In this document: positions 1 to 64,000 of the stretch, piece by piece | Layout: every line of letters begins with the position of its first letter | How positions within the stretch are numbered: position 1 is the first letter of the stretch | Source of the DNA: Oceanispirochaeta sp. | GTDB lineage: Bacteria; Spirochaetota; Spirochaetia; DSM-2461 | Length of the DNA: 64,000 nt | Direction of reading: 5' to 3' | NCBI GenBank assembly: GCA_963666275.2 | Contig: CAXXOA010000001.1 | Coordinates: 1,472,001 to 1,536,000 of the forward strand | Made by a program: the position numbers and the translations under genes | The notes under the pieces: generated by a model | Seen by the model: the letters and a program-made list of their open reading frames with translations, nothing else | Database searches by the model: none | What the model was told of the DNA's origin: nothing

Positions 1-337
1 AATCACTGAAAATGCAGTGCTTCATATTGACCGATGTGAAAGTGGTATCATTAAAAACAGATTCATCAAAGAAGCACATCTGAAATACCGAATTGTCAAA
101 ACGGCAGTTGATCCACTGGGTATGATGAAAGTAGCAGTCAAAGAAACTCTTATTCCGTAAATCAAGATCTTTGAAGGTAAGACCCGGAGCTTTTATGTCC
201 CTGATCACGTCCTGTTCCTGGAGAAGCCGGGAAAAATGTCCCACGCTGTCCCAGTCCTGATGTTCCCGGCAGAGCCTTGAGGTGGGTTTAACCGGGTTGG
301 TACAGTCCGGATGAGAGCAGATATCCAAATCAAACAT
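1..337 (-). CDS. Pentapeptide-repeat protein with N-terminal Cys/His motif (partial, runs off window start)
   Basis: Manual translation from ATG at 337: MFDLDICSHPDCTNPVKPTSRLCREH...LTFKDLDLRNKSFFDCYFHHTQWINCRFDNSVFQMCFFDESVFNDTTFTSVNMKHCIFSD. Hydrophobic residue every fifth position; no stop before the edge; not in the ORF track. Confidence 0.8.
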   Translation of the reverse strand, partial: MFDLDICSHPDCTNPVKPTSRLCREHQDWDSVGHFSRLLQEQDVIRDIKAPGLTFKDLDLRNKSFFDCYFHHTQWINCRFDNSVFQMCFFDESVFNDTTFTSVNMKHCIFSD

Positions 338-392
338 ACTACATTATGTAATTTATTGCCTTTTTTTTGACAAGGGGGTAATATCCGAAAGT

Positions 393-668
393 ATGTGCAT
401 TTGTTATTTCTGCGGAACTTCCTATGAAGGAAAAGTCTATAAAACCTCACTGTGCGGCAGCTGCGGCAGGGAATTGAAAATCTGCAGAAACTGCCTTCAT
501 TTTGATCCCTCCTCCCACCATGAATGCCGGGAACCCCAGGCTGAATATGTCAAGGACAAGGAACGGGCCAATTTCTGCGATTATTTTACTCCAGGAAAAG
601 GTTCCGGAAAAAAACAGGACGGAAAATCGGACCAGGCGAAGAAGCAGTTTGAGGATCTTTTCTCCTGA
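393..668 (+). CDS. Small Cys-rich hypothetical protein (probable metal binding)
   Basis: 91 aa with CxxC x3 plus HEC and NFCDYF; stop overlaps the murI start. Confidence 0.75.
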   Translation: MCICYFCGTSYEGKVYKTSLCGSCGRELKICRNCLHFDPSSHHECREPQAEYVKDKERANFCDYFTPGKGSGKKQDGKSDQAKKQFEDLFS

Positions 669-1489
669 TGCCTGAATCAATGAGAAAACTTGTTTTCATG
701 GATTCCGGTATCGGCGGAATTCCCTACCTCCGATGGGTAAGGGAGAGAAGGCCCGGCTGGGAGTATATTTATATTGCAGATAATCTTTTCTTTCCCTATG
801 GCGGAAGGAATACGGAAGAACTGACGGCACGTCTTACTGAGCTGACCGGCCAGGTGAATGAACTGTATCAGCCCGATATTGTTGTTCTTGCCTGCAATAC
901 CGCATCTGTAACAGCCCTGAGTCATTTACGAAATACCTTTTCCATGCCCTTTGTAGGTGTTGTTCCTGCTGTGAAACCGGCAACGGAGGGGCATTCCGTC
1001 GGGAAAATAGGGGTTCTGGCCACCCGAGGAACTGTAGAAGGATCCTATCTGAAAGAGCTTATCAGAAAATTTGCCGGTGACCGGGATGTGGTGGATCCCC
1101 TGGCGGCGCCCGATCTTGTCCGATTTGTGGAAAAAGAGTTTATCCATGCCGATGAGGCCGGAATCAGAGGCATTGTCATGCCCTATCTGAGGGAAGCGGA
1201 AAAGAGGGAATGGACCTATATGGTACTGGGGTGCACCCATTTTCTGTTTCTCAGGCCATGGTTTGAAAAGTGGAAACATCCCGGTCTGACCATTGTGGAT
1301 TCCACCGAAGGGGTGGGGAAGCGCATCCTCAGCCTTCTGGAAAAGGACAATATGACAGAAGCGGATGATGAATGCTGCAGGGGAAGAACCCGGTTCCTCC
1401 TGACTGCTCCGAAAGGTGCGGAAGAATATGCGGCCCTGGTACAGAGGGAAAAAATGGAACTGCACTATCTTGAGGAGAAACAGTTATGA
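668..1489 (+). CDS. murI: Glutamate racemase
   Basis: DSGIGG, FPYG, ACNTAS and LGCTHF catalytic motifs; start may be 680. Confidence 0.97.
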   Translation: MPESMRKLVFMDSGIGGIPYLRWVRERRPGWEYIYIADNLFFPYGGRNTEELTARLTELTGQVNELYQPDIVVLACNTASVTALSHLRNTFSMPFVGVVPAVKPATEGHSVGKIGVLATRGTVEGSYLKELIRKFAGDRDVVDPLAAPDLVRFVEKEFIHADEAGIRGIVMPYLREAEKREWTYMVLGCTHFLFLRPWFEKWKHPGLTIVDSTEGVGKRILSLLEKDNMTEADDECCRGRTRFLLTAPKGAEEYAALVQREKMELHYLEEKQL

Positions 1490-2421
1490 GAGGCCTTGTT
1501 TTATGGGGAATCAACAATATTTATTCAGTCAAAGGGGAAGAGGATGACCAGGTCCGGGAGTGCCGGATCAAGGGCAAAGTCCTGGGGGGCGGAAAAAAAA
1601 TGTACAATCCCCTTTCGGCTGGTGATTTCGTTAATTTTGAAGATGTAGAGGGAGAAGAAGGGAAGGGCGTTATTATCTCCCGGGAAGACAGAAGGAATTT
1701 TTTCGGGCGCTATAATAAAAAAGGCCGGGCTCTTCAGACTCTGGCCGTGAATATGGACCGCCTGTACTGCATTGTTTCTCCGGAAGTTCCCCCTTTCCGT
1801 CCGCGCTTTATCGACAGGACACTCATCCTGGCGGAGCAGGGAGGCCTTGACGTTTCTGTTATTCTGAATAAATGCGATCAGACAATCAGCCCCGAGGTTC
1901 TGGCCCGGCTGGATTATTTTGAAGCCATGGGGATCCCCGTTCTCTATACGTCTGCTGAAAACGGAGAAGGTATGGATAAGCTTGTCCTTGAGACTGCGGG
2001 GAAAACTGTAGGATTCGCCGGGCAGTCCGGTGTGGGAAAATCCACAATCATAAACCGGCTGATTCCCGGTGCGGACCAGAAAACAGCGGAAGTTTCCCGG
2101 AAAATGGCCAGAGGACGGCACACGACCAATTTTGCCGTTATGATTCCCTATGATCAGGGGGAGGGGTATATCATTGATACTCCCGGTATCAGGGATCTTC
2201 TCCTCTGGGGGATTGAAAGCAGTGATCTGGATCACTGGTTCCCCGACTTTCTCCCTGTTGTCGATTCCTGCAATTTTTCGGGATGCCGCCATATTCATGA
2301 ACCCGGTTGTGCTGTCAAAGCCTCTGTGGAATCAGGGGAAATCAATGCGGACCGCTATGAGAGCTACATCCGGATGTATGCGGAACTCAGGGAAAACGAA
2401 AGCTGGTATTCCAAAGGATAA
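1486..2421 (+). CDS. rsgA: Ribosome small subunit-dependent GTPase A
   Basis: Circularly permuted GTPase motifs NKCD, GQSGVGKS, GRHTT, DTPG, and C-terminal CxFxxCxHxxEPGC zinc finger. Confidence 0.97.
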   Translation: MRGLVLWGINNIYSVKGEEDDQVRECRIKGKVLGGGKKMYNPLSAGDFVNFEDVEGEEGKGVIISREDRRNFFGRYNKKGRALQTLAVNMDRLYCIVSPEVPPFRPRFIDRTLILAEQGGLDVSVILNKCDQTISPEVLARLDYFEAMGIPVLYTSAENGEGMDKLVLETAGKTVGFAGQSGVGKSTIINRLIPGADQKTAEVSRKMARGRHTTNFAVMIPYDQGEGYIIDTPGIRDLLLWGIESSDLDHWFPDFLPVVDSCNFSGCRHIHEPGCAVKASVESGEINADRYESYIRMYAELRENESWYSKG

Positions 2422-2428
2422 TCCTACC

Positions 2429-2452
2429 GGGAGTGCTGTATAACTCCCTTTT
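2429..2452 (+). terminator. Possible weak intrinsic terminator after rsgA
   Basis: GGGAGT-gctgtata-ACTCCC followed by TTTT. Confidence 0.4.
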
Positions 2453-2530
2453 GGCTTCCCACGCTGTCCGCTGGGGAAATACGATTGCTGTTGTTCTTTA
2501 AAATATGATATATATAGGCAAAGGACATAT

Positions 2531-3148
2531 ATGAGATTCAATATTCCACTATCTCTCTCATGCCTGTTTTTACTGGTACTCCTCTCTTCATGCCTGACCC
2601 TGGAGGCTGATCTGAACCTCCGGCAGGACGGAGGAGGGACCCTTTTTCTTGACTATACTCTTGATAAAAAGTTTACGGGAATCCGGAAGGACGGGAGTCC
2701 ATACGGAACCCTTGTCTCTCTTCCTGTGAGCCAGCAGCTTTTTTCCGACAGAGCCGCCGCCCAGGACGGCATGAGTCTGACGAGTCTGAGCGGGGAGGAG
2801 GATTCTGAAACCGTATCTCTTACGGCGGATCTGAATTTCACATCCCTTCTTACCCTCCGCGGTATAACGGGAATTCCCATGGAACTGGAGCAGAATGCCA
2901 ATCTCACAACGCTGAGAATCATATTTCTTCAGCAGGAGCAGAGAGTACCGGCTGAATCGTTAAGACTTCTCGACACGTCTCTTCTGGACAACACAATCGA
3001 CATACGCATAGAAGTTCCGGGGCTGATCCGTTCCAGTACACTGGGGGGAGTGGCCGTGGATAACCGGAGTGTCCGCTATACCGGCCGTATTGATGAGCTT
3101 TTTACGGGGAATGAGTTCGTCTGGGAACTGGAGTGGCTGAACCGATGA
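2531..3148 (+). CDS. Hypothetical lipoprotein
   Basis: Hydrophobic signal ending LLSSC (lipobox-like); SD AAGGA upstream; beta-rich mature part. Confidence 0.7.
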   Translation: MRFNIPLSLSCLFLLVLLSSCLTLEADLNLRQDGGGTLFLDYTLDKKFTGIRKDGSPYGTLVSLPVSQQLFSDRAAAQDGMSLTSLSGEEDSETVSLTADLNFTSLLTLRGITGIPMELEQNANLTTLRIIFLQQEQRVPAESLRLLDTSLLDNTIDIRIEVPGLIRSSTLGGVAVDNRSVRYTGRIDELFTGNEFVWELEWLNR

Positions 3149-3543
3149 AGCATTATAAGCTGAGAGAGTGGGAACGGAAGCTTAAGAAAATCTGTGATGA
3201 AGCGGATTCCCGGCTGGAAGACCGGTTCGGAAAAATGTACAGGCTCAGGACTAACAGACCCGAAAGAGGGGAAACGGAAAATCCCGAAATGGACGGTCTC
3301 TTTAATGTTCAGGCTGTATTTACACCAGGGTACAGATCAGAAAAAGGGCGGGGATATCTTGTTGAGGTTGAAATATCCACTTATGATAATGTCAGTACCC
3401 TTGTTCATCAGGAGATACGCGATCTTGTCCTTTCTGTGTTTCAGGAGCTCCTTCCCCGGGAATTCCCGGAAAGAAAACTTGAAATAGGTCTGGATGGGAA
3501 TATGATTAAAATATGGGGAGATCTGAGTCTGGGATTATTATAA
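3145..3543 (+). CDS. Hypothetical protein
   Basis: ATGA overlap with the upstream stop; 132 aa with natural composition (LRTNRPERGETENPEMDGLF, FTPGYRSEKGRGY). Confidence 0.75.
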   Translation: MKHYKLREWERKLKKICDEADSRLEDRFGKMYRLRTNRPERGETENPEMDGLFNVQAVFTPGYRSEKGRGYLVEVEISTYDNVSTLVHQEIRDLVLSVFQELLPREFPERKLEIGLDGNMIKIWGDLSLGLL

Positions 3544-3604
3544 AATCTTTGAATATTTAATTTTTTTCCTGTAGAGTGTATTTTAATGACAAAGGGGGAC
3601 GGCT

Positions 3605-3955
3605 GTGTCAGATAAAAGGAAACTGTTTTTAAAAATTCTCAAAGTGGAATTGGAGGAAACAGAGAGCGATATCAGTGTTTTGATGAAAATAGCTCATGAG
3701 CGCTATGCAAAAGGAGAAATCACTCACTATGTTGAGCAGGAGAATGATGCCTTCCTCCATCATGAGATCTCCTGTATTAATAAGCTCATACCGGCTATCG
3801 ATTCATTTTCTACAGAAGGCTACGAAGATGAAGAGGCATTTGTTTCTGGTTTAAAAGTCTTTCTGAAAAGTTTTGTTAAGGAAAATCAGTTTCCTCAAGC
3901 CATTTTTCTTTTAGCGGAACATAAAATTCAGAAAGTTGTTAAATATATCTTTTAA
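3605..3955 (+). CDS. Hypothetical helical protein immediately upstream of the V-ATPase genes
   Basis: GTG start with G-rich SD; ends 15 nt before subunit E. Confidence 0.7.
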   Translation: MSDKRKLFLKILKVELEETESDISVLMKIAHERYAKGEITHYVEQENDAFLHHEISCINKLIPAIDSFSTEGYEDEEAFVSGLKVFLKSFVKENQFPQAIFLLAEHKIQKVVKYIF

Positions 3956-3970
3956 AGAGGGTGAAGTCGC

Positions 3971-4570
3971 ATGGATGTTCAAGTAAAGGAACTTATTGAG
4001 AAAATCAAGAATGACGGCGTGAAAAGTGCTGAAGAATCAGCTGCCGTTATTATCAGCGATGCAGAAAAGAAAGCGGCTGCATTGGTGGACAAGGCAGAAA
4101 AAGAAGCTGCCGAAATCAAATCCCAGGCTCAGAATGAAGCCTCCAGAATGGAGCAGGCCGGGAAAGAGGCGCTCAAGCAGGCCGGAAGGGATCTGCTTCT
4201 GGGTGTAAGAAAAGATGTGGAATCTCTTTTCGACAGACTTCTGAAGGATGATACAGCTGAAACCCTTAAAGGGGACTGTCTGAAAGAGTGTGTTGTCTCC
4301 ATAATGAAATCCTGGAGCTCCGAAGAAGTCAAAGACCTTACCGTTCTTGTTCCCGAAAAACAGTTGAAAGACCTGGAAGGGAACCTGAAGAAGGAACTGA
4401 AAGCGGAGATTGAAAAAGGTCTGGAAATCAAACCTTTTAACGATATTGAAGCCGGTTTCAGAATCTCTTCCAAAGACGGAAGAGCATTTTATGATTTTTC
4501 AGATGAAGAGCTGATGACGATGCTTTCCAAGTATCTGAATCCGGGACTCATGGCGATTCTTGAAAAATAA
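3971..4570 (+). CDS. ntpE: V/A-type ATP synthase subunit E
   Basis: LIEKIKNDGV N-terminal coiled coil, AGFRI...YDFSDE C-terminus; operon position. Confidence 0.92.
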   Translation: MDVQVKELIEKIKNDGVKSAEESAAVIISDAEKKAAALVDKAEKEAAEIKSQAQNEASRMEQAGKEALKQAGRDLLLGVRKDVESLFDRLLKDDTAETLKGDCLKECVVSIMKSWSSEEVKDLTVLVPEKQLKDLEGNLKKELKAEIEKGLEIKPFNDIEAGFRISSKDGRAFYDFSDEELMTMLSKYLNPGLMAILEK

Positions 4571-4582
4571 AAGGAGTCAATT

Positions 4583-5146
4583 TTGAGTCAGTTTTACTAT
4601 ACTGTCGCATCATTGCCCATGCTGTCCTATGACATTCCTCCGGGAATCAGTTTTTCAGACTTTCTGGAAGACTGCCGGAAATGGCTGAAACCCTCAGAAT
4701 GGGAGATCCTTTCCGCGGCCACACTGGAGCCGTCTGCAGATGAGGCAATTGCCCTGGAAGTGGGAGAGGAATTCCGGAAATGGGAAATCAGTCTGAGGAA
4801 TGACCTTGTACATCTCAGAGCTGCCGCTATGGGATTGGAGTCAGAACAGTTTCTGGTAAAAAGTGATAGGTATTCCGATACAGCCGCCCTGGCTGCTCAT
4901 GCTTTCAAACAGGAATCCCCTCTGGATGCGGAAGACGCTCTGGGTCGGGGGCGCTGGCACTTTCTGGAGAATTTGAAAGTCGGACACTTTTTTGATTTGG
5001 ATTATCTGGTTCTGTATGCACTGCAGCTCCAGATCCTTGAAAGGAAAAGCTGTTTTGTCGAGGAAACCGGATATACCCGCTATCAGGAAATATACCAGAA
5101 TATCCTGAATCAGCTGGATGATGATGCTGTTGGAGTTGAAGAATGA
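4583..5146 (+). CDS. DUF2764-type protein, probable V-ATPase subunit C analogue
   Basis: YYTVASLP N-terminus, LRNDLVHLRA, HFFDLDYLVLY; lies between E and A. Confidence 0.8.
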   Translation: MSQFYYTVASLPMLSYDIPPGISFSDFLEDCRKWLKPSEWEILSAATLEPSADEAIALEVGEEFRKWEISLRNDLVHLRAAAMGLESEQFLVKSDRYSDTAALAAHAFKQESPLDAEDALGRGRWHFLENLKVGHFFDLDYLVLYALQLQILERKSCFVEETGYTRYQEIYQNILNQLDDDAVGVEE

Positions 5147-6906
5147 AGAGTACTGGAAAGGTAGTCGGTGTCAACGGTAACATGGTAACCGTTGAAGTTA
5201 CCGGTGATGTTAAATTGAATGAAGTCGGTTACATTGTAACCGGAGGAAAAAAACTGAAATCCGAAGTTATCCGAATAAACGGAGACAGGATTCAGATGCA
5301 GGTTTTTGAAATAACCAAGGGTGTGGGAATCGGAGATCCCGTAGAATTCTCCTCTGAACTTCTGGCTGTCGAGCTGGGCCCGGGTCTGCTGGGACAGGTT
5401 TACGACGGGCTTCAGAACCCGCTGCCCGAACTGGCCGAAGAGGCCGGACATTTCCTTGAAAGAGGATTTTATCTTGATCCTCTCTCTAAAGAAAAAAAAT
5501 GGGATTTTACCCCTACTGTTGAAGCAGGCGCTCAGGTGGTAAAAGCGGATAAACTGGGAGAAGTTCCCGAAAGTGCCTTTGTTCATAACATTATGGTTCC
5601 TTTCGGAATGCTTGATACCTATACTGTCAAATCCATCAAGCCTGCCGGATCCTATGCCATTACAGAAACTATTGCGGAGCTGGAAGACTCCCGGGGAAAT
5701 ATCACTCCCGTCACCATGTCTTTCGAATGGCCCGTTAAAAAAGCCGTGACCTGTTATGCCGAAAGGCTTAAACCCGTGGATCCCATGGTGACCCAGGTAC
5801 GTCTGATTGATACCTTCCTTCCCGTTGCCAAAGGGGGAACCTACTGTATTCCCGGTCCTTTCGGTGCGGGAAAGACTGTTCTGCAGCAGATTACATCCCG
5901 TCATGCCGACGTGGATATCGTAATTGTTGCCGCCTGTGGGGAACGGGCCGGTGAGGTTGTGGAAACCCTGAAAGAGTTTCCCGAACTGATTGACCCCAAA
6001 ACAGGCAAATCCCTGATGGAAAGAACTATCATTATCTGTAATACCTCCTCCATGCCTGTCGCCTCCAGAGAGGCCTCTGTATACACAGCGGTAACCCTGG
6101 CGGAATACTACAGGCAGATGGGGCTGGATGTTCTCCTTCTGGCAGACTCCACATCCCGTTGGGCTCAGGCCATGAGAGAAATGTCCGGTCGTCTGGAAGA
6201 GATCCCCGGTGAAGAAGCCTTCCCCGCCTATCTGGAATCCACCATTGCCGGTTTCTATGAAAGAGCCGGTATCGTCAGGCTGAGAGACGGCCGTAAGGGG
6301 TCTGTTACCATCGGTGGTACCGTATCTCCCGCGGGAGGTAACTTTGAGGAACCTGTGACCCAGGCGACTCTGAAAGTAGTAGGTGCCTTCCACGGTCTCT
6401 CCAGAGAGCGTTCGGATGCCCGTAAATATCCGGCTATCCACCCGATCGATTCCTGGAGCAAATACAGCGGAATTATTGATCCCGAACAGACAAAGTATGC
6501 CTATGGTATTCTGTTCCGGGCCAATGAAATTGAATCAATGATGAAGGTTGTCGGTGAAGAAGGTACGTCTCTGCAGGACTTTATCCTCTTTCAGAAAGGA
6601 GAGCTCCTGGATGCCACCTACTTCCAGCAGAACTCTTTCGATCCTGTGGATGCGGCGGTTTCTCCGGAAAGACAGAAGTATGTGTTTAACCTTATGATGG
6701 AAGTTCTGACAGCGGAACTCGATCTGAGCAGCAAAGAGGAAGCCCGTAACTGGTTCAACCAGCTCAGACAGATTGTTCTGGACTTTAACGGTTCCGAATG
6801 GAAGAGTGATGCCTTTGTCAAACTGGAAGATCAGCTGAAAAAGACAGTTGCCGAGAAAAAGATCCGGGTGGATGAAAACGCCGCTGCCCTGGTGGAAAAT
6901 AACTGA
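5143..6906 (+). CDS. ntpA: V/A-type ATP synthase subunit A
   Basis: GPFGAGKT P-loop, [28 protein letters not shown]. Confidence 0.98.
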
Positions 6907-6914
6907 GGTTAAAT

Positions 6915-8213
6915 ATGAGAAAAGTTTACAGCAAAATTGATTCAATCGTTGGAAACGTCATCACAGTTAAGGCCGATGGGGTCCGGTACGGAGATCTGGC
7001 GGAAATCCAGACATCCTTCGGAGACTCTCTGGCAGAGGTTATCAAGCTGGATGACGAGAATGTTTCCCTTCAGGTTTTTGCCGGAGGTAGGGGTATCTCC
7101 ACCGGTGATGAAGTCCGGTTTCTGGGACATCCCATGCAGGTTTCCTTCTCTGACAATCTTATGGGACGGATCTTCAACGGTTCAGGAGAACCCAGAGATA
7201 ACGGTCCTACCCTGAATGAAAATATGATTCCCATCGGAGGCCCCTCCTTCAACCCGGCCAACAGGATCATTCCCAAGAATATGATCCGAACCGGTATTCC
7301 CATGATCGACCTTTTCAACACCCTTGTGGAATCCCAGAAGCTGCCGATCTTTTCGGCCTCCGGTGAGCCCTACAATGAGCTGCTGGCGCGGATCGCCATG
7401 CAGGCGGAAGTAGATATGATCATCCTGGGCGGTATGGGACTTAAATATGATGACTACCTCTTTTTCAGGGATACCCTGGAGGAAGGCGGCGCTCTGAGCC
7501 GTACCATCATGTTTATCCATACAGCCGCCGACCCGGTGGTAGAGTGTCTGATGGTTCCCGATGTGTCTCTGGCAGTGGCTGAAAAATTTGCCCTTCAGGG
7601 TAAAAAGGTTCTTGTTCTTCTGACAGACATGACCAACTTCGCCGATGCCATGAAAGAGATCGCTATTACTCAGGAACAGGTTCCCTCCAACCGGGGTTAT
7701 CCCGGAGACCTCTACTCCCAGCTGGCCTCCCGGTATGAAAAAGCCGTTGATATCGAAGGATCCGGATCCATTACCATCCTGGGTGTTACCACAATGCCCG
7801 GTGACGATGTAACCCATCCGGTTCCTGATAACACAGGATATATCACAGAGGGGCAGTACTATCTGAAAAATGCCAGAATCGAGCCTTTCGGTTCTCTCTC
7901 CCGTCTGAAACAGCAGGTGAATGACAAAACCAGAGAGGACCACAGAGCCCTGATGGACGGTATGATCAAACTCTATGCCTCCTATAAGGAGTCTGTAGAG
8001 AAACAGTCCATGGGTTTCAATATGTCCGACTGGGATACCAAGCTCCTCAAATACGGAGCCGCCTTTGAGAAACAGATGATGGACCTTTCCGTGAATATCC
8101 CTCTGGAAAAAGCCCTGGATCAGGGTTGGCAGATCCTTTCAGACTGTTTCAATAGAGAAGAAACCGGGTTGAAAACCTCATTGATCGAGAAGTTCTGGCC
8201 TGTAGAGGGTTAA
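6915..8213 (+). CDS. ntpB: V/A-type ATP synthase subunit B
   Basis: [34 protein letters not shown]. Confidence 0.98.
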
Positions 8214-8216
8214 GCA

Positions 8217-8816
8217 ATGGCAAAAATTAAACTGACGAAGAATGAGCAGAAAAAGCAGAAAGACGCATTGAAAATGTACACAAGGTATCTGCCGACTCTC
8301 ATTCTGAAAAAACAGCAGCTCCAGATAGAGATCCGCAATGTAGAACTGCGGGAAGCTGAAGTTCGTCGGAAACAGGAAGCACTGAACCGGGAATTCCGTA
8401 AATGGATCGGAGTTTTCGGTGAGGATGTAGGTTTGGATGAAGCCCTTTTACGGGTCAAATATGTCTCTACCGATACCGGCAATATCGCCGGTGTGGAGAT
8501 TCCCGTTTTCAAAGGGGCCGAATTCTATCCCGTTTCCTACAATCTGTTTGAGATGCCTCTGTGGGTGGACAAAGCCGCAGAGAAACTGAAACAGATTATT
8601 CTGCTGGATCTGGAGTTTAAAGTATTGGAGGAACAGATAAAGAGACTGAGCCGTGAGCTCAGGACCACTACACAGCGTGTAAATCTGTTCGAAAAGGTAA
8701 AAATACCTGAAACCAAAGCAAATATCAAAAAGATTGCCGTGTATCTCGGTGATCAGCAGACCGCAGCGGTTGTCAGGGGAAAAATGGCCAAGAAAAAACT
8801 GGTGAAGGTGTCCTGA
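8217..8816 (+). CDS. ntpD: V/A-type ATP synthase subunit D
   Basis: LTKNE, LPTLILKK, TTQRVNLFEKVKIP. Confidence 0.96.
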   Translation: MAKIKLTKNEQKKQKDALKMYTRYLPTLILKKQQLQIEIRNVELREAEVRRKQEALNREFRKWIGVFGEDVGLDEALLRVKYVSTDTGNIAGVEIPVFKGAEFYPVSYNLFEMPLWVDKAAEKLKQIILLDLEFKVLEEQIKRLSRELRTTTQRVNLFEKVKIPETKANIKKIAVYLGDQQTAAVVRGKMAKKKLVKVS

Positions 8817-8817
8817 T

Positions 8818-10626
8818 ATGATAGTGAAAATGCGTAAAGTTTCCTTTATCTTTCTGGATTCCGAAAAAGATACGGCCCTGGAAAAGATACGGAATGCCGG
8901 GGTGGTCCACCTGGAAAGGACACCCGGTTCCAGTGAAACTCTTTCCACTCTGATTGCGGAAAAGGACAAGGTCCAGAGAGCCCTGGGGCGTCTGGATCAG
9001 AAAGCCAGGAAAGATTCTGTCTCCTATTCGCGGGAAACCGCCTGGGAGATGACAGAGAAAATCCTGGATGTTCTTGAGAGCATAAAAGAGACGGAAGACC
9101 GGATCAATCTTATCAAAGATGATCTGATCTGGTGGGAGCCCTGGGGGGATTTTGATCCTTCCGAGGTCGCCATTCTGGGAAGCAAAGGTGTATCGCTCCA
9201 TTTCTATGAGGCGACGAAAGCGGAATGGCAGGAGTTTGCAGAGGACAGCCGCTCTTTTGTGGTGTCTTCAGAAAAAAATACGGTTTACGGTATAGTCGTT
9301 GTGGCTGATGGAGAGGAGGCGCCTTCTGCGGACAGTGTCAAACTCCCCGAATACGGGGTGAGCGAACTGAATAAGCAGAAGCTGCATCTGGAAGAGAAGC
9401 TCAAAGGGCTGTATGAAGTACTGGATCAGTTCAGCGGTCAGCGGGAGATGCTTGAAAAGCTTCTTCAGGCTGTAGAGTCTGATCTGGAGTATCATGAAGT
9501 CAGAACCGGTCTGGGAAATGAAGAAATCCTGGATTATTTCACAGGTTTCATGCCTGCCAGGGATCAGGAGAAAATCCAGTCCCTTGCGTCCGAAAACGGC
9601 TGGGCTGTGATGTTCAGCGAACCCACGGAAGAAGACCGGGTTCCTTCGCTTGTTGAAAATAACAGGGTTGTGACGACCATCAAGCCTCTGTTTAACATTC
9701 TGGAGGTTCTTCCCGGGTATAGAGAGATGGATATCAGTCTGGATTTTCTGATCTCATTTACTCTGTTCTTTGCCATCCTTATCGGTGATGCCGGTTATGG
9801 TTCTCTCTTTCTTCTGATCACACTCTTTGTGAGGCTCAAATCGAAGAAGGGAGGTCCCGGATTCAACCTGATGTACCTGCTCAGTGCAGCGGCCATCGGG
9901 TGGGGTGTTATCACTGGTAACTGGTTCGGTTCTGTTTCTCTGGGTAACTGGGCGCCTCTCAAGGGGCTTGTTATTCCGCAGATTGCAGCCTTTCCGGAAC
10001 TGTTCGACGGCAATATTGACAGCAGCAATACGATCAAGTATCTCTGTTTTATTATCGGTACAGTCCAGTTGTGCATTGCCAGGCTGAAGAATTTTATATT
10101 CAAAATGCCTTCGCTGGTGGCATTCGAACAGCTCGGTTGGCTTATGATGCTGATTGGTATCTACCACATTGTTCTGTTTCTGGTTCTGGCTATCGGGCCG
10201 ATCCCGCCTTATGCGCTGAATCTGATCGGAGCGGGACTGATTGTGATCATCCTCTTCAGCAAACAGGAGAAGGGTGTCAATTTCTTCAAAGGCGTACTGA
10301 GAGGATTGAATCCCATAGGACTGTTCACCCTGTTCCTGGACTCCATAAGTCTTCTGTCGGATATCATTTCCTACATTAGACTCTTTGCTGTCGGTCTGGC
10401 GGCTCTGGCAATTGCCATAAGTTTCAATGCCATGGCTGCTCCGATGATGCACGGTCCGGCAATGATCGGCGGAATCCTGATTCTGCTGCTCGGTCATAGT
10501 CTGAATATCATTATGGGAGCCCTGGCTCTGATCGTTCATGGCGTCAGGCTCAATATGCTGGAATATTCCGGCCATCTCGATATGGAATGGTCCGGTATAA
10601 AATATGCGCCTTTTAAAAAAGGCTGA
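8818..10626 (+). CDS. ntpI: V/A-type ATP synthase subunit I (a)
   Basis: PGYRE, GDAGYG, SYIRLFAVGLA (essential Arg), HGVRLNMLE. Confidence 0.96.
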   Translation: MIVKMRKVSFIFLDSEKDTALEKIRNAGVVHLERTPGSSETLSTLIAEKDKVQRALGRLDQKARKDSVSYSRETAWEMTEKILDVLESIKETEDRINLIKDDLIWWEPWGDFDPSEVAILGSKGVSLHFYEATKAEWQEFAEDSRSFVVSSEKNTVYGIVVVADGEEAPSADSVKLPEYGVSELNKQKLHLEEKLKGLYEVLDQFSGQREMLEKLLQAVESDLEYHEVRTGLGNEEILDYFTGFMPARDQEKIQSLASENGWAVMFSEPTEEDRVPSLVENNRVVTTIKPLFNILEVLPGYREMDISLDFLISFTLFFAILIGDAGYGSLFLLITLFVRLKSKKGGPGFNLMYLLSAAAIGWGVITGNWFGSVSLGNWAPLKGLVIPQIAAFPELFDGNIDSSNTIKYLCFIIGTVQLCIARLKNFIFKMPSLVAFEQLGWLMMLIGIYHIVLFLVLAIGPIPPYALNLIGAGLIVIILFSKQEKGVNFFKGVLRGLNPIGLFTLFLDSISLLSDIISYIRLFAVGLAALAIAISFNAMAAPMMHGPAMIGGILILLLGHSLNIIMGALALIVHGVRLNMLEYSGHLDMEWSGIKYAPFKKG

Positions 10627-10679
10627 AAACTTAAATTGAATTTTGAAGTTTGAAAAGAACTGAATTGAAGGAGATAGAA

Positions 10680-11111
10680 ATGAATATTGGATTAATCGGT
10701 TATGCTGCGGCTCTTGGATTGGCTGGTTTTGGTTCTGCATTCGGTGCAGGTGTGGCAGGACAGGCTGCAATCGGTGCTTGGAAAAAGGCTTTTGCCAATA
10801 ACAAACCCGCTCCCTTTCTGCTTGTTGCGTTCGTCGGTGCTCCTCTGACTCAGACAATCTACGGATTCATCCTTATGAATCAGATGATTGCGGCTATTGA
10901 AGCCGGCGGAGCGACTCTGGCTCATCTGGGAATGGGAATCTTCGGCGGTCTTGCCATGGGTGCTTCCGCCTATGCTCAGGGAAAAGCCGGTGCCGGTGCT
11001 GCAGATGCCATGGGTGAAACAGGAAAAGGTTTTGTAAACTACCTGATGGTTCTCGGTGTTATCGAGACTGTTGCCCTGTTTGCCATGGTATTCCTGATGG
11101 GTGCCCTCTAA
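10680..11111 (+). CDS. ntpK: V/A-type ATP synthase subunit K (four-helix proteolipid)
   Basis: ATG at 10680 after AAGGAGA; Gly/Ala-rich helices, PLTQTIYG, AQGK, IETVALF. Confidence 0.96.
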   Translation: MNIGLIGYAAALGLAGFGSAFGAGVAGQAAIGAWKKAFANNKPAPFLLVAFVGAPLTQTIYGFILMNQMIAAIEAGGATLAHLGMGIFGGLAMGASAYAQGKAGAGAADAMGETGKGFVNYLMVLGVIETVALFAMVFLMGAL

Positions 11112-11144
11112 TCGCAATCTGATTATCTGTAAATAAACGGAATA

Positions 11145-11180
11145 AGGCTGCTTTCCCATTCGGGAAAGCAGCTTTTTTTT
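11145..11180 (+). terminator. Intrinsic terminator of the ATPase operon
   Basis: GCTGCTTTCCC-attc-GGGAAAGCAGC followed by T8. Confidence 0.93.
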
Positions 11181-11298
11181 GTTCAGAATTTTTTGAGTCT
11201 ATAAATGTTTTTTATTGTATTTACAGATACAATTCGGATAGGCATTCTAATCTATTTAGTATACATACATTTTCCAATAGGTGTGATAGGATCATTGC

Positions 11299-12183
11299 GT
11301 GATCTATAATTATGAAACAGCGGCTAAAAAATATAATTCAGGATCATATTACTTTAATGCAAGGTGGTATGATGCCGGGACTGGTAGGTTTATATCTGAA
11401 GATCCGGCTCGTGACGGTTCAAACTGGTTCATTTACACCTACAATAACCCATTGAAATTCACCGATCCAACAGGCCTCGCTGCTTATGATGATGCTCCGG
11501 ATATGTCCCTTTCAGATGAGGATAAGGAAGAGATTCGAGCAGAGCGGGAACAAAATCAGAATGATGATGGTGAAAATAAAAAGGATGCGGAAAAAAAACC
11601 TGATGAATTATTAGAGCAGTCATGGGGTGAATTCTTTGCTGATTCGATGGAAGAATTTGTTTCAACCTTTGATCATTATACAGATTCGTATAATACAGCT
11701 AGAAATGAAGGTTTAATTGAAGGAGCTAAACAATTTACAGGAATTACTAACGTTGGTGATGCGATAGAGACCTTTGATGAAATTGGTATAGCAATAATGG
11801 GAGCAGGTGGTGTTTCTTTTGCAGGTCAAGTTGCGGCTCAATTAGAAAGTGCTACATCATGTATGGGTGCAAAAGCTGGTGCAAAAATGACCGAGTTAGG
11901 CTTAAAAACCCCAATGAAAAATGCTGGTGCTGCTCAAACACCTCGTTATTATAATCCCGAAACAGGACGTTTTGCTACTTCAGAACTTGCTGAAAGCAGA
12001 AAACAGGATGCTTATTCATCAATTGGTAAATTTAGTCGTGGTGTTGCAGAGGGTTATTTAGATGAATCTACACCAACATCAGAAAGTATTGCACCAGAAC
12101 CACGTTCAAGGCCACAAGCCGCTGGGCAAGCTGTTGGAAGAGGAATTCACCAGCTTCAGACAATTATGAAGGAGATCTTTTAG
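11299..12183 (+). CDS. Orphan (5'-truncated) Rhs-associated core plus C-terminal toxin domain
   Basis: YYFNARWYDAGTGRFISEDP...NWFIYTYNNPLKFTDPTGL at aa 17-60, then a 234-aa unrelated tail. No YD repeats upstream; start uncertain; AT-rich. Confidence 0.88.
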   Translation: MIYNYETAAKKYNSGSYYFNARWYDAGTGRFISEDPARDGSNWFIYTYNNPLKFTDPTGLAAYDDAPDMSLSDEDKEEIRAEREQNQNDDGENKKDAEKKPDELLEQSWGEFFADSMEEFVSTFDHYTDSYNTARNEGLIEGAKQFTGITNVGDAIETFDEIGIAIMGAGGVSFAGQVAAQLESATSCMGAKAGAKMTELGLKTPMKNAGAAQTPRYYNPETGRFATSELAESRKQDAYSSIGKFSRGVAEGYLDESTPTSESIAPEPRSRPQAAGQAVGRGIHQLQTIMKEIF

Positions 12184-12684
12184 GTGATAATTATTGTTAT
12201 TGCTAGTATAATATTGTTGCTTTTTTTAATGAATCGCTATTTTTTTAATAAACCTTATAAACATAAAAATATTGGACTATCACAGTTAGAAAAATATTTA
12301 ATGATTTTAAGGAATAGTGGTTATGATGGCGGTTTTATTATTATTGAGAATGCAGTTACAAAAGAATTTGTTCAATTTCAGAAACATATCGATTCAAAAG
12401 GAAATATAACCCTTAATTCATCCTTCTTTCCAGTTGATTGGAATATGAAGTATTTTGGAGCCATAAAAGAGTACTTAGAAGAACAAGATTTTGAATATGA
12501 AATTATTGAAGACGAGGATGGAAAAGAAAGCATTGAGATTTTCTGTAATGATGATTTGTTGCTATGCGTTAAGTTAGTTAAAGATATAAATACCAAAGTA
12601 TTTGGAATGAATAAAGATGGAATGTTATTTTCTATATGGTTTGAAAATGTTTGTGAAAAGGATGTTTTGATAACTACAAAATAA
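12184..12684 (+). CDS. Putative cognate immunity protein with N-terminal membrane anchor
   Basis: GTG directly follows the toxin TAG; SD AAGGAGA lies inside the toxin 3' end; hydrophobic aa 2-16; very AT-rich. Confidence 0.7.
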   Translation: MIIIVIASIILLLFLMNRYFFNKPYKHKNIGLSQLEKYLMILRNSGYDGGFIIIENAVTKEFVQFQKHIDSKGNITLNSSFFPVDWNMKYFGAIKEYLEEQDFEYEIIEDEDGKESIEIFCNDDLLLCVKLVKDINTKVFGMNKDGMLFSIWFENVCEKDVLITTK

Positions 12685-12703
12685 TTATGACTCATAACCA
12701 TGA

Positions 12704-13911
12704 TGTACAGTGACGGTATTCACCTGACAGTTGGCTAAAAAATAGAGGTGGCCATCTCATCTCCAGAAGATATAATGATTTTACCACAAATTGTTATATC
12801 AGGAGGATTCAATGGCCACCAACAGGACTGTAGCACAAAAGGCTACACGCAGAAAGATGAGCATGCTTGAACTTGCAGAGGATCTAGGAAATGTCAGTAA
12901 GGCATGTAAGATCATGGGCTATTCGAGACAGCAGTTTTACGAGATCAGAAGGAACTATCAAACCTATGGGTCTCAGGGGCTGGTAGATAAATTACCTGGT
13001 CCAAGGAATCCACATCCCAATAGGGTCTCTGATGAGGTTGAAAGGGCTATTCTGGATTATAGCCTTCAGTATCCAACACATGGCTGTGTACGCGTTGCTC
13101 AGCAATTAGCTTTAAAGAGCATATCTGTAAGCTCAGGCGGCGTCAGAGGGGTCTGGATAAGGCATAACCTAGAAAATAAGTATCAGAGACTTCTTCGGCT
13201 AGAAGAGCATCAGGGAAAGAAGAAAATCAATCTAACTGAGGACCAGATCAGACTCCTTGAACGTTTTGATCCAGAGTTTAAAGAAAGACATATTGAAACC
13301 ACATGTACGGGAGAACTTGTTTCTATAGATACATTTATGGTCGGGACGTTGAAAGGAGTCGGTAGAGTATATTTGCAGACAGTTATTGATTGTCACAACC
13401 GGTATTCATGGGGACGTTTATATACAAATAAAATGCCCGTCACAGCTGTTCATGTTCTTAATAATGATGTTTTACCATTCTATGAGGAGCATGGAGTGAA
13501 GATTAAAACAGTACTTACCGACAATGGACGTGAGTACTGTGGAAGAGAAGATCATCATCCTTTCGAGCTCTTTTTGCAGCTGGAAGAAATTGAGCATAGA
13601 ACAACTAAAGTTCGTCGTCCCCAGAGTAATGGATTCGTTGAACGGATGCATAGAACATTACTTGATGAGCACTTCAGAATCAAAGGGCGAGAGAAGTTCT
13701 ATGAGTCAGTTTCAGAGATGCAAAAGGATCTGGATATCTACTTGAAATACTATAATGAAGAGCGTGCTCATCAGGGTAGAAATATGAAAGGTAGAACACC
13801 AAAGACAGCATTTTTTGAAGGTATTCAAGAAGAGCAAAAAAGCGGTAATCCCGCATAAGAAGTTTCATTATTCTTCTGGAGAGAGTGTCAGGTGAATACT
13901 GTCATTAAACA
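12704..13911 (+). mobile_element. IS481-family insertion sequence, complete (1208 bp)
   Basis: TGT...ACA ends; 26-bp inverted repeats at 12704-12729 and 13886-13911 (22/26 identical); flanking 7-bp direct repeat ACCATGA at 12697-12703 and 13912-13918. Confidence 0.95.
12812..13858 (+). CDS. IS481-family DDE transposase
   Basis: SD AGGAGG plus ATG at 12812; N-terminal HTH (LGNVSKACKIMGYSRQQFY); DDE motifs SIDTF, LTDNGREY, NGFVER; YNEERAHQG. Confidence 0.96.
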   Translation: MATNRTVAQKATRRKMSMLELAEDLGNVSKACKIMGYSRQQFYEIRRNYQTYGSQGLVDKLPGPRNPHPNRVSDEVERAILDYSLQYPTHGCVRVAQQLALKSISVSSGGVRGVWIRHNLENKYQRLLRLEEHQGKKKINLTEDQIRLLERFDPEFKERHIETTCTGELVSIDTFMVGTLKGVGRVYLQTVIDCHNRYSWGRLYTNKMPVTAVHVLNNDVLPFYEEHGVKIKTVLTDNGREYCGREDHHPFELFLQLEEIEHRTTKVRRPQSNGFVERMHRTLLDEHFRIKGREKFYESVSEMQKDLDIYLKYYNEERAHQGRNMKGRTPKTAFFEGIQEEQKSGNPA

Positions 13912-14046
13912 ACCATGAGCTCACCTGCCCAACTGCTGAACAATTCGTTCCGGAACCGGTAAAACGGTCAGGTGCAGCGTTCTTGTTATGATAGGCATTA
14001 TATTTTTCGCCGGAATGACTTTTTCCTGGTGAAGAATTTTTTCCGG

Positions 14047-14180
14047 GGTAGTGTCAAATATCTTTCGCAAATTTCAAAGACCTCAATCATCTTATCCAGT
14101 TACTACAATACATTCTCGTCCGTATTAAAGCCTATTAGAAGATTCATATTCAGATACTTTCTTTCACTCCAGGTCGATCC
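14047..14180 (-). pseudogene. IS256-family remnant: transposase C-terminal tip plus one terminal inverted repeat
   Basis: Minus strand reads GSTWSERKYLNMNLLIGFNTDENVL* (14103-14180), like the W-x-x-R/K-x-Y-L-N-M tail of IS256 transposases. It is followed by AAATTTGCGAAAGATATTTGACACTACC (14047-14074), resembling IS256-group ends. Confidence 0.65.
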
Positions 14181-14209
14181 GTTCTGGCATCAGTAAAAAC
14201 GGTCAGCTG
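14180..14209 (+). repeat. Degenerate copy of the attC-like right arm
   Basis: CGTTCTGGCATCAGTAAAAACGGTCAGCTG aligns with CGTTCCGGAACCGGT-AAAACGGTCAGGTG (13946-13974) with 5 mismatches and 1 gap. Confidence 0.55.
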
Positions 14210-14261
14210 ATTTTCCTATAAAAAAAGCATTCACTTGAGTAGCTTGAGAAGTCTTCTGATT

Positions 14262-14618
14262 TCAAATAAAGCGCCCGGGTGATACCTGAAAGATTTCAGC
14301 TAATTGATGTGCTGTTGCCTTACTGATTCCTCTGGTTCCACGTTCCATGGCAGAAATATTCTGCTTTGCCATTCCCAGTTTCTCTCCGAGCTGAGTCTGG
14401 CTCATTCCATTTCTTTTCCTGTAGCGTTTAAGAACCTGCCCGGGAGTAGATTTATTCGCCTTTTCCCTGTACCACGCAGTTTGAGTGATATCTACAAGCT
14501 CTTCATCATTATTAATAATTTCAACATTATGGTAGTTGTCAGTAAGAAATTTCAGGAGTTTTTCCGGAATCTCTTCAGCATTTATTTCAATATGGGGCTT
14601 TTTCACGACTGCCAGCAT
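14262..14618 (-). CDS. XRE-family HTH antitoxin (HigA-like)
   Basis: LKRYRKRNGMSQTQLGEKLGMAKQNISAMERG HTH; SD GGAGG; overlaps the toxin by 32 nt. Confidence 0.88.
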   Translation of the reverse strand: MLAVVKKPHIEINAEEIPEKLLKFLTDNYHNVEIINNDEELVDITQTAWYREKANKSTPGQVLKRYRKRNGMSQTQLGEKLGMAKQNISAMERGTRGISKATAHQLAEIFQVSPGRFI

Positions 14619-14859
14619 AATAAACCTCCAATTCTAATTGGTCATCTGATATAATTCTCCAACAGGCAACCCATCTGTAATCCAAATGGCAATGGAATTC
14701 AGTCTTGTCGTTGTTCAAGGGACTGAAATTCTTCCAACCTTTCTGGATTGGTCCTGTCGCTCTCAAATCTTCTACAAGGTCAAAAAAGTCATCTTGCCGA
14801 GCGGAAGGCATCTTCTTCACATTTTTCAAGACTTTATTTTTTATCTCAACCTTGTACAT
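14587..14859 (-). CDS. RelE/HigB-like toxin
   Basis: About 90 aa, MYKVEIKNKVLK...FHCHLDYRWVACW...YYAGSREKAPY; toxin-first arrangement upstream of the HTH gene. Confidence 0.8.
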   Translation of the reverse strand: MYKVEIKNKVLKNVKKMPSARQDDFFDLVEDLRATGPIQKGWKNFSPLNNDKTEFHCHLDYRWVACWRIISDDQLELEVYYAGSREKAPY

Positions 14860-14865
14860 GTATAA

Positions 14866-14894
14866 ATAGTAATGCAAATATGATTACCTGTAAA
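14866..14894 (-). promoter_or_regulatory. Sigma70-like promoter of the TA operon with overlapping palindrome
   Basis: TTTACA-N17-TACTAT, 6 nt before ATG 14859; GTAAT-N9-ATTAC at 14869-14887. Confidence 0.6.
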
Positions 14895-15117
14895 TGTTAA
14901 AAACTTTAGTTTATGTATTTTCTCTATGATAAAATCAGTCTTTCAGATTTGCCGGATTACCATTAGTATCGAAATCGGGTTAAAAATTTCATAACTTTGG
15001 TTCTGTTTCATCCTGCTGGTTACTCCAAAACCTTTGCATTCTTCCATTTCTATCAAGAAAAATACTCTTCTGTCTTTTTCCCTAATCCTCTATAATACGG
15101 TTCATAAGGATTTTAAT

Positions 15118-16185
15118 ATGACACAGATTCATCAGGTAAAAATAGGCTCTGTTCTGATCGGAGGCGGAGCCCCGGTATCCATTCAGACTATGTGGGATAA
15201 ACCTGTAACCCGGATAGACGAAGAACTGCTGAAAACACTTGATTCTTTCCATAAAAAAGGCTGCGATATCATTCGTTTTGCCCTGCCCAGTCTCCAGGAC
15301 GTGGATGTTATCTCCCGTCTCATCCCTCAGGTGCCCATGCCTCTGGTGGGAGATATCCATTTCGATTATAAAATTGCGCTGAAAGCCATTGAGAAAGGTT
15401 TTCCCAAAATCAGGATTAATCCCGGCAATATAGGGGCGGACTGGAAGGTTCAGGAGATCATAAAAGCGGCGGCCGACAGTGGGACCGCCATCAGGATCGG
15501 AGCCAACGAAGGTTCCCTTTCGGCAGACCAGAAGAAAATCGCCGCCGATGATTCTCCCGAAGAAAGAGCCAAAGCCCTGGTGGCTGCGGCAGAGGCGAAT
15601 CTGGAACTGTTCGAACAGGCTGGTTTCAGGGATATAGTGATCTCACTCAAATCGTCGGATATCCATGTGACCTACCACAGCAACAGGCTTTTCCGGGAAC
15701 GCCACAGTTATCCGCTGCACCTGGGAATCACCGAAGCGGGACCTTTAATACCTGCAATAGTCAAATCTACGATCGGTTTGGCCGATCTTTTAAAGGAAGG
15801 GATTGGTGATACAGTCAGAATCTCCATATCAGACAATCCCGAATATGAAATCCTGGCAGCAGGGGAGTTGCTTCAGAATCTGGGGCTCCGCAAGGGACGG
15901 ATCAGGATTATTTCCTGCCCCAAATGCGGAAGATCCAGTTTTGATACCCACTCGTTCCTTGAATCTGTGAAGGAGGAACTTTATACTCTTCCCATGGATG
16001 TCTCTGTGGCTGTCATGGGATGTACAGTGAACGGTCCCGGTGAAGCCTCCCATGCAGATTTGGGAATCACAGGACATGGCAGGCAGATTCAGATTTTCCG
16101 GCATGGAAAAATCATTCGGAGGGAAGATCCTTGTTCAGCAAAAGAAGCTTTTCTGGAAGAGTTACGGCGTTTGCAGCAGGAGTAA
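15118..16185 (+). CDS. ispG: (E)-4-hydroxy-3-methylbut-2-enyl-diphosphate synthase
   Basis: DIHFDY, RINPGNIG, PLHLGITEAG, SCPKCGR, MGCTVNGPGE; ATG 15118 after AAGGA. Confidence 0.97.
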   Translation: MTQIHQVKIGSVLIGGGAPVSIQTMWDKPVTRIDEELLKTLDSFHKKGCDIIRFALPSLQDVDVISRLIPQVPMPLVGDIHFDYKIALKAIEKGFPKIRINPGNIGADWKVQEIIKAAADSGTAIRIGANEGSLSADQKKIAADDSPEERAKALVAAAEANLELFEQAGFRDIVISLKSSDIHVTYHSNRLFRERHSYPLHLGITEAGPLIPAIVKSTIGLADLLKEGIGDTVRISISDNPEYEILAAGELLQNLGLRKGRIRIISCPKCGRSSFDTHSFLESVKEELYTLPMDVSVAVMGCTVNGPGEASHADLGITGHGRQIQIFRHGKIIRREDPCSAKEAFLEELRRLQQE

Positions 16186-17249
16186 TCCTGTTCCTTTCTG
16201 TAGCAGCATATTCTCAGCCTGTAGAGGATCAGGACCTTCCCGGCTGGGTTCTTTATGAAAAAGGTCTTTTTCTCTATGAAGAGGGAGAACTGGATCAGGC
16301 TCTTGAATATTTCAATCTTTCGGCAAAATCAGGGAACCTGACCCCCGAAGCAAACTATTATATCGGCCGGATCTATGAGGAAGAGGGAGATTATCTCCTG
16401 GCAGAAAAGCAGTATGACAAAGCCCTGGAGGATTCCCGCTTTCTCTATATTCCCGAGCAGAAGTGGTCTATCTACTATAGCCTGGCAGGTATTTATCTCA
16501 ATAGAGATGAATATGACAGATACGAGCAGATGCTGCTATCTGTATTTGACGAGGAGCTTTCCCGGAATGAGGAGATCCTCCGCAGAGAACATGCCTATGT
16601 TCAGATGCTCAAGGAAGAGGGGATGGATAAATTCCTTCTTCTCTTTCGTATCAATCTGACCTATTCCCTGGAGTCTGCCAGTCAACTGGGCGTCTTTTAT
16701 GCCAGAAGAGGCGAGGTGAAGCGCTCCCTCATAAAAAATCTCTACACAGTTCTGAGCCTCTACAGCAGTTCCATCGAGTATCTGCTGGCAAAAGAGCCGG
16801 ATTTTTCTTTTCCAGTGGACAGGGCCGAGATCTGGCAGAAGGATCCTGAGTTTCTGGCATCTCTCTATGAAGAGTATGCGGACCGCATAGACCCCGCTTT
16901 CCAGTTTCAGAGAGATCTAAGGGATTTCTCTCTGATAGATCCCGAAGGAGATGCACAGAGGGCCGAAAGGATTATCAAATCGAGGAATCCGTTTTTTGAT
17001 CTCTCCGGAAGCCTCTATGTGCTCAGGAAAATAGAGGCTCAGGAGGATCTGGATATTTTTCTGAAAGATGAAAAACTCTACAGAGCCCTCTATTTTCTGG
17101 GAAAAGCCCTCTACAATGAAGGTTTTTCCGACAGGGCAAGGGAAATCTGGACTCTGGGTTCATTGAGCAGCCGGGATAACAGCTGGAAGATCCTCTGTAA
17201 CCGGTCTCTTTCCGATCCGGAGTATATCCCCCCTTCTCTTATTTACTAA
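16131..17249 (+). CDS. Exported TPR-repeat protein
   Basis: TTG start with GGAGG, overlapping ispG by 55 nt; signal-like N-terminus; TPR helices (ANYYIGRIYEEEGDYLLAEKQY). Confidence 0.75.
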   Translation: MFSKRSFSGRVTAFAAGVILFLSVAAYSQPVEDQDLPGWVLYEKGLFLYEEGELDQALEYFNLSAKSGNLTPEANYYIGRIYEEEGDYLLAEKQYDKALEDSRFLYIPEQKWSIYYSLAGIYLNRDEYDRYEQMLLSVFDEELSRNEEILRREHAYVQMLKEEGMDKFLLLFRINLTYSLESASQLGVFYARRGEVKRSLIKNLYTVLSLYSSSIEYLLAKEPDFSFPVDRAEIWQKDPEFLASLYEEYADRIDPAFQFQRDLRDFSLIDPEGDAQRAERIIKSRNPFFDLSGSLYVLRKIEAQEDLDIFLKDEKLYRALYFLGKALYNEGFSDRAREIWTLGSLSSRDNSWKILCNRSLSDPEYIPPSLIY

Positions 17250-17270
17250 ACAGGAGTATAGTTCCTTTGT

Positions 17271-20093
17271 ATGAAAAAACTGATTGTAAAAGGTGCCAGA
17301 GAGCATAATCTGAAAAACGTTGATCTGGAACTTCCCAGAGATAAACTGATTGTCATTTCAGGGCTGAGCGGTAGCGGAAAATCATCCCTGGCTTTTGATA
17401 CCATCTTCGCAGAAGGGCAGAGACGATATGTGGAGTCCCTGTCTGCCTATGCCAGACAGTTTCTGGGAAGGATGGACAAGCCCGATGTGGACTATATTGA
17501 GGGGCTTTCGCCTGCAATTTCCATAGAGCAGAAAACAACTCATAAGAATCCCCGATCCACAGTGGGTACAATAACGGAAATCTACGACTATCTGAGACTC
17601 CTGTTTGCCAGGATCGGCATACCCCACTGTCCCGACTGCGGGGTGGAGATCAAAGAGCAGTCTGTTGATCAGATTACCGATGCGGTCCTTTCGAAAGAGG
17701 AGGGCAGCCGTCTGATGATTCTGGCTCCTCTGGTCCGGGGGAAGAAGGGGGAGCACCGGAAAATCTTTGAAGACTCTCTCAAATCCGGCTTTCTCCGTGT
17801 CAGGGTCGACGGGGAGATCCTTTCCCTGGAAGATGAAATCAAGCTTGAAAAAAATAAAAAGCATTCCATTGAGGTTGTTGTCGACAGAGTCAAACTGAGC
17901 GGAGAAACCGTATCCCGGCTGACTCAGTCCATCGAGACGGCCCTGTCCATTTCGGACGGTCAGGTCATTATCCTTGAAAAGTCATCGGAAGGTGACCGGG
18001 AGCAGTTCTTCTCTGAGAAAAATTCCTGTCCCAGCTGCGGTTTCAGCATGCCCGAACTGCAGCCCCGTCTTTTCAGTTTCAACAACCCCTATGGGGCCTG
18101 TGCCGCCTGTTCCGGACTGGGGCAGACCCTGGAGTTTTCCCGGGATCTTATATTTCCCGATCTGGATCTCTCTTTCAATCAGCACGGTATAGCGCCCTAT
18201 AATCCCAAGGCCAACTGGTACCGGAGCTGGTTCGAAGCCCTGGCAAAGCATTACGGATTTTCTCTGGATACACCTCTGAAGGATCTGGATCCAGCGATAC
18301 TGGACATTATGCTCTATGGAAGCGATGAGCCCATAGAGGTGCTTTATGAAAACAGGGAAGGCACGGGCCGGTTTGAATACAATTCGGAGTACAAGGGAAT
18401 TATTGAAGATCTGAAAAGGCGGTACCGTGAAACAGGTTCGGACTCCATGAAGGACTGGATTGAAGAGTTCATGGAAAAAAGGACTTGTCATGAGTGCGGA
18501 GGGAAACGTCTGAAAAAAGAGGCTCTCTACGTTCTTGTGCATGGACAGAACATCGATGATCTTACCCGTTACTCCATCAAGGAGAGTCTGGATTTTTTCA
18601 ACAGTCTCAAACTGGGAGAAACGGAGCAGCACATTGCCTCGCAGATCCTCAAGGAGATCCGGGACCGGCTGACCTTCCTTGTCAGTGTGGGACTGGAATA
18701 CCTGACCCTCCATCGGGAGGCCGCAACCCTGTCGGGAGGAGAGGCCCAGAGGATTCGTCTGGCAACCCAGATCGGGTCTTCCCTGGTGGGTGTTCTCTAT
18801 ATCCTCGACGAACCCACCATCGGGCTGCATCAGCGGGATAATGAGCGTCTCATCGATACACTGAAGCATCTCCGGGATATCGGGAATACCCTGATAGTGG
18901 TAGAACATGATGAACAGACCCTGAGAACTGCCGACTACATTGTCGATATGGGCCCGGGGGCGGGAGTTCACGGCGGAAAAGTCGCCGCCAGAGGAACTCT
19001 GGAGGATATTCTCAAAAGCCCGGAGAGTCCTACTGGCCGTTTTCTCAGCGGCGCTGTGACCATAGATCTGCCGGAAAAACGGCGGAAGGGGACAGGGAAG
19101 AAACTGACTGTCAAAGGGGCGACAGAACACAATCTTAAAAATATCGATGTTTCTATTCCTCTGGGAACAATGACTGTCATCACAGGAGTTTCAGGATCGG
19201 GAAAATCCACCTTCCTCACGGATATCCTCTATCCGGCACTGAGCAACAAGCTCCACAAGTCGAAAAAGCCTGTAGGAGCCCATGGCGAAATAAAGGGGCT
19301 GGAACATCTGGATAAGGTCATCTGTATTGATCAGAGTCCGATAGGCAGGACTCCCCGGTCCAATCCGGCCACCTATGTAGGGCTGTTTACACCGGTGAGA
19401 GAGCTCTTCTCGTCTCTGCCCGAATCCAAAGCCCGGGGATTCAAACCCGGCCGATTCTCCTTCAATGTGAAGGGGGGGCGCTGCGAGCACTGCCAGGGCG
19501 CGGGGACCCAGAAAATTGAAATGCACTTCCTCCCGGATGTCTATGTGACCTGTGATGTCTGCAAGGGAAAAAGGTTCAACAGAGAAACTCTGGAGGTCCG
19601 GTACAAAGGAAAAAACATCCACGAGGTCCTGGATATGCCCATCGATGAAGCGGTGGAGTTTTTCGCGGCCATTCCCTCGATTGCCCATAAATGCCGGACC
19701 CTTCAGTCTGTGGGGCTCGGGTACATCAAACTCGGCCAGTCGGCTCTGACCCTGTCCGGAGGAGAGGCCCAGAGAGTGAAGCTCTCTCTGGAACTGTCAA
19801 AGCGGCAGACCGGTAAAACCATCTATATCATCGATGAACCCACAACAGGGCTTCATTTCGCCGATGTGAAGCAGCTCCTGGAAGTAATGCAGGCCCTGGT
19901 GGATAAGAAGAATACAATCTGCATGATCGAACACAATCTGGATGTGATCAAACAGGCCGACTATGTGGTTGATCTGGGTCCCGAGGGGGGAGACAAAGGG
20001 GGGAAGGTGGTGAAAGCCGGTACTCCCGAAGAGATCGCTTCCTGTAAAGACTCCTACACGGGGAAATTCCTGAAAGAGCTGTTGCCTGGATAA
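17271..20093 (+). CDS. uvrA: Excinuclease ABC subunit A
   Basis: Two ABC modules ([26 protein letters not shown] x2) and zinc fingers. Confidence 0.99.
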
Positions 20094-23000
20094 TGAACAG
20101 GCCGGGGTACTTGCTTTTCATAATCTTTTTCCTGTTCTCTCTCTGCAGTCCCGGTTTTTCTCAGGAGGCGGCTGAGGTTCAGCCCCTCCCGGCAGTCCCT
20201 TCTGCAGAGGAGGACGCGGAAGATCCCGACGGGGAACTGTCTCTCTTTGATAAGACTCTCAGGAAGGATATTGAAACGGCCAGCTACTATGAACTGGTCG
20301 CCTGGGTAGACTCTCTGGGGCTGGACAATCAGGGCAGTATTGATGCTCTGAGAAAGCATCTTTATACCTTCTATGAGATCCCTGTGAATCCCGAAGAGAC
20401 CTCTTCTCCCGGAGGATCCCTGATTACCATAAGATCCGCTTCGGATACAGACTATTTCACCATTGAGGAACCGGATCATCAGATGATCCGTCTCAAGGGA
20501 AATGTCCTTGTCGAGATGGAAGAGGAGGATCGGAACAGAAGCCATATCATTCAGGCGGATGAAATTATTTTCAACCAGACCGAAAATACCCTTACAGCCA
20601 CGGGGAATCTGGAATACAAAATGATCAGCGGGGATTATGAAGACCTCTTTTACGGAGACAGTCTCACCTTTTCCCTCTCCTCCTGGAACGGCGTCATATT
20701 TAAAGGGTCCTCCCTCCGGACGGAAACCATTGAAGGGGAGGAGAGGACTTTCTACTTTAACGGGGAGGTCATCCGGAGGGCCGGTTCCGGCGGAGTTTTC
20801 ATCCTGGAAAACGGAGATGTTCAGACCCAGGATGTGGAAAATCCCGATTTTCATCTCAAGTCCCAGCGCCTGTGGCTTATGGGCCCAAAAGAGTGGGGTG
20901 TCCGTCACGGCATCCTCTACATGGGCCATGTGCCTGTCCTATATATACCCTTTTACTTCAAACCCGGTAATGAGATGCTTTTCAATCCGGTCATAGGATC
21001 CCGGCTGCGTGAGGGTAACTTCATCCAGACCACAACCTATCTTCTGGGCCGTAAGGATGCCAGCGAAAACCTGGCGTTTTTCCAGCTGGGGGATTCGGAT
21101 GAATCCAATTACAAACTTGTCCGGGAAGGGCTCTATCTTATGAAAGAGAATGAGCCTCCGGATGATGAAAATGACGACACTCTGAAAGTCATGGCCGACT
21201 GGTATTCCCGTCTCGGCTATTTTACTGGGATTGACGGCGAGTTCACCGATAAAGAACTGTTCAGCTCCCTCAATTTTTCGGCTGGCCTGGGAGTGAGCAG
21301 GACAATTACAGACAGCAACACGATTTATTTTGAAGACGAATCCGGTGACTTCCGTTCCGACTGGAACAGCATCGTCTGGGGGGATGAGGAATATCCATTC
21401 CGGTGGGGTCAATCTCTGAATTTTACCTCTGATCACCTTACGGGTACCTTTCTGTTCTATTCAGATCCCTATTTCAACAGGGACTTTATGAACCGGGAGG
21501 AATCATTCGACTGGCTGAACACTCTCCTCACAACCAACGAGGAGACCGATCAGGAGGATATTCCTCTGGTTACCGATATGGAGTGGGAACTGACCTATTC
21601 CAACACTTTCAATGCCGATGTATTTTATCCCTATGTGGAGAGCTTTTCTCTGAATGAGCTTCGCTTCAGAATGGACTGGAACCGGAAAAGCAATGAGTCT
21701 GAATCCCTGGAGTATGCCAATGATCCGGCCAGGGAGTTTTTCTTCCCGGAAACTGTGGATCTGCCCTATCTCCGAGCCAGTCTCAGCGGCACTCCCGTCT
21801 CTTTTTCCACTCTGGACGGCTGGGGATGGGACGGTGACAGAGAGGATGCGGAAGATGAGGAGACTGAGGAAGATTCTCTGATCGATCCTCCCTGGGCGGT
21901 TTCAGAACCTCAGGGGGAAGAGGATTATCAGGATGAAAACCGGGAGCTGATTCAGGAGGAACCTCACTGGAACCGCAGCTTTTCCGACTACTCTCCCGAA
22001 TACTACAGAGGCTCATTATCCTATGACTATTCCACCCTTATGCATATTCAGGGAGAAACAAACCATGAGGACTGGGATTCTCCCGATGATACGGATTTTG
22101 TTATGGATGAAACCCTGTATCAGAGCAATAACAGTTTTACAACGACCTTTTTAAATGACTTTTTTGATGAGACCTTCGGTGTGAACAACACCAATACAGT
22201 TCTTTTCAACTACAGGACCCACCTTGATGCCCTGGGGGCTGTTACGGACAATATGGAGTATGAGGACTATCTGAGCGATTATCAGTACCAGTCTCTGAAC
22301 TGGGATAATGCGTTTGAAGCGGAATACAACCCCTTCCTGGGAATTCAGTCCTTCTCTTCCTCCCGTATCAGTTATGAACTGGACAACATGCTCTATGAAA
22401 AGGTTCTCGAGTCCTATGAAGAGGGCGGTGATCCCGTCTTTTCGGAAGAATGGGCAGAATGGGATGAAGAGAAGATTGAAAGTCACTATGTGGAAGGCTC
22501 TCTGAAATACAGTCCGGGAATCTTTTATGCCACCTCCACGGCCAACTATGATCTCCCCCCACTGCTGAGAAATGACCTTTATACCAATACAGTGGGTATC
22601 GGCTCCGATCATTGGGATCTCAGCGGAAGCCATTCCTTTTCGTATACTGAAGACGAATATGGCGAGAGGGAGTGGACGAAAAATCCTCTCATTCTCAGTG
22701 CGGCCTGGACCCCCCTGGATGAAATTGTCCTGGAGCAGGATGTCTCCTACAATTTTGAAGAGGAAACCTACACGAAAAGCCGCTCCTACCTGTCGGCATG
22801 GGGGTTCTATGCGGAGTATCTCCATGAATACACAACCGCCTATGAATGGGATCCTGAGGAGCTGGACTGGATTGATCTGGATGAGGACTTCGTTCCCTCC
22901 CGGTTCAGTACCGGATATGACTGGGAGTTCCAGCAGAGAGATCTCTGGAAAAACAGGATCTCCTGGGATACGGACCTCACTCTGGACTGGTCAAGGGATC

Positions 23001-23443
23001 TTCAGAAGTATACAGACAATGAGCTGAGTTTTATCTGGTACTATCATCTGAATATCTTCCAGTTTCTGGATCTTGAATATGCAATGACAACTGTCAATAA
23101 AAATATGTATCTCTATTCAGATTCCTACAGGGAAAAGCTGGGGATTGACGGAGAGTACAGTTTCTGGGAGGATCTATCCCGCTCTTTTAATGTTTTCAGT
23201 ACGGACCAGCAGGACAGGTATGATTCTTTTTTCAATCTGGAAAATATCAGTCTGGACCTGGTTCATCATCTGAGAGAGTGGGATCTCACACTGTCCTATG
23301 AGGGATGGCCCGAGCTGGTCGAGAACCGGTATGAATGGCAGTCCCAGGTTTCGGTCTTTCTGAAATGGAACCCCATACCCCAGATCCAGGCGGATATTCT
23401 GTACAGCGAAGAGGAGTGGTCGGTGGATACTGAAAAGGATTGA
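20093..23443 (+). CDS. lptD: LptD-like outer-membrane protein (spirochaete type)
   Basis: Signal peptide; beta-jellyroll-like N-domain (IRLKGNV, IQADEIIFN, ATGNLEY, VPVLYIPF); long aromatic beta-strand C-terminal region; follows uvrA as recalled for other spirochaetes. Confidence 0.75.
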   Translation: MNRPGYLLFIIFFLFSLCSPGFSQEAAEVQPLPAVPSAEEDAEDPDGELSLFDKTLRKDIETASYYELVAWVDSLGLDNQGSIDALRKHLYTFYEIPVNPEETSSPGGSLITIRSASDTDYFTIEEPDHQMIRLKGNVLVEMEEEDRNRSHIIQADEIIFNQTENTLTATGNLEYKMISGDYEDLFYGDSLTFSLSSWNGVIFKGSSLRTETIEGEERTFYFNGEVIRRAGSGGVFILENGDVQTQDVENPDFHLKSQRLWLMGPKEWGVRHGILYMGHVPVLYIPFYFKPGNEMLFNPVIGSRLREGNFIQTTTYLLGRKDASENLAFFQLGDSDESNYKLVREGLYLMKENEPPDDENDDTLKVMADWYSRLGYFTGIDGEFTDKELFSSLNFSAGLGVSRTITDSNTIYFEDESGDFRSDWNSIVWGDEEYPFRWGQSLNFTSDHLTGTFLFYSDPYFNRDFMNREESFDWLNTLLTTNEETDQEDIPLVTDMEWELTYSNTFNADVFYPYVESFSLNELRFRMDWNRKSNESESLEYANDPAREFFFPETVDLPYLRASLSGTPVSFSTLDGWGWDGDREDAEDEETEEDSLIDPPWAVSEPQGEEDYQDENRELIQEEPHWNRSFSDYSPEYYRGSLSYDYSTLMHIQGETNHEDWDSPDDTDFVMDETLYQSNNSFTTTFLNDFFDETFGVNNTNTVLFNYRTHLDALGAVTDNMEYEDYLSDYQYQSLNWDNAFEAEYNPFLGIQSFSSSRISYELDNMLYEKVLESYEEGGDPVFSEEWAEWDEEKIESHYVEGSLKYSPGIFYATSTANYDLPPLLRNDLYTNTVGIGSDHWDLSGSHSFSYTEDEYGEREWTKNPLILSAAWTPLDEIVLEQDVSYNFEEETYTKSRSYLSAWGFYAEYLHEYTTAYEWDPEELDWIDLDEDFVPSRFSTGYDWEFQQRDLWKNRISWDTDLTLDWSRDLQKYTDNELSFIWYYHLNIFQFLDLEYAMTTVNKNMYLYSDSYREKLGIDGEYSFWEDLSRSFNVFSTDQQDRYDSFFNLENISLDLVHHLREWDLTLSYEGWPELVENRYEWQSQVSVFLKWNPIPQIQADILYSEEEWSVDTEKD

Positions 23444-23447
23444 GTTC

Positions 23448-23477
23448 TTGACTCTTCAAGCCCACAGGCGGTACACT
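23448..23477 (+). promoter_or_regulatory. Sigma70-like promoter for the phoH cluster
   Basis: TTGACT-N18-TACACT. Confidence 0.5.
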
Positions 23478-23534
23478 GAACAGCGTTGGTTTGCGGTAAA
23501 TAGCTGTATGTCCATCAATTAATAAGGAACCTGT

Positions 23535-24491
23535 TTGATAAAAACTGATTTAATTACAATAGAAGATCCTGAGCTGCTGAGAAAAATCTGCGGACCCCAT
23601 GACAGGAATCTTAAAGAACTGGAAAACCTTCTCGATTCGAGAATATACACCAGGGGAAATGAAATCCATTTCGATTCTTCCGATGACAGGCAGATTTCTC
23701 TTTTTCAGACAATCATCAGAGATCTTGAATCCTCCGCCAGAAACAACTCATTTGACGATACCTATACAGTCAGGACAGTTTTCGAGGCCCGGTTGAAAGG
23801 CTCTGTTTCAAGAGAAGATCTTCAGAAAAAGAATATATCCATACCGGGAGGATCGCATAAAATTCTTCCCAGGAATCTCAGCCAGTACAACTATATGGAG
23901 ATTATGGGTTCTCATGATCTTACCTTCGGTATCGGCCCTGCGGGAACAGGGAAAACCTATCTGGCCATAGCCTATGCCCTGGGGGAAGTCCTCAGCAGAA
24001 GGTGCCGTAAGCTCATCCTGTCCCGTCCGGTGATTGAAGCGGGAGAGAACCTGGGGTATCTGCCGGGAGATCTGACCCAGAAACTGGATCCCTATCTGAA
24101 ACCACTGTATGATGCCATGGAAGATCTTCTCCTGCCGGCAACTCTTATGAAGATACAGGAGACAGGACTGATAGAGATATCTCCCCTGGCCTATATGAGA
24201 GGAAGAAGCCTCAGGAACAGCATTATCGTTCTTGATGAAGCACAGAATACAACTCAGGAGCAGATGAAGATGTTCCTTACCCGTCTCGGTGAGGGCTCCA
24301 GAGCTGTTATCACAGGAGATGTAACGCAGATCGATCTTCCCTGCAAGGAGAAGTCGGGATTGCTGCAGGCTGTAAAAATTCTTAAAAATGTAAGGGGTAT
24401 CGGGTTTGCATCCTTTACAAAAGATGATGTTGTCAGGCATCCTCTTGTAAAAAAAATCCTAGAGGCTTATGAACAGGAACATACGCATTAA
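23535..24491 (+). CDS. phoH: PhoH-family ATPase
   Basis: GPAGTGKT, RPVIEAGENLGYLPGD, LAYMRGRSL, DEAQN. Confidence 0.95.
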   Translation: MIKTDLITIEDPELLRKICGPHDRNLKELENLLDSRIYTRGNEIHFDSSDDRQISLFQTIIRDLESSARNNSFDDTYTVRTVFEARLKGSVSREDLQKKNISIPGGSHKILPRNLSQYNYMEIMGSHDLTFGIGPAGTGKTYLAIAYALGEVLSRRCRKLILSRPVIEAGENLGYLPGDLTQKLDPYLKPLYDAMEDLLLPATLMKIQETGLIEISPLAYMRGRSLRNSIIVLDEAQNTTQEQMKMFLTRLGEGSRAVITGDVTQIDLPCKEKSGLLQAVKILKNVRGIGFASFTKDDVVRHPLVKKILEAYEQEHTH

Positions 24492-26658
24492 TTTTCTGGA
24501 ACATCCCATTGTTTCAGAAAACAAAATCATCAAAAGAAACCATCTGTTTTTTTATTATCTGGTCTTTGTGGTAACCATCCTTTTCTTCACACAGTTCGAT
24601 ACTCTTTTTATGCGTGACAGCTATTACGGATACAGAGAAGGTGACCGGGTCGAGGAAACAGTTGTCCTTACCAAGCCCCTCAGTTATATAGACGAGGAAG
24701 CAACGGAAAAAAAGAAGAATCTCGCCATGGAGATGATCCTTCCTGTCTATGTGATCAAAGACGATATCAATGAGAAGATTCTCGATGAATTCGGAAGATT
24801 CAATGAGGATCTGAGAGCCATCATTTCAGAGGAATTTCCCCGGGACAGGATGGAGCAGCTGGAAGGCCTCTATCCAGGATTTCAGTATCTCGGCAGCCTC
24901 AGTGAAGTCGATCCGGTAAGGCTGAATCTTATGATGTCTTCGGTTCTGGATATTCTGGAGACTCTCCTTTCGAGAGGGATTATAAACAAACTGGATGCTT
25001 CGGGAACAGGAACAACAGGTCTCATAGAAATACTGAGGTCTGAAATCGGTGAACGAACGACGGTTCCCTCCGATAAGGCTCTCACCATTGACAACTGGCA
25101 GTTTTATGCAAGAAATATGCTGGATAACTATGACTTCAATCAGGGTGAGAGAAAATTCATCGAACTGATAACCTACTATTTTCTGGAACCCAACTGTTTT
25201 TTCAGTCCCGAACTGACGGAACTGAAAACCCAGGAAGTTTCCAAAACCATGGCCCCAGTCTGGGTGCACAGAGATGCGGGAGATGCTCTTCTTACCAGAG
25301 GAACCATCATCACCGCCACGGAACTTCAGACCATAGATGCTGTGAAGGACAGCCGGGGAAGGATCAGGATTCATTCCATACTGGGAACGCTCCTGTATAC
25401 TTTTCTGATTTTTCTGTTCCTGATTGTCCTTCTGATTGCCTTTCCGGCGGGGCTGGATCTGCTTGAAAGCCCCCATCTTGTTTTTTCACTTTCCTGGTTC
25501 CATATTCTCAGTTCTCTTGTCCTGTACAGATTCCTGGACGAACCCGGGGCCATTCCGGTTGTCCTTTTTCTTCCAGGCGGGCTTATTGCCATGCTCATGG
25601 CAATCCTGACAAACAGAAAGGGAACTTTTCTTTTTATAATTGTTCAGTCCATATTTATCTTTTTTGTGCTGGATTTTAACTCCCAGGCACTCTATATGAC
25701 ACTTTTTACAGGCCTGGGAGCCTCACTGGTGATCGAAGGAGCCGAAAAAAGGATCGATCTGATCAAAGGCGGCGTGTATCTGGCTCTTGTTCAGGTTTTC
25801 CTGCTGGGAGTCATGTTTCTTCTCACGCCCCTGGCTTTGAATACAATGATGCTTTCCTTTCTGGTGGCTATTCTCAACGGGCTGCTTTCAGGGTTTTTCT
25901 CCCTTATGGTACTTCCTCTGTTTGAGCATGTCATGAATGCCTGTACCACCTTTCGTCTCCAGGAGCTTTCGGATCTGAACGCCCCCCTGCTGAAGAGGAT
26001 GCTGGCTCTGGCTCCCGGGACCTATGCCCACTCCATGAATGTTGCGAATCTGGCGGAAACGGCCTGCCGGAATATCGGAGCGGATGCTCTGCTGGCCAGA
26101 GTGGGTGCCTATTATCATGATATCGGTAAAATTGATCAGTCCCAGTATTTCAGTGAAAATCAGAAGGATTACAATAAACATGACGATCTGAAAACAACCC
26201 TCTCTGTGGCTGTTATCAAATCCCATGTGAAAATAGGGATTGAGAAATCCAGAGAATTGAATATGCCTGATAAAGTTATCAATATAATTGCCCAGCACCA
26301 CGGGACAAGTGTCATTGAATATTTCTATCAGCGGGCGGTCAGTGAAAAGGGAGCTGAAAATGTCTCTTTTGAAGACTACTCCCACTCAGGTCCCAAGCCC
26401 CAGTCAAAAGAGGCGGCTGTGGTGATGCTCTCCGATATGGCGGAAGCCGCGACAAGGAGTATGTCGAAACCGACAGTTGCAAAACTGGAAAAGTCTCTCT
26501 GGGATCTTATTATGATCCGGTTTAAAGACGGAGAACTGAATGAATGCGGAATGACCCTTCAGGAACTTGAAACAATCAAATCTTCTTTTGTGCATGTCCT
26601 GACAGGTCAGTATCACTCGAGAATTGAATACCCCGAAAGAGAAAAGGAAACAGGATGA
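24469..26658 (+). CDS. 7TM-HD phosphohydrolase (PgpH-like)
   Basis: Extracytoplasmic domain, about 7 TM helices, APGTYAHS, YYHDIGK, QHHGT, HSRIEYP. Confidence 0.9.
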   Translation: MNRNIRINFLEHPIVSENKIIKRNHLFFYYLVFVVTILFFTQFDTLFMRDSYYGYREGDRVEETVVLTKPLSYIDEEATEKKKNLAMEMILPVYVIKDDINEKILDEFGRFNEDLRAIISEEFPRDRMEQLEGLYPGFQYLGSLSEVDPVRLNLMMSSVLDILETLLSRGIINKLDASGTGTTGLIEILRSEIGERTTVPSDKALTIDNWQFYARNMLDNYDFNQGERKFIELITYYFLEPNCFFSPELTELKTQEVSKTMAPVWVHRDAGDALLTRGTIITATELQTIDAVKDSRGRIRIHSILGTLLYTFLIFLFLIVLLIAFPAGLDLLESPHLVFSLSWFHILSSLVLYRFLDEPGAIPVVLFLPGGLIAMLMAILTNRKGTFLFIIVQSIFIFFVLDFNSQALYMTLFTGLGASLVIEGAEKRIDLIKGGVYLALVQVFLLGVMFLLTPLALNTMMLSFLVAILNGLLSGFFSLMVLPLFEHVMNACTTFRLQELSDLNAPLLKRMLALAPGTYAHSMNVANLAETACRNIGADALLARVGAYYHDIGKIDQSQYFSENQKDYNKHDDLKTTLSVAVIKSHVKIGIEKSRELNMPDKVINIIAQHHGTSVIEYFYQRAVSEKGAENVSFEDYSHSGPKPQSKEAAVVMLSDMAEAATRSMSKPTVAKLEKSLWDLIMIRFKDGELNECGMTLQELETIKSSFVHVLTGQYHSRIEYPEREKETG

Positions 26659-27116
26659 ATGAAATAGACGTGATTTCACAGCTGGAGACAGCCCCCCCCT
26701 GGCTGGAGCAGCTTGAACAGTTCGCTTCCCGGGTATTATCGGAAGAAGGGCTTTCAAATTGGGAAATTTCATTGACTCTCTGTCATGATCCTTATATAAA
26801 GGAATTAAACAGTCTTTACAGAGACAAAGATGAACCGACCGATGTCCTTTCTTTCTGTCAGAACGAAGGGGAGGATCCTTTTCCTACCGGAGCGGAAATT
26901 GTTTCCGCCGGCGATATCATTGTCTCTATGGATACTCTTGAGCGGCATGCCGCTGAGTTTGAAGTCCCTCTGGAAGAAGAACTGAAGAGGGTCGTCATAC
27001 ACGGGATTCTGCATCTCAAAGGGATGCAGCATGAAACAAATGATCTGGAAGAGAAAATGCTGAAACATCAGGAAAAACTTCTGGGTGAGCTGGGTTCATT
27101 CAGGATTTTTCAATGA
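26655..27116 (+). CDS. ybeY: rRNA maturation endoribonuclease YbeY
   Basis: LNSLYRDKDEPTDVLSF, HGILHLKGMQH. Confidence 0.96.
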   Translation: MNEIDVISQLETAPPWLEQLEQFASRVLSEEGLSNWEISLTLCHDPYIKELNSLYRDKDEPTDVLSFCQNEGEDPFPTGAEIVSAGDIIVSMDTLERHAAEFEVPLEEELKRVVIHGILHLKGMQHETNDLEEKMLKHQEKLLGELGSFRIFQ

Positions 27117-27901
27117 AATTATTCAAACAACTTGTGAGAAAAGGAAAGACGGAAAGAGTTGTTGACCATGAAACTCTCAATGAACTGAACTCTGATGAAC
27201 AGGGTATGATACAGGGAATTGTGGAGCTTTCTGACACAACAATCAAAGAGGTCATCATCCCCCGTATCGATGTGGTTTTCATTGATGGGAATATTGAAAA
27301 GGATGAACTCTTTGAAACTCTGATGAAGTCGGGACACTCCCGTTTTCCTGTATATAAAGACACCATAGATAATGTGGTGGGAGTCCTCTATGTGAAAGAT
27401 CTGCTGGGATCTCTTGTGAAAAATGAGGATTTTGCCATCTGTGAAATCATGCGGAAAGCCTATTTTGTTCCCGAGAGTATGAAACTGGATGTTCTGCTCA
27501 AGGAATTCAAACTCCGTCGGGTTCATATCGCCATTGTGGTTGATGAATACGGCGGGGTATCCGGAATAGTCTGTATGGAAGATATCATCGAGGAGATCGT
27601 CGGTGATATCCAGGATGAATTTGACAACGAAGAAGATGATATACTTGAGATAGGCCCCAATACCTATCTCTGTGATGCCCGAATTGATATCGAAGATTTG
27701 AACGAACACCTGTCTAAAGAACTGCCTGATGAAAAGTTTGATACACTGGGCGGTTTTGTTTTTGACCTGTTCGGAAAAATCCCTGTAAAGTATGAAAAAG
27801 TCACATATGATAATATGGACTTTATTATACAGTCGGTGGAAGGGCATAAAATTAAATCCGTAAAGGTCGTTGTCAATGATGAAGAGACTACTCAAAACTG
27901 A
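27113..27901 (+). CDS. corC: CBS-pair/CorC_HlyC protein
   Basis: HSRFPV, YVKDLL, VVDEYGG, EDIIEEIVGDIQDEFD. Confidence 0.88.
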   Translation: MKLFKQLVRKGKTERVVDHETLNELNSDEQGMIQGIVELSDTTIKEVIIPRIDVVFIDGNIEKDELFETLMKSGHSRFPVYKDTIDNVVGVLYVKDLLGSLVKNEDFAICEIMRKAYFVPESMKLDVLLKEFKLRRVHIAIVVDEYGGVSGIVCMEDIIEEIVGDIQDEFDNEEDDILEIGPNTYLCDARIDIEDLNEHLSKELPDEKFDTLGGFVFDLFGKIPVKYEKVTYDNMDFIIQSVEGHKIKSVKVVVNDEETTQN

Positions 27902-29849
27902 AATACTGACACTGCTTCTAATCTGTCTGCTGGTACCTCTGGCAGCACAGTCTCCAATTGATTTCTACAATACCGGTTACAGATCCATGGCTTCAGGCGA
28001 CTACTTCACCGCTCTGGATAATTATAAAAAAGCCCTGGAAATTAATCCTTCCTATACGGATGCTCTACTTGGAATCTCCCGGACCTACTTTCTGCTTCAG
28101 GAGTATGAAGAGGCCCTGGATTATTCCCGTCTGGCTCTCAAAGGCTCTGAAAGGCGCATCGATGCCATAAACCTGCAGGGACGGATCTATCTGGGGCTAT
28201 CGGATCTGGAGAAAGCTTCTGAAATGTTCAATCTGGTCCAGTCTATTGAACCCAATAATATGACTGCCGCCTACGGACTGGCGGAAATCGCTGTTTTCCG
28301 GGGCAATTACAAGGAAGGGTCCAGTCTTTTTGAAAAAAGCCTGGCCGTAAATCCCGACAGCCGGCGGGCTCTTTTGTCTCTTGTGGTCCTGGCGGATAAA
28401 ATGGGTGATGCCGGCAAAGCGGAACAGTATCTGGAATCAGCTCTTGCCTATTATCCCCAGGACCGTGTGGTTCTGAATGAAGCCATTCGTCACTATGTGG
28501 ACGGCCGTCGCTGGGACCAGGCGGAAGCACTGGCCAGACAGCTGGTTGCATTGGAACCGGAGAACAGGGATACGAACCTGACTCTGGGGCATATCTATAC
28601 CAATACAGGCGATTTTGATCAGGCAGTGCATTACTTTCAGGAAAGTATAAAAAACGAGCAGGAAAATCCCATGCTCTGGTTCTACCTGGGAAGGGCTTTT
28701 CTGGGACTGGGCAGACATGAGGAAGCTCTCCTCTGTTTCCAGACCGTGAATCTCCTCAATCCTCAGGATGAAGTGGCAAGGCTGACAGCCGAAAACCTTC
28801 TGATGTCCTACTATCCTCTGAATCATGATCAGAGAGTTGCCGCGGCAGCATGGCACTTTGAAAAAGGCCGCTCCTATAAGGCCTCCTTCCAGTACGATAA
28901 AGCCTTCGATGAATACCGGCGGGGGCGTTTGCTGGCGCCTCTGGATCTGGACGGCTGGTGGCAGTATGCGGGGATCCTGAATGCTATGGGGCAGGGGAAC
29001 AGGTACCGGGAGGAACTGGAAGCTCTTCATCGGGAAGAGTATGCCAATCTGGAGTTTAACAGGCTCTACGAACTTGTCATGAGTTCCGAGGACCTCTCTT
29101 TTCCCAGAGTCTGGGAAACTCCGGTGATTCAGAGAAACAGCAATATCAATCTGGCTCTGTTTATTGATAAATCCGCCAGTGATCTCTATCACACAGGCAG
29201 CGAAATGGATTTTATCCGTTACCTGGGAGATACGCTTATGCGTAATTCCGGTCTTTCTATCGATGAGCAGAAGGTTCTGGAATCTTCTTCGGATGCTTTC
29301 AGTGCCGGACGGAACGGGAACTCGGATTTTTATGCCCTTCTGTCTGTTTCAGAAAAAGAGCGATCCATCCGTATCAACTGCCGTCTGTTCCTGTCCAGAA
29401 CGGGAAATGAGATAACCTCTTTCGATCTGCTTCGTTCGGGAAATATGAGGGTCAGTGAGATCATCAGGAAGGCCGCCGAGGAGCTGGAGCAGAGGCTTCC
29501 CGTCAAAGGCTATCTGGCCGGTATAGACGGAGACAGGGTTCTTGTCAATCTTGGTACCATGAACAATGTGGAAGCCGAAATGTCTTTTGTCCTGCTCAGG
29601 CAGGGAACAGGCCGCTGGCTGGACAGGGAACCCTACCGGGACTATCAGCCCGAGGATGTTCTGGGAACAGTCACCATTGAAGAAACCCAGGAAAAATATT
29701 CCATTGGCATACTCCAGAGGAATTCCCCTTTTGATCTTGTCAATGCAGGGGATGAGATTTATAGACTGCCGGAAGACATGGAAGAACTGGTTCTGCCCGA
29801 GGATACCATGAATAATGAATTGAAAAACCAGCTGCTCAGGCTCTATTAG
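27876..29849 (+). CDS. Exported TPR-repeat protein
   Basis: Signal peptide ending PLAA; multiple TPR repeats (ALEINP, SLAVNP). Confidence 0.85.
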   Translation: MMKRLLKTEILTLLLICLLVPLAAQSPIDFYNTGYRSMASGDYFTALDNYKKALEINPSYTDALLGISRTYFLLQEYEEALDYSRLALKGSERRIDAINLQGRIYLGLSDLEKASEMFNLVQSIEPNNMTAAYGLAEIAVFRGNYKEGSSLFEKSLAVNPDSRRALLSLVVLADKMGDAGKAEQYLESALAYYPQDRVVLNEAIRHYVDGRRWDQAEALARQLVALEPENRDTNLTLGHIYTNTGDFDQAVHYFQESIKNEQENPMLWFYLGRAFLGLGRHEEALLCFQTVNLLNPQDEVARLTAENLLMSYYPLNHDQRVAAAAWHFEKGRSYKASFQYDKAFDEYRRGRLLAPLDLDGWWQYAGILNAMGQGNRYREELEALHREEYANLEFNRLYELVMSSEDLSFPRVWETPVIQRNSNINLALFIDKSASDLYHTGSEMDFIRYLGDTLMRNSGLSIDEQKVLESSSDAFSAGRNGNSDFYALLSVSEKERSIRINCRLFLSRTGNEITSFDLLRSGNMRVSEIIRKAAEELEQRLPVKGYLAGIDGDRVLVNLGTMNNVEAEMSFVLLRQGTGRWLDREPYRDYQPEDVLGTVTIEETQEKYSIGILQRNSPFDLVNAGDEIYRLPEDMEELVLPEDTMNNELKNQLLRLY

Positions 29850-29871
29850 TCTGCGTGTCTTCTCATGGATA

Positions 29872-29900
29872 TTGACCTCTACAAGCTATTCTAATATATT
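29872..29900 (+). promoter_or_regulatory. Sigma70-like promoter of gap-pgk-tpiA
   Basis: TTGACC-N17-TATATT. Confidence 0.6.
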
Positions 29901-29922
29901 AAATTAGATAAAATTCTAATGA

Positions 29923-30936
<1,014 letters not shown>

Positions 30937-30948
30937 GGAGCAACCAAA

Positions 30949-32130
30949 ATGGCTGTTGTTACAGTAAAAGACAAGGACCTGAAAAATAAACGCGTACTGG
31001 TCCGCGTGGATTTCAACGTTCCTCTCAAAGAAGGAAAAATTACTGACGATACAAGAATGCAGAGAGCTCTTCCAACTCTGAAATACATCCTTGAACAGGA
31101 AGGGGCTTCTCTGATTGTTATGAGCCACCTGGGACGACCCTCAGAAGAGAGAGAACCTCAGTTCAGTATGAAACAGCTGGAGGCGCATCTGGCGGAAATT
31201 GCAGGGGTTCCTGTAAAAACTGCTCCCGACTGTGTCGGGCCCGAGGTCGAGAAAATGGCTTCTGAACTCAAAGCGGGAGAGATCCTTCTCCTGGAGAATA
31301 CCCGGTATCATAACGCTGAAAAGAAGAATGATCCCGAATTCGCAGCTCAGATGGCCAGGCTGGCAGACGTGTATGTGAATGATGCCTTCGGAGCTGCACA
31401 CCGTGCTCACGCATCTACGGAAGGCATTACAAAATATCTTCCCTCCTGCGCCGGTTTTCTGATGGAAAAAGAGTGCCTGTTTTTTGACAAGGTCCTCGAA
31501 AATCCCGAAAAACCCTTTGTTGCCATTATCGGGGGAGCGAAAGTTTCCTCTAAAATTGCTGTTCTGGAATCTCTGATAGACAAATGCAATACCTTCGTGA
31601 TCGGTGGTGGAATGGCATACACTTTCCTAAAAGTTCAGGGGCATGCCATTGGTAATTCTCTTTTTGAAGAAGAGTTTATTGACACGGCAAAAACATTCCT
31701 TGAAAACGCTGAGAAAGCCGGCGTTGAAGTAATCCTTCCGATGGATCATGTCGTGGCCTCTACCTTCAGTGAAGATGCTGATGCCGTAGCTGTTGATTCT
31801 GTTGAAATTCCCGAAGGAAAGCTTGCCATGGATGTGGGACCCAAAACGGTTGCCGCTGTCAAAGAGAGAATCGCGGCTGCTAAAACCGTTGTATGGAACG
31901 GACCCATGGGTGTTTTTGAATTTGACAAGTTTGCCAAAGGAACACTGGAAGTTGCCAACTTTGTGGCAGATTGTAAAGGAACGACAGTTGTCGGCGGTGG
32001 AGATTCCGTTGCGGCTGTCAATAAATTCAACCTTGCCGATAAAATCGATCATGTTTCTACCGGCGGCGGCGCTTCTCTGGAATATCTGGAGGGAAAAGCG
32101 CTTCCCGGTGTTGTAGCCCTGAAAAAATAA
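30949..32130 (+). CDS. pgk: Phosphoglycerate kinase
   Basis: RVDFNVP, SHLGRP, DAFGAAHRAHAS, STGGGASLE. Confidence 0.99.
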   Translation: MAVVTVKDKDLKNKRVLVRVDFNVPLKEGKITDDTRMQRALPTLKYILEQEGASLIVMSHLGRPSEEREPQFSMKQLEAHLAEIAGVPVKTAPDCVGPEVEKMASELKAGEILLLENTRYHNAEKKNDPEFAAQMARLADVYVNDAFGAAHRAHASTEGITKYLPSCAGFLMEKECLFFDKVLENPEKPFVAIIGGAKVSSKIAVLESLIDKCNTFVIGGGMAYTFLKVQGHAIGNSLFEEEFIDTAKTFLENAEKAGVEVILPMDHVVASTFSEDADAVAVDSVEIPEGKLAMDVGPKTVAAVKERIAAAKTVVWNGPMGVFEFDKFAKGTLEVANFVADCKGTTVVGGGDSVAAVNKFNLADKIDHVSTGGGASLEYLEGKALPGVVALKK

Positions 32131-32139
32131 TGTTCAATA

Positions 32140-32164
32140 AGCGGCGGAGCCTGGTTCCGCTGCT
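32140..32164 (+). other. Intergenic hairpin between pgk and tpiA
   Basis: AGCGGCGGAGC-ctg-GTTCCGCTGCT with a poor U tract; weak terminator or mRNA stabiliser. Confidence 0.45.
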
Positions 32165-32209
32165 ATTTATGAGAAACACAAGTACTATGAGAAATCAAGG
32201 AGAGTTATC

Positions 32210-32962
32210 ATGAGAAATTATCTCATTGCCGGAAACTGGAAAATGAACAAAACCCCTTCTGAAGCGGCACAGCTGGCGAAGGAAATTAAACCGCTTGTAA
32301 AAGACAGTGACTACAGAGTTATGGTTGCCCCCTCATTTGTATGCATCCCCGCAGTACTGAATGAGCTGAAAGGCAGCAATGTCCTGGTTGCTGCACAGAA
32401 TATGGCAAATGTGGAAGAGGGAGCCTTTACCGGTGAAACTTCCGTACTGATGCTGAAAGATCTCGGTGTAGACGCTGTGATCCTGGGCCACTCTGAAAGA
32501 CGCCATATTTATGGAGAAACCAACGAGCAGATCAACGAAAAAGTAAAACTTGCTCTTCAGCATAACCTGATGCCTGTTCTCTGTATCGGTGAACTTCTTG
32601 AAGAAAGAGAAGCCGGAAAAGCGGAAGCTGTCTGTTTCGAGCAGCTTGAAAAAGGTCTTGCCGGAGTTTCTGAAAAAGAACTTGACAATGTTGTAATTGC
32701 ATACGAACCTGTATGGGCTATCGGAACAGGTAAAACGGCAACTCCCGATGATGCTGATGCCATTCACGCTGCCTGCAGAAAGAAAATTGCAGAGATGTAC
32801 TCTGCTGCTGCGGCTGAAAAGATTGTTATTCAGTACGGTGGTTCCATGAAACCTGATAATATCAAGGATTTAATGGCAATGGAAAATATCGATGGAGGTC
32901 TGATCGGTGGTGCTTCACTGAAAGCAGACTCTTTTGCTTCTCTTGCCAATTATAATAAGTAA
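32210..32962 (+). CDS. tpiA: Triosephosphate isomerase
   Basis: AGNWKM, GHSERR, AYEPVWAIGTG, GGASL. Confidence 0.99.
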   Translation: MRNYLIAGNWKMNKTPSEAAQLAKEIKPLVKDSDYRVMVAPSFVCIPAVLNELKGSNVLVAAQNMANVEEGAFTGETSVLMLKDLGVDAVILGHSERRHIYGETNEQINEKVKLALQHNLMPVLCIGELLEEREAGKAEAVCFEQLEKGLAGVSEKELDNVVIAYEPVWAIGTGKTATPDDADAIHAACRKKIAEMYSAAAAEKIVIQYGGSMKPDNIKDLMAMENIDGGLIGGASLKADSFASLANYNK

Positions 32963-33009
32963 TCAACTGAGATAAGGGGTTTTTCCCCTGTTTCTCTGGG
33001 AGTTTAGGA

Positions 33010-33372
33010 ATGGGAATTATAGGTTCTTTATTGATTATCCTGTTTGTGGCAGTCTGTGTACTGCTGATACTTTTTGTACTTCTGCAGGATGATCAGGGAG
33101 AGGGACTGGGAGGCCTTTTCGGCGGATCCAGCGGATCTCCTTTCGGAGGGGCGACAAATAAGGCTCTTGTCAGAATAACTACTGTTCTGGGCAGTCTCTT
33201 TATTGTTTGCTCTCTTCTTGTGGCTTTGGTCATTAAAAGCCCCAACAGCAGCGATGTTCTGAGTGAAGCCAGACAGATCAGTGCCGAGAATAACGGCGAT
33301 CAGGAATGGTGGAACGAAGATGTTGCCAGTGAAGGAGTCGAGGGCGAAACCCTTGAGATTCCTGAGAATTAA
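33010..33372 (+). CDS. secG: Preprotein translocase subunit SecG
   Basis: Two TM helices around VLLQ...GLGGLFGG; follows tpiA. Confidence 0.93.
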   Translation: MGIIGSLLIILFVAVCVLLILFVLLQDDQGEGLGGLFGGSSGSPFGGATNKALVRITTVLGSLFIVCSLLVALVIKSPNSSDVLSEARQISAENNGDQEWWNEDVASEGVEGETLEIPEN

Positions 33373-33379
33373 AAGACCG

Positions 33380-33403
33380 AATGGGAGCCTTCGCTCCCAT
33401 TTT
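33380..33403 (+). terminator. Intrinsic terminator after secG
   Basis: AATGGGAGC-cttc-GCTCCCATT-TT. Confidence 0.75.
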
Positions 33404-33455
33404 GTCTTATTTATGTTATTGTATTCAGATTGAAGCCGTCATCAGGAGCTGAATA

Positions 33456-33866
33456 ATGCGTGTAGCTGTCGTCTATTATAAAAACGGCTGTGATAAAGTA
33501 AAAAAAATTGCTGAACACCTGGCACAGGGTGTGGAATCTCAGGGGCATCAGGTTTCTCTGTTCAATATGGAGACTGATTCGGATGCCAGACTCACGATAT
33601 ATGAATATCTTATAATCGGTACTGCTCCCAATTCTCATTTCAGTAGTAAAATAAGCAGCAGAATTACCGAATTTCTTAAAAACTGCGGTAAAATCTCAGG
33701 TATAAAAAGCTATGCTTTTGTTGCCAGGAAAGGTTTTTTTGTAAATAAAGCCTTGCAGAAATTAATGAAATCCATGGAAAAAGAAGGTATGTTTCTGAAA
33801 ATTTCCGATGTAATCAGCTCTGCAGAAGAAGCTGGTGCCATTGGAAAGAAACTTCATATAAAATAG
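33456..33866 (+). CDS. Flavodoxin-like fold protein
   Basis: VAVVYY...KIAEHLAQGV, YEYLIIGT pattern; lacks a canonical SxxGNT loop. Confidence 0.65.
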   Translation: MRVAVVYYKNGCDKVKKIAEHLAQGVESQGHQVSLFNMETDSDARLTIYEYLIIGTAPNSHFSSKISSRITEFLKNCGKISGIKSYAFVARKGFFVNKALQKLMKSMEKEGMFLKISDVISSAEEAGAIGKKLHIK

Positions 33867-33905
33867 ATTGTTTATAATATAAACAACAGTCTCTAAGGAA
33901 ATACT

Positions 33906-34949
33906 ATGTTTAAAAGAATCATTCTGTTTACAGTTCTTGCTCTCCTCACCATAGATCTGACCGCTCAGACTCAGATCGATAAGCCGGTGGCTATTGTAAA
34001 ACTGACTCGGACAGATGTCATTTCAAAAAAGAAACTGGATTACAATGTTTCTCTTTATGAAAATCAGACAGGCCGGGAACTGGGACTTCAGGAAAAAGAG
34101 CAGGTTCTGGAAACTCTGATAAATCAGATGCTTGTTTTTCAGGCAGCCGAAAGAGATAATGTCACTGTCAGCGATGAGCAGGTCCTTCAGGTCGGTATGA
34201 ATCAGCTTATGCAGCAGATTGGCCGGCAGGTAACGGAAAGCCAGTATAAGCAGATCATCAAAGATCAGACCGGAATGGATTACGAAATATACAAGGAAGA
34301 AATCAGAAAACAGCTGATCCTTGAAAAATATGTAACCGAAAAAAAAAGGGATTTCATAATGAGAACCTCAACTCCCTCGGCGGATGAAATCCAGCTGTTT
34401 TATCAGCAGAACGAAGCAAAATTTCTGAATCCGGAGATGGTGAGGATCAGCCATATCTTTTTTGCAACAAAAGGGCTCGATTCGACCCAGAAAGGGGAAA
34501 AGAGAGCTCAGGCCCAGCAGGTTCTGCAGCAGTTAAACAGTGGTTCCTCCAGTTTTTCCCAGTTGGTCAGAGAGTATTCGGAAGATAAGAATTCCATAGT
34601 CCGTGACGGAGATCTCGGCAGTTTTATGGACAGGGGAGAACAGAATATAGCTGTTTTCGGCAAAGATTTCATAAACGCGATTTTTGATATGACCATAGGG
34701 AATGAAATTAAACTCCTTGAGTCATCCCAGGGCTATCATATTGTAAAAGTCACCCAGCACAGAGATAAAAGATTCCTCGAGCTGGATGATCCTGTCAGTC
34801 CTGTTCAGACTCAGACTGTCCGGGAATACATAAGAAATTTTCTGGGAATGCAGAAGCAGCAGCAGGCTTTTCAGATCGCCGCCAAAGACGTGGTTGACGC
34901 TCTTATAGAGGAAGCTGATATTCAGCGTTTTCCTGATAATATTGAATAA
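33906..34949 (+). CDS. Parvulin-type peptidyl-prolyl isomerase (SurA/PrsA-like)
   Basis: Signal peptide, SurA-N-like region, ISHIF, YSED, GDLG, GYHIVKV. Confidence 0.9.
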   Translation: MFKRIILFTVLALLTIDLTAQTQIDKPVAIVKLTRTDVISKKKLDYNVSLYENQTGRELGLQEKEQVLETLINQMLVFQAAERDNVTVSDEQVLQVGMNQLMQQIGRQVTESQYKQIIKDQTGMDYEIYKEEIRKQLILEKYVTEKKRDFIMRTSTPSADEIQLFYQQNEAKFLNPEMVRISHIFFATKGLDSTQKGEKRAQAQQVLQQLNSGSSSFSQLVREYSEDKNSIVRDGDLGSFMDRGEQNIAVFGKDFINAIFDMTIGNEIKLLESSQGYHIVKVTQHRDKRFLELDDPVSPVQTQTVREYIRNFLGMQKQQQAFQIAAKDVVDALIEEADIQRFPDNIE

Positions 34950-34952
34950 ATA

Positions 34953-35372
34953 ATGAAAAATCTTGGAAATAGAAGAAAGGCCCGAATACTGGCTTTTCAG
35001 GGCTTATACAGCTGGGACATCAACAGAGAAGGGGAAAAGGATCTTCTTACCTTTTCATGGGCAAAAGAGGAAGTTCCGGAAGAAATAAAGATTTTCGCGT
35101 CTCTGGTTATCAGAGGGACAATTGAAAATCTCGAAGAAATTGATGATCGCATCAGAAACAGTCTGAAAAAATGGGATTTCAACAGGCTTGAAAAAGTTAA
35201 TCTTGCCATTTTGAGAATCAGTACCTATGCTTTGATGTATCAGAAAGACATTCCTCATGGTGTTACCATTGATGAGGCCGTTGAAATAACTAAAGAGTTT
35301 GGAACCAGTGATTCCTTCCGTTTCGTAAACGGGGTCCTGGATAATATCAGCAGCATTTTAAAGAAACAGTAG
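34953..35372 (+). CDS. nusB: Transcription antitermination factor NusB
   Basis: RRKARILAFQGLY, AILRI, IDEAVEITKEF, FVNGVLD. Confidence 0.97.
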   Translation: MKNLGNRRKARILAFQGLYSWDINREGEKDLLTFSWAKEEVPEEIKIFASLVIRGTIENLEEIDDRIRNSLKKWDFNRLEKVNLAILRISTYALMYQKDIPHGVTIDEAVEITKEFGTSDSFRFVNGVLDNISSILKKQ

Positions 35373-35379
35373 GGGACCA

Positions 35380-37032
35380 GTGAAGAAGGATATCGGAAAA
35401 ATCAGACAGTTGATCGTACTGGCGCTGGTTCTTTTCATGATAGCCAGTATTCTGGGTATCTTCATCCTTTTTCAGCCGGATGATGACCGGTTTCAGTATT
35501 ATATTCATGCGGCGGATGTCTCTCTGGAAAGCAGATCCTATCGGGACATTCCGGATCTGCTGTTACGAGCTTCCCGCTATGCAGATACAAGAGAACAGTG
35601 GTACAGCCTTTTTAAAAGGTCCTATCTGGCTGCCATGGAAACCGGTGATTACCTCTCTTTTCATGAACTGATAAACCGTTCACGCAAGTTTCTCAAAGCT
35701 GGAATTGAACATGATGCTCTCTACACGGCCAGTTTGCTCTGGACAGATCAGTATGAAAAGGCTTCCGCCAGTCTCTATGCGATCAACAGGCCGGGCTATG
35801 AGACGCTGACGGCAGAGACTCTCCTGTCTTTTGAGGTATTCAGAAACTACGATATCGGCGATACAGATCCCATTTCCTATATCAAAGAAAAGATTTCCTA
35901 TCAGGAGGATCCCGATTTCTTTCAGATTATTGGGGAGCTGTCGGATAATGAAATCCTTCTCTACAATGCGGTTGTTCTTTATATGGAGGCCGGAGAGACA
36001 GAAAAGGCCGCTGCTATTCTGGATACCCTCTCCACGAACAGGATCCCTCCCTACAGTCTGGGCATCGTCTATTACGATCTGGCCCGGTATCAGAAGGCCC
36101 TGGACAATTATCTGGCACAGGATGTGGTAGATCAGATTAAGGAAAACCAGCGCTACTCCCTGAAGGAGCAGATCGGAGATCTCTATTTTCTTCTGCACAA
36201 TAAAAAAGAAGCTCTCCTTGCCTATGAGGATGCTCTGGGAAGGCATGAATCGGGCAGCTGGAAGCTTTATAGAAATATCAGCCGGCTCTATTTCAGTGAT
36301 GGATACAGCAGGAGAGCAAAACTGCTCCTTGAAAAGGGGCTGACAATTTTTCCCGATCAGATAGAACTGCTTTCTGACTATGTCAGCTATTTTGCCGATG
36401 ACTACAGTCTGATCGTTGAAAAAAAGCTGAACGATTATATAAACCGCTTTCCCGGGGATATGCAGGCAAAGCTCCTTAAAATACGATACTTCCCGGATCC
36501 TCTGAATCCAACACAGTATCAGGCCAGACTCTGGGAGTATTTCAATGAATCGGAAAACAATGAAAAAGTGACAAGATTCCTTCTCTGGTATCTGGCGGGG
36601 CTGAAAGATGCGGACAGCATAGAAATTGTACTGAAACGGTACAATTACGGTGACGAGAAACCTCATTGGTACTATTTCTATGAAGGGATTCTCGCCAGTC
36701 TGAGAAAGGATCCGGCAGGAGCTCTGAAAAAAATGGAGGAAGCCTCGGCTCTCTATCCTTCATGGATTTATGAGAGCAATAAATCAGCCCTGAATCTTAT
36801 ACTTGAAAACAGGGATGCCTCACTGATCCAGATAAACAGAGCGATCTCCCTGCTGGAAGAGGAAAACAATCTCGAAAACAGTGGCTTGCTGCTTTCTGAG
36901 CTCTATGTCAGACTGGGAGATATGTACCTTGATATGCAGGATTTTCAGAAGGCTGTAGAATCCTATACCCGGGCAGTCTCACTGGATCCCGAGAATTTCA
37001 AGGCCGAGACAAAACTCAACCGAATACAATAG
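35380..37032 (+). CDS. Membrane-anchored TPR protein
   Basis: N-terminal TM helix; C-terminal TPR (YVRLGDMY...AVSLDPEN). Confidence 0.78.
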   Translation: MKKDIGKIRQLIVLALVLFMIASILGIFILFQPDDDRFQYYIHAADVSLESRSYRDIPDLLLRASRYADTREQWYSLFKRSYLAAMETGDYLSFHELINRSRKFLKAGIEHDALYTASLLWTDQYEKASASLYAINRPGYETLTAETLLSFEVFRNYDIGDTDPISYIKEKISYQEDPDFFQIIGELSDNEILLYNAVVLYMEAGETEKAAAILDTLSTNRIPPYSLGIVYYDLARYQKALDNYLAQDVVDQIKENQRYSLKEQIGDLYFLLHNKKEALLAYEDALGRHESGSWKLYRNISRLYFSDGYSRRAKLLLEKGLTIFPDQIELLSDYVSYFADDYSLIVEKKLNDYINRFPGDMQAKLLKIRYFPDPLNPTQYQARLWEYFNESENNEKVTRFLLWYLAGLKDADSIEIVLKRYNYGDEKPHWYYFYEGILASLRKDPAGALKKMEEASALYPSWIYESNKSALNLILENRDASLIQINRAISLLEEENNLENSGLLLSELYVRLGDMYLDMQDFQKAVESYTRAVSLDPENFKAETKLNRIQ

Positions 37033-37046
37033 TTGAAAGGACAAGT

Positions 37047-37799
37047 ATGATTACTTTAAAGAATCCAATACAGATAGAAGGTATTCGTACCTCATGCAAA
37101 CTCCTGGCGGAGTTATTTTTGCGTATAGATGAAATTATCACCCCGGGTATTTCCACCTGGGATGTAGACCGTTTTGCCGCGGAGTTTATCAAAAAGAACG
37201 GCGGCAGAGCTGCTTTCCTGGGTTATGCAGGATTTCCCGGCTCCATCTGCGCTTCGGTGAATGATACGGTTATTCACGGTATTCCGAGCAAAAAAGAGAT
37301 TTTATCCGATGGGGACATATTCGGATGTGATATAGGGATTGAACTCAATGGTTTCTATAGCGACAGGGCCTATACCTACAAGGTCGGATCAGTCTCGGAA
37401 GAGGCCTCCCTATTATTGAAACGCACTGAAGAGAGTCTCTACAGGGCGATTGAAGCCGCCCGAGCCGGTGGAAGGATCAAGGATATAGGAAAAGCCGTAA
37501 CAGAGTACCTGAAGCCCTACGGTTATGGCATTGTTCACTCATTCTGCGGTCATGGTGTCGGTCTGGATGTGCATGAGGATCCGCAGATACCCAACAATTA
37601 TCCTTCCAGGGGCATGAATTTCCGCCTCAAGCAGGGGATGGTTCTGGCTATAGAGCCGATGATCAATCTGGGAACTGCAGAGGTGGAAGTGCTGGATGAT
37701 GACTGGACTGTGAAAACAGAGGATAACAGCCTCTCCGCACACTTTGAGCACACCATAGCTCTGACAGAGAAGGGGACGGAAATCCTAACCTCTCTCTGA
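37047..37799 (+). CDS. map: Type I methionine aminopeptidase
   Basis: SVNDTVIHGIP, GHGVG, AIEPMIN, SAHFEHT. Confidence 0.97.
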   Translation: MITLKNPIQIEGIRTSCKLLAELFLRIDEIITPGISTWDVDRFAAEFIKKNGGRAAFLGYAGFPGSICASVNDTVIHGIPSKKEILSDGDIFGCDIGIELNGFYSDRAYTYKVGSVSEEASLLLKRTEESLYRAIEAARAGGRIKDIGKAVTEYLKPYGYGIVHSFCGHGVGLDVHEDPQIPNNYPSRGMNFRLKQGMVLAIEPMINLGTAEVEVLDDDWTVKTEDNSLSAHFEHTIALTEKGTEILTSL

Positions 37800-37868
37800 T
37801 TTGGTTGTAACAAAACAATTTTGAACTGGTTTCTTTGTTGAACACTTTATATAGGAGTAATTTCAGAT

Positions 37869-39362
37869 ATGAGCGATACCGGAAAAAATCATATAAGAAT
37901 ATTAATAACAGCATTCATAGGGACTGTCGCAGGATTTGCTCTCAGTCTATTCCTTTATACCTATCTTCCCAATCTGAAACCGGCTCAGCAGGTACAGGCA
38001 GCACCGAATGCCTCTGAGCTCCAGACCATGGAGAATTTTCAGAATTCTTTCAGAAAGGTCTCCGCCGAATCTCTCCCCTGGGTGGTTGAGATCGATACCG
38101 TACAGGTAACGACCAGGCAGAGTCTTCCCGGAAACGGTACTCCCTGGGAGTTTTTCTTCGGGAATCCCCAGGAAGATGATCAGGAGGAGCCGGATACGCA
38201 GGAGTATCGGAGCTCCAGTCTGGGATCCGGATTTATTGTGGAAAAGAAGAAAGATTCCTACTATGTGGTGACCAATAACCATGTTGTGGGAGGAGCACAG
38301 GAAATCCTTGTAAAGCTGGATCAGGGCGAAGAGTATGAAGCCGAACTGATCGGAACAGATGAAAGGAAAGACTTTGCCATACTGAGGATAGAAAGTCCTG
38401 ACAAGGAACTTCCCGTGGCAACTCTGGGTGATTCGGATTCTCTGTATGTGGGAGACTGGGTTCTGGCTATCGGAAGTCCCTTCGGGTACAAATCTTCCGT
38501 TACAGCCGGTATTGTCAGTGCCCTGGGAAGACAGAACGGCCCTGACGGGAACATCAATGACTTTATCCAGACCGATGCCTCTATCAATCAGGGAAACTCC
38601 GGGGGACCCCTTGTCAATATGACAGGACAGGTTGTCGGAATTAATACCTGGATTACAACCTCTACCGGCGGAAGTATAGGGCTGGGCTTCAGTATTCCCA
38701 TTAACAATGTCAAACGGACCATCCGGGATTTTATCGATAATGGAGAAGTCAAATACGGATGGCTGGGAGTCAGTATTGGTGATGTGCCTGAAATGATAGC
38801 CGAAGAGTTCGGCCTGAAGGGCCGGAAAGGAGCCTTTGTCTATCAGGTATTCACAAACTCTCCTGCCGATAAAGGAGAAATTCAGCCCGGTGATTTTATC
38901 CTCTCGGTCAACGGAATTGTGGCAACCGATAAAAATCATCTTACAAGGATGATCGGTGATATGAGACCCGGAGATGTGGCGGAGTTCGTTTTAATCCGGG
39001 ACGGCAGGCAGATGTCTCTCAAGGTAGACATTACCGAACGGGAAGCCGAAGAAGAGGTCCGGAAAATGAATAATCTGGCCTGGCCTGGGGTTTCCGCTTT
39101 CACAGTGGAGGAAGAACTTCTGGAAAGGCTGGAAATGGATAAAGATACCAAAGGTGTTTTCGTCGCCGATGTGTATCCTAAAACAGTCTTTCAGATTGCA
39201 GGTATCCAGACAGGAGATATCATCACCGGCGTCAACGGACAGAAGATAGAAAATCTTACAGATTTCTACAATCAGCTGGCTCAGGTGGGAGATGGCCGCT
39301 TCTATCTCAGTTTCCTGCGGGAAGGTATGGAGATGGAATCTCCCAAGATGAAGAAAAATTAA
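37869..39362 (+). CDS. htrA: Do/HtrA-family serine protease with two PDZ domains
   Basis: TNNHV, DFAIL, GNSGGPL catalytic triad; two PDZ segments. Confidence 0.96.
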   Translation: MSDTGKNHIRILITAFIGTVAGFALSLFLYTYLPNLKPAQQVQAAPNASELQTMENFQNSFRKVSAESLPWVVEIDTVQVTTRQSLPGNGTPWEFFFGNPQEDDQEEPDTQEYRSSSLGSGFIVEKKKDSYYVVTNNHVVGGAQEILVKLDQGEEYEAELIGTDERKDFAILRIESPDKELPVATLGDSDSLYVGDWVLAIGSPFGYKSSVTAGIVSALGRQNGPDGNINDFIQTDASINQGNSGGPLVNMTGQVVGINTWITTSTGGSIGLGFSIPINNVKRTIRDFIDNGEVKYGWLGVSIGDVPEMIAEEFGLKGRKGAFVYQVFTNSPADKGEIQPGDFILSVNGIVATDKNHLTRMIGDMRPGDVAEFVLIRDGRQMSLKVDITEREAEEEVRKMNNLAWPGVSAFTVEEELLERLEMDKDTKGVFVADVYPKTVFQIAGIQTGDIITGVNGQKIENLTDFYNQLAQVGDGRFYLSFLREGMEMESPKMKKN

Positions 39363-39379
39363 ACAGTCAGTCTAGAGGG

Positions 39380-39408
39380 AAGGCTCCTCCATTGGAGGAG
39401 CTTTTTTT
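39380..39408 (+). terminator. Intrinsic terminator after htrA
   Basis: GCTCCTCC-att-GGAGGAGC followed by T7. Confidence 0.88.
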
Positions 39409-39468
39409 ATGGGAAAATCCCTGTGTATCATTTATACTGAAGCAATAGTATTTAAAAAGGAGCTGATA

Positions 39469-40074
39469 ATGAGTAAACTCTTCACACCTTATGATGAAGT
39501 AAGAGATAACGCCCTGAAACTGGCGTATCAGGTATATAAGGACGGTTTTGTACCGGATGTCATCTATGTCCCCCTCCGTGGCGGAGCCTATATGGGGAAT
39601 GTTTTCAGTGAGTTTTTCAAGATCGTCCATAAAGGAAAAAGGCCTGTCTTTTATGCGGCTGTTGTCGCCCGCTCCTACAGTGACATCCATCAGCAGGAAA
39701 ATGTCATGGTTGACGGATGGACCTATGATCCCGCCTATTTGCGTAATGGTGACAAGATTATAATCATCGATGATATTTTTGACTCGGGACGTACATTGAA
39801 TCATCTGGTTTCAAAAATACTGGAGCAGGGGATTCCCCGGGAAGATATTAAATTGGTTGTGCATGACTACAAAATCCACAGCTACAGTCCTCAGCTTCCC
39901 ATAAGGCCCGATTACTTCTGCAGGCAGTTCAATATCAATAAAAAAGAAGACGATGTCTGGATCCATTATATGAGCCATGAACTGGTGGGATTGACAAAGG
40001 AAGAGCAGGAGGAGCATTTTCTGAAAAAAGATCCTTCCCTGAAAGAGATTTTTGACTTTCTGAATTCCCAGTGA
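39469..40074 (+). CDS. Type I phosphoribosyltransferase
   Basis: ATG after AAGGAG; PLRGG and PRPP motif IIIDDIFDSGRTL. Confidence 0.88.
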   Translation: MSKLFTPYDEVRDNALKLAYQVYKDGFVPDVIYVPLRGGAYMGNVFSEFFKIVHKGKRPVFYAAVVARSYSDIHQQENVMVDGWTYDPAYLRNGDKIIIIDDIFDSGRTLNHLVSKILEQGIPREDIKLVVHDYKIHSYSPQLPIRPDYFCRQFNINKKEDDVWIHYMSHELVGLTKEEQEEHFLKKDPSLKEIFDFLNSQ

Positions 40075-40075
40075 T

Positions 40076-40114
40076 AAAAAAAGCCTTGAAGATTTTTCTT
40101 CAAGGCTTTTTTTT
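40076..40114. terminator. Bidirectional intrinsic terminator
   Basis: A7-GCCTTGAAGA-tttt-TCTTCAAGGC-T8 between convergent genes. Confidence 0.9.
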
Positions 40115-40134
40115 GATTTCAAGCAATCTCAGGA

Positions 40135-41370
40135 TTATTCCTGAGACCAGTTTTCATCCTGATTGAGCCATAAGCCCTGGTTGTAGGTTGTGGCATAGAC
40201 CTTACTGTACAGAGCGTCATAATAGAAGTTCTGAATGGTTGCATCTGCAAGGTCACTGCTTTCATAGTTGTTGTCATCAGAAAACTTGTTGTCATGGATG
40301 GTCATATCATCCGTATAAATCTGGTAGTAGCCGTTTCCCTGAATAGAACTGCTGCTGGTGGGGTCTTCAAAAGCTCTTGTTCCAGCCAGGACGGAAGGCC
40401 TATCATACAAATCGGGGATTTCGACAAATGCAGAAAACTCCACGTCGTTGTCCTCACAGAAGATACTGCTCCAGGTTCCTCCGGATTTATATAGGATCGG
40501 ATGATCATCATCGTCAGCTTCTGTCCCTATAAAAAGCATGTTATAGGAAGGAGAGTAGTAAAGGCTGAGGAAATCATAGTTATCACTTACAGTCGTTTCG
40601 GCAGAGAAAGAGAAATAGCTGCTGTCTCCATCGGCTACAGCTAATATGCCATTATCCGGAGTGCTGCCGCTTGTATTGTAAATCATATAAACATCATTGG
40701 CACTAGTATCGAGAGCTATGGCAACCACAGGCATATCAAAGTCGGAACTGTCAGGAAAGGTTACCCTGTTTACAGTGGGACTATTTACAATATCAAATGC
40801 TGCGAGGGCCGCCGCTCCGGCAGGGCTGTCGGGGAAAAAGTAGAGGGAACTGTCTTCAATGGTTGAGTTTTCAGAATCATCTGTATTGTATTGAATTGCA
40901 TTGAGGTAAATACCCTTATCACCCGCTGGAAAAAGCCGGAATCTGTAAAAATCTGTGCCGGAGCTGGCATCCAGTTTATTCGTATGATAAATTTCCTCCC
41001 ATTCCTCTGAAGTTGAATTGTATCGAATTATACCGCTTCGGTAGGAAGCATCATGACTGATCACTGTGGCATAGAGTTGTCCGTTGAAAACAGCAATAGA
41101 CGGAAACGTTCTGTCACTGTCATATTTATCGGGTTGGGGATATTTGTCCCAGGTATCACTGCCGCTTTCTCTTGTGCTGTGCCATACATTTTTTCCGTTG
41201 ATGACATACTGATCGCCAAAAAGAAGAAACTGATTCAGAGTTGTTCCAGAGGATAGATTATTAGTATCCAGGATTTCCTCTTCATTTTCAAGGTTCTGGA
41301 AAATCCCGTCACCGGAGCAACCAGTCAGGACTATAGCTGTTAGTAATATAATGTTTCGGATTAATTTCAT
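40135..41370 (-). CDS. Lipoprotein, probable beta-propeller
   Basis: Lipobox VLTGC; repeated short strands (LYATV, LFIGT, VLAGT, VYATTYNQGLW). Confidence 0.75.
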   Translation of the reverse strand: MKLIRNIILLTAIVLTGCSGDGIFQNLENEEEILDTNNLSSGTTLNQFLLFGDQYVINGKNVWHSTRESGSDTWDKYPQPDKYDSDRTFPSIAVFNGQLYATVISHDASYRSGIIRYNSTSEEWEEIYHTNKLDASSGTDFYRFRLFPAGDKGIYLNAIQYNTDDSENSTIEDSSLYFFPDSPAGAAALAAFDIVNSPTVNRVTFPDSSDFDMPVVAIALDTSANDVYMIYNTSGSTPDNGILAVADGDSSYFSFSAETTVSDNYDFLSLYYSPSYNMLFIGTEADDDDHPILYKSGGTWSSIFCEDNDVEFSAFVEIPDLYDRPSVLAGTRAFEDPTSSSSIQGNGYYQIYTDDMTIHDNKFSDDNNYESSDLADATIQNFYYDALYSKVYATTYNQGLWLNQDENWSQE

Positions 41371-41379
41371 ATTTTCCTC

Positions 41380-42033
41380 TTAGAAGTGATAAACCGCAGA
41401 AAGACTCATATCCATAAAATTCCCCAGTCTGTTGTAGTCCGGGTCGGATGGATAGATCTGGGGAACCCACCAGTAGGTCAGGTTGGTTCCAAAAGACCAG
41501 TCACTGCTCTGATTCCAGAAAAATCCCGCGCCGGGTTTGAAAATCATATCAACATGGAAGTCATCCAGATAGGACGTCATGCTCATTCCGGCTCCCAGAT
41601 GGACGGGGATCGTAAAAAGGTTGTTTTTCAATTGAAATTCATAGGTTCCCCTGAACATAATCGGTACCATGTAGAAATTGTTTTTGTTGGGACTTCTGGC
41701 AAACATGGCGCCGATTTCCATACCCAGAATGACATTATTATTCAGATAGGCTCCGTAATAAAGATGCCCCGTTCCCCCCATGGAAAGGTTGGTGGAAGAT
41801 ATGGCATCCTCGCCGCTTCCCGGTGAAGGATTCTGGAAAAAGAGGGGGAAAAAGAGACCTGCATTTATAGAAAAAATCTGATCTCCCATGCTATGGTACT
41901 CAATGTCAATGGTAGCATCCTCTTCGGGTTTGTCTGCATCCTGAGCTGTTAGAGAAACAGAAAAAATTGCCAGGAAGAATAAAAAGGTTGTAACTCTATT
42001 CCCTGGAATGATGTATGCTGTTTTTTTATTCAA
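41380..42033 (-). CDS. Small outer-membrane beta-barrel (TP0733/OmpW-like)
   Basis: Signal peptide, about 8 amphipathic strands, terminal SAVYHF; divergent from folD. Confidence 0.8.
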   Translation of the reverse strand: MNKKTAYIIPGNRVTTFLFFLAIFSVSLTAQDADKPEEDATIDIEYHSMGDQIFSINAGLFFPLFFQNPSPGSGEDAISSTNLSMGGTGHLYYGAYLNNNVILGMEIGAMFARSPNKNNFYMVPIMFRGTYEFQLKNNLFTIPVHLGAGMSMTSYLDDFHVDMIFKPGAGFFWNQSSDWSFGTNLTYWWVPQIYPSDPDYNRLGNFMDMSLSAVYHF

Positions 42034-42123
42034 GTTGATTCCTCATTCTCGAAAGATATGTGATAATACCATAGTAACAACAAAGCTTCAACGACGTTAC
42101 AAAGCGACTGAAAGGACATTTGA

Positions 42124-42999
42124 ATGGCAGAGATTATTGATGGAAAAAGTGTTTCCGCTGATCTGAGAGAACAGCTGAAAACAAAAGTGGAAAAGATGAA
42201 GGAATCCGGTGTGACACCGGGGCTGGCAGTAGTTCTTGTCGGGGAAGATCCCGCCAGTAGATCCTATGTTACAGCAAAAGAGAAAAGCTGCGGCGAACTG
42301 GGAATGCTCTCAAGGGATATCCGTCTTCCCGAAAGTACAAGCGAAGAAGAACTCCTGGCGCTTGTAGAAAAACTCAATGGGGATGATGAGATAGACGGCA
42401 TACTCGTTCAGCTTCCTCTTCCTTCCCATATGGACGAAAACAAGGTGATTCTGGCGATTGATCCTGCCAAGGACGTTGATGGATTCCATCCTGTGAGTGT
42501 GGGGAAAATGGTCCTTGAACAGGACACGTTTCTTCCCTGTACTCCCCACGGGATACTGAAACTGCTGGAGTTTAAAAATATCTCTCCCGCCGGAAAAAAA
42601 GTCGTGGTAGTGGGCAGGAGCAATATTGTCGGAAAGCCTATCGCCAACCTTATGATTCAGAAGCAGTCCTGGGGAAATGCCACTGTGACTGTCTGTCATA
42701 CAAGAACCGCAGATCTGAAGAAGGAAACTCTCGAAGCGGATATTCTGATTGCTGCGGCAGGACGGCCGGAAATCATTACGGGAGATATGATAAAACCCGG
42801 TGCCGTGGTCATAGACGTGGGAGTGAATAGAGTTCCCGACGAGACTAAAAAGAGAGGATACAGGCTTACCGGGGATGTCCTTTTTGGAGAAGCCGAAAAA
42901 GTGGCATCCTATATTACACCTGTTCCCGGAGGCGTCGGTCCTATGACAATCACCATGCTGCTTTATAATACAATCCAGTCAGCGGAAAAGAGACTTTAA
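42124..42999 (+). CDS. folD: Methylenetetrahydrofolate dehydrogenase/cyclohydrolase
   Basis: GILVQLPLP, KDVDGFH, PCTPHG, GRSNIVGKP, PVPGGVGPMT. Confidence 0.98.
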   Translation: MAEIIDGKSVSADLREQLKTKVEKMKESGVTPGLAVVLVGEDPASRSYVTAKEKSCGELGMLSRDIRLPESTSEEELLALVEKLNGDDEIDGILVQLPLPSHMDENKVILAIDPAKDVDGFHPVSVGKMVLEQDTFLPCTPHGILKLLEFKNISPAGKKVVVVGRSNIVGKPIANLMIQKQSWGNATVTVCHTRTADLKKETLEADILIAAAGRPEIITGDMIKPGAVVIDVGVNRVPDETKKRGYRLTGDVLFGEAEKVASYITPVPGGVGPMTITMLLYNTIQSAEKRL

Positions 43000-43042
43000 A
43001 GAGTGTTGCCATTACCCGGCAGGGTAGGCTAAATTGTTAATT

Positions 43043-45073
43043 ATGAAAAAAAATGTACTTATCATTGCAGCAGCTGTCCTGGCGACAGCTGTTGTTCTTT
43101 ATTCCGCTTTCAGTATTATTTCTCTCCGGAATCAGCTCAGCAGCAGTCAGCAGCAGATTGAAATTTTCATGAATCAGACCAGAGATGATCTGGGATATAT
43201 AAATGAAACTCAGGATGTGATGAAACAGAATGCTCAGCAGGTTCGGCAGTATGTGAACCTTCCGTCTCTGAATTTTCCCTCCCGGGAAACAGAGGAAACT
43301 CCCGGGCAGGAGGATTCTCCTCAATCGGGTAATTTTGAACTGGCTGCCTATGATGCGATTAGTTATCTGAACAGCTATAACAGGGATTTAACCTATATTC
43401 AGAATTTCAATGCCTTTCTGAATGGTTCTCAGTTTCGCAGTTTTCTGGAGAGTTCGGGGCTGGACCTCAGAAAAACAGGAGATTTTTCAAGGAATCTGCT
43501 GACAGATAACGAGAAGTCTCTTTTTAAAATGACCTTTGACAGAAAGGAAAAGCAGCTTGAAATATCCTCGGGAATCTTTGAGGTTTCACAGACCTTCGGC
43601 CTGGAGGATCCGGCAGTTTTTCAGTTTCTGGAAGATGAAACACAAAAACAGAAGGGGGCTCTGGATTATATTTCCGATCTGAACAGTCAGCTCAACTCTC
43701 TCTACAGGGATAGGAATTTCAGAAACTCCCTCGGAGATTTGGAGCTCTATCTGGGGGATCCTGTCTACAGAGCCGAAAATCTCATAGTCCCTGTCATCAG
43801 AAAAGATAATTCCCGGTATGCCCGGATCACGACCCATACGGCAGACGGGGTTTTCCTTTTTCAACAGACCTCTTTTACAGATCTTTCCTCTTTGAAAGAA
43901 GGGGTCCTTGAAATCCTTTCCGGGAGTGATCTGAGAACGGAAGCCGAGATTCTGGATGATCTTGTAAAATCCGAAGTGGAAACACTCCTTGAGGATGAGG
44001 CCTTTCTGGCACATCTGAATAAACTCGGCTATACCTACAGAGGACATCATCGGGAGGATAACGATTATTACTATTATGATCTCGATGATTCTGAAGGGAA
44101 TATTGCCGGGGCTCTGGCTCTTCAGAAAGAGTTCGGTGAAGTCTATCTGATGGACAGAGATGATATCCCTGTGAGATCTCTTAAAACTTTTGCTCCCGAC
44201 CATGAGCTTGTCTATTCCTTTCAGAATCAGGAACCTGTGATTTCTGATGAAATGATTACGATTCCCTCCCAGGGATCTGAGACATTCCTGCTTATCGGTT
44301 CTCATGAGCATAATGCGGATACTATGATTCTTGTCCATTTCAACAGCATCCAGGAACAGGTTTCCATGCTGAGTATTCCCAGGGATCTCTATTACAAAGG
44401 GATGAAGATCAACTCAATCTACAGGAATTACGGCCCCTCCAGGCTTATGTCTGATCTCTCCTCCATCACCGGACTGAATATCAGTAAATACATCGCCATA
44501 GATATGTACGCCTTTATTGATATGGTGAATATCCTCGGGGGGATCACAGTGGAGCTGGACGAACCTCTCATTGATCCCACCTATAAAGTCCGGGAAAACG
44601 GCCGCTGGTCCACACTGTTCTATCCTGCGGGAGAACATCACCTGGATGGGGTGGCCGCCTTGAGAATTGCCCGGTCCCGTCACACCTCTTCGGATTTTGA
44701 ACGGGCCGTGAGACAGCAGAAAGTCATTGCAGCCCTCAGGGACAGTATCGGAAGCATGGGCGTTACAGATGTAACGAAACTGTACGACTTTATGCAGATT
44801 GCCGAAAAATATCTGCTCACGAATTTTTCCACAGCAGAAATGGTTAAATACTATCTCTCCTACAAGGATTATAAAATTCGTGGACAGAACGTGCTGAATA
44901 CCGATAATGTATTATATGCCACCTATACAAATCTGTATCGGCTATCCCAGGAGGAGCAGGAAAGTGCTCTGGCTGATCCTGATTTCTATAAGGGCGGTTG
45001 GATTGTTCTTCCCAAGAATAATGACTGGAATGCCATCAGGGATTTTGTCCTTTCGATTATGCAGTCATCCTAG
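43043..45073 (+). CDS. LCP (LytR-CpsA-Psr) family protein with long N-terminal extension
   Basis: TM anchor; C-terminal ADTMIL, SIPRDLY, KINS, RSRH, SDFERAVRQQ. Confidence 0.88.
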   Translation: MKKNVLIIAAAVLATAVVLYSAFSIISLRNQLSSSQQQIEIFMNQTRDDLGYINETQDVMKQNAQQVRQYVNLPSLNFPSRETEETPGQEDSPQSGNFELAAYDAISYLNSYNRDLTYIQNFNAFLNGSQFRSFLESSGLDLRKTGDFSRNLLTDNEKSLFKMTFDRKEKQLEISSGIFEVSQTFGLEDPAVFQFLEDETQKQKGALDYISDLNSQLNSLYRDRNFRNSLGDLELYLGDPVYRAENLIVPVIRKDNSRYARITTHTADGVFLFQQTSFTDLSSLKEGVLEILSGSDLRTEAEILDDLVKSEVETLLEDEAFLAHLNKLGYTYRGHHREDNDYYYYDLDDSEGNIAGALALQKEFGEVYLMDRDDIPVRSLKTFAPDHELVYSFQNQEPVISDEMITIPSQGSETFLLIGSHEHNADTMILVHFNSIQEQVSMLSIPRDLYYKGMKINSIYRNYGPSRLMSDLSSITGLNISKYIAIDMYAFIDMVNILGGITVELDEPLIDPTYKVRENGRWSTLFYPAGEHHLDGVAALRIARSRHTSSDFERAVRQQKVIAALRDSIGSMGVTDVTKLYDFMQIAEKYLLTNFSTAEMVKYYLSYKDYKIRGQNVLNTDNVLYATYTNLYRLSQEEQESALADPDFYKGGWIVLPKNNDWNAIRDFVLSIMQSS

Positions 45074-45090
45074 GGGTATCTGAGTGAAAA

Positions 45091-45130
45091 GGCAAAAGGG
45101 AAAATCGGCTCAGCCGGATCCCTTTCTGCC
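45091..45130. other. Interrupted intergenic hairpin
   Basis: GGCA-AAAGGGA..TCGGCT-c-AGCCGG..TCCCTTT-c-TGCC; no U tract. Confidence 0.35.
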
Positions 45131-45182
45131 ATGACAGGACAGTCTTACCACTTGAGTCGTAAAGCTGTCAAAGGAGTAGAGT

Positions 45183-45503
45183 ATGCCTTTTAAACTTTTT
45201 TCATATATTGTTGTTCTTGTATTTCTGGTGACCTTTATCGGTCTGAACCTGGGGAATACATCGGATATCAATCTCTGGTTTTCTGAAAAAGGACAGTTTC
45301 AGGAAGTCCCTATCGTTATCAGTTTTCTTATCATGTATATTCTGGGTGCACTTTCCATTGTTCCCTACATCATTGGAAATCAGTTCCGTCTGAGAAGAAA
45401 AAGAAAGGATAAAAAAAGCATTCCCTCTACCACCCCTGTCAAAATCAGCAAAAAAGGCTCAGATGAGAAAAATACCTTTCCTCAGGACTCCCAGGATAAA
45501 TAG
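45183..45503 (+). CDS. Small membrane protein (LapA-like topology)
   Basis: Two TM helices (FIGLN...INLWF...VPIV) and a basic tail; SD AAGGAG. Confidence 0.7.
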   Translation: MPFKLFSYIVVLVFLVTFIGLNLGNTSDINLWFSEKGQFQEVPIVISFLIMYILGALSIVPYIIGNQFRLRRKRKDKKSIPSTTPVKISKKGSDEKNTFPQDSQDK

Positions 45504-46515
45504 AGCCTGTTTTCTCACTGTTTTTTTCCTGTTCTCTTTTCTCTCTCCGGTACTGTTCGGTAGTGATCTGGACAGGGCTGCGGATCTGGAAGCGTCCGGG
45601 GACCTGGAGTCTGCCGCGGATCTATATGAAAGCTGGCTTAACAGGAGGGCAAACAGAACAGATCCCGATTACGGCAGAACTCTGCTTCATCTCTTACGAT
45701 CCGGAGGATCACCGGGGGGGCAGCTGGCTCTGCTTGAAAAATACCTTCCCTATGTCAACAATGCCTATGACAGGGAAGAGGTTCTGAAATTCGGTGCCTA
45801 TCTGGCGGAGCTTTCCGGCAATCTGGAGCTGGCAGAAAAATATTTTATCCTTCTTCAGGAAAAAGATCCCCGGTATGACTGGATCCCTTCCTATCTGAAT
45901 CTTCAGGAGGATAAGATCCGGAGTGTTGATGATCCTCTTATGTCTTCCCTTCTACTGGATGATGAAGATCATATAGCAAGCCGGCTGATCCTATATCTCC
46001 TTACTCTCTCTCTTAAGCCCGAAACGGGCAGAGAAGCAGAAAACTGGATTAGACTGGCAGAGCAGACCTATCCGTTTCTTGTGGAGCATCCTTCCTGGCT
46101 CTATCAGGTCTGGTCAGTCAGCGGGATATTCGAATTGGATGAACTGACGGATAAATATAGGGAGAGACTGATTCGGAATTTCGGAGAAAGTCCGGAATCC
46201 GGGATTGTGGAATTCAGGATCTCTCCCTACGGAAACCCTCTTTTACTCAGTGCGTACAGTTCCATCGGTGAGTCTCCCGGAGAGGAGACCCCTGCTGCCG
46301 CCGCAACGGGTGAGTTTCTTCAGCTGGGATCATTCTCAGATCTGGGCAATGCGGAATCATTGAAAGAGAATGTGGAGGGGAATACATCCTTTTCTCTCCG
46401 TATTGTCTTTCAGGATGGACTCTATAAGGTTCTGCTGCCTACGGCCTCGGCAGAGTCGGACCGTCAGAATCTGAAGCAGAGAGGATTTGACAGTTTCAGG
46501 GTGAATCTTCCCTAG
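45463..46515 (+). CDS. Exported protein with C-terminal SPOR domain
   Basis: Signal-like N-terminus, helical body, LQLGSFSDLGNA...LYKVLL. Confidence 0.78.
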   Translation: MRKIPFLRTPRINRACFLTVFFLFSFLSPVLFGSDLDRAADLEASGDLESAADLYESWLNRRANRTDPDYGRTLLHLLRSGGSPGGQLALLEKYLPYVNNAYDREEVLKFGAYLAELSGNLELAEKYFILLQEKDPRYDWIPSYLNLQEDKIRSVDDPLMSSLLLDDEDHIASRLILYLLTLSLKPETGREAENWIRLAEQTYPFLVEHPSWLYQVWSVSGIFELDELTDKYRERLIRNFGESPESGIVEFRISPYGNPLLLSAYSSIGESPGEETPAAAATGEFLQLGSFSDLGNAESLKENVEGNTSFSLRIVFQDGLYKVLLPTASAESDRQNLKQRGFDSFRVNLP

Positions 46516-48011
46516 TTTCCGTTGATTTCAATCTGTTCGTAGTGGATGGTGTCTCCGGGAATTCTTGTAAATCCTTTTGTGGTCAATGTTCCCGGTGTGA
46601 GTGTCATGGTCCTTATAATGCGGGAACTGTCTTCTGACTCCTGATACTCAACAGAATAGACATCTCTATGATCAATAAGTCCATTGTTTTTAAGATAATG
46701 CATCTCCAGTATGGATATATCATTGAGGATGAAAAACTCCATAAACCCATTGAAGAGCAGTTCATTCCCCGATTTGAGAGTAAAATAGGGAAGCTCTATA
46801 TTCAGATCTTCCCCTTTATTGTTTCTATACTGCCCAGACAGGCGGGATAGTTCCCGGGACTCTTCAATTCCCTGTCTGACCATAAGGGACTGCTGGAGGG
46901 CGGGGGTGACAGGGCTGTAGAAGCCGTCCCATTCGGTGGAACCGTGAATATTCAGTTTTATCAGATCAACTTCTTCCAGAGACAGGTAGATATCTCTTCG
47001 CTGACTGGTAATGAGGGAACTGCCCGACTGAATATTGATACCCTTGAAAATCGTCCGGAACGTGTCATTCCAGTCATAAATTTCCTGGATATTGTCTTCG
47101 GCAAATATAATCTGATTGCCCGACATATCAAAATGGATGATCTGCTTCAGCAGAGGCTGCCTGTTTCTGTTCAGATCTTCCACCTTGTACCAGGGGCCGG
47201 AAATATACGCGACAAATTCCTCCAGAGAGCTCCTGTAGATCTTTGTGAGCTGCTCTTCCTTTATGGAAAGGCCGGGGACTTTATCAATAGACGCCGGAGC
47301 GTAGATCCGTCTGCTGCGGTTCCATTTGTATGTGGTTTTAATCAGGTCCAGATTATCTTCGCTGACTTCATCAGTTTCTTCGGTAATAATCGTAAAACTT
47401 TCGTTGGTATTCTGGCCCATCCTGTAATCCTGGGACCGTTCAAAGTTTTCTATCTCAATAATTCCATTGATATTTAATGAAAGAATATTGGCCAGCTGCA
47501 ATTTTCCGGCTGCGGTGGTCACGATCGTATAGGCATCGAATGTATGATTCTGTTCCTTTGTGAATCCCGTCACTATAATTTCATTCATCGAATTCCCTGT
47601 GACATCCTGGAGCAGTACATTCAGTCCTTCGCTGCTGTCGGCGCTGATAGGGGTTTTAAGAGCTTCGTAAAATATCATGTCCTCATTGTTGTAATCCACA
47701 ACATAGAGGATCATCCGGTCCTGCTCTTCAGATGTGAGTCTCGTGAGGATAATCTGTTCGTCTTCCGTGTCAAAATCCAGGTTCAGATCGTTTGTGAGAA
47801 CCAGTTTCTCTTCCTGGGGAATCGGAATCATGGGGACCAGGAAATTCCTGTCCTCTTCCTGATTCGTCGTCTCGTCATCAATCCGGGACCGGTCCGCCCC
47901 CCCCATGGGGTTGATGACTCTGGGAGCTGTCTGAACTTCAGTATTGTTATTCCCGTCCCTGCAGGATAGGAGAATGGCTGGAAATAAAAGAAGAAAAGCA
48001 ATTTTTTTCAT
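46512..48011 (-). CDS. Lipoprotein, possibly pallilysin-related adhesin family
   Basis: Lipobox LLSC; NLDFDTEDEQII and DVTGNSMNEIIV Ca-binding-like loops; family name recalled, not verified. Confidence 0.6.
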   Translation of the reverse strand: MKKIAFLLLFPAILLSCRDGNNNTEVQTAPRVINPMGGADRSRIDDETTNQEEDRNFLVPMIPIPQEEKLVLTNDLNLDFDTEDEQIILTRLTSEEQDRMILYVVDYNNEDMIFYEALKTPISADSSEGLNVLLQDVTGNSMNEIIVTGFTKEQNHTFDAYTIVTTAAGKLQLANILSLNINGIIEIENFERSQDYRMGQNTNESFTIITEETDEVSEDNLDLIKTTYKWNRSRRIYAPASIDKVPGLSIKEEQLTKIYRSSLEEFVAYISGPWYKVEDLNRNRQPLLKQIIHFDMSGNQIIFAEDNIQEIYDWNDTFRTIFKGINIQSGSSLITSQRRDIYLSLEEVDLIKLNIHGSTEWDGFYSPVTPALQQSLMVRQGIEESRELSRLSGQYRNNKGEDLNIELPYFTLKSGNELLFNGFMEFFILNDISILEMHYLKNNGLIDHRDVYSVEYQESEDSSRIIRTMTLTPGTLTTKGFTRIPGDTIHYEQIEINGN

Positions 48012-48044
48012 GGGCTATATTATGTTGGAGAAAATCAAAAAAAG

Positions 48045-49034
48045 CTAGTCTGTATCTTCCGGATAATAGGGGGCGAAAAAATCAAGAATCTCTTTTTTTA
48101 TTTTATCCAGAGGCTCTGTTATTTTAAAACCTGCCGCTGTGGGATGGCCTCCGCCGCCATAGCGTGAAGCCAGGGGGAGGCAGTCTATTTCGTTTTTGGT
48201 CCGGATAGAGCATCGGGTGACGCCGTTGGCATTCTCTTTGACAAAGACAGAGATCCTGACGGCGCTGCACTGAAGGGGAATATTGACAATTTCCTGGGAT
48301 TCTTCATATTTGGCCCCTGATTCAATAAGATCAGCCTTTGTCATCACTTGATAGGCCAGATGGTCTGAATAATGGAGTTCCAGGCTGGATCCTACGATGG
48401 TTCTCAGCTTCAGGGATTCAGTGGATTTGCTTTCATAGAGTTCGGAGTACACAAAATTGGGACGGGCTCCATTCTGTACCAGTTTGTGTGCAATGGAAAA
48501 TGTTTTTGCTGTTGTTTTGGGATAGATAAATGAACCTGTATCATAAACTATTCCGGCAAACATGGCTTCCGTCAGAGGTGAAAAAAAGGGGATGGAAAAA
48601 TGACGCTGAATATCATAGAGTATTTCACATGTGGAGGACGCTTCCGGCTGGAACAGGCCCTCAAAGGGGATTATATCCTCATAGTCATGGTGATCAATCA
48701 CGACAAGGTCTTTCATATTGTCAATGTTCATCTTCCCGGAAAGATGACCTATATTGCCAGGTTCGGTGTCCACAACAATCAGGATATGTTCGGATGGATT
48801 AAAAGGGAGAGGATCATCAGGAGACAGTGTGATAATAGACTGATCCGGATCCATAAAGCTGTATTTTAATTCCGTTGGATCAGAATTGACAATCCGGCTG
48901 GATTTGCCTAAATGAGTTAAAAGAGAAAATAGTACGATTTCCGATCCGATTGCATCCCCGTCAGGGGCTTCATGTGCGGTGATAATGTATTTATCATGAT
49001 CCAGGAGGTAATCACCGAATTCCGTTAGTGTCAT
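48045..49034 (-). CDS. DHH/DHHA1 phosphoesterase (NrnA-like)
   Basis: HEAPDGDAIGS, VVD, IDHH, YDTGSF, GGGGHPTAAG. Confidence 0.93.
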   Translation of the reverse strand: MTLTEFGDYLLDHDKYIITAHEAPDGDAIGSEIVLFSLLTHLGKSSRIVNSDPTELKYSFMDPDQSIITLSPDDPLPFNPSEHILIVVDTEPGNIGHLSGKMNIDNMKDLVVIDHHDYEDIIPFEGLFQPEASSTCEILYDIQRHFSIPFFSPLTEAMFAGIVYDTGSFIYPKTTAKTFSIAHKLVQNGARPNFVYSELYESKSTESLKLRTIVGSSLELHYSDHLAYQVMTKADLIESGAKYEESQEIVNIPLQCSAVRISVFVKENANGVTRCSIRTKNEIDCLPLASRYGGGGHPTAAGFKITEPLDKIKKEILDFFAPYYPEDTD

Positions 49035-49063
49035 TAATTGTGTCCTTGAATATAATATAGACT

Positions 49064-49702
49064 ATGGGGTCGGGAAATTCTAATTTTTGGAGAAAAAAAA
49101 TAAACACAATTGATTTAATACAGAAAAAACTTCTGCCTGTCGAATGCATCATCCCCGCGGCGGGATTTTCCTCCCGGATGGATGACTGGAAAATCCGGCT
49201 GAAAGACAAAAATGGGAAAACATTTCTGCAGGGAACAGTAGAGAAAGCTCTTGGTGTCTGTGAAAAGGTCATTCTGGTAGGAGGGTACCGTTTTGAGGAG
49301 TTGAAACACTCCTTTGAACCCCATGAAAGGCTTGTGGTCATTGAAAATCCCGGGTATGCCGGAGGGATGCTTTCGTCTATCCAGAGAGGTTTGCTTTTAG
49401 TGGAAAAAGATTTTTTCATTACTCCCGTTGATATGCCGGCACTCACCGGTGAACATTACAGAATACTCTACAGCCTTTTTGATGCCGAGCATGTTCTCAG
49501 GCCAGTTTTCAGGGGGCAGCCGGGACATCCGATACTGTGTCCCTACGGCTGCAGGAAAGATATCCTTGAACTGAAAGGAGACCGTCTGATCAAGGCTCTC
49601 AGGCACTGGGATACAAGGAAGGCTGTCTGGGAGGATTCTTCAGTGGTGGCAGATATCGATACTCCGGAGGAGTACGCCGCCTGGATCAGTTCAAACTCTT
49701 AG
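49064..49702 (+). CDS. MocA/MobA-like nucleotidyltransferase
   Basis: PAAGFSSRM, NPGYAGGMLSSI, PVDMP, GHP, DIDTPEEY; start uncertain. Confidence 0.85.
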   Translation: MGSGNSNFWRKKINTIDLIQKKLLPVECIIPAAGFSSRMDDWKIRLKDKNGKTFLQGTVEKALGVCEKVILVGGYRFEELKHSFEPHERLVVIENPGYAGGMLSSIQRGLLLVEKDFFITPVDMPALTGEHYRILYSLFDAEHVLRPVFRGQPGHPILCPYGCRKDILELKGDRLIKALRHWDTRKAVWEDSSVVADIDTPEEYAAWISSNS

Positions 49703-49706
49703 AATG

Positions 49707-50333
49707 CTATAATTCCAGCCCCGCACCCAGGCTGAAGTTGTGACTGAATGACCCTTTGAAGCTGTTATCCCTGTCTCTGAACTGCTGATTGTCAGAAAAC
49801 TGGAGGGTATCATAGTTTCCCTGGTATCCCGTATAGAGGATGAGGTCCTTATTCAGTCTGTAAAGGACTTTTATCCCGCCTCCGGGGCCGAAGGAGAGAA
49901 AAAACGACTGCCCTCCGTCACCGAAAGGGTCGGTCTGCAGATAGGTATAGCCTGTATGGAGGCCCAGACCGGGCAGGAAACCCCATCTTCCGTACCAGAT
50001 GTTCCATCCGATACCGGAAGTAAAATCCATCAGAAACCCTCTGTTTTCTGAAAAATTGCCGGGAATCTGAATCAGAAGATCAGTGTAGAAGCCGAGGCGG
50101 CTGCCTATGAGACCGCAATATTCCAGGCCGATAGAGTTGATAGTGTCTTTCTTTTCCCCGGAATCATTCTGATAGTCTTCGATAAGAATTCTGGTCTCTC
50201 TGCCCGTGCTTAATCCTCCGAAATGAAACTTCTGAAGTTCGTCTTCCAGGTTCTTCTGCTCCTGGGAGTACAGACCTGTTGAGAGAAGAGTCAGGAGGAG
50301 GGTAAATAGGCAGACGGGATAAATTGTTTTCAT
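49707..50333 (-). CDS. Exported protein, probable small beta-barrel
   Basis: Signal peptide; Gly/aromatic alternating strands; C-terminal FSLGAGLEL. Confidence 0.65.
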   Translation of the reverse strand: MKTIYPVCLFTLLLTLLSTGLYSQEQKNLEDELQKFHFGGLSTGRETRILIEDYQNDSGEKKDTINSIGLEYCGLIGSRLGFYTDLLIQIPGNFSENRGFLMDFTSGIGWNIWYGRWGFLPGLGLHTGYTYLQTDPFGDGGQSFFLSFGPGGGIKVLYRLNKDLILYTGYQGNYDTLQFSDNQQFRDRDNSFKGSFSHNFSLGAGLEL

Positions 50334-50470
50334 AAAGATACAACCTTAAATCAATATGGCTGCCGGATCCTTCCGGGCAGAGGCTTTTCATACTTTATCA
50401 TATATTACAGGCCTCTGTCCCGAAATACTGATCCTATCCGTCTTGGAAGCTTCAGGGCAGTAGGCTGGGC

Positions 50471-50505
50471 AAAAAAAAGCTTCAACCGTTGAAGTTGAAG
50501 CTTTT
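50471..50505 (-). terminator. Terminator downstream of the tRNA-Gly pair
   Basis: AAAAGCTTCAAC-N7-GTTGAAGCTTTT with an A8 run (U tract on the minus strand). Confidence 0.85.
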
Positions 50506-50511
50506 GAAAAG

Positions 50512-50583
<72 letters not shown>

Positions 50584-50649
50584 AAATTGTTGACATTTTT
50601 ACTTTCAGTAAAAAGATAAAACTTTATACCAATATATTTTTAATTGTGA

Positions 50650-50721
<72 letters not shown>

Positions 50722-50748
50722 ATTCGCTGTTGCCATCAGGCAAGGAGG

Positions 50749-50778
50749 AATATAGCAAAAAACAAGAAATGTGGTCAA
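50749..50778 (-). promoter_or_regulatory. Sigma70-like promoter for the tRNA-Gly pair
   Basis: TTGACC-N18-TATATT on the minus strand, 27 nt from the tRNA 5' end. Confidence 0.6.
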
Positions 50779-50894
50779 GACTTTTTACAAAGAAATTTTC
50801 AACCTTTCCGGATTGGCTGAAAAAACAGAAAATTCACGTAAAAATCTCTTGTCTGACCTCTTTACTTTATTCAGGGCTTTTGCCATTATTCTGT

Positions 50895-52328
50895 ATGGAA
50901 AATAGAAGTATATATCGCAACATATCCCCACTGGATCATCGTTATTATCAATCCAATAAAGATCTGTTTGAGGCACTGGCTGACAGATTGAGTGAAGAGG
51001 CTTCCGTAGCCTACTGTGTCAAGGCCGAAATGGCCCTCCTTAAGACCCACATTAAACTGCAGAATCTGGGAGATGATTCCCTTATCTCCTCTCTTGATGA
51101 AGTGGAAAAATCCATTACTCCCGAAGAAGTCTACAGAGAAGAAGAGAAGACCCAGCACAACATACGGGCCCTCGTAAACGTTATAAATAAAAAAGTACCC
51201 GAGAATCTGAAACCATGGGTGCACATGGGTGCCACTTCCGTGGATATCCTTGATACCGCCAATGCCATGAAAATGCGGGACGTCACCAGAGATGTGATCC
51301 TGCCCCTTCTTATGGAACTGCAGGAGGAACTGATCAGTATTGCTGACAGGGAAGCGGAAACCCCTCAGGTTGGCAGAACGCACGGTCAGCATGCTGTTCC
51401 TGTCACTCTGGGATTCACCATGGCTGAATATGTTTCCCGTCTGGGACAGTCCCTGGAGGAACTGGAAAGGATCTCTGCCGATCAGAGAGGAAAACTGGCT
51501 GGAGCCGTGGGCGGTTATAACGCTACGAGCATGATCACATCGGATCCTCTTGAGATGGAAGAGATGTATCTGGCCTATCTTGATCTGAAACCTTCCGAGT
51601 ATTCCACTCAGATGGTGGAACCCGAATACCTTCTCCGCCTCCTTCTGGAATACAATACGGCCTTCGGAGTGATCGCCAATCTGGCAGATGACCTGAGACA
51701 CCTTCAGCGGTCTGAAATTGATGAGGTCAGAGAGTTCTTCTCCTCTACCCAGGTCGGATCATCCACAATGCCCCAGAAAAGGAATCCCTGGAACTGTGAG
51801 CATGTGAAAAGTTTATGGAAAGCCTTTGCTCCCCGGGTCATGACCTTCTATATGGATCAGATTTCAGAGCATCAGAGAGACCTTTCCAACTCGGCATCCG
51901 CCCGTTTTCAGGCGGATTTCATTGCCGGATTTGCAGCCGCAGTGGCCAGAATGAAAAAGATTGTAGCCGGTCTTTCCGTCAATAAGGAGCAGCTGAGAAA
52001 GAATCTGACCACCCAGGGAGATTTTGTTCTGGCTGAACCCACCTATATCCTCCTGGCCATGTCCGGTGTGAACGGAGCTCATGAGATTGTCAGAAAAATT
52101 ACTCTCTCCTGTGAGAAGTCCGGAAAAACCATCAAGGAAGTTCTCCAGACAGAAGAGAAGGAGAGCTGGGAAAGGATCTGCAGTCAGCTTCATAAGGTGA
52201 CCGGACTGAGTGCGGAAGATTTCTATTCAGATCCCTCTCTCTACAGAGGAAAAACAGCAGAGAAGGCAAGAGCCCTCTGCAGTAAATATACCGAATCCAT
52301 AAAAACTATCAGGAGCAAAATCGCATGA
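50895..52328 (+). CDS. purB: Adenylosuccinate lyase
   Basis: ISPLDHRY, GATSVD, GRTHGQHA, GSSTMPQKRNP; ATG 50895 chosen because the longer ORF overlaps a tRNA. Confidence 0.95.
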   Translation: MENRSIYRNISPLDHRYYQSNKDLFEALADRLSEEASVAYCVKAEMALLKTHIKLQNLGDDSLISSLDEVEKSITPEEVYREEEKTQHNIRALVNVINKKVPENLKPWVHMGATSVDILDTANAMKMRDVTRDVILPLLMELQEELISIADREAETPQVGRTHGQHAVPVTLGFTMAEYVSRLGQSLEELERISADQRGKLAGAVGGYNATSMITSDPLEMEEMYLAYLDLKPSEYSTQMVEPEYLLRLLLEYNTAFGVIANLADDLRHLQRSEIDEVREFFSSTQVGSSTMPQKRNPWNCEHVKSLWKAFAPRVMTFYMDQISEHQRDLSNSASARFQADFIAGFAAAVARMKKIVAGLSVNKEQLRKNLTTQGDFVLAEPTYILLAMSGVNGAHEIVRKITLSCEKSGKTIKEVLQTEEKESWERICSQLHKVTGLSAEDFYSDPSLYRGKTAEKARALCSKYTESIKTIRSKIA

Positions 52329-53764
52329 TTCAGATCGAAGAAAAATATAGTTATGATGATGTCCTGCTCATACCCGCCTATGCGGATTTTCTGCCGGGAG
52401 AGAGTAATGTAAGAACCAGACTTGCCGGTGATATCTACCTGAATGCGCCCATCATTTCGGCAGCCATGGATACGGTAACGGAGTATCAGATGGCCATCGC
52501 CCTGGCATTGGAAGGGGGCGCCGGTGTTATTCACAGAAACCTTTCTCCCGAAGAACAGGCTGCCCAGGTAGGGCGTGTGAAGAGATATCTGAACTGGGTG
52601 ATTGAAAACCCTGTAACAGTTGAAAGAGGCCAGACCCTCGGAGATGTGGACAAAATCATGCAGGAGACCGGAGTGACCGGTCTGCCCGTACTGGAAAATG
52701 GTAAGCTCTGCGGTATTATCACCAACAGGGATATGAGATTCGCCACGGATTTCTCCATGAGAGTGGAAGATCTGATGACCACCAAACTGATTCTGGAACA
52801 GGGAACGCCTTCTGTTGATTCTGCGGAGAAAAAATTCAATCAGTACAAAATTGAAAAACTGCCGGTTGTAGATAAAGACAATCATCTGACCGGACTGATT
52901 ACCGTGACAGATATGGAGAAACACCGCAGTTATCCCGATGCGGCACTGGACAGTCATGGCAGCCTGATCGCCGGTGCGGCGGTATCCCCCAATGATTTTG
53001 AAAAGAGAATACCTCTTCTTCTTGAAAAACGCTGCGATTTTGTTGTGCTGGATACAGCACACGGAAACAGCTACAGCGTTGTAAAAGCTGTTGAGGATAT
53101 CAAGAAGAAATTCAATATTGCCGTTATCGGCGGAAATGTCTCTGACGGTGACGGAGCCAGAAGGTTGATTGATGCGGGAGCCGATGCTGTTAAAGTCGGT
53201 GTAGGGCCCGGATCCATCTGTACAACACGTATTGTCGCAGGAATCGGTGTTCCCCAGCTTTCAGCAGTTCTTGAATCTGCTGAAGAAGCGGATAAGCACA
53301 ACATTCCCGTCATTGCCGACGGAGGAATCAAGTACTCCGGAGATATCACCAAAGCCGTGGCAGCCGGAGCCAGCACCATTATGATCGGTAACCTTTTTGC
53401 GGGACTGAAAGAAGCTCCCGGTAAGGAAGTCATCTTCGAAGGAAGGATTTTCAAGCAGTACAGAGGTATGGGATCCGTGGGTGCCATCAAGGAAGGAAGC
53501 GGTGACCGCTATCAGATGAAAAAAGATGACGCTCCTGTTCCGGAAGGGATTGAAGGACGGGTCGCCTACAAGGGAGAACTCAAACCTTACCTGAATCAGC
53601 TTGTAACAGGACTGAAAAAAGGTATGGGATATTGCGGATGTCGCAATATTGAGGAATTGCGCTCCTATAAAAAGTTTGTTAAGATTTCCTCTGCCGGTTT
53701 ACGGGAGAGTCATGCCCATGATGTCAGCATTACACAGGAGGCTCCTAACTACAGCCGCTATTAG
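52325..53764 (+). CDS. guaB: IMP dehydrogenase
   Basis: [11 protein letters not shown] pair, [22 protein letters not shown]. Confidence 0.98.
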
Positions 53765-53814
53765 GCGTAGTCAATTTTTAAATACCGGTCCTAGAAAACT
53801 TTAAGGAAGATTAA

Positions 53815-55047
53815 ATGAAACTTGTTGTTATCGGTGCCCAGTGGGGTGACGAAGGCAAGGGTAAGATGGTGGATTACCTTGCGGAAGATGCGGATCTGGT
53901 TGTCAGATTCTCTGGCGGTGCCAATGCCGGCCATACCATTAAGGTGGGAGAACAGACTTTCAAACTGCATCTTGTTCCCGCTGGTATAATCTATCCGGAA
54001 AAGACGGTTGCCCTGGGCAACGGTATGGTAATTGACCCCGAATCCCTTTTTACCGAACTGTCGGGAATAAAAGATCAGGGTGTTAACTGGGAAGGTCGGG
54101 TTTTTGTCTCCGACAGAGCCCATCTTGTACTGCCGTCTTATAAAGATCTCGATAAAGAGATGGAAAGTAAAAGGGCCAGGCCGATCGGAACAACCGGTCG
54201 GGGTATTGGAATTGCCTACAGCAGAAAAGCTGACAGGGATGGAATTCGCGTGGGAGATCTCTGGGACAAGGTTGTCTGGGACTCCATGAGCGAAGAAGAC
54301 AGGGTCTGGGTACAGCCCTTCAAAGAGCGTCTTGAGAGCATGAAGGTGAACATGGCCGGTTTTATGATGAAACACCGGGACAAGCAGATCCTTCTGGAAG
54401 GCGCTCAGGGGGCTCTCCTCGATTTGGATCACGGAACCTATCCCTATGTTTCCTCCGGAATCTCCACTTCCACAGGAGCCGCTCTGGGCGCTTCTCTGGG
54501 ACCAAAGCACATTGATAAAATTCTCGGCGTCTTCAAAGCCTATCAGACCAGGGTCGGGAACGGTCCTTTCCCCACGGAAATGCTGGCGGAGGGGCCTGAA
54601 CTGGATCTGGGTAACAAGCTGCGGGAGCTGGGACATGAATACGGAACAACAACAGGACGCCCCCGGAGAATCGGTTACCTCGACCTGGTAGCTCTGAAGT
54701 ATGCCGGTTGGGTGAACAGTCTGGACGGTTACATTCTCTCTCATCTGAACCTCTATGACGGATTTGATTCCATTTCCGTCTGTGTGGCCTATGAAATTGA
54801 CGGCCGGGAAATCACGGATTTCCCCTCATCTACAGTTGATCTGGAAAAGGTGAAACCCGTTCTGAAAGAGCTTCCCGGATGGACCGGCAAAGTGGGTGAT
54901 GCCCGCTGCTGGGATGACATCCCCGAAGGGGCGAAAGCTGTTGTGAAATTTATTGAAGATTATACAGAAGTCCCTGTGGCCGGCTACTCTGTCGGTCCTC
55001 TCCGGGACGAAACATTTATGAAGGAGCCTGCGTGGACAAAATCCTGA
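53815..55047 (+). CDS. purA: Adenylosuccinate synthetase
   Basis: QWGDEGKGK, GGANAGHT, EGAQG, EYGTTTGRPRR. Confidence 0.98.
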   Translation: MKLVVIGAQWGDEGKGKMVDYLAEDADLVVRFSGGANAGHTIKVGEQTFKLHLVPAGIIYPEKTVALGNGMVIDPESLFTELSGIKDQGVNWEGRVFVSDRAHLVLPSYKDLDKEMESKRARPIGTTGRGIGIAYSRKADRDGIRVGDLWDKVVWDSMSEEDRVWVQPFKERLESMKVNMAGFMMKHRDKQILLEGAQGALLDLDHGTYPYVSSGISTSTGAALGASLGPKHIDKILGVFKAYQTRVGNGPFPTEMLAEGPELDLGNKLRELGHEYGTTTGRPRRIGYLDLVALKYAGWVNSLDGYILSHLNLYDGFDSISVCVAYEIDGREITDFPSSTVDLEKVKPVLKELPGWTGKVGDARCWDDIPEGAKAVVKFIEDYTEVPVAGYSVGPLRDETFMKEPAWTKS

Positions 55048-56585
55048 TTCTGGACTTTGGTGGACAGACCTGTCAGCTTATAGGAAGAAGGATCCGGGAT
55101 TTCGGAGTTTTCTCTGAGATCATTCACGGTGACATTGAACTGACAGATGAGATCATTACTCCCGATGTGAAGGGGATTATTCTTTCGGGATCTCCCTTTT
55201 CCGTATACGAAGAGGGTGCCCCCAAACCTGATCCCCGGGTATTTGAACTGGGGCTGCCCCTTCTGGGCATCTGCTACGGATTTCAGAGAATCACCCAGGA
55301 TTTCGGCGGTGAAGTACTTCCTCTCGAGACAAAAGAGTATGGTAGAACCAAGATTCATCATCTGGAGGAATCTCCTCTGACCGATGAAATTCCCGATAAC
55401 TTTTTCTCCTGGATGAGTCACGGCGACAGTCTGAACTCTTTGGCTCCGGGGTTTACTCTTATCGGGCGGAGTGAAAACAATCATCCCGCTATCGGCTGGC
55501 ACAAGGAGAAAAATTGGTTTGGAATACAGTTCCACCCCGAAGTTACTCACTGTGATTACGGAAACCAGCTCCTTGAAAATTTCTGCTGCAAAATCTGCGG
55601 TGCCTCCAAAGACTGGACACTGGACCTTTTCATCGATCAGGTTTCAGAAAGGATCCGCAAACAGGTCGGCAAAGAAAAGGTTCTGCTTCTGATTTCAGGC
55701 GGTGTGGATTCCACCGTTGCAGGAGGACTCCTTCTGAAAATCCTTGATCCCGAACAGGTCTATCTGATGTATATAGATACAGGCATGATGCGGAAAGGCG
55801 AATCCGATGAGGTGGCAGTGAATCTGCAGAAGCTGGGCGCAACCCATCTTCATCTGATTGATGCCCGGGACAGTTTCCTCACCCCTCTGAAAGGTGTTTC
55901 GGATCCTGAGGAGAAAAGAAAGATCATCGGAGACCGATTTATTCATGTTCAGGAAGAAGAGATCGAAAAGCATATTTCCGGAGAGTATTTCCTGGCTCAG
56001 GGAACTCTCTATACTGACCTCATTGAATCCGGTAAAGGGGTAGGGAACAAAGCCAATGTTATCAAGTCCCATCACAATGTGGGATCTCCTCTTGTGGAAG
56101 CCAAAAGACAGGCCGGTCTGATTGTGGAGCCTCTGGATATGCTCTATAAGGATGAGGTCAGAAGGCTGGGACTGAAACTGGGAATTTCCGAAGACATTGT
56201 CTTCCGTCATCCCTTTCCCGGTCCCGGACTGGGAATCCGGATCCTGGGTGAGGTGACACCGGAAAAATGCCGGATCCTGAGGGATGCTGACGCTATCTAT
56301 ATCTCTGAGCTGAAAGCCCGGGATCTCTATAAAGAGATCTGGCAGGCTTTTTCCGTCCTACTGCCGGTCCGGTCCGTAGGGGTCACGGGAGATGCAAGGG
56401 ATTACGGGTTTGTCCTGGCGCTGCGGGCTGTTGTTTCCCACGATGGTATGACTGCAGATGTCTATGATTTCCCCACAAAAGATCTTCTTGAGATCTCATC
56501 AAAAATAACAAACAAGGTCCCCGAAGTAGGCCGGGTTGTTTACGATATTTCATCAAAACCCCCTGCTACCATTGAGTGGGAATAG
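55032..56585 (+). CDS. guaA: GMP synthase (glutamine-hydrolysing)
   Basis: GICYG, QFHPEV, SGGVDS, IKSHHNVG, SKPPATIEWE. Confidence 0.98.
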   Translation: MDKILILDFGGQTCQLIGRRIRDFGVFSEIIHGDIELTDEIITPDVKGIILSGSPFSVYEEGAPKPDPRVFELGLPLLGICYGFQRITQDFGGEVLPLETKEYGRTKIHHLEESPLTDEIPDNFFSWMSHGDSLNSLAPGFTLIGRSENNHPAIGWHKEKNWFGIQFHPEVTHCDYGNQLLENFCCKICGASKDWTLDLFIDQVSERIRKQVGKEKVLLLISGGVDSTVAGGLLLKILDPEQVYLMYIDTGMMRKGESDEVAVNLQKLGATHLHLIDARDSFLTPLKGVSDPEEKRKIIGDRFIHVQEEEIEKHISGEYFLAQGTLYTDLIESGKGVGNKANVIKSHHNVGSPLVEAKRQAGLIVEPLDMLYKDEVRRLGLKLGISEDIVFRHPFPGPGLGIRILGEVTPEKCRILRDADAIYISELKARDLYKEIWQAFSVLLPVRSVGVTGDARDYGFVLALRAVVSHDGMTADVYDFPTKDLLEISSKITNKVPEVGRVVYDISSKPPATIEWE

Positions 56586-56599
56586 TTAAGTCCTGTCCT

Positions 56600-56625
56600 G
56601 TTCTGTCTTTCAGCAGAGACAGAAC
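56600..56625 (+). terminator. Hairpin after guaA, possible terminator
   Basis: GTTCTGTCT-ttcagcag-AGACAGAAC; U tract not adjacent. Confidence 0.45.
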
Positions 56626-56677
56626 CGGATTGACTTTCATTTCCTATCTGTTCTTTCCGAACAGACCCTGAATTTTC

Positions 56678-56691
56678 AAAAAAAAAAAAAA
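56678..56691. repeat. A14 homopolymer upstream of the chemoreceptor gene
   Basis: Run of 14 A, the longest homopolymer I noticed in the window. Confidence 0.85.
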
Positions 56692-56775
56692 TTGTTCATC
56701 CGGGAAAAAAATACATATTTATCTAATCTTCCTATATACTTGTAGTGTACATCAGATTATAAACAGGAAACCTAA

Positions 56776-58647
56776 ATGAAGAAAAAACGCATGGGCTTAA
56801 CGGCAAAAATACTTATCCCATCTGTATTGGGCATACTGATGCTGGGCGGAGTCATCACATTTATTGTCGGCCGGACAATTGTGGGAATGGCTTTAAAAGC
56901 CGTAGAAGATGAAACATCATCGCTGATAAATGCGGCTGAAAATACCCGGGAAGCTATGGCTGCCAAACTTCAGATTGGGTTGATACGGGATTTTGATGAT
57001 CTGGCGGCAACGGGCGACAGGGAGCTCCTGCTCGAAGCCGTACCGATCCTGACCTCTATTGATGCGATTCGTCCCAGAGAGGGGCAGCATTATGAGCTGA
57101 GGGTTCCCAAAGTCAGTCCCCGGAATCCTGAAAATGAGCCGACGGAGCTGGAAGCGCAGGTCCTGCAGGAGCTCAAAGACGGAGATCTCTACGAAAAAAT
57201 GCTTGTCACCAGGGAATCTATCCGTTATTTCCGTCCCATAAGGCTGACAGAAGACTGTCTGTACTGTCATGGGTTTCCCGCAGGAGCTCCGGATCCGATC
57301 GGCGGAATCAAAGAGGGATGGAAAGTAGGGGAGATCCACGGAGCCTATGAGGTCATTTACTCCCTGGCTGCTTCGCGTCAGGAACAGATGTCCAGAATCT
57401 TTCAGATCGTCTCCATTACCATAGGGATCATAATCCTTCTGAACCTATTTCTCCTTAGAATTATACGGAAAGCCCTGAATCCTCTGGGATCCTATATGGA
57501 AAGTTTTACAAAGGCATCAACAGGAGATCTGACAGTCTCTGTTAAATCTAAAACCAATGACGAAATTGGTGTTATTTCAGATTCATTCAATGACTTCATC
57601 TCCTCCCTGAACGGCATGGTTTCGAAGATAAAAAGTGTAACCAGTAAAACCCAATCCATCAGTTCTGATCTTTCCTCGGCTTCAGAAGAGACCGCTGCTG
57701 CCATTGTAGAGATCCGAGCGAATATCAGCAGCATGACTGACAAAATGAAAACCCTGGACAGTGAAGTGGGAAAATCCAAAGATTTTGCCGATACAGTCCG
57801 GGGAGCCATCACTCTTCTGGGCGAACAGATTTCGTCTCAGGCCTCGGCTGTGGAAGAATCATCTGCGGCCATAGAAGAGATTTCCACTTCGATTCAGAAC
57901 ATTGCAAGGACCGCAACCGAGAAACTGAAAATTGCCACAGCCCTGGAAACAACGGCTATGAACGGTGAAACCGAAATGGATGAAACGGTGCAGGTTATCA
58001 GAAAAGTGGCCAATTCGACCTCTGTCATTATGGAGATGAGTTCTGTCATACAGAATATTTCCTCCCAGACAAACCTCCTTGCCATGAATGCGGCCATCGA
58101 AGCCGCCCACGCGGGTGAAGCCGGAAAAGGTTTTGCTGTTGTTGCAGACGAGATCCGCAAACTGGCCGAGGACAGTTCTGAGAGTGCCAGGCAGATCACC
58201 CAGTCCATGAATGAAATCAGTGAGTTTATCCACACCTCAGAAGACGCCACAGAGAGGACAGGGCATACCTTCCATGAAATGGTGACCGCTGTAAAGAATG
58301 TGGCAGCCAGTATGGAGGAGATGAAACATGCTACGGATGAACTTTCCATGGGAAGTTCCCAGATCGTAGAAGCCCTGGGACTGCTTGTCAACATCAGTGA
58401 AGAGGTGAAAGAGTCCTATGCCGAGATGGATTCCAAGGTTGTCAGTATTGCGGATTCCATGTCCACTCTCAATGATATCTCCACTGAGACCAAGTATGGT
58501 ATGGAAGAGATCAATGCGGGGATCAATGAAGTTTCTGCCGGAGCGCAGGTGGTTTCTGAATCCGGAACCCTCAACTCCGAGGCCGTTATGGAACTGGAAA
58601 CACTTATAGGTGAGTTTATTGTCCGCGATGAGGAGTCCCCAGAGTAA
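56776..58647 (+). CDS. Methyl-accepting chemotaxis protein with c-type heme sensor (DUF3365/Tll0287-like)
   Basis: TM-periplasmic([30 protein letters not shown])-TM-HAMP, then [35 protein letters not shown]. Confidence 0.93.
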
Positions 58648-58690
58648 TCTGATGGGCATGAATGTGTAAGTTCTCAATGACTTAAAGATC

Positions 58691-58722
58691 AGGGGATGGC
58701 CTATAACCATCCCCTTTTTTTT
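58691..58722 (+). terminator. Intrinsic terminator after the MCP gene
   Basis: AGGGGATGG-cctataa-CCATCCCCT followed by T7. Confidence 0.88.
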
Positions 58723-58800
58723 AAGTTGAAAGGAAATTAAGAAAAACCAGATGTCATCCATCGCATATTACTGTATCATTTCTTCTTTAAAGGATGAAAA

Positions 58801-60039
58801 ATGACTGATAGCCGAGAAAAACCTTTCTATAACATAAGTTCGGATGTGGGATCTCTGGAAGCCGTGCTGCTCCATCGTCCCGGAAAGGAACTTGAGAGAC
58901 TGACCCCTCTCTACCTGGAGGAACTTCTTTTCGAGGATATTCCCTGGCTGGGCCGTATGCAGGAGGAGCATGATCTCTTTGCCAAAATGCTTGAAAACCA
59001 GGGTTGTCAGGTCTATTACTACGATACAATGCTTACGGAAATCCTGAAAGATGACTCTGTCAGGGCGCTCCTGATTGAAGATCTTCTGGAGTCTACCGGT
59101 ATAAACCGCCTGAGGGAATCGGAAGCCATAAAGGAGTTTCTGGCTTCAAGAACTCCCCGGGAACTTTCTGATATCTGTATTGCCGGTCTGTATAAAAATG
59201 AAGTTCCCCTTAAAGAGGGGCTGAGAAGCCTGTCCTATCATATTATGGGGGATTATCCATTTTATATATCGCCCCTCCCGAACCTGTATTTTACAAGAGA
59301 TCCCGGGGCTGTGATCGGTCAGGGTATTGCGATCAATTCCATGAAGACCCGGGCCAGAAAGAGGGAAAGCCTCCTTCTCTGGTATATCCATACCTATTTC
59401 AAGGGTGTTGATTCCTCAAGCCGGTCTTTGTGGTTTGACAGAAACTATCCGGAATCCATAGAGGGGGGGGACATTCTCGTTTTGAATAAAAATGTCCTGG
59501 CTATCGGATGTTCTGCCAGAACTTCTGCCGAGGGCATTGAAAAAATCTCAGAAAACCTTATAAATAGTAACTCTCCTATAGAAGAGATTCTTGTCATACA
59601 GATACCCTTTAAAAGGGCTTACATGCATCTGGATACAGTTTTTACCATGCTAGACCGGGATAAGTTCATAATCTACCCCGGAATCCTGGAGGATATCAGA
59701 GTTTTCAGTCTGACCGGGGGAAAACAGGGATTAACTGTGCGATCCGAAAAGGATCTTTCTTCTGCCCTTTGCCGGGCTCTCAAACTGAATCATATAGAAT
59801 TGATTCAGAGCGGGGGAGGCGATAAGATGACTGCTGCCAGAGAGCAGTGGAATGACAGCACCAATACCCTGGCTATCGCACCGGGAAAAGTTGTGACATA
59901 CAGAAGGAATTCTGTGTCAAACGAAACTCTGCGTAACCATGGTGTGGAAGTTTTTGAAATTGACGGCTCGGAACTTGTGAGAGGACGCGGAGGTCCCCGA
60001 TGCATGAGTATGCCATTGCGGCGAAAAGGGCTTGATTGA
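58801..60039 (+). CDS. arcA: Arginine deiminase
   Basis: LLHRPGKE, PNLYFTRD, IEGGD, MHLDTV, GRGGPRCMSMP. Confidence 0.97.
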   Translation: MTDSREKPFYNISSDVGSLEAVLLHRPGKELERLTPLYLEELLFEDIPWLGRMQEEHDLFAKMLENQGCQVYYYDTMLTEILKDDSVRALLIEDLLESTGINRLRESEAIKEFLASRTPRELSDICIAGLYKNEVPLKEGLRSLSYHIMGDYPFYISPLPNLYFTRDPGAVIGQGIAINSMKTRARKRESLLLWYIHTYFKGVDSSSRSLWFDRNYPESIEGGDILVLNKNVLAIGCSARTSAEGIEKISENLINSNSPIEEILVIQIPFKRAYMHLDTVFTMLDRDKFIIYPGILEDIRVFSLTGGKQGLTVRSEKDLSSALCRALKLNHIELIQSGGGDKMTAAREQWNDSTNTLAIAPGKVVTYRRNSVSNETLRNHGVEVFEIDGSELVRGRGGPRCMSMPLRRKGLD

Positions 60040-60057
60040 TAGATTGCGGAGGTTTTT

Positions 60058-61050
60058 ATGCCAGTTAATTTAAAAGGAAGACATCTTCTGACTCTGAAGG
60101 ATTTCACCCCTGAGGAAATCCGGTATCTGCTGGATCTTTCAATGGATCTGAAAAGAAAAAAGAGAGCGGGTATCCGGGGAAATCTGCTTGACCGGAAAAA
60201 TATCTGTATCATTTTTGAAAAAGCGTCTACCAGAACCCGCTGTGCTTTTGAAACAGCTGTTTATGATGAGGGCGGGCAGGTTACCTTCCTTACCAATAGT
60301 CAGATGGGTAAAAAAGAGTCTATTGAAGATACAGCGAAAGTCCTGGGAAGATTCTATGATGGAATTGAATTCAGAGGATTCGAACAGGCAACCGTTCAGG
60401 CTCTGGCTGATTATTCCGGAGTCTCTGTCTGGAATGGTCTGACAGATCTTTATCATCCCACTCAGATCCTGGCGGATTTTCTGACTCTCATGGAGCACTC
60501 CTCCAAGCCTCTGAACAAGATCAAACTTGTTTATGCGGGAGATGCCAGGAACAACATGGGAAATTCCCTTATGATTGGAGCTGCTAAAATGGGAATGCAT
60601 TTTGTGGCACTGGCTCCGAAAGAACTGTTTCCCTCTGATAAACTGGTCGCGGAAATGAGAGATATTGCAAAACAGACCGGTGCTGTTATTGAACTGTCGG
60701 AGGATCTGGATGTGGTTAAGGGTGCGGATGCCATTTATACCGATGTCTGGGTCTCCATGGGTGAGGAAGCGATGTTTGAACAGAGAATCAAACAGCTCAA
60801 GCCCTACCAGGTTAATATGGATATGATCAGAAGAACTGAAAATGATGATGTCCTGTTTCTGCACTGTCTACCGGCTTTCCACGACACGGAAACTTCTGTG
60901 GGAGCGGAAATCAAGGAGAAATTCGGTCTTGAATCCATGGAAGTGACAGATGAGGTTTTCAGAAGCAGACACTCTGTTGTGTTTGATGAAGCCGAAAACA
61001 GAATGCATACCATTAAAGCTGTGATGGTTGCCACGATCGGAAACCTTTAG
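60058..61050 (+). CDS. argF: Ornithine carbamoyltransferase (probably catabolic, arcB role)
   Basis: STRTR, HPTQ, DVWVSMG, HCLPAFH, EAENR; directly after arcA. Confidence 0.96.
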
Positions 61051-61070
61051 TTTTCCCATAATGAAATTTT

Positions 61071-61099
61071 ACCGGAGTCATAGGGGCTCCGGTTTTTTT
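61071..61099 (+). terminator. Intrinsic terminator after argF
   Basis: ACCGGAGTC-atagg-GGCTCCGGT followed by T6. Confidence 0.85.
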
Positions 61100-61169
61100 C
61101 ATTTCAAAAGGCCTGCATATAATTCCTGAAAAATCTGCCGATAATGGGAGCAGGAAGGAGTCCCTGTTT

Positions 61170-62321
61170 ATGCCGCAAATTAATAGAAGAGCTACCAGAG
61201 CGGTTATCAATCTTGATCACCTGGCTCATAATCTTGAATGTCTGAGAGAACTGACCGGAGCAGATAAAAAAATCTGTGCTCCCGTCAAAGCGGACGGATA
61301 CGGACATGGCGCTGTGGAAATTGCTGTTAAATCTCTTGAATGCGGAGTGGATTTTCTGGCTGTCGCTACAGTCAATGAAGCTGTCCATCTCAGGGAAGCG
61401 GGCATCAATGCTCCCATTATACTCTTCAGTTCTGCTGTAAAAGCGGAAATTCCGGATCTGATCCAATACGGGCTGACTCCCTTCGTGGGCGACCCTGATT
61501 ATGCTGAGCTTCTCAACAGGGAAGCCTCCAGCCAGGGGCGGGATATCAAAGTTCATCTTAAAATAGATACTGGCATGGGGCGGATCGGAGTGAGTCCGGA
61601 AAATGCTCTCTCTCTGGCCGGGAAAATAGCCGGAATGTCCCATTTGACTCTGGAGGGCTGCTGTACCCATTTTCCTGTTTCGGACAGCCCCGATGAGGGA
61701 GATAAAGCGTTCACCGCCTATCAGATCAAACTTTTTGCCGACACAGTGGCATTCCTTAAAAAGAACGGTATCAATACAGGGATCATCCATGCCGCCAATT
61801 CAGGGGCCGTGCTTTCCTATCCCGAGGCGCATTTCGATATGATCAGACCGGGGATAAGCCTTTACGGATACTATCCTGACCCCCGGATGAAAAAAAATAT
61901 AGCTCTTAAACCGGTTATGCAGCTTACTTCCCGGGTATCCTATATAAAAACTGTTAAGAAAGGGACATCCGTATCCTACGGAAGGACCTGGTATGCATCC
62001 CGGGATACCAGAATCGCAACCATACCCGTTGGTTATGGTGATGGTTACAACAGACTTCTTTCCAACAGAGGCAAGGTCCTTATCAGGGGCCGCACATTTC
62101 CGGTTGTCGGCAGAATCTGTATGGATCAGTTCATGGTGGATCTTGGCGGAGCGGCTGATATCTTGCTCAACGAGGAAGTGGTTCTTTTCGGTTATGCCTC
62201 GGGTGCTGTGACAGCCGAGGATGTGGCCGGTCTGATCGGCACAATCCCCTATGAAGTCACATGCAATATCAATAAACGTGTTCCCCGGGATTATCTGGAG
62301 AGAGATGTCCACAGCTGCTGA
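61170..62321 (+). CDS. alr: Alanine racemase
   Basis: VKADGYGHG (PLP lysine), KIDTGMGRIG, RPGISLYG, GRICMDQ, IPYE. Confidence 0.97.
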   Translation: MPQINRRATRAVINLDHLAHNLECLRELTGADKKICAPVKADGYGHGAVEIAVKSLECGVDFLAVATVNEAVHLREAGINAPIILFSSAVKAEIPDLIQYGLTPFVGDPDYAELLNREASSQGRDIKVHLKIDTGMGRIGVSPENALSLAGKIAGMSHLTLEGCCTHFPVSDSPDEGDKAFTAYQIKLFADTVAFLKKNGINTGIIHAANSGAVLSYPEAHFDMIRPGISLYGYYPDPRMKKNIALKPVMQLTSRVSYIKTVKKGTSVSYGRTWYASRDTRIATIPVGYGDGYNRLLSNRGKVLIRGRTFPVVGRICMDQFMVDLGGAADILLNEEVVLFGYASGAVTAEDVAGLIGTIPYEVTCNINKRVPRDYLERDVHSC

Positions 62322-62327
62322 CAGGCT

Positions 62328-63137
62328 TCAGTGACCGTATTTTTTTCTGAGTTTGGTAAAATCCCTGCCGAATATTTCTTCTGTCCGGTTTCCCAGAAAA
62401 CGGCTGACTTCGGCTATATAGAAATCATGGATAATATATCCTTCAATGGATTTTATCAGACCTTTGTTTCTTGTCCATACTGTCTGACAGGGCTCTCTGG
62501 CTCCCAGACTTCCTGTCAGGCAGACATCGCCGTCAGAGACAATATCGAGTGAACGGCCCACTTCCTCAATATCCTCCAGCTTCTCTATGCTGTGGTAGCA
62601 GAGGATCCCGAAATCCGGTTCCGCTTCTCCATACAGAAGAATATTTACCTTGACGCCCCGTTCAGAGGCTTTTCTGAGATCTGTTTCCAGAACTTCCAGT
62701 TCCTCATCCCAGATCCCTATAAAAAGACTTGATTCAGTTTCTCTGATGATCCTCTGGGCAGTTTCCAGGACTTCATCCCGATCGTTCAGATTCCAGACCG
62801 GATCAAAATCCGCCTTGAAATGGATGTGGGAAAGCTGCCTTTTGAGCTGATCCGTTACTTTTTCATTCTCTTTTCTTATTCTGCCTATCATCTCTTCCGG
62901 TGCCAGGGGGGAAAAGAGTTCGGGGTTTGTTCCCTTGGATGTGACAAAGCCCTTTTTAATGAGCCTTCTTGTAATATCATAGACCCGGGAGTGGGGGACT
63001 CCGGAAACCTTTGAAATACTGTAGGCGCTCAGGGGATGCTCGGTTATAAGGCATAGATAGACTTTCCCTTCGTATTCGGTAAAACCGAGATCTTTGAGAT
63101 TTTCCAGGATCGGGTCGAATTCTTTGGAGTTCATCAT
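62328..63137 (-). CDS. TrmB-family transcriptional regulator
   Basis: LGFTEYEGKVY...SGVPHSRVYD...LIKKG wHTH plus effector-binding domain (ERGVKV). Confidence 0.9.
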   Translation of the reverse strand: MMNSKEFDPILENLKDLGFTEYEGKVYLCLITEHPLSAYSISKVSGVPHSRVYDITRRLIKKGFVTSKGTNPELFSPLAPEEMIGRIRKENEKVTDQLKRQLSHIHFKADFDPVWNLNDRDEVLETAQRIIRETESSLFIGIWDEELEVLETDLRKASERGVKVNILLYGEAEPDFGILCYHSIEKLEDIEEVGRSLDIVSDGDVCLTGSLGAREPCQTVWTRNKGLIKSIEGYIIHDFYIAEVSRFLGNRTEEIFGRDFTKLRKKYGH

Positions 63138-63222
63138 ATAAACCTATTGTACTTATCCTTCAGGGCTTTTGTCTATGAGCACGGTAAATTGCTAAGATTC
63201 GCCTGTTGGAGTAGAATTATCC

Positions 63223-64000
63223 ATGATGAAAAAGACAGGCATTGTCCTTGTATGGTGGATCGCCCTCCTGGGGATCTCCTGTACTACCGGATCAGACAGA
63301 AACAGAGGAAATCTCAGCGGAGCTATGGAGAAATCCAGGGATGACTATAAAGAGGAGAGGGTTGTTCCCGATGAAGAGGAGGATCCCTGGTTTTCCGAAG
63401 ACAGGGAAGAGAAGGATCCTCCGCCTTCAGACCCGCAGTCACCGGATGAGGGAAACCCCGGTTCTGTAGACTCAGAGGGAACAGACCTGACAGAGGATCC
63501 GGCGGATCTTTTTCTTCTTTTCAGAGGAGGTTCCAGTCTTTACGAGGGGGCTCATTTTGAAAATCCCCTGGATCTTGAGGTCCTCCTGGGAACCACCCGG
63601 GATTCTTTTCTCGGGTATTTTCTGTTCGGTGGTTTGAAAACCCTTACTGTCCGAAGGGAGGACTCCCTTTATGATTCCATTAAACCCAGGCCTTTTATGC
63701 TTCAGGGAGGGTTGGAACTGCGCTACTACCCCATAAAAAACTGGCGCTATTTTCTCCCCTATGCTACAGGCAGGATGTCCGGTTTCATTCTGTTCTGGAA
63801 TTATCAGAATGCCTTGATCGCCGGTTCTGATACGATTCAGTCGGATTCTCTGGGAGGTCTGGGACTGGATCTCGGAGTGGGGATTGACCTGATTCAGACA
63901 GACACATTCCAGGCGGGGATACAGCTGCTTCCCCAGAGCTTTCTCTTCGGTGAAGAGACCTCACAGGGGTTCACTAACGATATTTTCGATACCTACGGCA
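63223..64000 (+). CDS. Hypothetical lipoprotein (partial, runs off window end)
   Basis: Manual translation open from ATG 63223 to the edge: MMKKTGIVLVWWIALLGISC, an acidic/Pro linker, then beta-strand-like GGLELRYYP and GLGLDLGVGID; not in the ORF track. Confidence 0.75.
   Translation, partial: MMKKTGIVLVWWIALLGISCTTGSDRNRGNLSGAMEKSRDDYKEERVVPDEEEDPWFSEDREEKDPPPSDPQSPDEGNPGSVDSEGTDLTEDPADLFLLFRGGSSLYEGAHFENPLDLEVLLGTTRDSFLGYFLFGGLKTLTVRREDSLYDSIKPRPFMLQGGLELRYYPIKNWRYFLPYATGRMSGFILFWNYQNALIAGSDTIQSDSLGGLGLDLGVGIDLIQTDTFQAGIQLLPQSFLFGEETSQGFTNDIFDTYG

Follow-up and report, generated by a model that had tools for sequence, protein, structure and literature searches.

An AT-rich islet of Oceanispirochaeta with an Rhs tip, a toxin-antitoxin pair and a backwards-facing attC: probable cargo arm of a tip-exchanging element

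Introduction

A CALIN is a group comprising two or more attC sites with no intI nearby, and a rAID is an array of orphan immunity genes headed by an XerD-like recombinase; the Bacteroidales rAID ascribed to Ross 2019 are said to have a tyrosine recombinase beside immunity genes, and recombination is reportedly proposed to accumulate these. In an attC, G is as a rule the first of the extra bases that the recombined strand carries. The sites measure 57–141 nt, and their extra bases lie opposite AAC on the recombined strand (Nivina 2016, PMC5027507). With integron attC, CALIN and SALIN the islet described here shares the hairpin geometry (outer boxes, a spacer in the centre, a pair of extra bases separated by 6 bp), as well as an integrase that is absent locally and present in the genome, TA cassettes, and insertion sequences (ISs) within the cluster (Cury 2016, PMC4889954; bioRxiv 10.1101/2022.09.11.507474). 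The site differs from integron attC in that it faces against the adjoining toxin/immunity genes, is linked to one gene class and belongs to another mobile element, in whose accessory arm it lies; its first extra base is C, and strand asymmetry is lacking.

For Rhs proteins, displacement of an old tip by a new one via a circular intermediate has been described (Jackson 2009, PMC2935791), and our locus, with an orphan core tip, a variable C-terminus and a downstream gene, resembles the outcome. Orphan Rhs/CdiA tips have been attributed to homologous recombination via hypothetical circles, and the integron integrase is said not to co-occur with Rhs (PMC2935791). In contrast to that model, the breakpoint here is fixed, a recombinase-bearing element would provide the circle, and an attC closes each module. 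The T6SS effector-immunity arrays of V. cholerae likewise arise by sequential displacement and were compared by their authors to integrons; they report no evidence of an integrase, whereas in the present case integrase and sites are both present (PMC5361080). Polyimmunity loci beside XerC/D also have tyrosine recombinases near immunity genes, and recombination was proposed for their build-up (Zhang 2012, PMC3482391). Unlike these loci and rAID, which are immunity-only arrays, the islet has no recombinase; the element to which we relate it brings a primase, ParA and toxin tips, has the toxin gene itself as its place of insertion, and makes use of sites of the integron type. A literature search returned no description of this system: PMC8138268, PMC10210955, PMC10991766 and PMC9892861 contain nothing relevant, and PMC3607928 deals with integrons of Treponema only; the neighbourhood tables of Zhang 2012, which may list such modules, lay outside its reach.

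The islet between ntpK and ispG

The window, that is, the whole stretch of DNA analysed, comprises 64,000 nt. In it the islet is inserted between ntpK and ispG, which the comparison suggested by the original prediction found to be neighbours, separated by 118–195 nt, in 9/10 congeners. Its GC content is 0.377 against 0.469 in the remainder of the window, in line with the AT-richness noted earlier, and every part that had been listed (Rhs tip, immunity gene, attC, half site, two ISs, TA pair) is present:

11144..11183, + strand: intrinsic terminator closing the V-type ATPase operon; marks where host DNA ends to the left of the insert
11184..11346, no strand: AT-rich spacer, origin not found
11299..12183, + strand: orphan Rhs core tip (ends DPTG) and 235-aa C-terminal domain, putative toxin
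11347..11360, + strand: 14-bp core coding YYFNA, common left breakpoint of Rhs tips, putative attachment core
12184..12684, + strand: candidate immunity protein, 166 aa, with N-terminal hydrophobic helix; abuts the toxin stop
12692..12703, - strand: left piece of attC, R' (crossover) box in cassette orientation
12704..13911, + strand: IS481-family element inserted in attC (NF033577, 258.5 bits; cut-off 224)
13912..13918, + strand: 7-nt target duplication, second copy; the first is at 12697-12703
13919..13991, - strand: right piece of attC, with L stems, two extra bases and outer box 13985-13991
13992..14046, no strand: conserved flank starting the element's accessory arm
14047..14181, - strand: IS256-family right-end remnant, 135 bp
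14176..14209 (about), - strand: half of a site of the same attC type, decayed; probably once served the TA cassette as its attC
14262..14618, - strand: XRE/HTH_3 antitoxin (HigA-like)
14587..14877, - strand: RelE-superfamily toxin (HigB/YafQ-like), likely ATG 14859
14866..14894, - strand: promoter-like match just upstream of the TA toxin ATG, not above chance
14989..14995, - strand: lone box identical to the R' box of the site, possible start of the TA cassette

Two ISs had been placed at two attC-like sites. The first is indeed a complete IS481-family element within the attC, with 26-nt terminal repeats and the target duplication 12697-12703/13912-13918. Of the second only the remnant against the half site exists, which matches the end of a G004 element of the IS256 family at 87% identity and was assigned via the G004 and G028 copies. 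One identical IS481 copy lies at C1:538339-539546 with flanks that are not attC, and a preference of this IS for attC was rejected, as the only other full copy is outside any attC. The flank between the right piece and the remnant is 87% similar over 62 nt to contigs C2/C3 of G000, and 78–84% to four places in G009.

As expected, no integrase gene lies inside the islet. Contigs from three sequencing runs of one sample cover it without differences; the three contig joints listed there, with 21-nt sides, were set aside, and neither an excised circle nor an IS-free allele was seen. An Rfam scan of 10800-15500 gave one chance match (E 1.8). Between the host terminator and the 14-bp core, 163 nt have no explained origin: positions 11181-11365, queried against 37 other genomes, returned a single 25-nt match (E 0.003).

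Putative toxin tip, candidate immunity gene and TA pair

The core tip scores above the cut-off of TIGR03696 (54.8 bits) and has the build of an Rhs polymorphic toxin module, that is, a core with DPxG at its end and a variable C-terminus behind it; the codons of the frame upstream of 11347 are not derived from rhs. The longest core-bearing frame in G000 has 450 aa and is no full-length repeat cage, and frames of more than 3,200 aa are present in relatives. No Pfam family matched the C-terminal domain, its Atlas matches reached at most 0.84 with mixed families, and its structure model (pLDDT 33) is unusable. The next frame begins at 12184, directly after the Rhs frame ends at 12183. By position, the domain would be a toxin neutralised by the product of this gene. 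The candidate immunity protein has 231 relatives at E<=0.001 and a model of pLDDT 97, with which a PDB search gave no match at E<=0.001. For the immunity fold, TY-Chap3 in 1/69 members and an Atlas score of 0.80 are leads only.

The TA pair spans 14262-14877 on the minus strand. Its gene order, with the toxin gene upstream of the XRE antitoxin gene, and the HTH_3 domain fit HigBA; both genes score under their family cut-offs, and the matches of the toxin are weak (PF15738, E 0.024; TIGR00053, E 0.008). Homologs of antitoxin (66%) and toxin (73%) exist in G010, where the antitoxin stops 18 nt short of an attC behind another Rhs/immunity pair. The pair had been thought to carry its own promoter, but the match at 14894-14866 does not exceed chance, with 14 promoter-like matches found against 12.9 expected.

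An attC split by an insertion sequence

When 12704-13918 was deleted by script, as had been proposed, a site of 85 nt appeared, within the attC length range and starting 7 nt past the immunity stop. Its outer boxes are complementary at 7/7 positions and carry AAC/GTT, as in attC; related sites also have AAG/CTT (5/20 alignment rows) and AAT/ATT. The spacer is unpaired over 5/6 nt, and the extra bases, read from the sequence as C and T, lie 6 bp apart on the + strand, both on one arm of the inner stem, with a bulge column that is invariant in alignment A1. The first extra base is thus C rather than the usual G, as it is in the array attC of the host family itself. Even with the IS in place, 13902-13991 was matched by a covariance model at 41.2 bits (E 3.1e-7), the sole match in 64 kb; for training, 21 other sites had been used, two from this genome, the window site excluded. 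In the alignment of sites 95.9% of the cells are paired, covariation is 0.386 against 0.120 (0/500 shuffles), and double changes occur in 8/17 pairs. Single-strand folding energy did not distinguish the partial site (z -0.57 and -0.71); the case for a genuine attC-type site, which the earlier reading had called attC-like, is made by geometry, covariation and position, not by folding energy.

The second, degenerate half was recognised correctly as well: nhmmer finds it with E 0.012, and 0/500 shuffles score equally well. A third site at 14989 was rejected, its similarity to the full site being not significant (106/500 shuffles). The window holds one IS-split site and one half site.

That the islet is an ordinary Rhs scar littered with ISs, its hairpin being due to chance, has next to no probability. 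The partial site folds unremarkably and two ISs have struck the islet, as such a scar would have it; this reading is refuted by the covariation, by the genome-wide position of the sites and by near-identical bodies behind unrelated immunity genes. An attC model match, copies at the ends of open reading frames and an IntI, the lack of which was to reduce the islet to such a scar, all exist.

Orientation and crossover

In Rhs orientation the extra base lies on the right arm, in the cassette orientation of host arrays on the left, and for array attC the matches of the covariance model fall on the bottom strand. From bulge geometry and junctions, the attC is read as facing against the Rhs/immunity genes. 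The TA pair, taken before to be inverted, is therefore in normal cassette orientation, and it is the Rhs/immunity genes that are inverted. Cleavage would fall on the + strand between 12697 and 12698.

One immunity gene end is common to G000 and G011 (98.9% over 183 nt); the match ends at the C of the left box, past which it runs into different site bodies. Conversely, one site body with its TA pair is found after different immunity genes, the same from the left box onward. Such junctions are indirect pointers to a possible recombination of the attC by IntI as a single strand. Among the site pairs with a common downstream flank, which are not independent, 13/21 have different bodies; therefore a breakpoint must exist at the right box too, which counts against the explanation favoured below. 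Nor is there strand asymmetry: the folding difference is +0.08 kcal/mol in Rhs-linked sites (n=27; 15 sense, 11 antisense) and -4.19 kcal/mol in array attC (12/14), so that the more stable recombined strand and nucleotide skew typical of attC are not found in Rhs-linked sites.

These last points would suit the remains of an integron array (CALIN): Rhs tip and immunity gene would form an ordinary cassette of ORF and attC, the antisense strand would be recombined, and the TA pair would act as an inverted stabiliser. As in ordinary cassettes, stop codons are located at the left box or close to it, bodies switch at the right box too, the G/C skew of Rhs-linked sites favours the antisense strand, opposite to the one proposed here, and many immunity genes outside the genus have a canonical attC, orientation there being mostly canonical (11 opposite, 3 same). 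Still, we consider a CALIN relic improbable: the extra bases are on the wrong arm for it, the site faces the opposite way and the window has no upstream attC, a single immunity end is joined at the left box to two different bodies, and left ends fall at an element core, not at a GTT box. Nor is it a complete integron, as no intI and attI adjoin the sites.

The element behind the Rhs tips

The left breakpoint is common to 24 tips, which follow native rhs (6), an element end (11) or unrelated DNA (7). The element contains an XRE repressor, ParA, a CHC2/Toprim primase and two tyrosine recombinases, and in G015 and G016 the order is full-length rhs, element backbone, tip. The closest homolog of the window's Rhs tip (P0005, 74%) starts with element-end sequence, so this tip type is located behind an element end; the longest contig there, as for the immunity homolog P0002, has 21,639 nt. 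At the LysM locus the empty site of G003 resembles the core, and G009 matches as far as the breakpoint; empty-site comparison at rhomboid-trpE and miaB revealed no core-like sequence in G000. Close homologs of the recombinase occur in only 2/10 congeners, the window retains no right attachment site, and a search of viral contigs gave only one weak primase match. Left end and origin of the islet thus trace to a primase/two-recombinase element targeting the rhs core, not to an ordinary cassette array as first proposed.

Modules of XRE, primase and xerC that adjoin polymorphic toxin genes in Proteobacteria (PLSDB) have the same gene order in 4/4 records inspected, one of them circular with 11.3 kb: first a large toxin-type gene, then XRE in reverse, primase and recombinase, and lastly small genes of toxin/immunity type. 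They differ in having one recombinase, no annotated ParA and no attC by model or geometry scan.

The hairpins might be acted on by the recombinase pair that the element itself encodes, in the way proposed for rAID-type arrays, instead of by IntI; the sites are inside the element, are strand-ambiguous and have variable box triplets (AAG/CTT in those 5/20 rows). We regard this as unlikely, as both recombinases are far under the IntI cut-off (88.9 and 103 against 265), related elements elsewhere lack the sites (0 model matches in 91 loci, 1 geometry match in 32 loci), the same model matches host integron attC, and an attI junction is present in G010. The first base of the triplet may moreover vary if partners match (Frumerie 2010, PMC2811028).

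IntI and the sites in the genus

The integrase predicted to be encoded elsewhere was found as an intact IntI at C1:1063487-1064710 (390 bits; cut-off 265), about 420 kb from the islet, and 24/38 family genomes have an IntI above the cut-off. Copies of the site do sit behind Rhs immunity genes: on the same strand within 4 kb behind 28/33 Rhs cores of the genus, the other five being cut by contig ends (3) or cassettes of G010 (2). A scan of the genome by geometry only gave nine matches, five behind all 5 Rhs cores, one array attC and three AT-rich (shuffles: 4, 6, 2 and 1). Of 40 model matches in the genus 18 are training sites; among the remaining 22, only 9 are located behind a core. At E<=1e-5 the model finds sites in 5/150 genomes of the class, two of them outside the family.

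In G010 the first cassette at attI consists of an antisense immunity gene and Rhs tip, with the attI crossover fixed against G004; a second Rhs/immunity cassette there shares 741 bp at 92%. Capture of Rhs modules via attC, as once suggested, is supported by this case, but the left end is set by the separate element.

Homologous recombination, or the element on its own, might instead move the tips, with attC-bearing TA cassettes arriving at secondary attG-like sites near immunity ends and IntI moving no toxin modules. IntI does insert cassettes at genomic attG sites (bioRxiv 10.1101/2022.09.11.507474), TA pairs of G010 end 1–18 nt before the site in their own orientation, and longer tips with variable rhs lengths exist. 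Random insertion, however, would not put a site behind 28/33 cores and almost none elsewhere in G000; two Rhs/immunity cassettes exist in G010, and many sites have no adjoining TA pair, which leaves this account with a low probability.

A model for the islet

We consider it probable that an element exchanging toxin tips, with IntI serving it in trans, left the islet behind as a stranded and decayed cargo arm, because the islet's left end is at the element core and its closest tip homolog is behind an element end. Against this count, besides the breakpoint at the right box and the missing strand asymmetry, C as first extra base, the share of model matches that are training sites or not behind a core, the mostly canonical orientation outside the genus, the few congeners with close recombinase homologs, the 163 nt before the core, the absence of a right attachment site and the failure to see an excised circle or IS-free allele. 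The model starts from what the genome comparisons establish, namely a breakpoint shared among tips, an element located inside rhs genes, the class and orientation of the sites, exchange at the left box and one attI cassette. The target of the element within rhs genes would be a fixed core that codes YYxNA and is presumably cut by the recombinase pair; insertion would supply the resident Rhs with a new C-terminal toxin and an immunity gene, the old pair being shifted downstream; look-alike chromosomal sites would be used as well. Every cargo would close at the immunity stop with an attC facing against the Rhs genes. Chromosomal IntI, presumably the enzyme at the Rhs-linked sites, would work in trans at the box beside the immunity stop, using the Rhs-sense strand; it would gain or lose self-promoted TA cassettes and could move Rhs/immunity units into the integron. 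Recombination between two sites may let the element depart with the displaced tip, thereby swapping cargo. On this model the system would be active, the tips toxic and the cargo-swap step real.

In the window copy the backbone is gone, no delivery protein is in frame, and both sites are damaged by ISs; this copy is therefore probably a now silent tip, kept together with the TA pair.

More tentatively, at somewhat short of even chances, widespread and undescribed primase/tyrosine-recombinase elements may be the missing circular carrier of polymorphic-toxin tips, coupled in this spirochaete family to the host integron. Insertion at the core would then take turns with excision by IntI between attC that face backwards and may be active on both strands, the element entering with one toxin/immunity pair and leaving with another, and the box triplets AAC, AAG and AAT would be non-cross-reacting classes.

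Implications

The genomes offer a concrete carrier of tips with a defined attachment core, and both steps, element insertion and IntI action, are open to standard plasmid and conjugation assays. The sites widen the known range of attC by C as first extra base, a variable box triplet, lack of strand skew and reverse orientation, which bears on the origin of cassettes and on misses by attC finders. If true, the model would link integrons directly to interbacterial toxin exchange and would be a previously undescribed route for bacteria to swap weapons.

Setting and anatomy of the islet

The window spans C1:1472001-1536000 of the source genome. In nine of ten congeners the distance between ntpK and ispG is 118-195 nt (the contig of the tenth stops short of ispG), while in the source genome (5.27 Mb, three contigs, 97% complete) it is about 4.0 kb, which makes the islet an insert specific to this lineage. 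Its GC content is 0.377, against 0.469 in the rest of the window. From left to right it contains:

11299-12183: Rhs core tip with a 235-aa C-terminus
12184-12684: candidate immunity gene, 166 aa, directly after the Rhs tip ORF
beginning 7 nt past the immunity stop: 85-nt attC-type hairpin, split by an IS481
12704-13911: the IS481, with a 7-nt duplication, interrupting the hairpin

Immediately right of the hairpin lies a 55-nt flank that recurs at further Rhs loci. After it come an IS256 end of 135 bp, then half a copy of the hairpin, and finally a minus-strand toxin-antitoxin (TA) pair. One sample was sequenced in three runs, whose contigs cover the region with zero differences; coming from the same sample, they are an assembly check and not independent support. 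At least 231 clusters make up the unnamed family of the candidate immunity protein; its model is confident, with no solved relative.

attC-type sites behind Rhs immunity genes

The attC-type site in the islet is real. In an alignment of 21 related sites, all taken from behind Rhs immunity genes, 95.9% of the cells pair on the attC structure and 8 of the 17 pairs show double changes. Covariation is 0.386 vs 0.120 in shuffles (0/500) and at most 0.09 in slid controls; as kinship among the sequences can by itself outscore shuffles in this test, a scan by geometry only was added. On both strands of the source genome it yielded nine matches, namely five behind Rhs cores (5/5 cores), one array attC and three in AT-rich sequence; four shuffles gave 4, 6, 2 and 1. 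Two of the five Rhs-core sites (C2:2275 and C3:4879) are identical in sequence, and one more is a degraded version of them, so the five represent three distinct modules. Across the genus, a same-strand match to a covariance model of such sites lies within 4 kb of 28 of the 33 Rhs cores, three of the five misses being at contig ends; 27 of the 40 model matches are behind cores (9 of 22 among those outside the training set), and several of the others are integron-array attC. Decayed copies of the site follow a remnant at C1:1792672 and, at C1:1669860, a non-Rhs toxin-like gene with an FGE-sulfatase partner.

The attC-type nature of the site behind the immunity gene, as originally predicted, was thus borne out by covariation and geometry, and copies do stand behind Rhs immunity genes elsewhere in the genome. 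The integrase presumed to be encoded elsewhere was found as well: the IntI gene at C1:1063487-1064710 scores 390 bits (cut-off 265), has the catalytic motifs and stands first in an array of its own. IntI exceeds the cut-off in 24 of 38 genomes of the family.

Some further loci may be mentioned here. C1:1669790-1673889 (L016) encodes a 1053-aa non-Rhs toxin-like ORF and an FGE-sulfatase lipoprotein, ending in the same site type; a similar pair in a genome of another family (G089, L291) is also terminated by such a site. Additional hairpin repeats, resembling back-to-back attC halves, stand in runs after many immunity genes (L075, L083, L017:2400-2600). The chromosomal integron array (C1:1038000-1061500; L014, L121) harbors seven copies of a group II intron reverse transcriptase, one of them IS-interrupted; both intron junctions read fall in the first attC box. 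Another, separate cassette cluster, with two sites and no integrase, is located at C1:1290216 and 1292468 (L120). The extra bases of attC sites are usually G and T; in array attC of the family (L014, L063, L120, L124) the bottom-strand extra base is C, with an A 6 bp off in the sites read.

Orientation and crossover

The Rhs/immunity module had been taken for a forward cassette and the TA pair for an inverted one; extra-base arm, model strand and junctions all point to the opposite orientation. The extra base lies in the left arm in host arrays (cassette orientation) vs the right arm in Rhs-linked sites (Rhs orientation), and array attC are matched on their bottom strand by the model, which was built from sites in Rhs orientation. 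According to Nivina 2016 (PMC5027507), the extra bases are opposite AAC on the recombined strand, the first and the last being 6 bp apart; in the window site the + strand has this layout, with C and T. One immunity gene end common to the source genome and G011 is 98.9% identical over 183 nt, the match stopping at the left-box C, beyond which the site bodies differ; one body with its TA pair is found behind different immunity genes, identity beginning at the left box. In genome G010, TA pairs, one of them a homolog of the window's pair, stop 1 and 18 nt before sites of their own direction, so the TA pair of the window is the normally oriented cassette. The attC-type site itself faces against the Rhs/immunity genes.

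Some results do not fit a simple picture. Of 21 site pairs sharing the downstream flank, 13 have different bodies, identity beginning just inside the right box. The folding difference between strands is +0.08 kcal/mol (no preference) in 27 Rhs-linked sites vs -4.19 in 14 array sites, and the G/C skew of the former is toward the antisense strand, unlike that of the latter. Rhs-linked sites may recombine on both strands, or may be reshuffled through short-homology recombination. Among sites near cores in genomes outside the genus, 11 have the canonical orientation and 3 are reversed. Box triplets among the sites are AAC, AAG and AAT; according to Frumerie 2010 (PMC2811028), the first base of the triplet is free to vary provided both partners match, so that these would be separate classes.

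An Rhs/immunity cassette at an attI site

Genome G010 provides the best evidence for IntI handling Rhs/immunity modules. Comparison with G004 fixes its attI crossover. The first cassette consists of an antisense immunity gene plus Rhs tip, and its stop is not followed by a hairpin; another cassette of this antisense type has 741 bp in common at 92%. The G010 cassettes are of an Rhs subtype other than the window's, and intI of this genome now contains an in-frame stop.

The element setting the left end

An element of about 9 kb is carried on C2 and C3 of the source genome, which are two sides of a single locus. It comprises a tip, immunity gene, site, BrnTA, XRE, two small genes, ParA, a CHC2/Toprim primase and two tyrosine recombinases. 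The contig break (C3:1-6141 and C2:1-11670) interrupts tandemly arrayed copies of the element; the last cargo copy is frameshifted, possibly by assembly error.

YYxNA codons are the start of 24/24 genus tips examined, a set chosen by the pattern of this motif and from which other-subtype tips, of variable length, were left out. Upstream lies native rhs in 6, an element end in 11 and unrelated DNA in 7, the window's tip being among these 7. G015 and G016 both have a full-length rhs with its immunity gene, followed by the backbone, the recombinases and a tip. At a LysM locus, G009 matches the source genome as far as the breakpoint and G003 runs on into core-like sequence; at two other loci, empty-site comparison revealed no core-like sequence.

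P0005, at 74% the nearest homolog of the tip in the window, starts with the translated element end, and the longest contigs of P0005 and of the immunity homolog P0002 are of equal size; the window's cargo is thus cargo of the element. TA-like genes in the accessory arm differ between element copies, as expected if cassettes are exchanged there. The supposed descent of the islet from a cassette array is accordingly not upheld; its left end is set by a second system, at the element core.

Longer Rhs fragments (L015:6950, L015:8655, L054:6395) have a second common start, at a YD-repeat motif that precedes the core end by about 150 codons, possibly a second breakpoint. An array of about 20 Rhs cores of variable lengths with few sites detected (G036, C2:136000-203000; L088-L091) is closer to the classical homologous model.

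Range outside the genus

Recombinase homologs (E<=1e-40) occur in 15 of 301 genomes of the class. In three that do not belong to the family, an Rhs core lies just downstream; six matches in family f2 have none there and look like ordinary Xer genes. Among the best 80 metagenome loci, 16 have a core downstream. The primase matches 308 plasmid records, 30 of them over 80% of its length, and in 4/4 inspected records XRE, primase and xerC are beside toxin/immunity-type genes. In 91 outside primase/recombinase loci the model, which other attC families could escape, found no attC-type site, and the geometry scan of 32 outside loci found one; the coupling to attC seems restricted to this family plus a few neighbours.

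A circular 11.3-kb record filed as a Lonsdalea plasmid (L192, NZ_CP072857.1) consists of xerC, primase, XRE, SymE and toxin/immunity genes, and so could represent the element in excised form. A contig labelled Christensenellaceae (L133) carries an entire element with Rhs tip and canonically oriented site, through either transfer or mis-binning.

Proposed mechanism and significance

The recombinase pair would integrate a circle at the core. A new toxin tip would thereby take the place of the resident one, and the old toxin/immunity pair would end up behind the element. Each pair having passed through the element would terminate at an attC, where IntI would add TA cassettes. Recombination between the two sites flanking an integrated element would excise the backbone and the old tip, while the new tip would stay. 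The window copy is a decayed relic: it would have landed at, or been moved to, a non-rhs site, then lost the backbone and received the IS256 and IS481 insertions. It has no remaining right attachment site, and no source was found for the 163 nt left of its core.

XerC/D beside polyimmunity loci (Zhang 2012, PMC3482391), CALINs (Cury 2016, PMC4889954) and IntI secondary-site insertion (bioRxiv 10.1101/2022.09.11.507474) are known; a V. cholerae T6SS study gives no evidence of an integrase (PMC5361080). Neither attC behind Rhs immunity genes nor a primase-recombinase element as tip carrier was found described in the literature searched, which took in few subscription journals. Of the original prediction, the observation and the core of its interpretation stand; orientation and origin do not. 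The system that the window copy reveals combines known parts in a new way.

What the first reader, a model, noticed from the sequence alone, without database searches (positions are those of the whole stretch)
12692..13991. IS481 inserted into the R'' end of an attC-like site, yet regenerating its AAC core
Seen: the 7-bp target duplication ACCATGA lets the empty site be rebuilt as TCATAAC-N5-GCT.CACCTG.CC ... GG(T)CAGGTG(C)AGC-N6-GTTATGA (85 nt). Both unpaired bases lie on the right arm, the mirror of class 1 integron attC sites. From memory this matches the layout of Treponema denticola chromosomal integron repeats. The IS end (..ACA) plus the duplication rebuilds AAC at 13911-13913 with correct spacing to the L box, so 13907-13991 may still fold and recombine. 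Known: attC targeting is described for IS1111-attC elements and group IIC-attC introns; I do not recall it for IS481. Inference: possible attC-directed, non-destructive insertion that lets the IS travel with cassettes.
Basis: partly seen in the sequence, partly recalled or inferred. Interest (0 to 1): 0.75.

Follow-up and report, generated by a model that had tools for sequence, protein, structure and literature searches.

The report
Stray IS481 in flipped attC-like hairpin
An ordinary jumping gene sits in, and is predicted to damage, an integron-style DNA hairpin that it likely hit by chance; the more interesting object is the hairpin, one of a family of back-to-front sites at the ends of bacterial toxin-immunity gene pairs that likely serve as gene-swapping joints.

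Summary
Observation confirmed; interpretation mostly not. A 1,208-bp IS481 with a 7-bp duplication splits an 85-nt attC-shaped hairpin, and empty copies of that hairpin exist in two congeners. The genome's only other copy, 100% identical, sits in unrelated DNA. Only 1 of 25 homologous insertions overlaps such a hairpin (this one), and 0 of 95 element ends lie beside one. The rebuilt AAC is an accident of the ACA terminus; the predicted attC-type fold falls from 0.61/0.69 to 0.03/0.07, and no second site brackets the IS. The scan earlier noted attC-targeting IS481 lineages on other DNA; this one does not behave so. The hairpin is more interesting. It belongs to a family in 9 of 38 related genomes, mostly at the ends of Rhs toxin-immunity pairs, flipped relative to the host integron's own attC sites. 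In 8 of 31 members the G-C pair at the cut site has a compensatory change, the one position class 1 integrase tolerates when both partners match. Recombination is untested.

The parts
11181..15071 (.). Strain-specific island of about 3.9 kb between the V-type ATPase K-subunit gene and an ispG-like gene (gene names from my reading of the translations); limits approximate
   Evidence: In 9 of 10 congeners the K-subunit gene lies within 1.5 kb upstream of the ispG-like gene; the closest (L183) aligns to 10941-11180 and 15072-15300 with about 20 bp between
11299..12183 (+). Orphan Rhs core plus variable C-terminal (putative interbacterial toxin) ORF, 294 aa
   Evidence: TIGR03696 Rhs_assc_core 62.1 bits, cut-off 32.5, residues 4-60; toxin role inferred from Rhs architecture
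12184..12684 (+). Putative immunity gene, 166 aa; its stop lies 7 bp before the hairpin's left box
   Evidence: ORF; no Pfam or NCBIfam hit; immunity role inferred from position
12692..12698 (+). Original left (R'') box TCATAAC, now cut off from the rest of the hairpin
   Evidence: Sequence; same box in natural empty sites
12697..12703 (+). Left copy of the 7-bp target duplication; covers the predicted top-strand cut point AA|C
   Evidence: cut point inferred from the bulge rule in PMC5027507
12704..13911 (+). IS481-family insertion sequence, 1,208 bp; one identical copy elsewhere (G000 C1:538339-539546)
12704..12729 (+). Left terminal inverted repeat, 26 bp
12812..13858 (+). IS481 transposase, 348 aa (HTH plus rve/DDE)
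   Evidence: NF033577 258.6 bits over cut-off 224; PF13683, PF00665
13886..13911 (-). Right terminal inverted repeat, 26 bp; its last A supplies the first A of the rebuilt AAC
13912..13918 (+). Right copy of the 7-bp target duplication
13907..13991 (+). Post-insertion hairpin: AAC 13911-13913, left arm 13919-13927, unpaired T 13968, unpaired C 13975, right box GTTATGA 13985-13991
   Evidence: family model score 26.5 bits, E 0.004
14005..14050 (+). Conserved leader with a second small inverted repeat that follows most family hairpins
14166..14209 (+). Possible decayed fragment of a second hairpin of the same type (weak)
   Evidence: nhmmer E 0.032; sequence
14262..14877 (-). Two-gene module, 96 aa plus 118-aa XRE HTH; likely a type II toxin-antitoxin pair
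   Evidence: HTH_3 over cut-off for the 118-aa protein; no family for the 96-aa protein; TA role inferred; near-identical pair beside a family hairpin in G005 (L240)

Best explanation
An IS481 element with a 7-bp target duplication sits in the left box of an attC-shaped DNA hairpin; it likely landed there by chance, as this lineage tends to land in AT-rich foreign DNA, and it is predicted to weaken the site rather than spare it. The rebuilt AAC needs no mechanism: these elements end in CA, so a duplication that starts at the second A of AAC is completed by the element's last base. The hairpin itself is likely a diverged attC-type single-strand recombination site, related to the host integron's attC but turned round, so that the top strand carries the two bulges opposite AAC and would be the strand cut, at AA|C next to the upstream gene's stop codon. 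The likely enzyme is the single host IntI acting from afar, and the likely job is to swap Rhs toxin-immunity pairs and TA modules. Shown: anatomy, family, covariation, non-targeting. Predicted: folding loss. Inferred and untested: enzyme, strand and any recombination.
For: Non-targeting: the second copy has an unrelated target; contigs from three runs of one sample show only these two flanks and about double depth on the IS; 26 seven-bp duplications differ, with only weak biases (A/T at the centre in 21 of 26); 1 of 25 scored overlaps a hairpin; 0 of 95 ends lie beside one, with the scanner finding 5 of 5 intact host attC controls. The two G000 targets are 30-34% GC against about 48% for the genome. 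IS in cassette arrays are common: 12% of CALINs and 23% of integrons (PMC4889954 passage). Damage: P(attC-type fold) top/bottom 0.61/0.69 empty, 0.03/0.07 after insertion, 0.015/0.026 with 30-nt flanks; eleven natural empty loci gave 0.29-0.91 (top) and 0.13-0.87 (bottom) for the ten printed. attC-type identity: 98.7% of cells paired and 3 of 7 inner pairs with two-sided changes in 11 sites; bulged C in 32 of 32 and a second T/A bulge 6 bp further in 23 of 32, the spacing PMC5027507 gives for IntI1; the model weakly hits two host attC bottom strands (22 and 18 bits, E 0.04 and 0.34); host attCs carry C on that arm (13 of 13 listed have G on the top-strand left arm). The core pair is AAC/GTT in 23, AAG/CTT in 6 and AAT/ATT in 2 of 31, the position PMC2811028 shows to be free if partners match. 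Exchange at the left box: one immunity gene is followed by two different hairpins, switching at TCATAAC; 5 non-independent pairs share body and downstream but not upstream, 0 pairs the reverse. All 9 genomes with hairpin hits have an IntI match over cut-off.
Against: A chance hit is improbable beforehand: about 0.07% genome-wide and about 2% within AT-rich DNA for one of two copies (rough), so a weak bias cannot be excluded with n = 2; the scan picks such rarities after the fact. Homologues tested are 47-73% identical in DNA and many hosts may have no attC to hit. A predicted fold of 0.03-0.07 is far above the 1e-3 to 1e-5 of poorly recombining VCRs, so the site may keep some activity. For the hairpin: IntI is in 14 of 15 genomes tested, so co-occurrence is weak evidence, and two of the nine matches are imperfect (G004 has a stop in the match, G007 is partial). 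The 3' spacer is 6 nt in 30 of 32 family sites against 5 in all 13 host attCs. The attC-homing intron splits 8 of 13 listed host sites, but its junctions listed are all away from the 8 family sites of G000. Mixed cores within one tandem array (G006) would block recombination between neighbours. Two pairs show the same downstream DNA after different bodies, and the two G022 sites face their gene the canonical way. Invariance of the bulge and of TAA/TTA is partly built into the model and patterns that found the sites. No read joint shows excision (contigs of one sample only).
Confidence: 0.72

Rival explanations
1. One reading: this IS481 seeks attC-type sites, inserts so that AAC is rebuilt, and rides along with cassettes.
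For: It did hit such a site, at the predicted cut point, against odds of roughly 0.07-2%. Both inverted repeats contain TCACCTG, also found in the hairpin's left arm. Some IS481 members prefer palindromic targets (REP sites in P. fluorescens; PMC11708052 passages). Unchecked notes of this scan report attC-targeting IS481 lineages in other genomes.
Against: 1 of 2 identical copies, 1 of 25 homologous insertions, 0 of 95 ends; four 82%-identical copies with duplications in one spirochaete assembly show four different AT-rich targets, none a hairpin; none of those targeting notes was returned by a sequence look-up with this transposase; the fold is impaired; no bracketing second site. The shared TCACCTG starts 17 nt inside the element's end but 3 nt beyond the duplication in the target, so it does not mimic an end.
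Confidence: 0.07
2. On the hairpin's identity: it is no longer (or never was) a recombination site but a structured RNA or DNA signal, such as a 3' stability or termination stem between Rhs-immunity operons and neighbouring TA genes, perhaps derived from an attC.
For: The core triplet varies, even between neighbours in one array; sites often lie between convergent genes or as tail-to-tail pairs and are followed by a second conserved stem; the attC-homing intron has not been seen in them.
Against: A terminator would not need a single bulged C at a fixed distance, a second bulge 6 bp on, fixed 5-6-nt unpaired spacers and a freely variable middle (58-85 nt); variation falls at the one pair known to be exchangeable for an integron integrase; genes switch exactly at the left box; no Rfam family matched 8 loci at E <= 1 apart from two sub-threshold hits.
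Confidence: 0.22
3. On the hairpin's identity: it is the attachment site of the primase plus two-tyrosine-recombinase element that carries Rhs tips, and is used by those recombinases rather than by IntI.
For: In G000, G003 and G004 the hairpin marks one edge of each 8.7-9.6-kb repeat unit (TA, HTH, ParA, CHC2 primase, two XerC/D-like genes, Rhs tip, immunity).
Against: Hairpins occur in six genomes with no close copy of the second recombinase (none at E <= 1e-30 in G006 and G001; only 33-36% hits in G005, G007, G009, G022); 0 of 8 loci of distant versions of the element carry the hairpin by scanner or model (several contigs end early); the tandem structure is explained by integration at the conserved Rhs core just after the second recombinase (inference).
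Confidence: 0.08

Closest known systems
IS481 family (NCBIfam NF033577)
   Same: Single DDE transposase over the cut-off, TG..CA ends, short inverted repeats, fixed-length duplication. The family makes 2-15-bp duplications (PMC10045372 passage).
   Different: This lineage makes 7-bp duplications, where most members make 6; no fixed target sequence.
IS1111-attC group and group IIC-attC introns
   Same: A mobile element inside an attC-type site.
   Different: Those recur at one position of many attC sites (IS1111-attC seen only as citations in PMC12444791; the introns seen directly in this genome). This IS does not recur.
Treponema denticola chromosomal integron attC repeats (PMC3607928)
   Same: Left AAC box, first bulge on the right arm (my reading of Suppl. 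Table 2).
   Different: Bulge is G with 5/5 spacers there, C with mostly 5/6 or 6/6 here. Treponema intI points toward its array; the host intI here is divergent from its array. These sites are scattered, not in an array beside intI.
Host integron attC sites and CALINs of G000
   Same: CATAAC/GTTATG outer box; the family's top strand resembles their bottom strand, including the bulged C.
   Different: Host sites are 97-157 nt, 5/5 spacers, always AAC/GTT, canonical orientation, mostly intron-split; family sites are 58-85 nt, 6-nt 3' spacer, mostly flipped, variable core pair, tied to Rhs and TA genes.
Engineered EHB-inverted and G1-substituted attC sites (PMC5027507, PMC2811028)
   Same: Moving the bulges to the arm opposite AAC switches recombination to the top strand; changing the first base of GTT on both arms keeps activity only with a matching partner.
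   Different: Those are laboratory mutants tested with IntI1; these are natural, untested sites with another integrase.
Rhs C-terminal displacement and orphan toxin-immunity arrays
   Same: Orphan Rhs core, tip and immunity modules in rows.
   Different: Here most modules end in an attC-shaped hairpin; I found no paper joining the two in the listings. The general displacement model is recalled, apart from the listing of PMC5361080.

Membership tests
IS481 family | Single transposase matching the family model | tested here: met
   NF033577 258.6 bits, cut-off 224
IS481 family | TG..CA termini with inverted repeats and a target duplication | tested here: met
   26-bp repeats, 22 of 26 match; 7-bp duplication on both copies
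attC-targeting mobile elements (IS1111-attC-like behaviour) | Independent copies recur at one position in or beside attC sites | tested here: not met
   1 of 2 copies; 1 of 25 insertions; 0 of 95 ends
attC-targeting mobile elements (IS1111-attC-like behaviour) | IS110/IS1111-type or intron-encoded enzyme | tested here: not met
   DDE/rve IS481 transposase
Integron attC site (empty hairpin) | Paired R and L boxes with 5-6-nt unpaired spacers in the folded strand | tested here: met
Integron attC site (empty hairpin) | Two extrahelical bases on one arm, 6 bp apart | tested here: met
   T13968 and C13975; 23 of 32 sites show both; the first bulge is C, where PMC5027507 says usually G
Integron attC site (empty hairpin) | AAC/GTT core | tested here: inconclusive
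   Met by this site and 23 of 31 relatives; 8 of 31 carry compensatory AAG/CTT or AAT/ATT
Integron attC site (empty hairpin) | Bulges opposite AAC on the strand antisense to the upstream gene (canonical orientation) | tested here: not met
   Flipped, as in T. denticola repeats; host attCs are canonical
Integron attC site (empty hairpin) | Recombined by an IntI as a single strand | not testable with these tools
   Needs an assay; one IntI over cut-off is present 420 kb away
Integron attC site (post-insertion) | Four paired bases YAAC/GTTR and a dominant recombinogenic fold | tested here: not met
   C-A at the fourth position; P = 0.03/0.07 under a laxer 3-bp rule (criterion from PMC5371416)
CALIN | At least two clustered attC sites | tested here: not met
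   One model hit in the window; only a weak decayed fragment 175 bp on
Known RNA family | Rfam match | tested here: not met
   8 family loci, nothing near a gathering score; the window itself was not scanned

The most novel reading that the evidence does not exclude
The hairpins are working, naturally inverted attC sites through which one host integrase exchanges Rhs toxin-immunity pairs, TA modules and even 9-kb primase elements across the chromosome. The AAC, AAG and AAT core variants would be natural non-cross-reacting channels that keep this traffic apart from the main integron and from each other.
Probability: 0.25. Interest if true: 0.8.

Novelty: new variant of a known kind. Interest (0 to 1): 0.42.

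Why it matters
The IS story is ordinary and can be dropped. The hairpin family matters if it recombines. It would link integron chemistry to Rhs toxin-tip exchange. It would give natural examples of two things I saw described only as engineered attC mutants: top-strand use by bulge inversion in a host whose own integron is canonical, and a changed cut-site base pair. It would also supply short (58-85 nt) natural sites for orthogonal single-strand recombination. Because T. denticola repeats share the flipped layout, these sites offer a simple test of which strand such repeats use.

Tried and rejected
Targeting at a fixed offset outside attC (prompted): 0 of 95 ends (this test sees only intact AAC/GTT sites, so split ones rest). 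Targeting by likeness to the IS end: spacing does not fit. Other copies of this exact IS: only partial end matches in 5 of 40 relatives; three end remnants in G000 have no hairpin by eye. Reads: no RNA holder listed; no joint for an empty site or IS circle in contigs of one sample, which cannot show absence. Folding the post-insertion strand alone gave z = -0.8 and -0.7, uninformative until constrained folds were compared. An HMM of three type-A sites did not find host attCs at E <= 10. The model found no hit in 150 other genomes of the class with stricter filters, which also lost the G006 hit, so range beyond the family is open. Alignment A1 mis-set the long sites and one row had wrong coordinates; A3 held 15 opposite-strand duplicates, which I dropped, keeping the top 31 rows. 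In one search, L077 was dropped for a short flank and one of two L076 calls is doubtful (then 1 of 24). sRNA-Xcc1/symE was considered and not matched. Literature searches: IS481, attC, integron: 10 listings, none on targeting by title or abstract start; 0 papers; 1, unrelated; 4, none joining attC and Rhs by title or abstract start; 1, unrelated. The library lacks most subscription papers; Tetu and Holmes 2008 was not held.

Full report
1. The observation. The IS runs from 12704 to 13911, with 26-bp inverted repeats and a 348-aa transposase that passes the NCBIfam IS481 cut-off. ACCATGA is duplicated on both sides. Both unpaired bases (T13968, C13975) lie on the right arm, 6 bp apart. The T. 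denticola likeness holds in layout but not in detail: bulged G and 5/5 spacers there (PMC3607928, Suppl. Table 2).

2. Targeting. The genome holds exactly two full copies, 100% identical. The second has a different 7-bp duplication in AT-rich intergenic DNA with no hairpin. Contigs of three runs of one sample show only these two flanks. I collected homologues from 79 genome loci and 35 metagenome loci. Among 26 insertions with a 7-bp duplication, 25 had enough flank; 1 overlaps an attC-like hairpin, the window itself, against a background of 4 of 300 (an earlier, stricter pass gave 1 of 18). Earlier notes of the scan describe IS481 lineages that land at fixed distances beside attC (unchecked), so I tested that too: 0 of 95 distinct ends have an intact site within 60 nt, background 1 of at most 400, controls 5 of 5. 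A look-up with this transposase returned none of those notes. Against this reading, a chance hit has only about 0.07-2% prior odds for two copies, and the homologues are distant, so a slight bias is possible.

3. The rebuilt AAC. The element ends in CA and the duplication starts at the second A of AAC, so the last base of the IS completes the triplet. The rest of the left box is lost: 4 of 7 bases pair, with C-A at the fourth position that PMC5371416 requires to pair. The IS end also pairs with the right arm three bases out of register. The probability of the attC-type fold falls from 0.61/0.69 (top/bottom) to 0.03/0.07, and from 0.58/0.64 to 0.015/0.026 with flanks. That is impaired, not necessarily dead. 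If the top strand is cut at AA|C, the IS would stay with the upstream Rhs pair, which has no second site to its left, so it could not be excised as a cassette.

4. The surroundings. The site lies in a 3.9-kb island, absent at this position in 9 of 10 congeners: Rhs core with a variable tip, a putative immunity gene ending 7 bp before the hairpin, then a probable TA pair on the other strand. The genome has one true integron about 420 kb away, with intI divergent from its array. Thirteen host attC sites that my scan listed are canonical, 97-157 nt, with G bulged on the top-strand left arm; 8 are split by a group II intron.

5. The hairpin family. Pattern and covariance-model searches found related hairpins in 9 of 38 genomes of the family, 8 sites in G000. 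Most follow an Rhs-tip and immunity pair, often with the gene's stop codon inside TCATAAC (8 of 20), and many precede a TA module. In three genomes they mark one edge of tandem 8.7-9.6-kb elements with ParA, a CHC2 primase and two XerC/D-like recombinases. The pairing covaries (relatedness is not controlled). The first bulge is C in 32 of 32 and a second bulge follows 6 bp on in 23 of 32. The family's top strand resembles the host attC bottom strand. By the rule in PMC5027507 the top strand would be the one cut, at the left AAC, and natural gene switches map mostly to that box (1 pair plus 5 non-independent pairs for, 0 for the reverse, 2 ambiguous). The core pair is changed on both arms in 8 of 31 sites, while TAA/TTA is kept; PMC2811028 reports that exactly this pair can be any base if both partners match, and that a mismatch costs 1,000- to 10,000-fold. 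Detection bias applies to the kept positions, since the model was built on AAC sites. The hairpin is found without close copies of the element's recombinase and the distant elements lack it, which points to the host IntI, present in all 9 genomes but also in 5 without hairpins.

6. Mechanism, by status. Shown: IS anatomy, two copies with unrelated targets, hairpin family, covariation, link to Rhs and TA genes. Predicted: loss of the attC-type fold after insertion. Inferred: top-strand cutting by host IntI, exchange of toxin-immunity modules, separate channels by core base. Rivals are a structural RNA or DNA signal, or a site for the Xer-like pair; their confidences concern the hairpin's identity, while the 0.07 concerns targeting.

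7. What I read. Passages found by term search: PMC5371416, PMC5027507, PMC2811028 (with abstract), PMC12444791, PMC11708052, PMC10045372, PMC4889954, PMC7923331, bioRxiv 2022.02.06.479319 and 2022.09.11.507474. PMC3607928: passages, section 11 and part 1 of 4 of its supplement. PMC3001079 and PMC5361080: search listings only. Tetu and Holmes 2008 and Post and Hall 2009: citations only. bioRxiv supplements were not opened. The names V-type ATPase K subunit, ispG and group II intron come from my reading of translations and ends, not from a family search; Rhs tip displacement is recalled.

8. Verdict. The IS481-in-attC claim is a real sequence feature with an ordinary cause. Interest 0.42.

Noticed in passing
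G000 C2:1-11700 and C3:1-6200; L036-L040 (G003); L042, L043, L181, L213 (G004): Tandem 8.7-9.6-kb elements: TA, XRE HTH, ParA, 890-aa CHC2/Toprim primase, two XerC/D-like recombinases, Rhs tip, immunity. A conserved junction after the second recombinase runs into the Rhs core, suggesting integration into rhs genes with tip displacement. Relatives at 35-42% identity occur in 7 of 300 phylum genomes.
   Followed up: partly
L248 and L241 (G001), L242 (G009): Two family hairpins lie tail to tail about 60 bp apart around a palindromic spacer; in G009 one has an AAC core and the other AAG.
   Followed up: partly
L260:10956-15400 (G006): Two Rhs-tip and immunity pairs in tandem, each ending in a similar hairpin, one with AAG/CTT and one with AAC/GTT.
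   Followed up: partly
L195, L194, L247, L252, L248, L234: A subgroup of hairpins is preceded not by a gene end but by a short conserved motif ending in AGGCT; unexplained, possibly a second kind of partner site.
   Followed up: no
G000 C1:1030000-1062000; C2:1165000-1179000; C3:187000-195000 and 269000-276000: Host cassette arrays are heavily invaded by a group II intron inserted antisense in the left box; no junction listed lies at a family hairpin.
   Followed up: partly
window 12704-12729 and 13886-13911 versus 13919-13927: The IS inverted repeats and the hairpin arm share TCACCTG; probably chance.
   Followed up: partly
window 14166-14209: Weak remnant of a second type-A hairpin middle (E 0.032).
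   Followed up: no
window 14262-14877 and L240:759-1374 (G005 C82): Nearly the same two-gene module lies beside a family hairpin in another congener, in the opposite orientation to the hairpin.
   Followed up: no
G000 C2:684221, C2:666297, C3:182641: Three partial ends related to this IS; the C3 one abuts a group II intron 3' remnant.
   Followed up: partly
L045, L046, L048 (OY764868.1, 1.066-1.093 Mb): Three of five 82%-identical IS copies cluster within about 25 kb; the two with duplications sit in 22% GC DNA, which fits a preference for AT-rich islands.
   Followed up: partly
window 50512-50584 and 50650-50722: Two identical 73-nt copies 138 nt apart that look like tandem tRNA genes; not checked.
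   Followed up: no
L215 (G002) and L219 (G004): The intI matches contain one TAA stop each; may be broken or may reflect the match edge.
   Followed up: no
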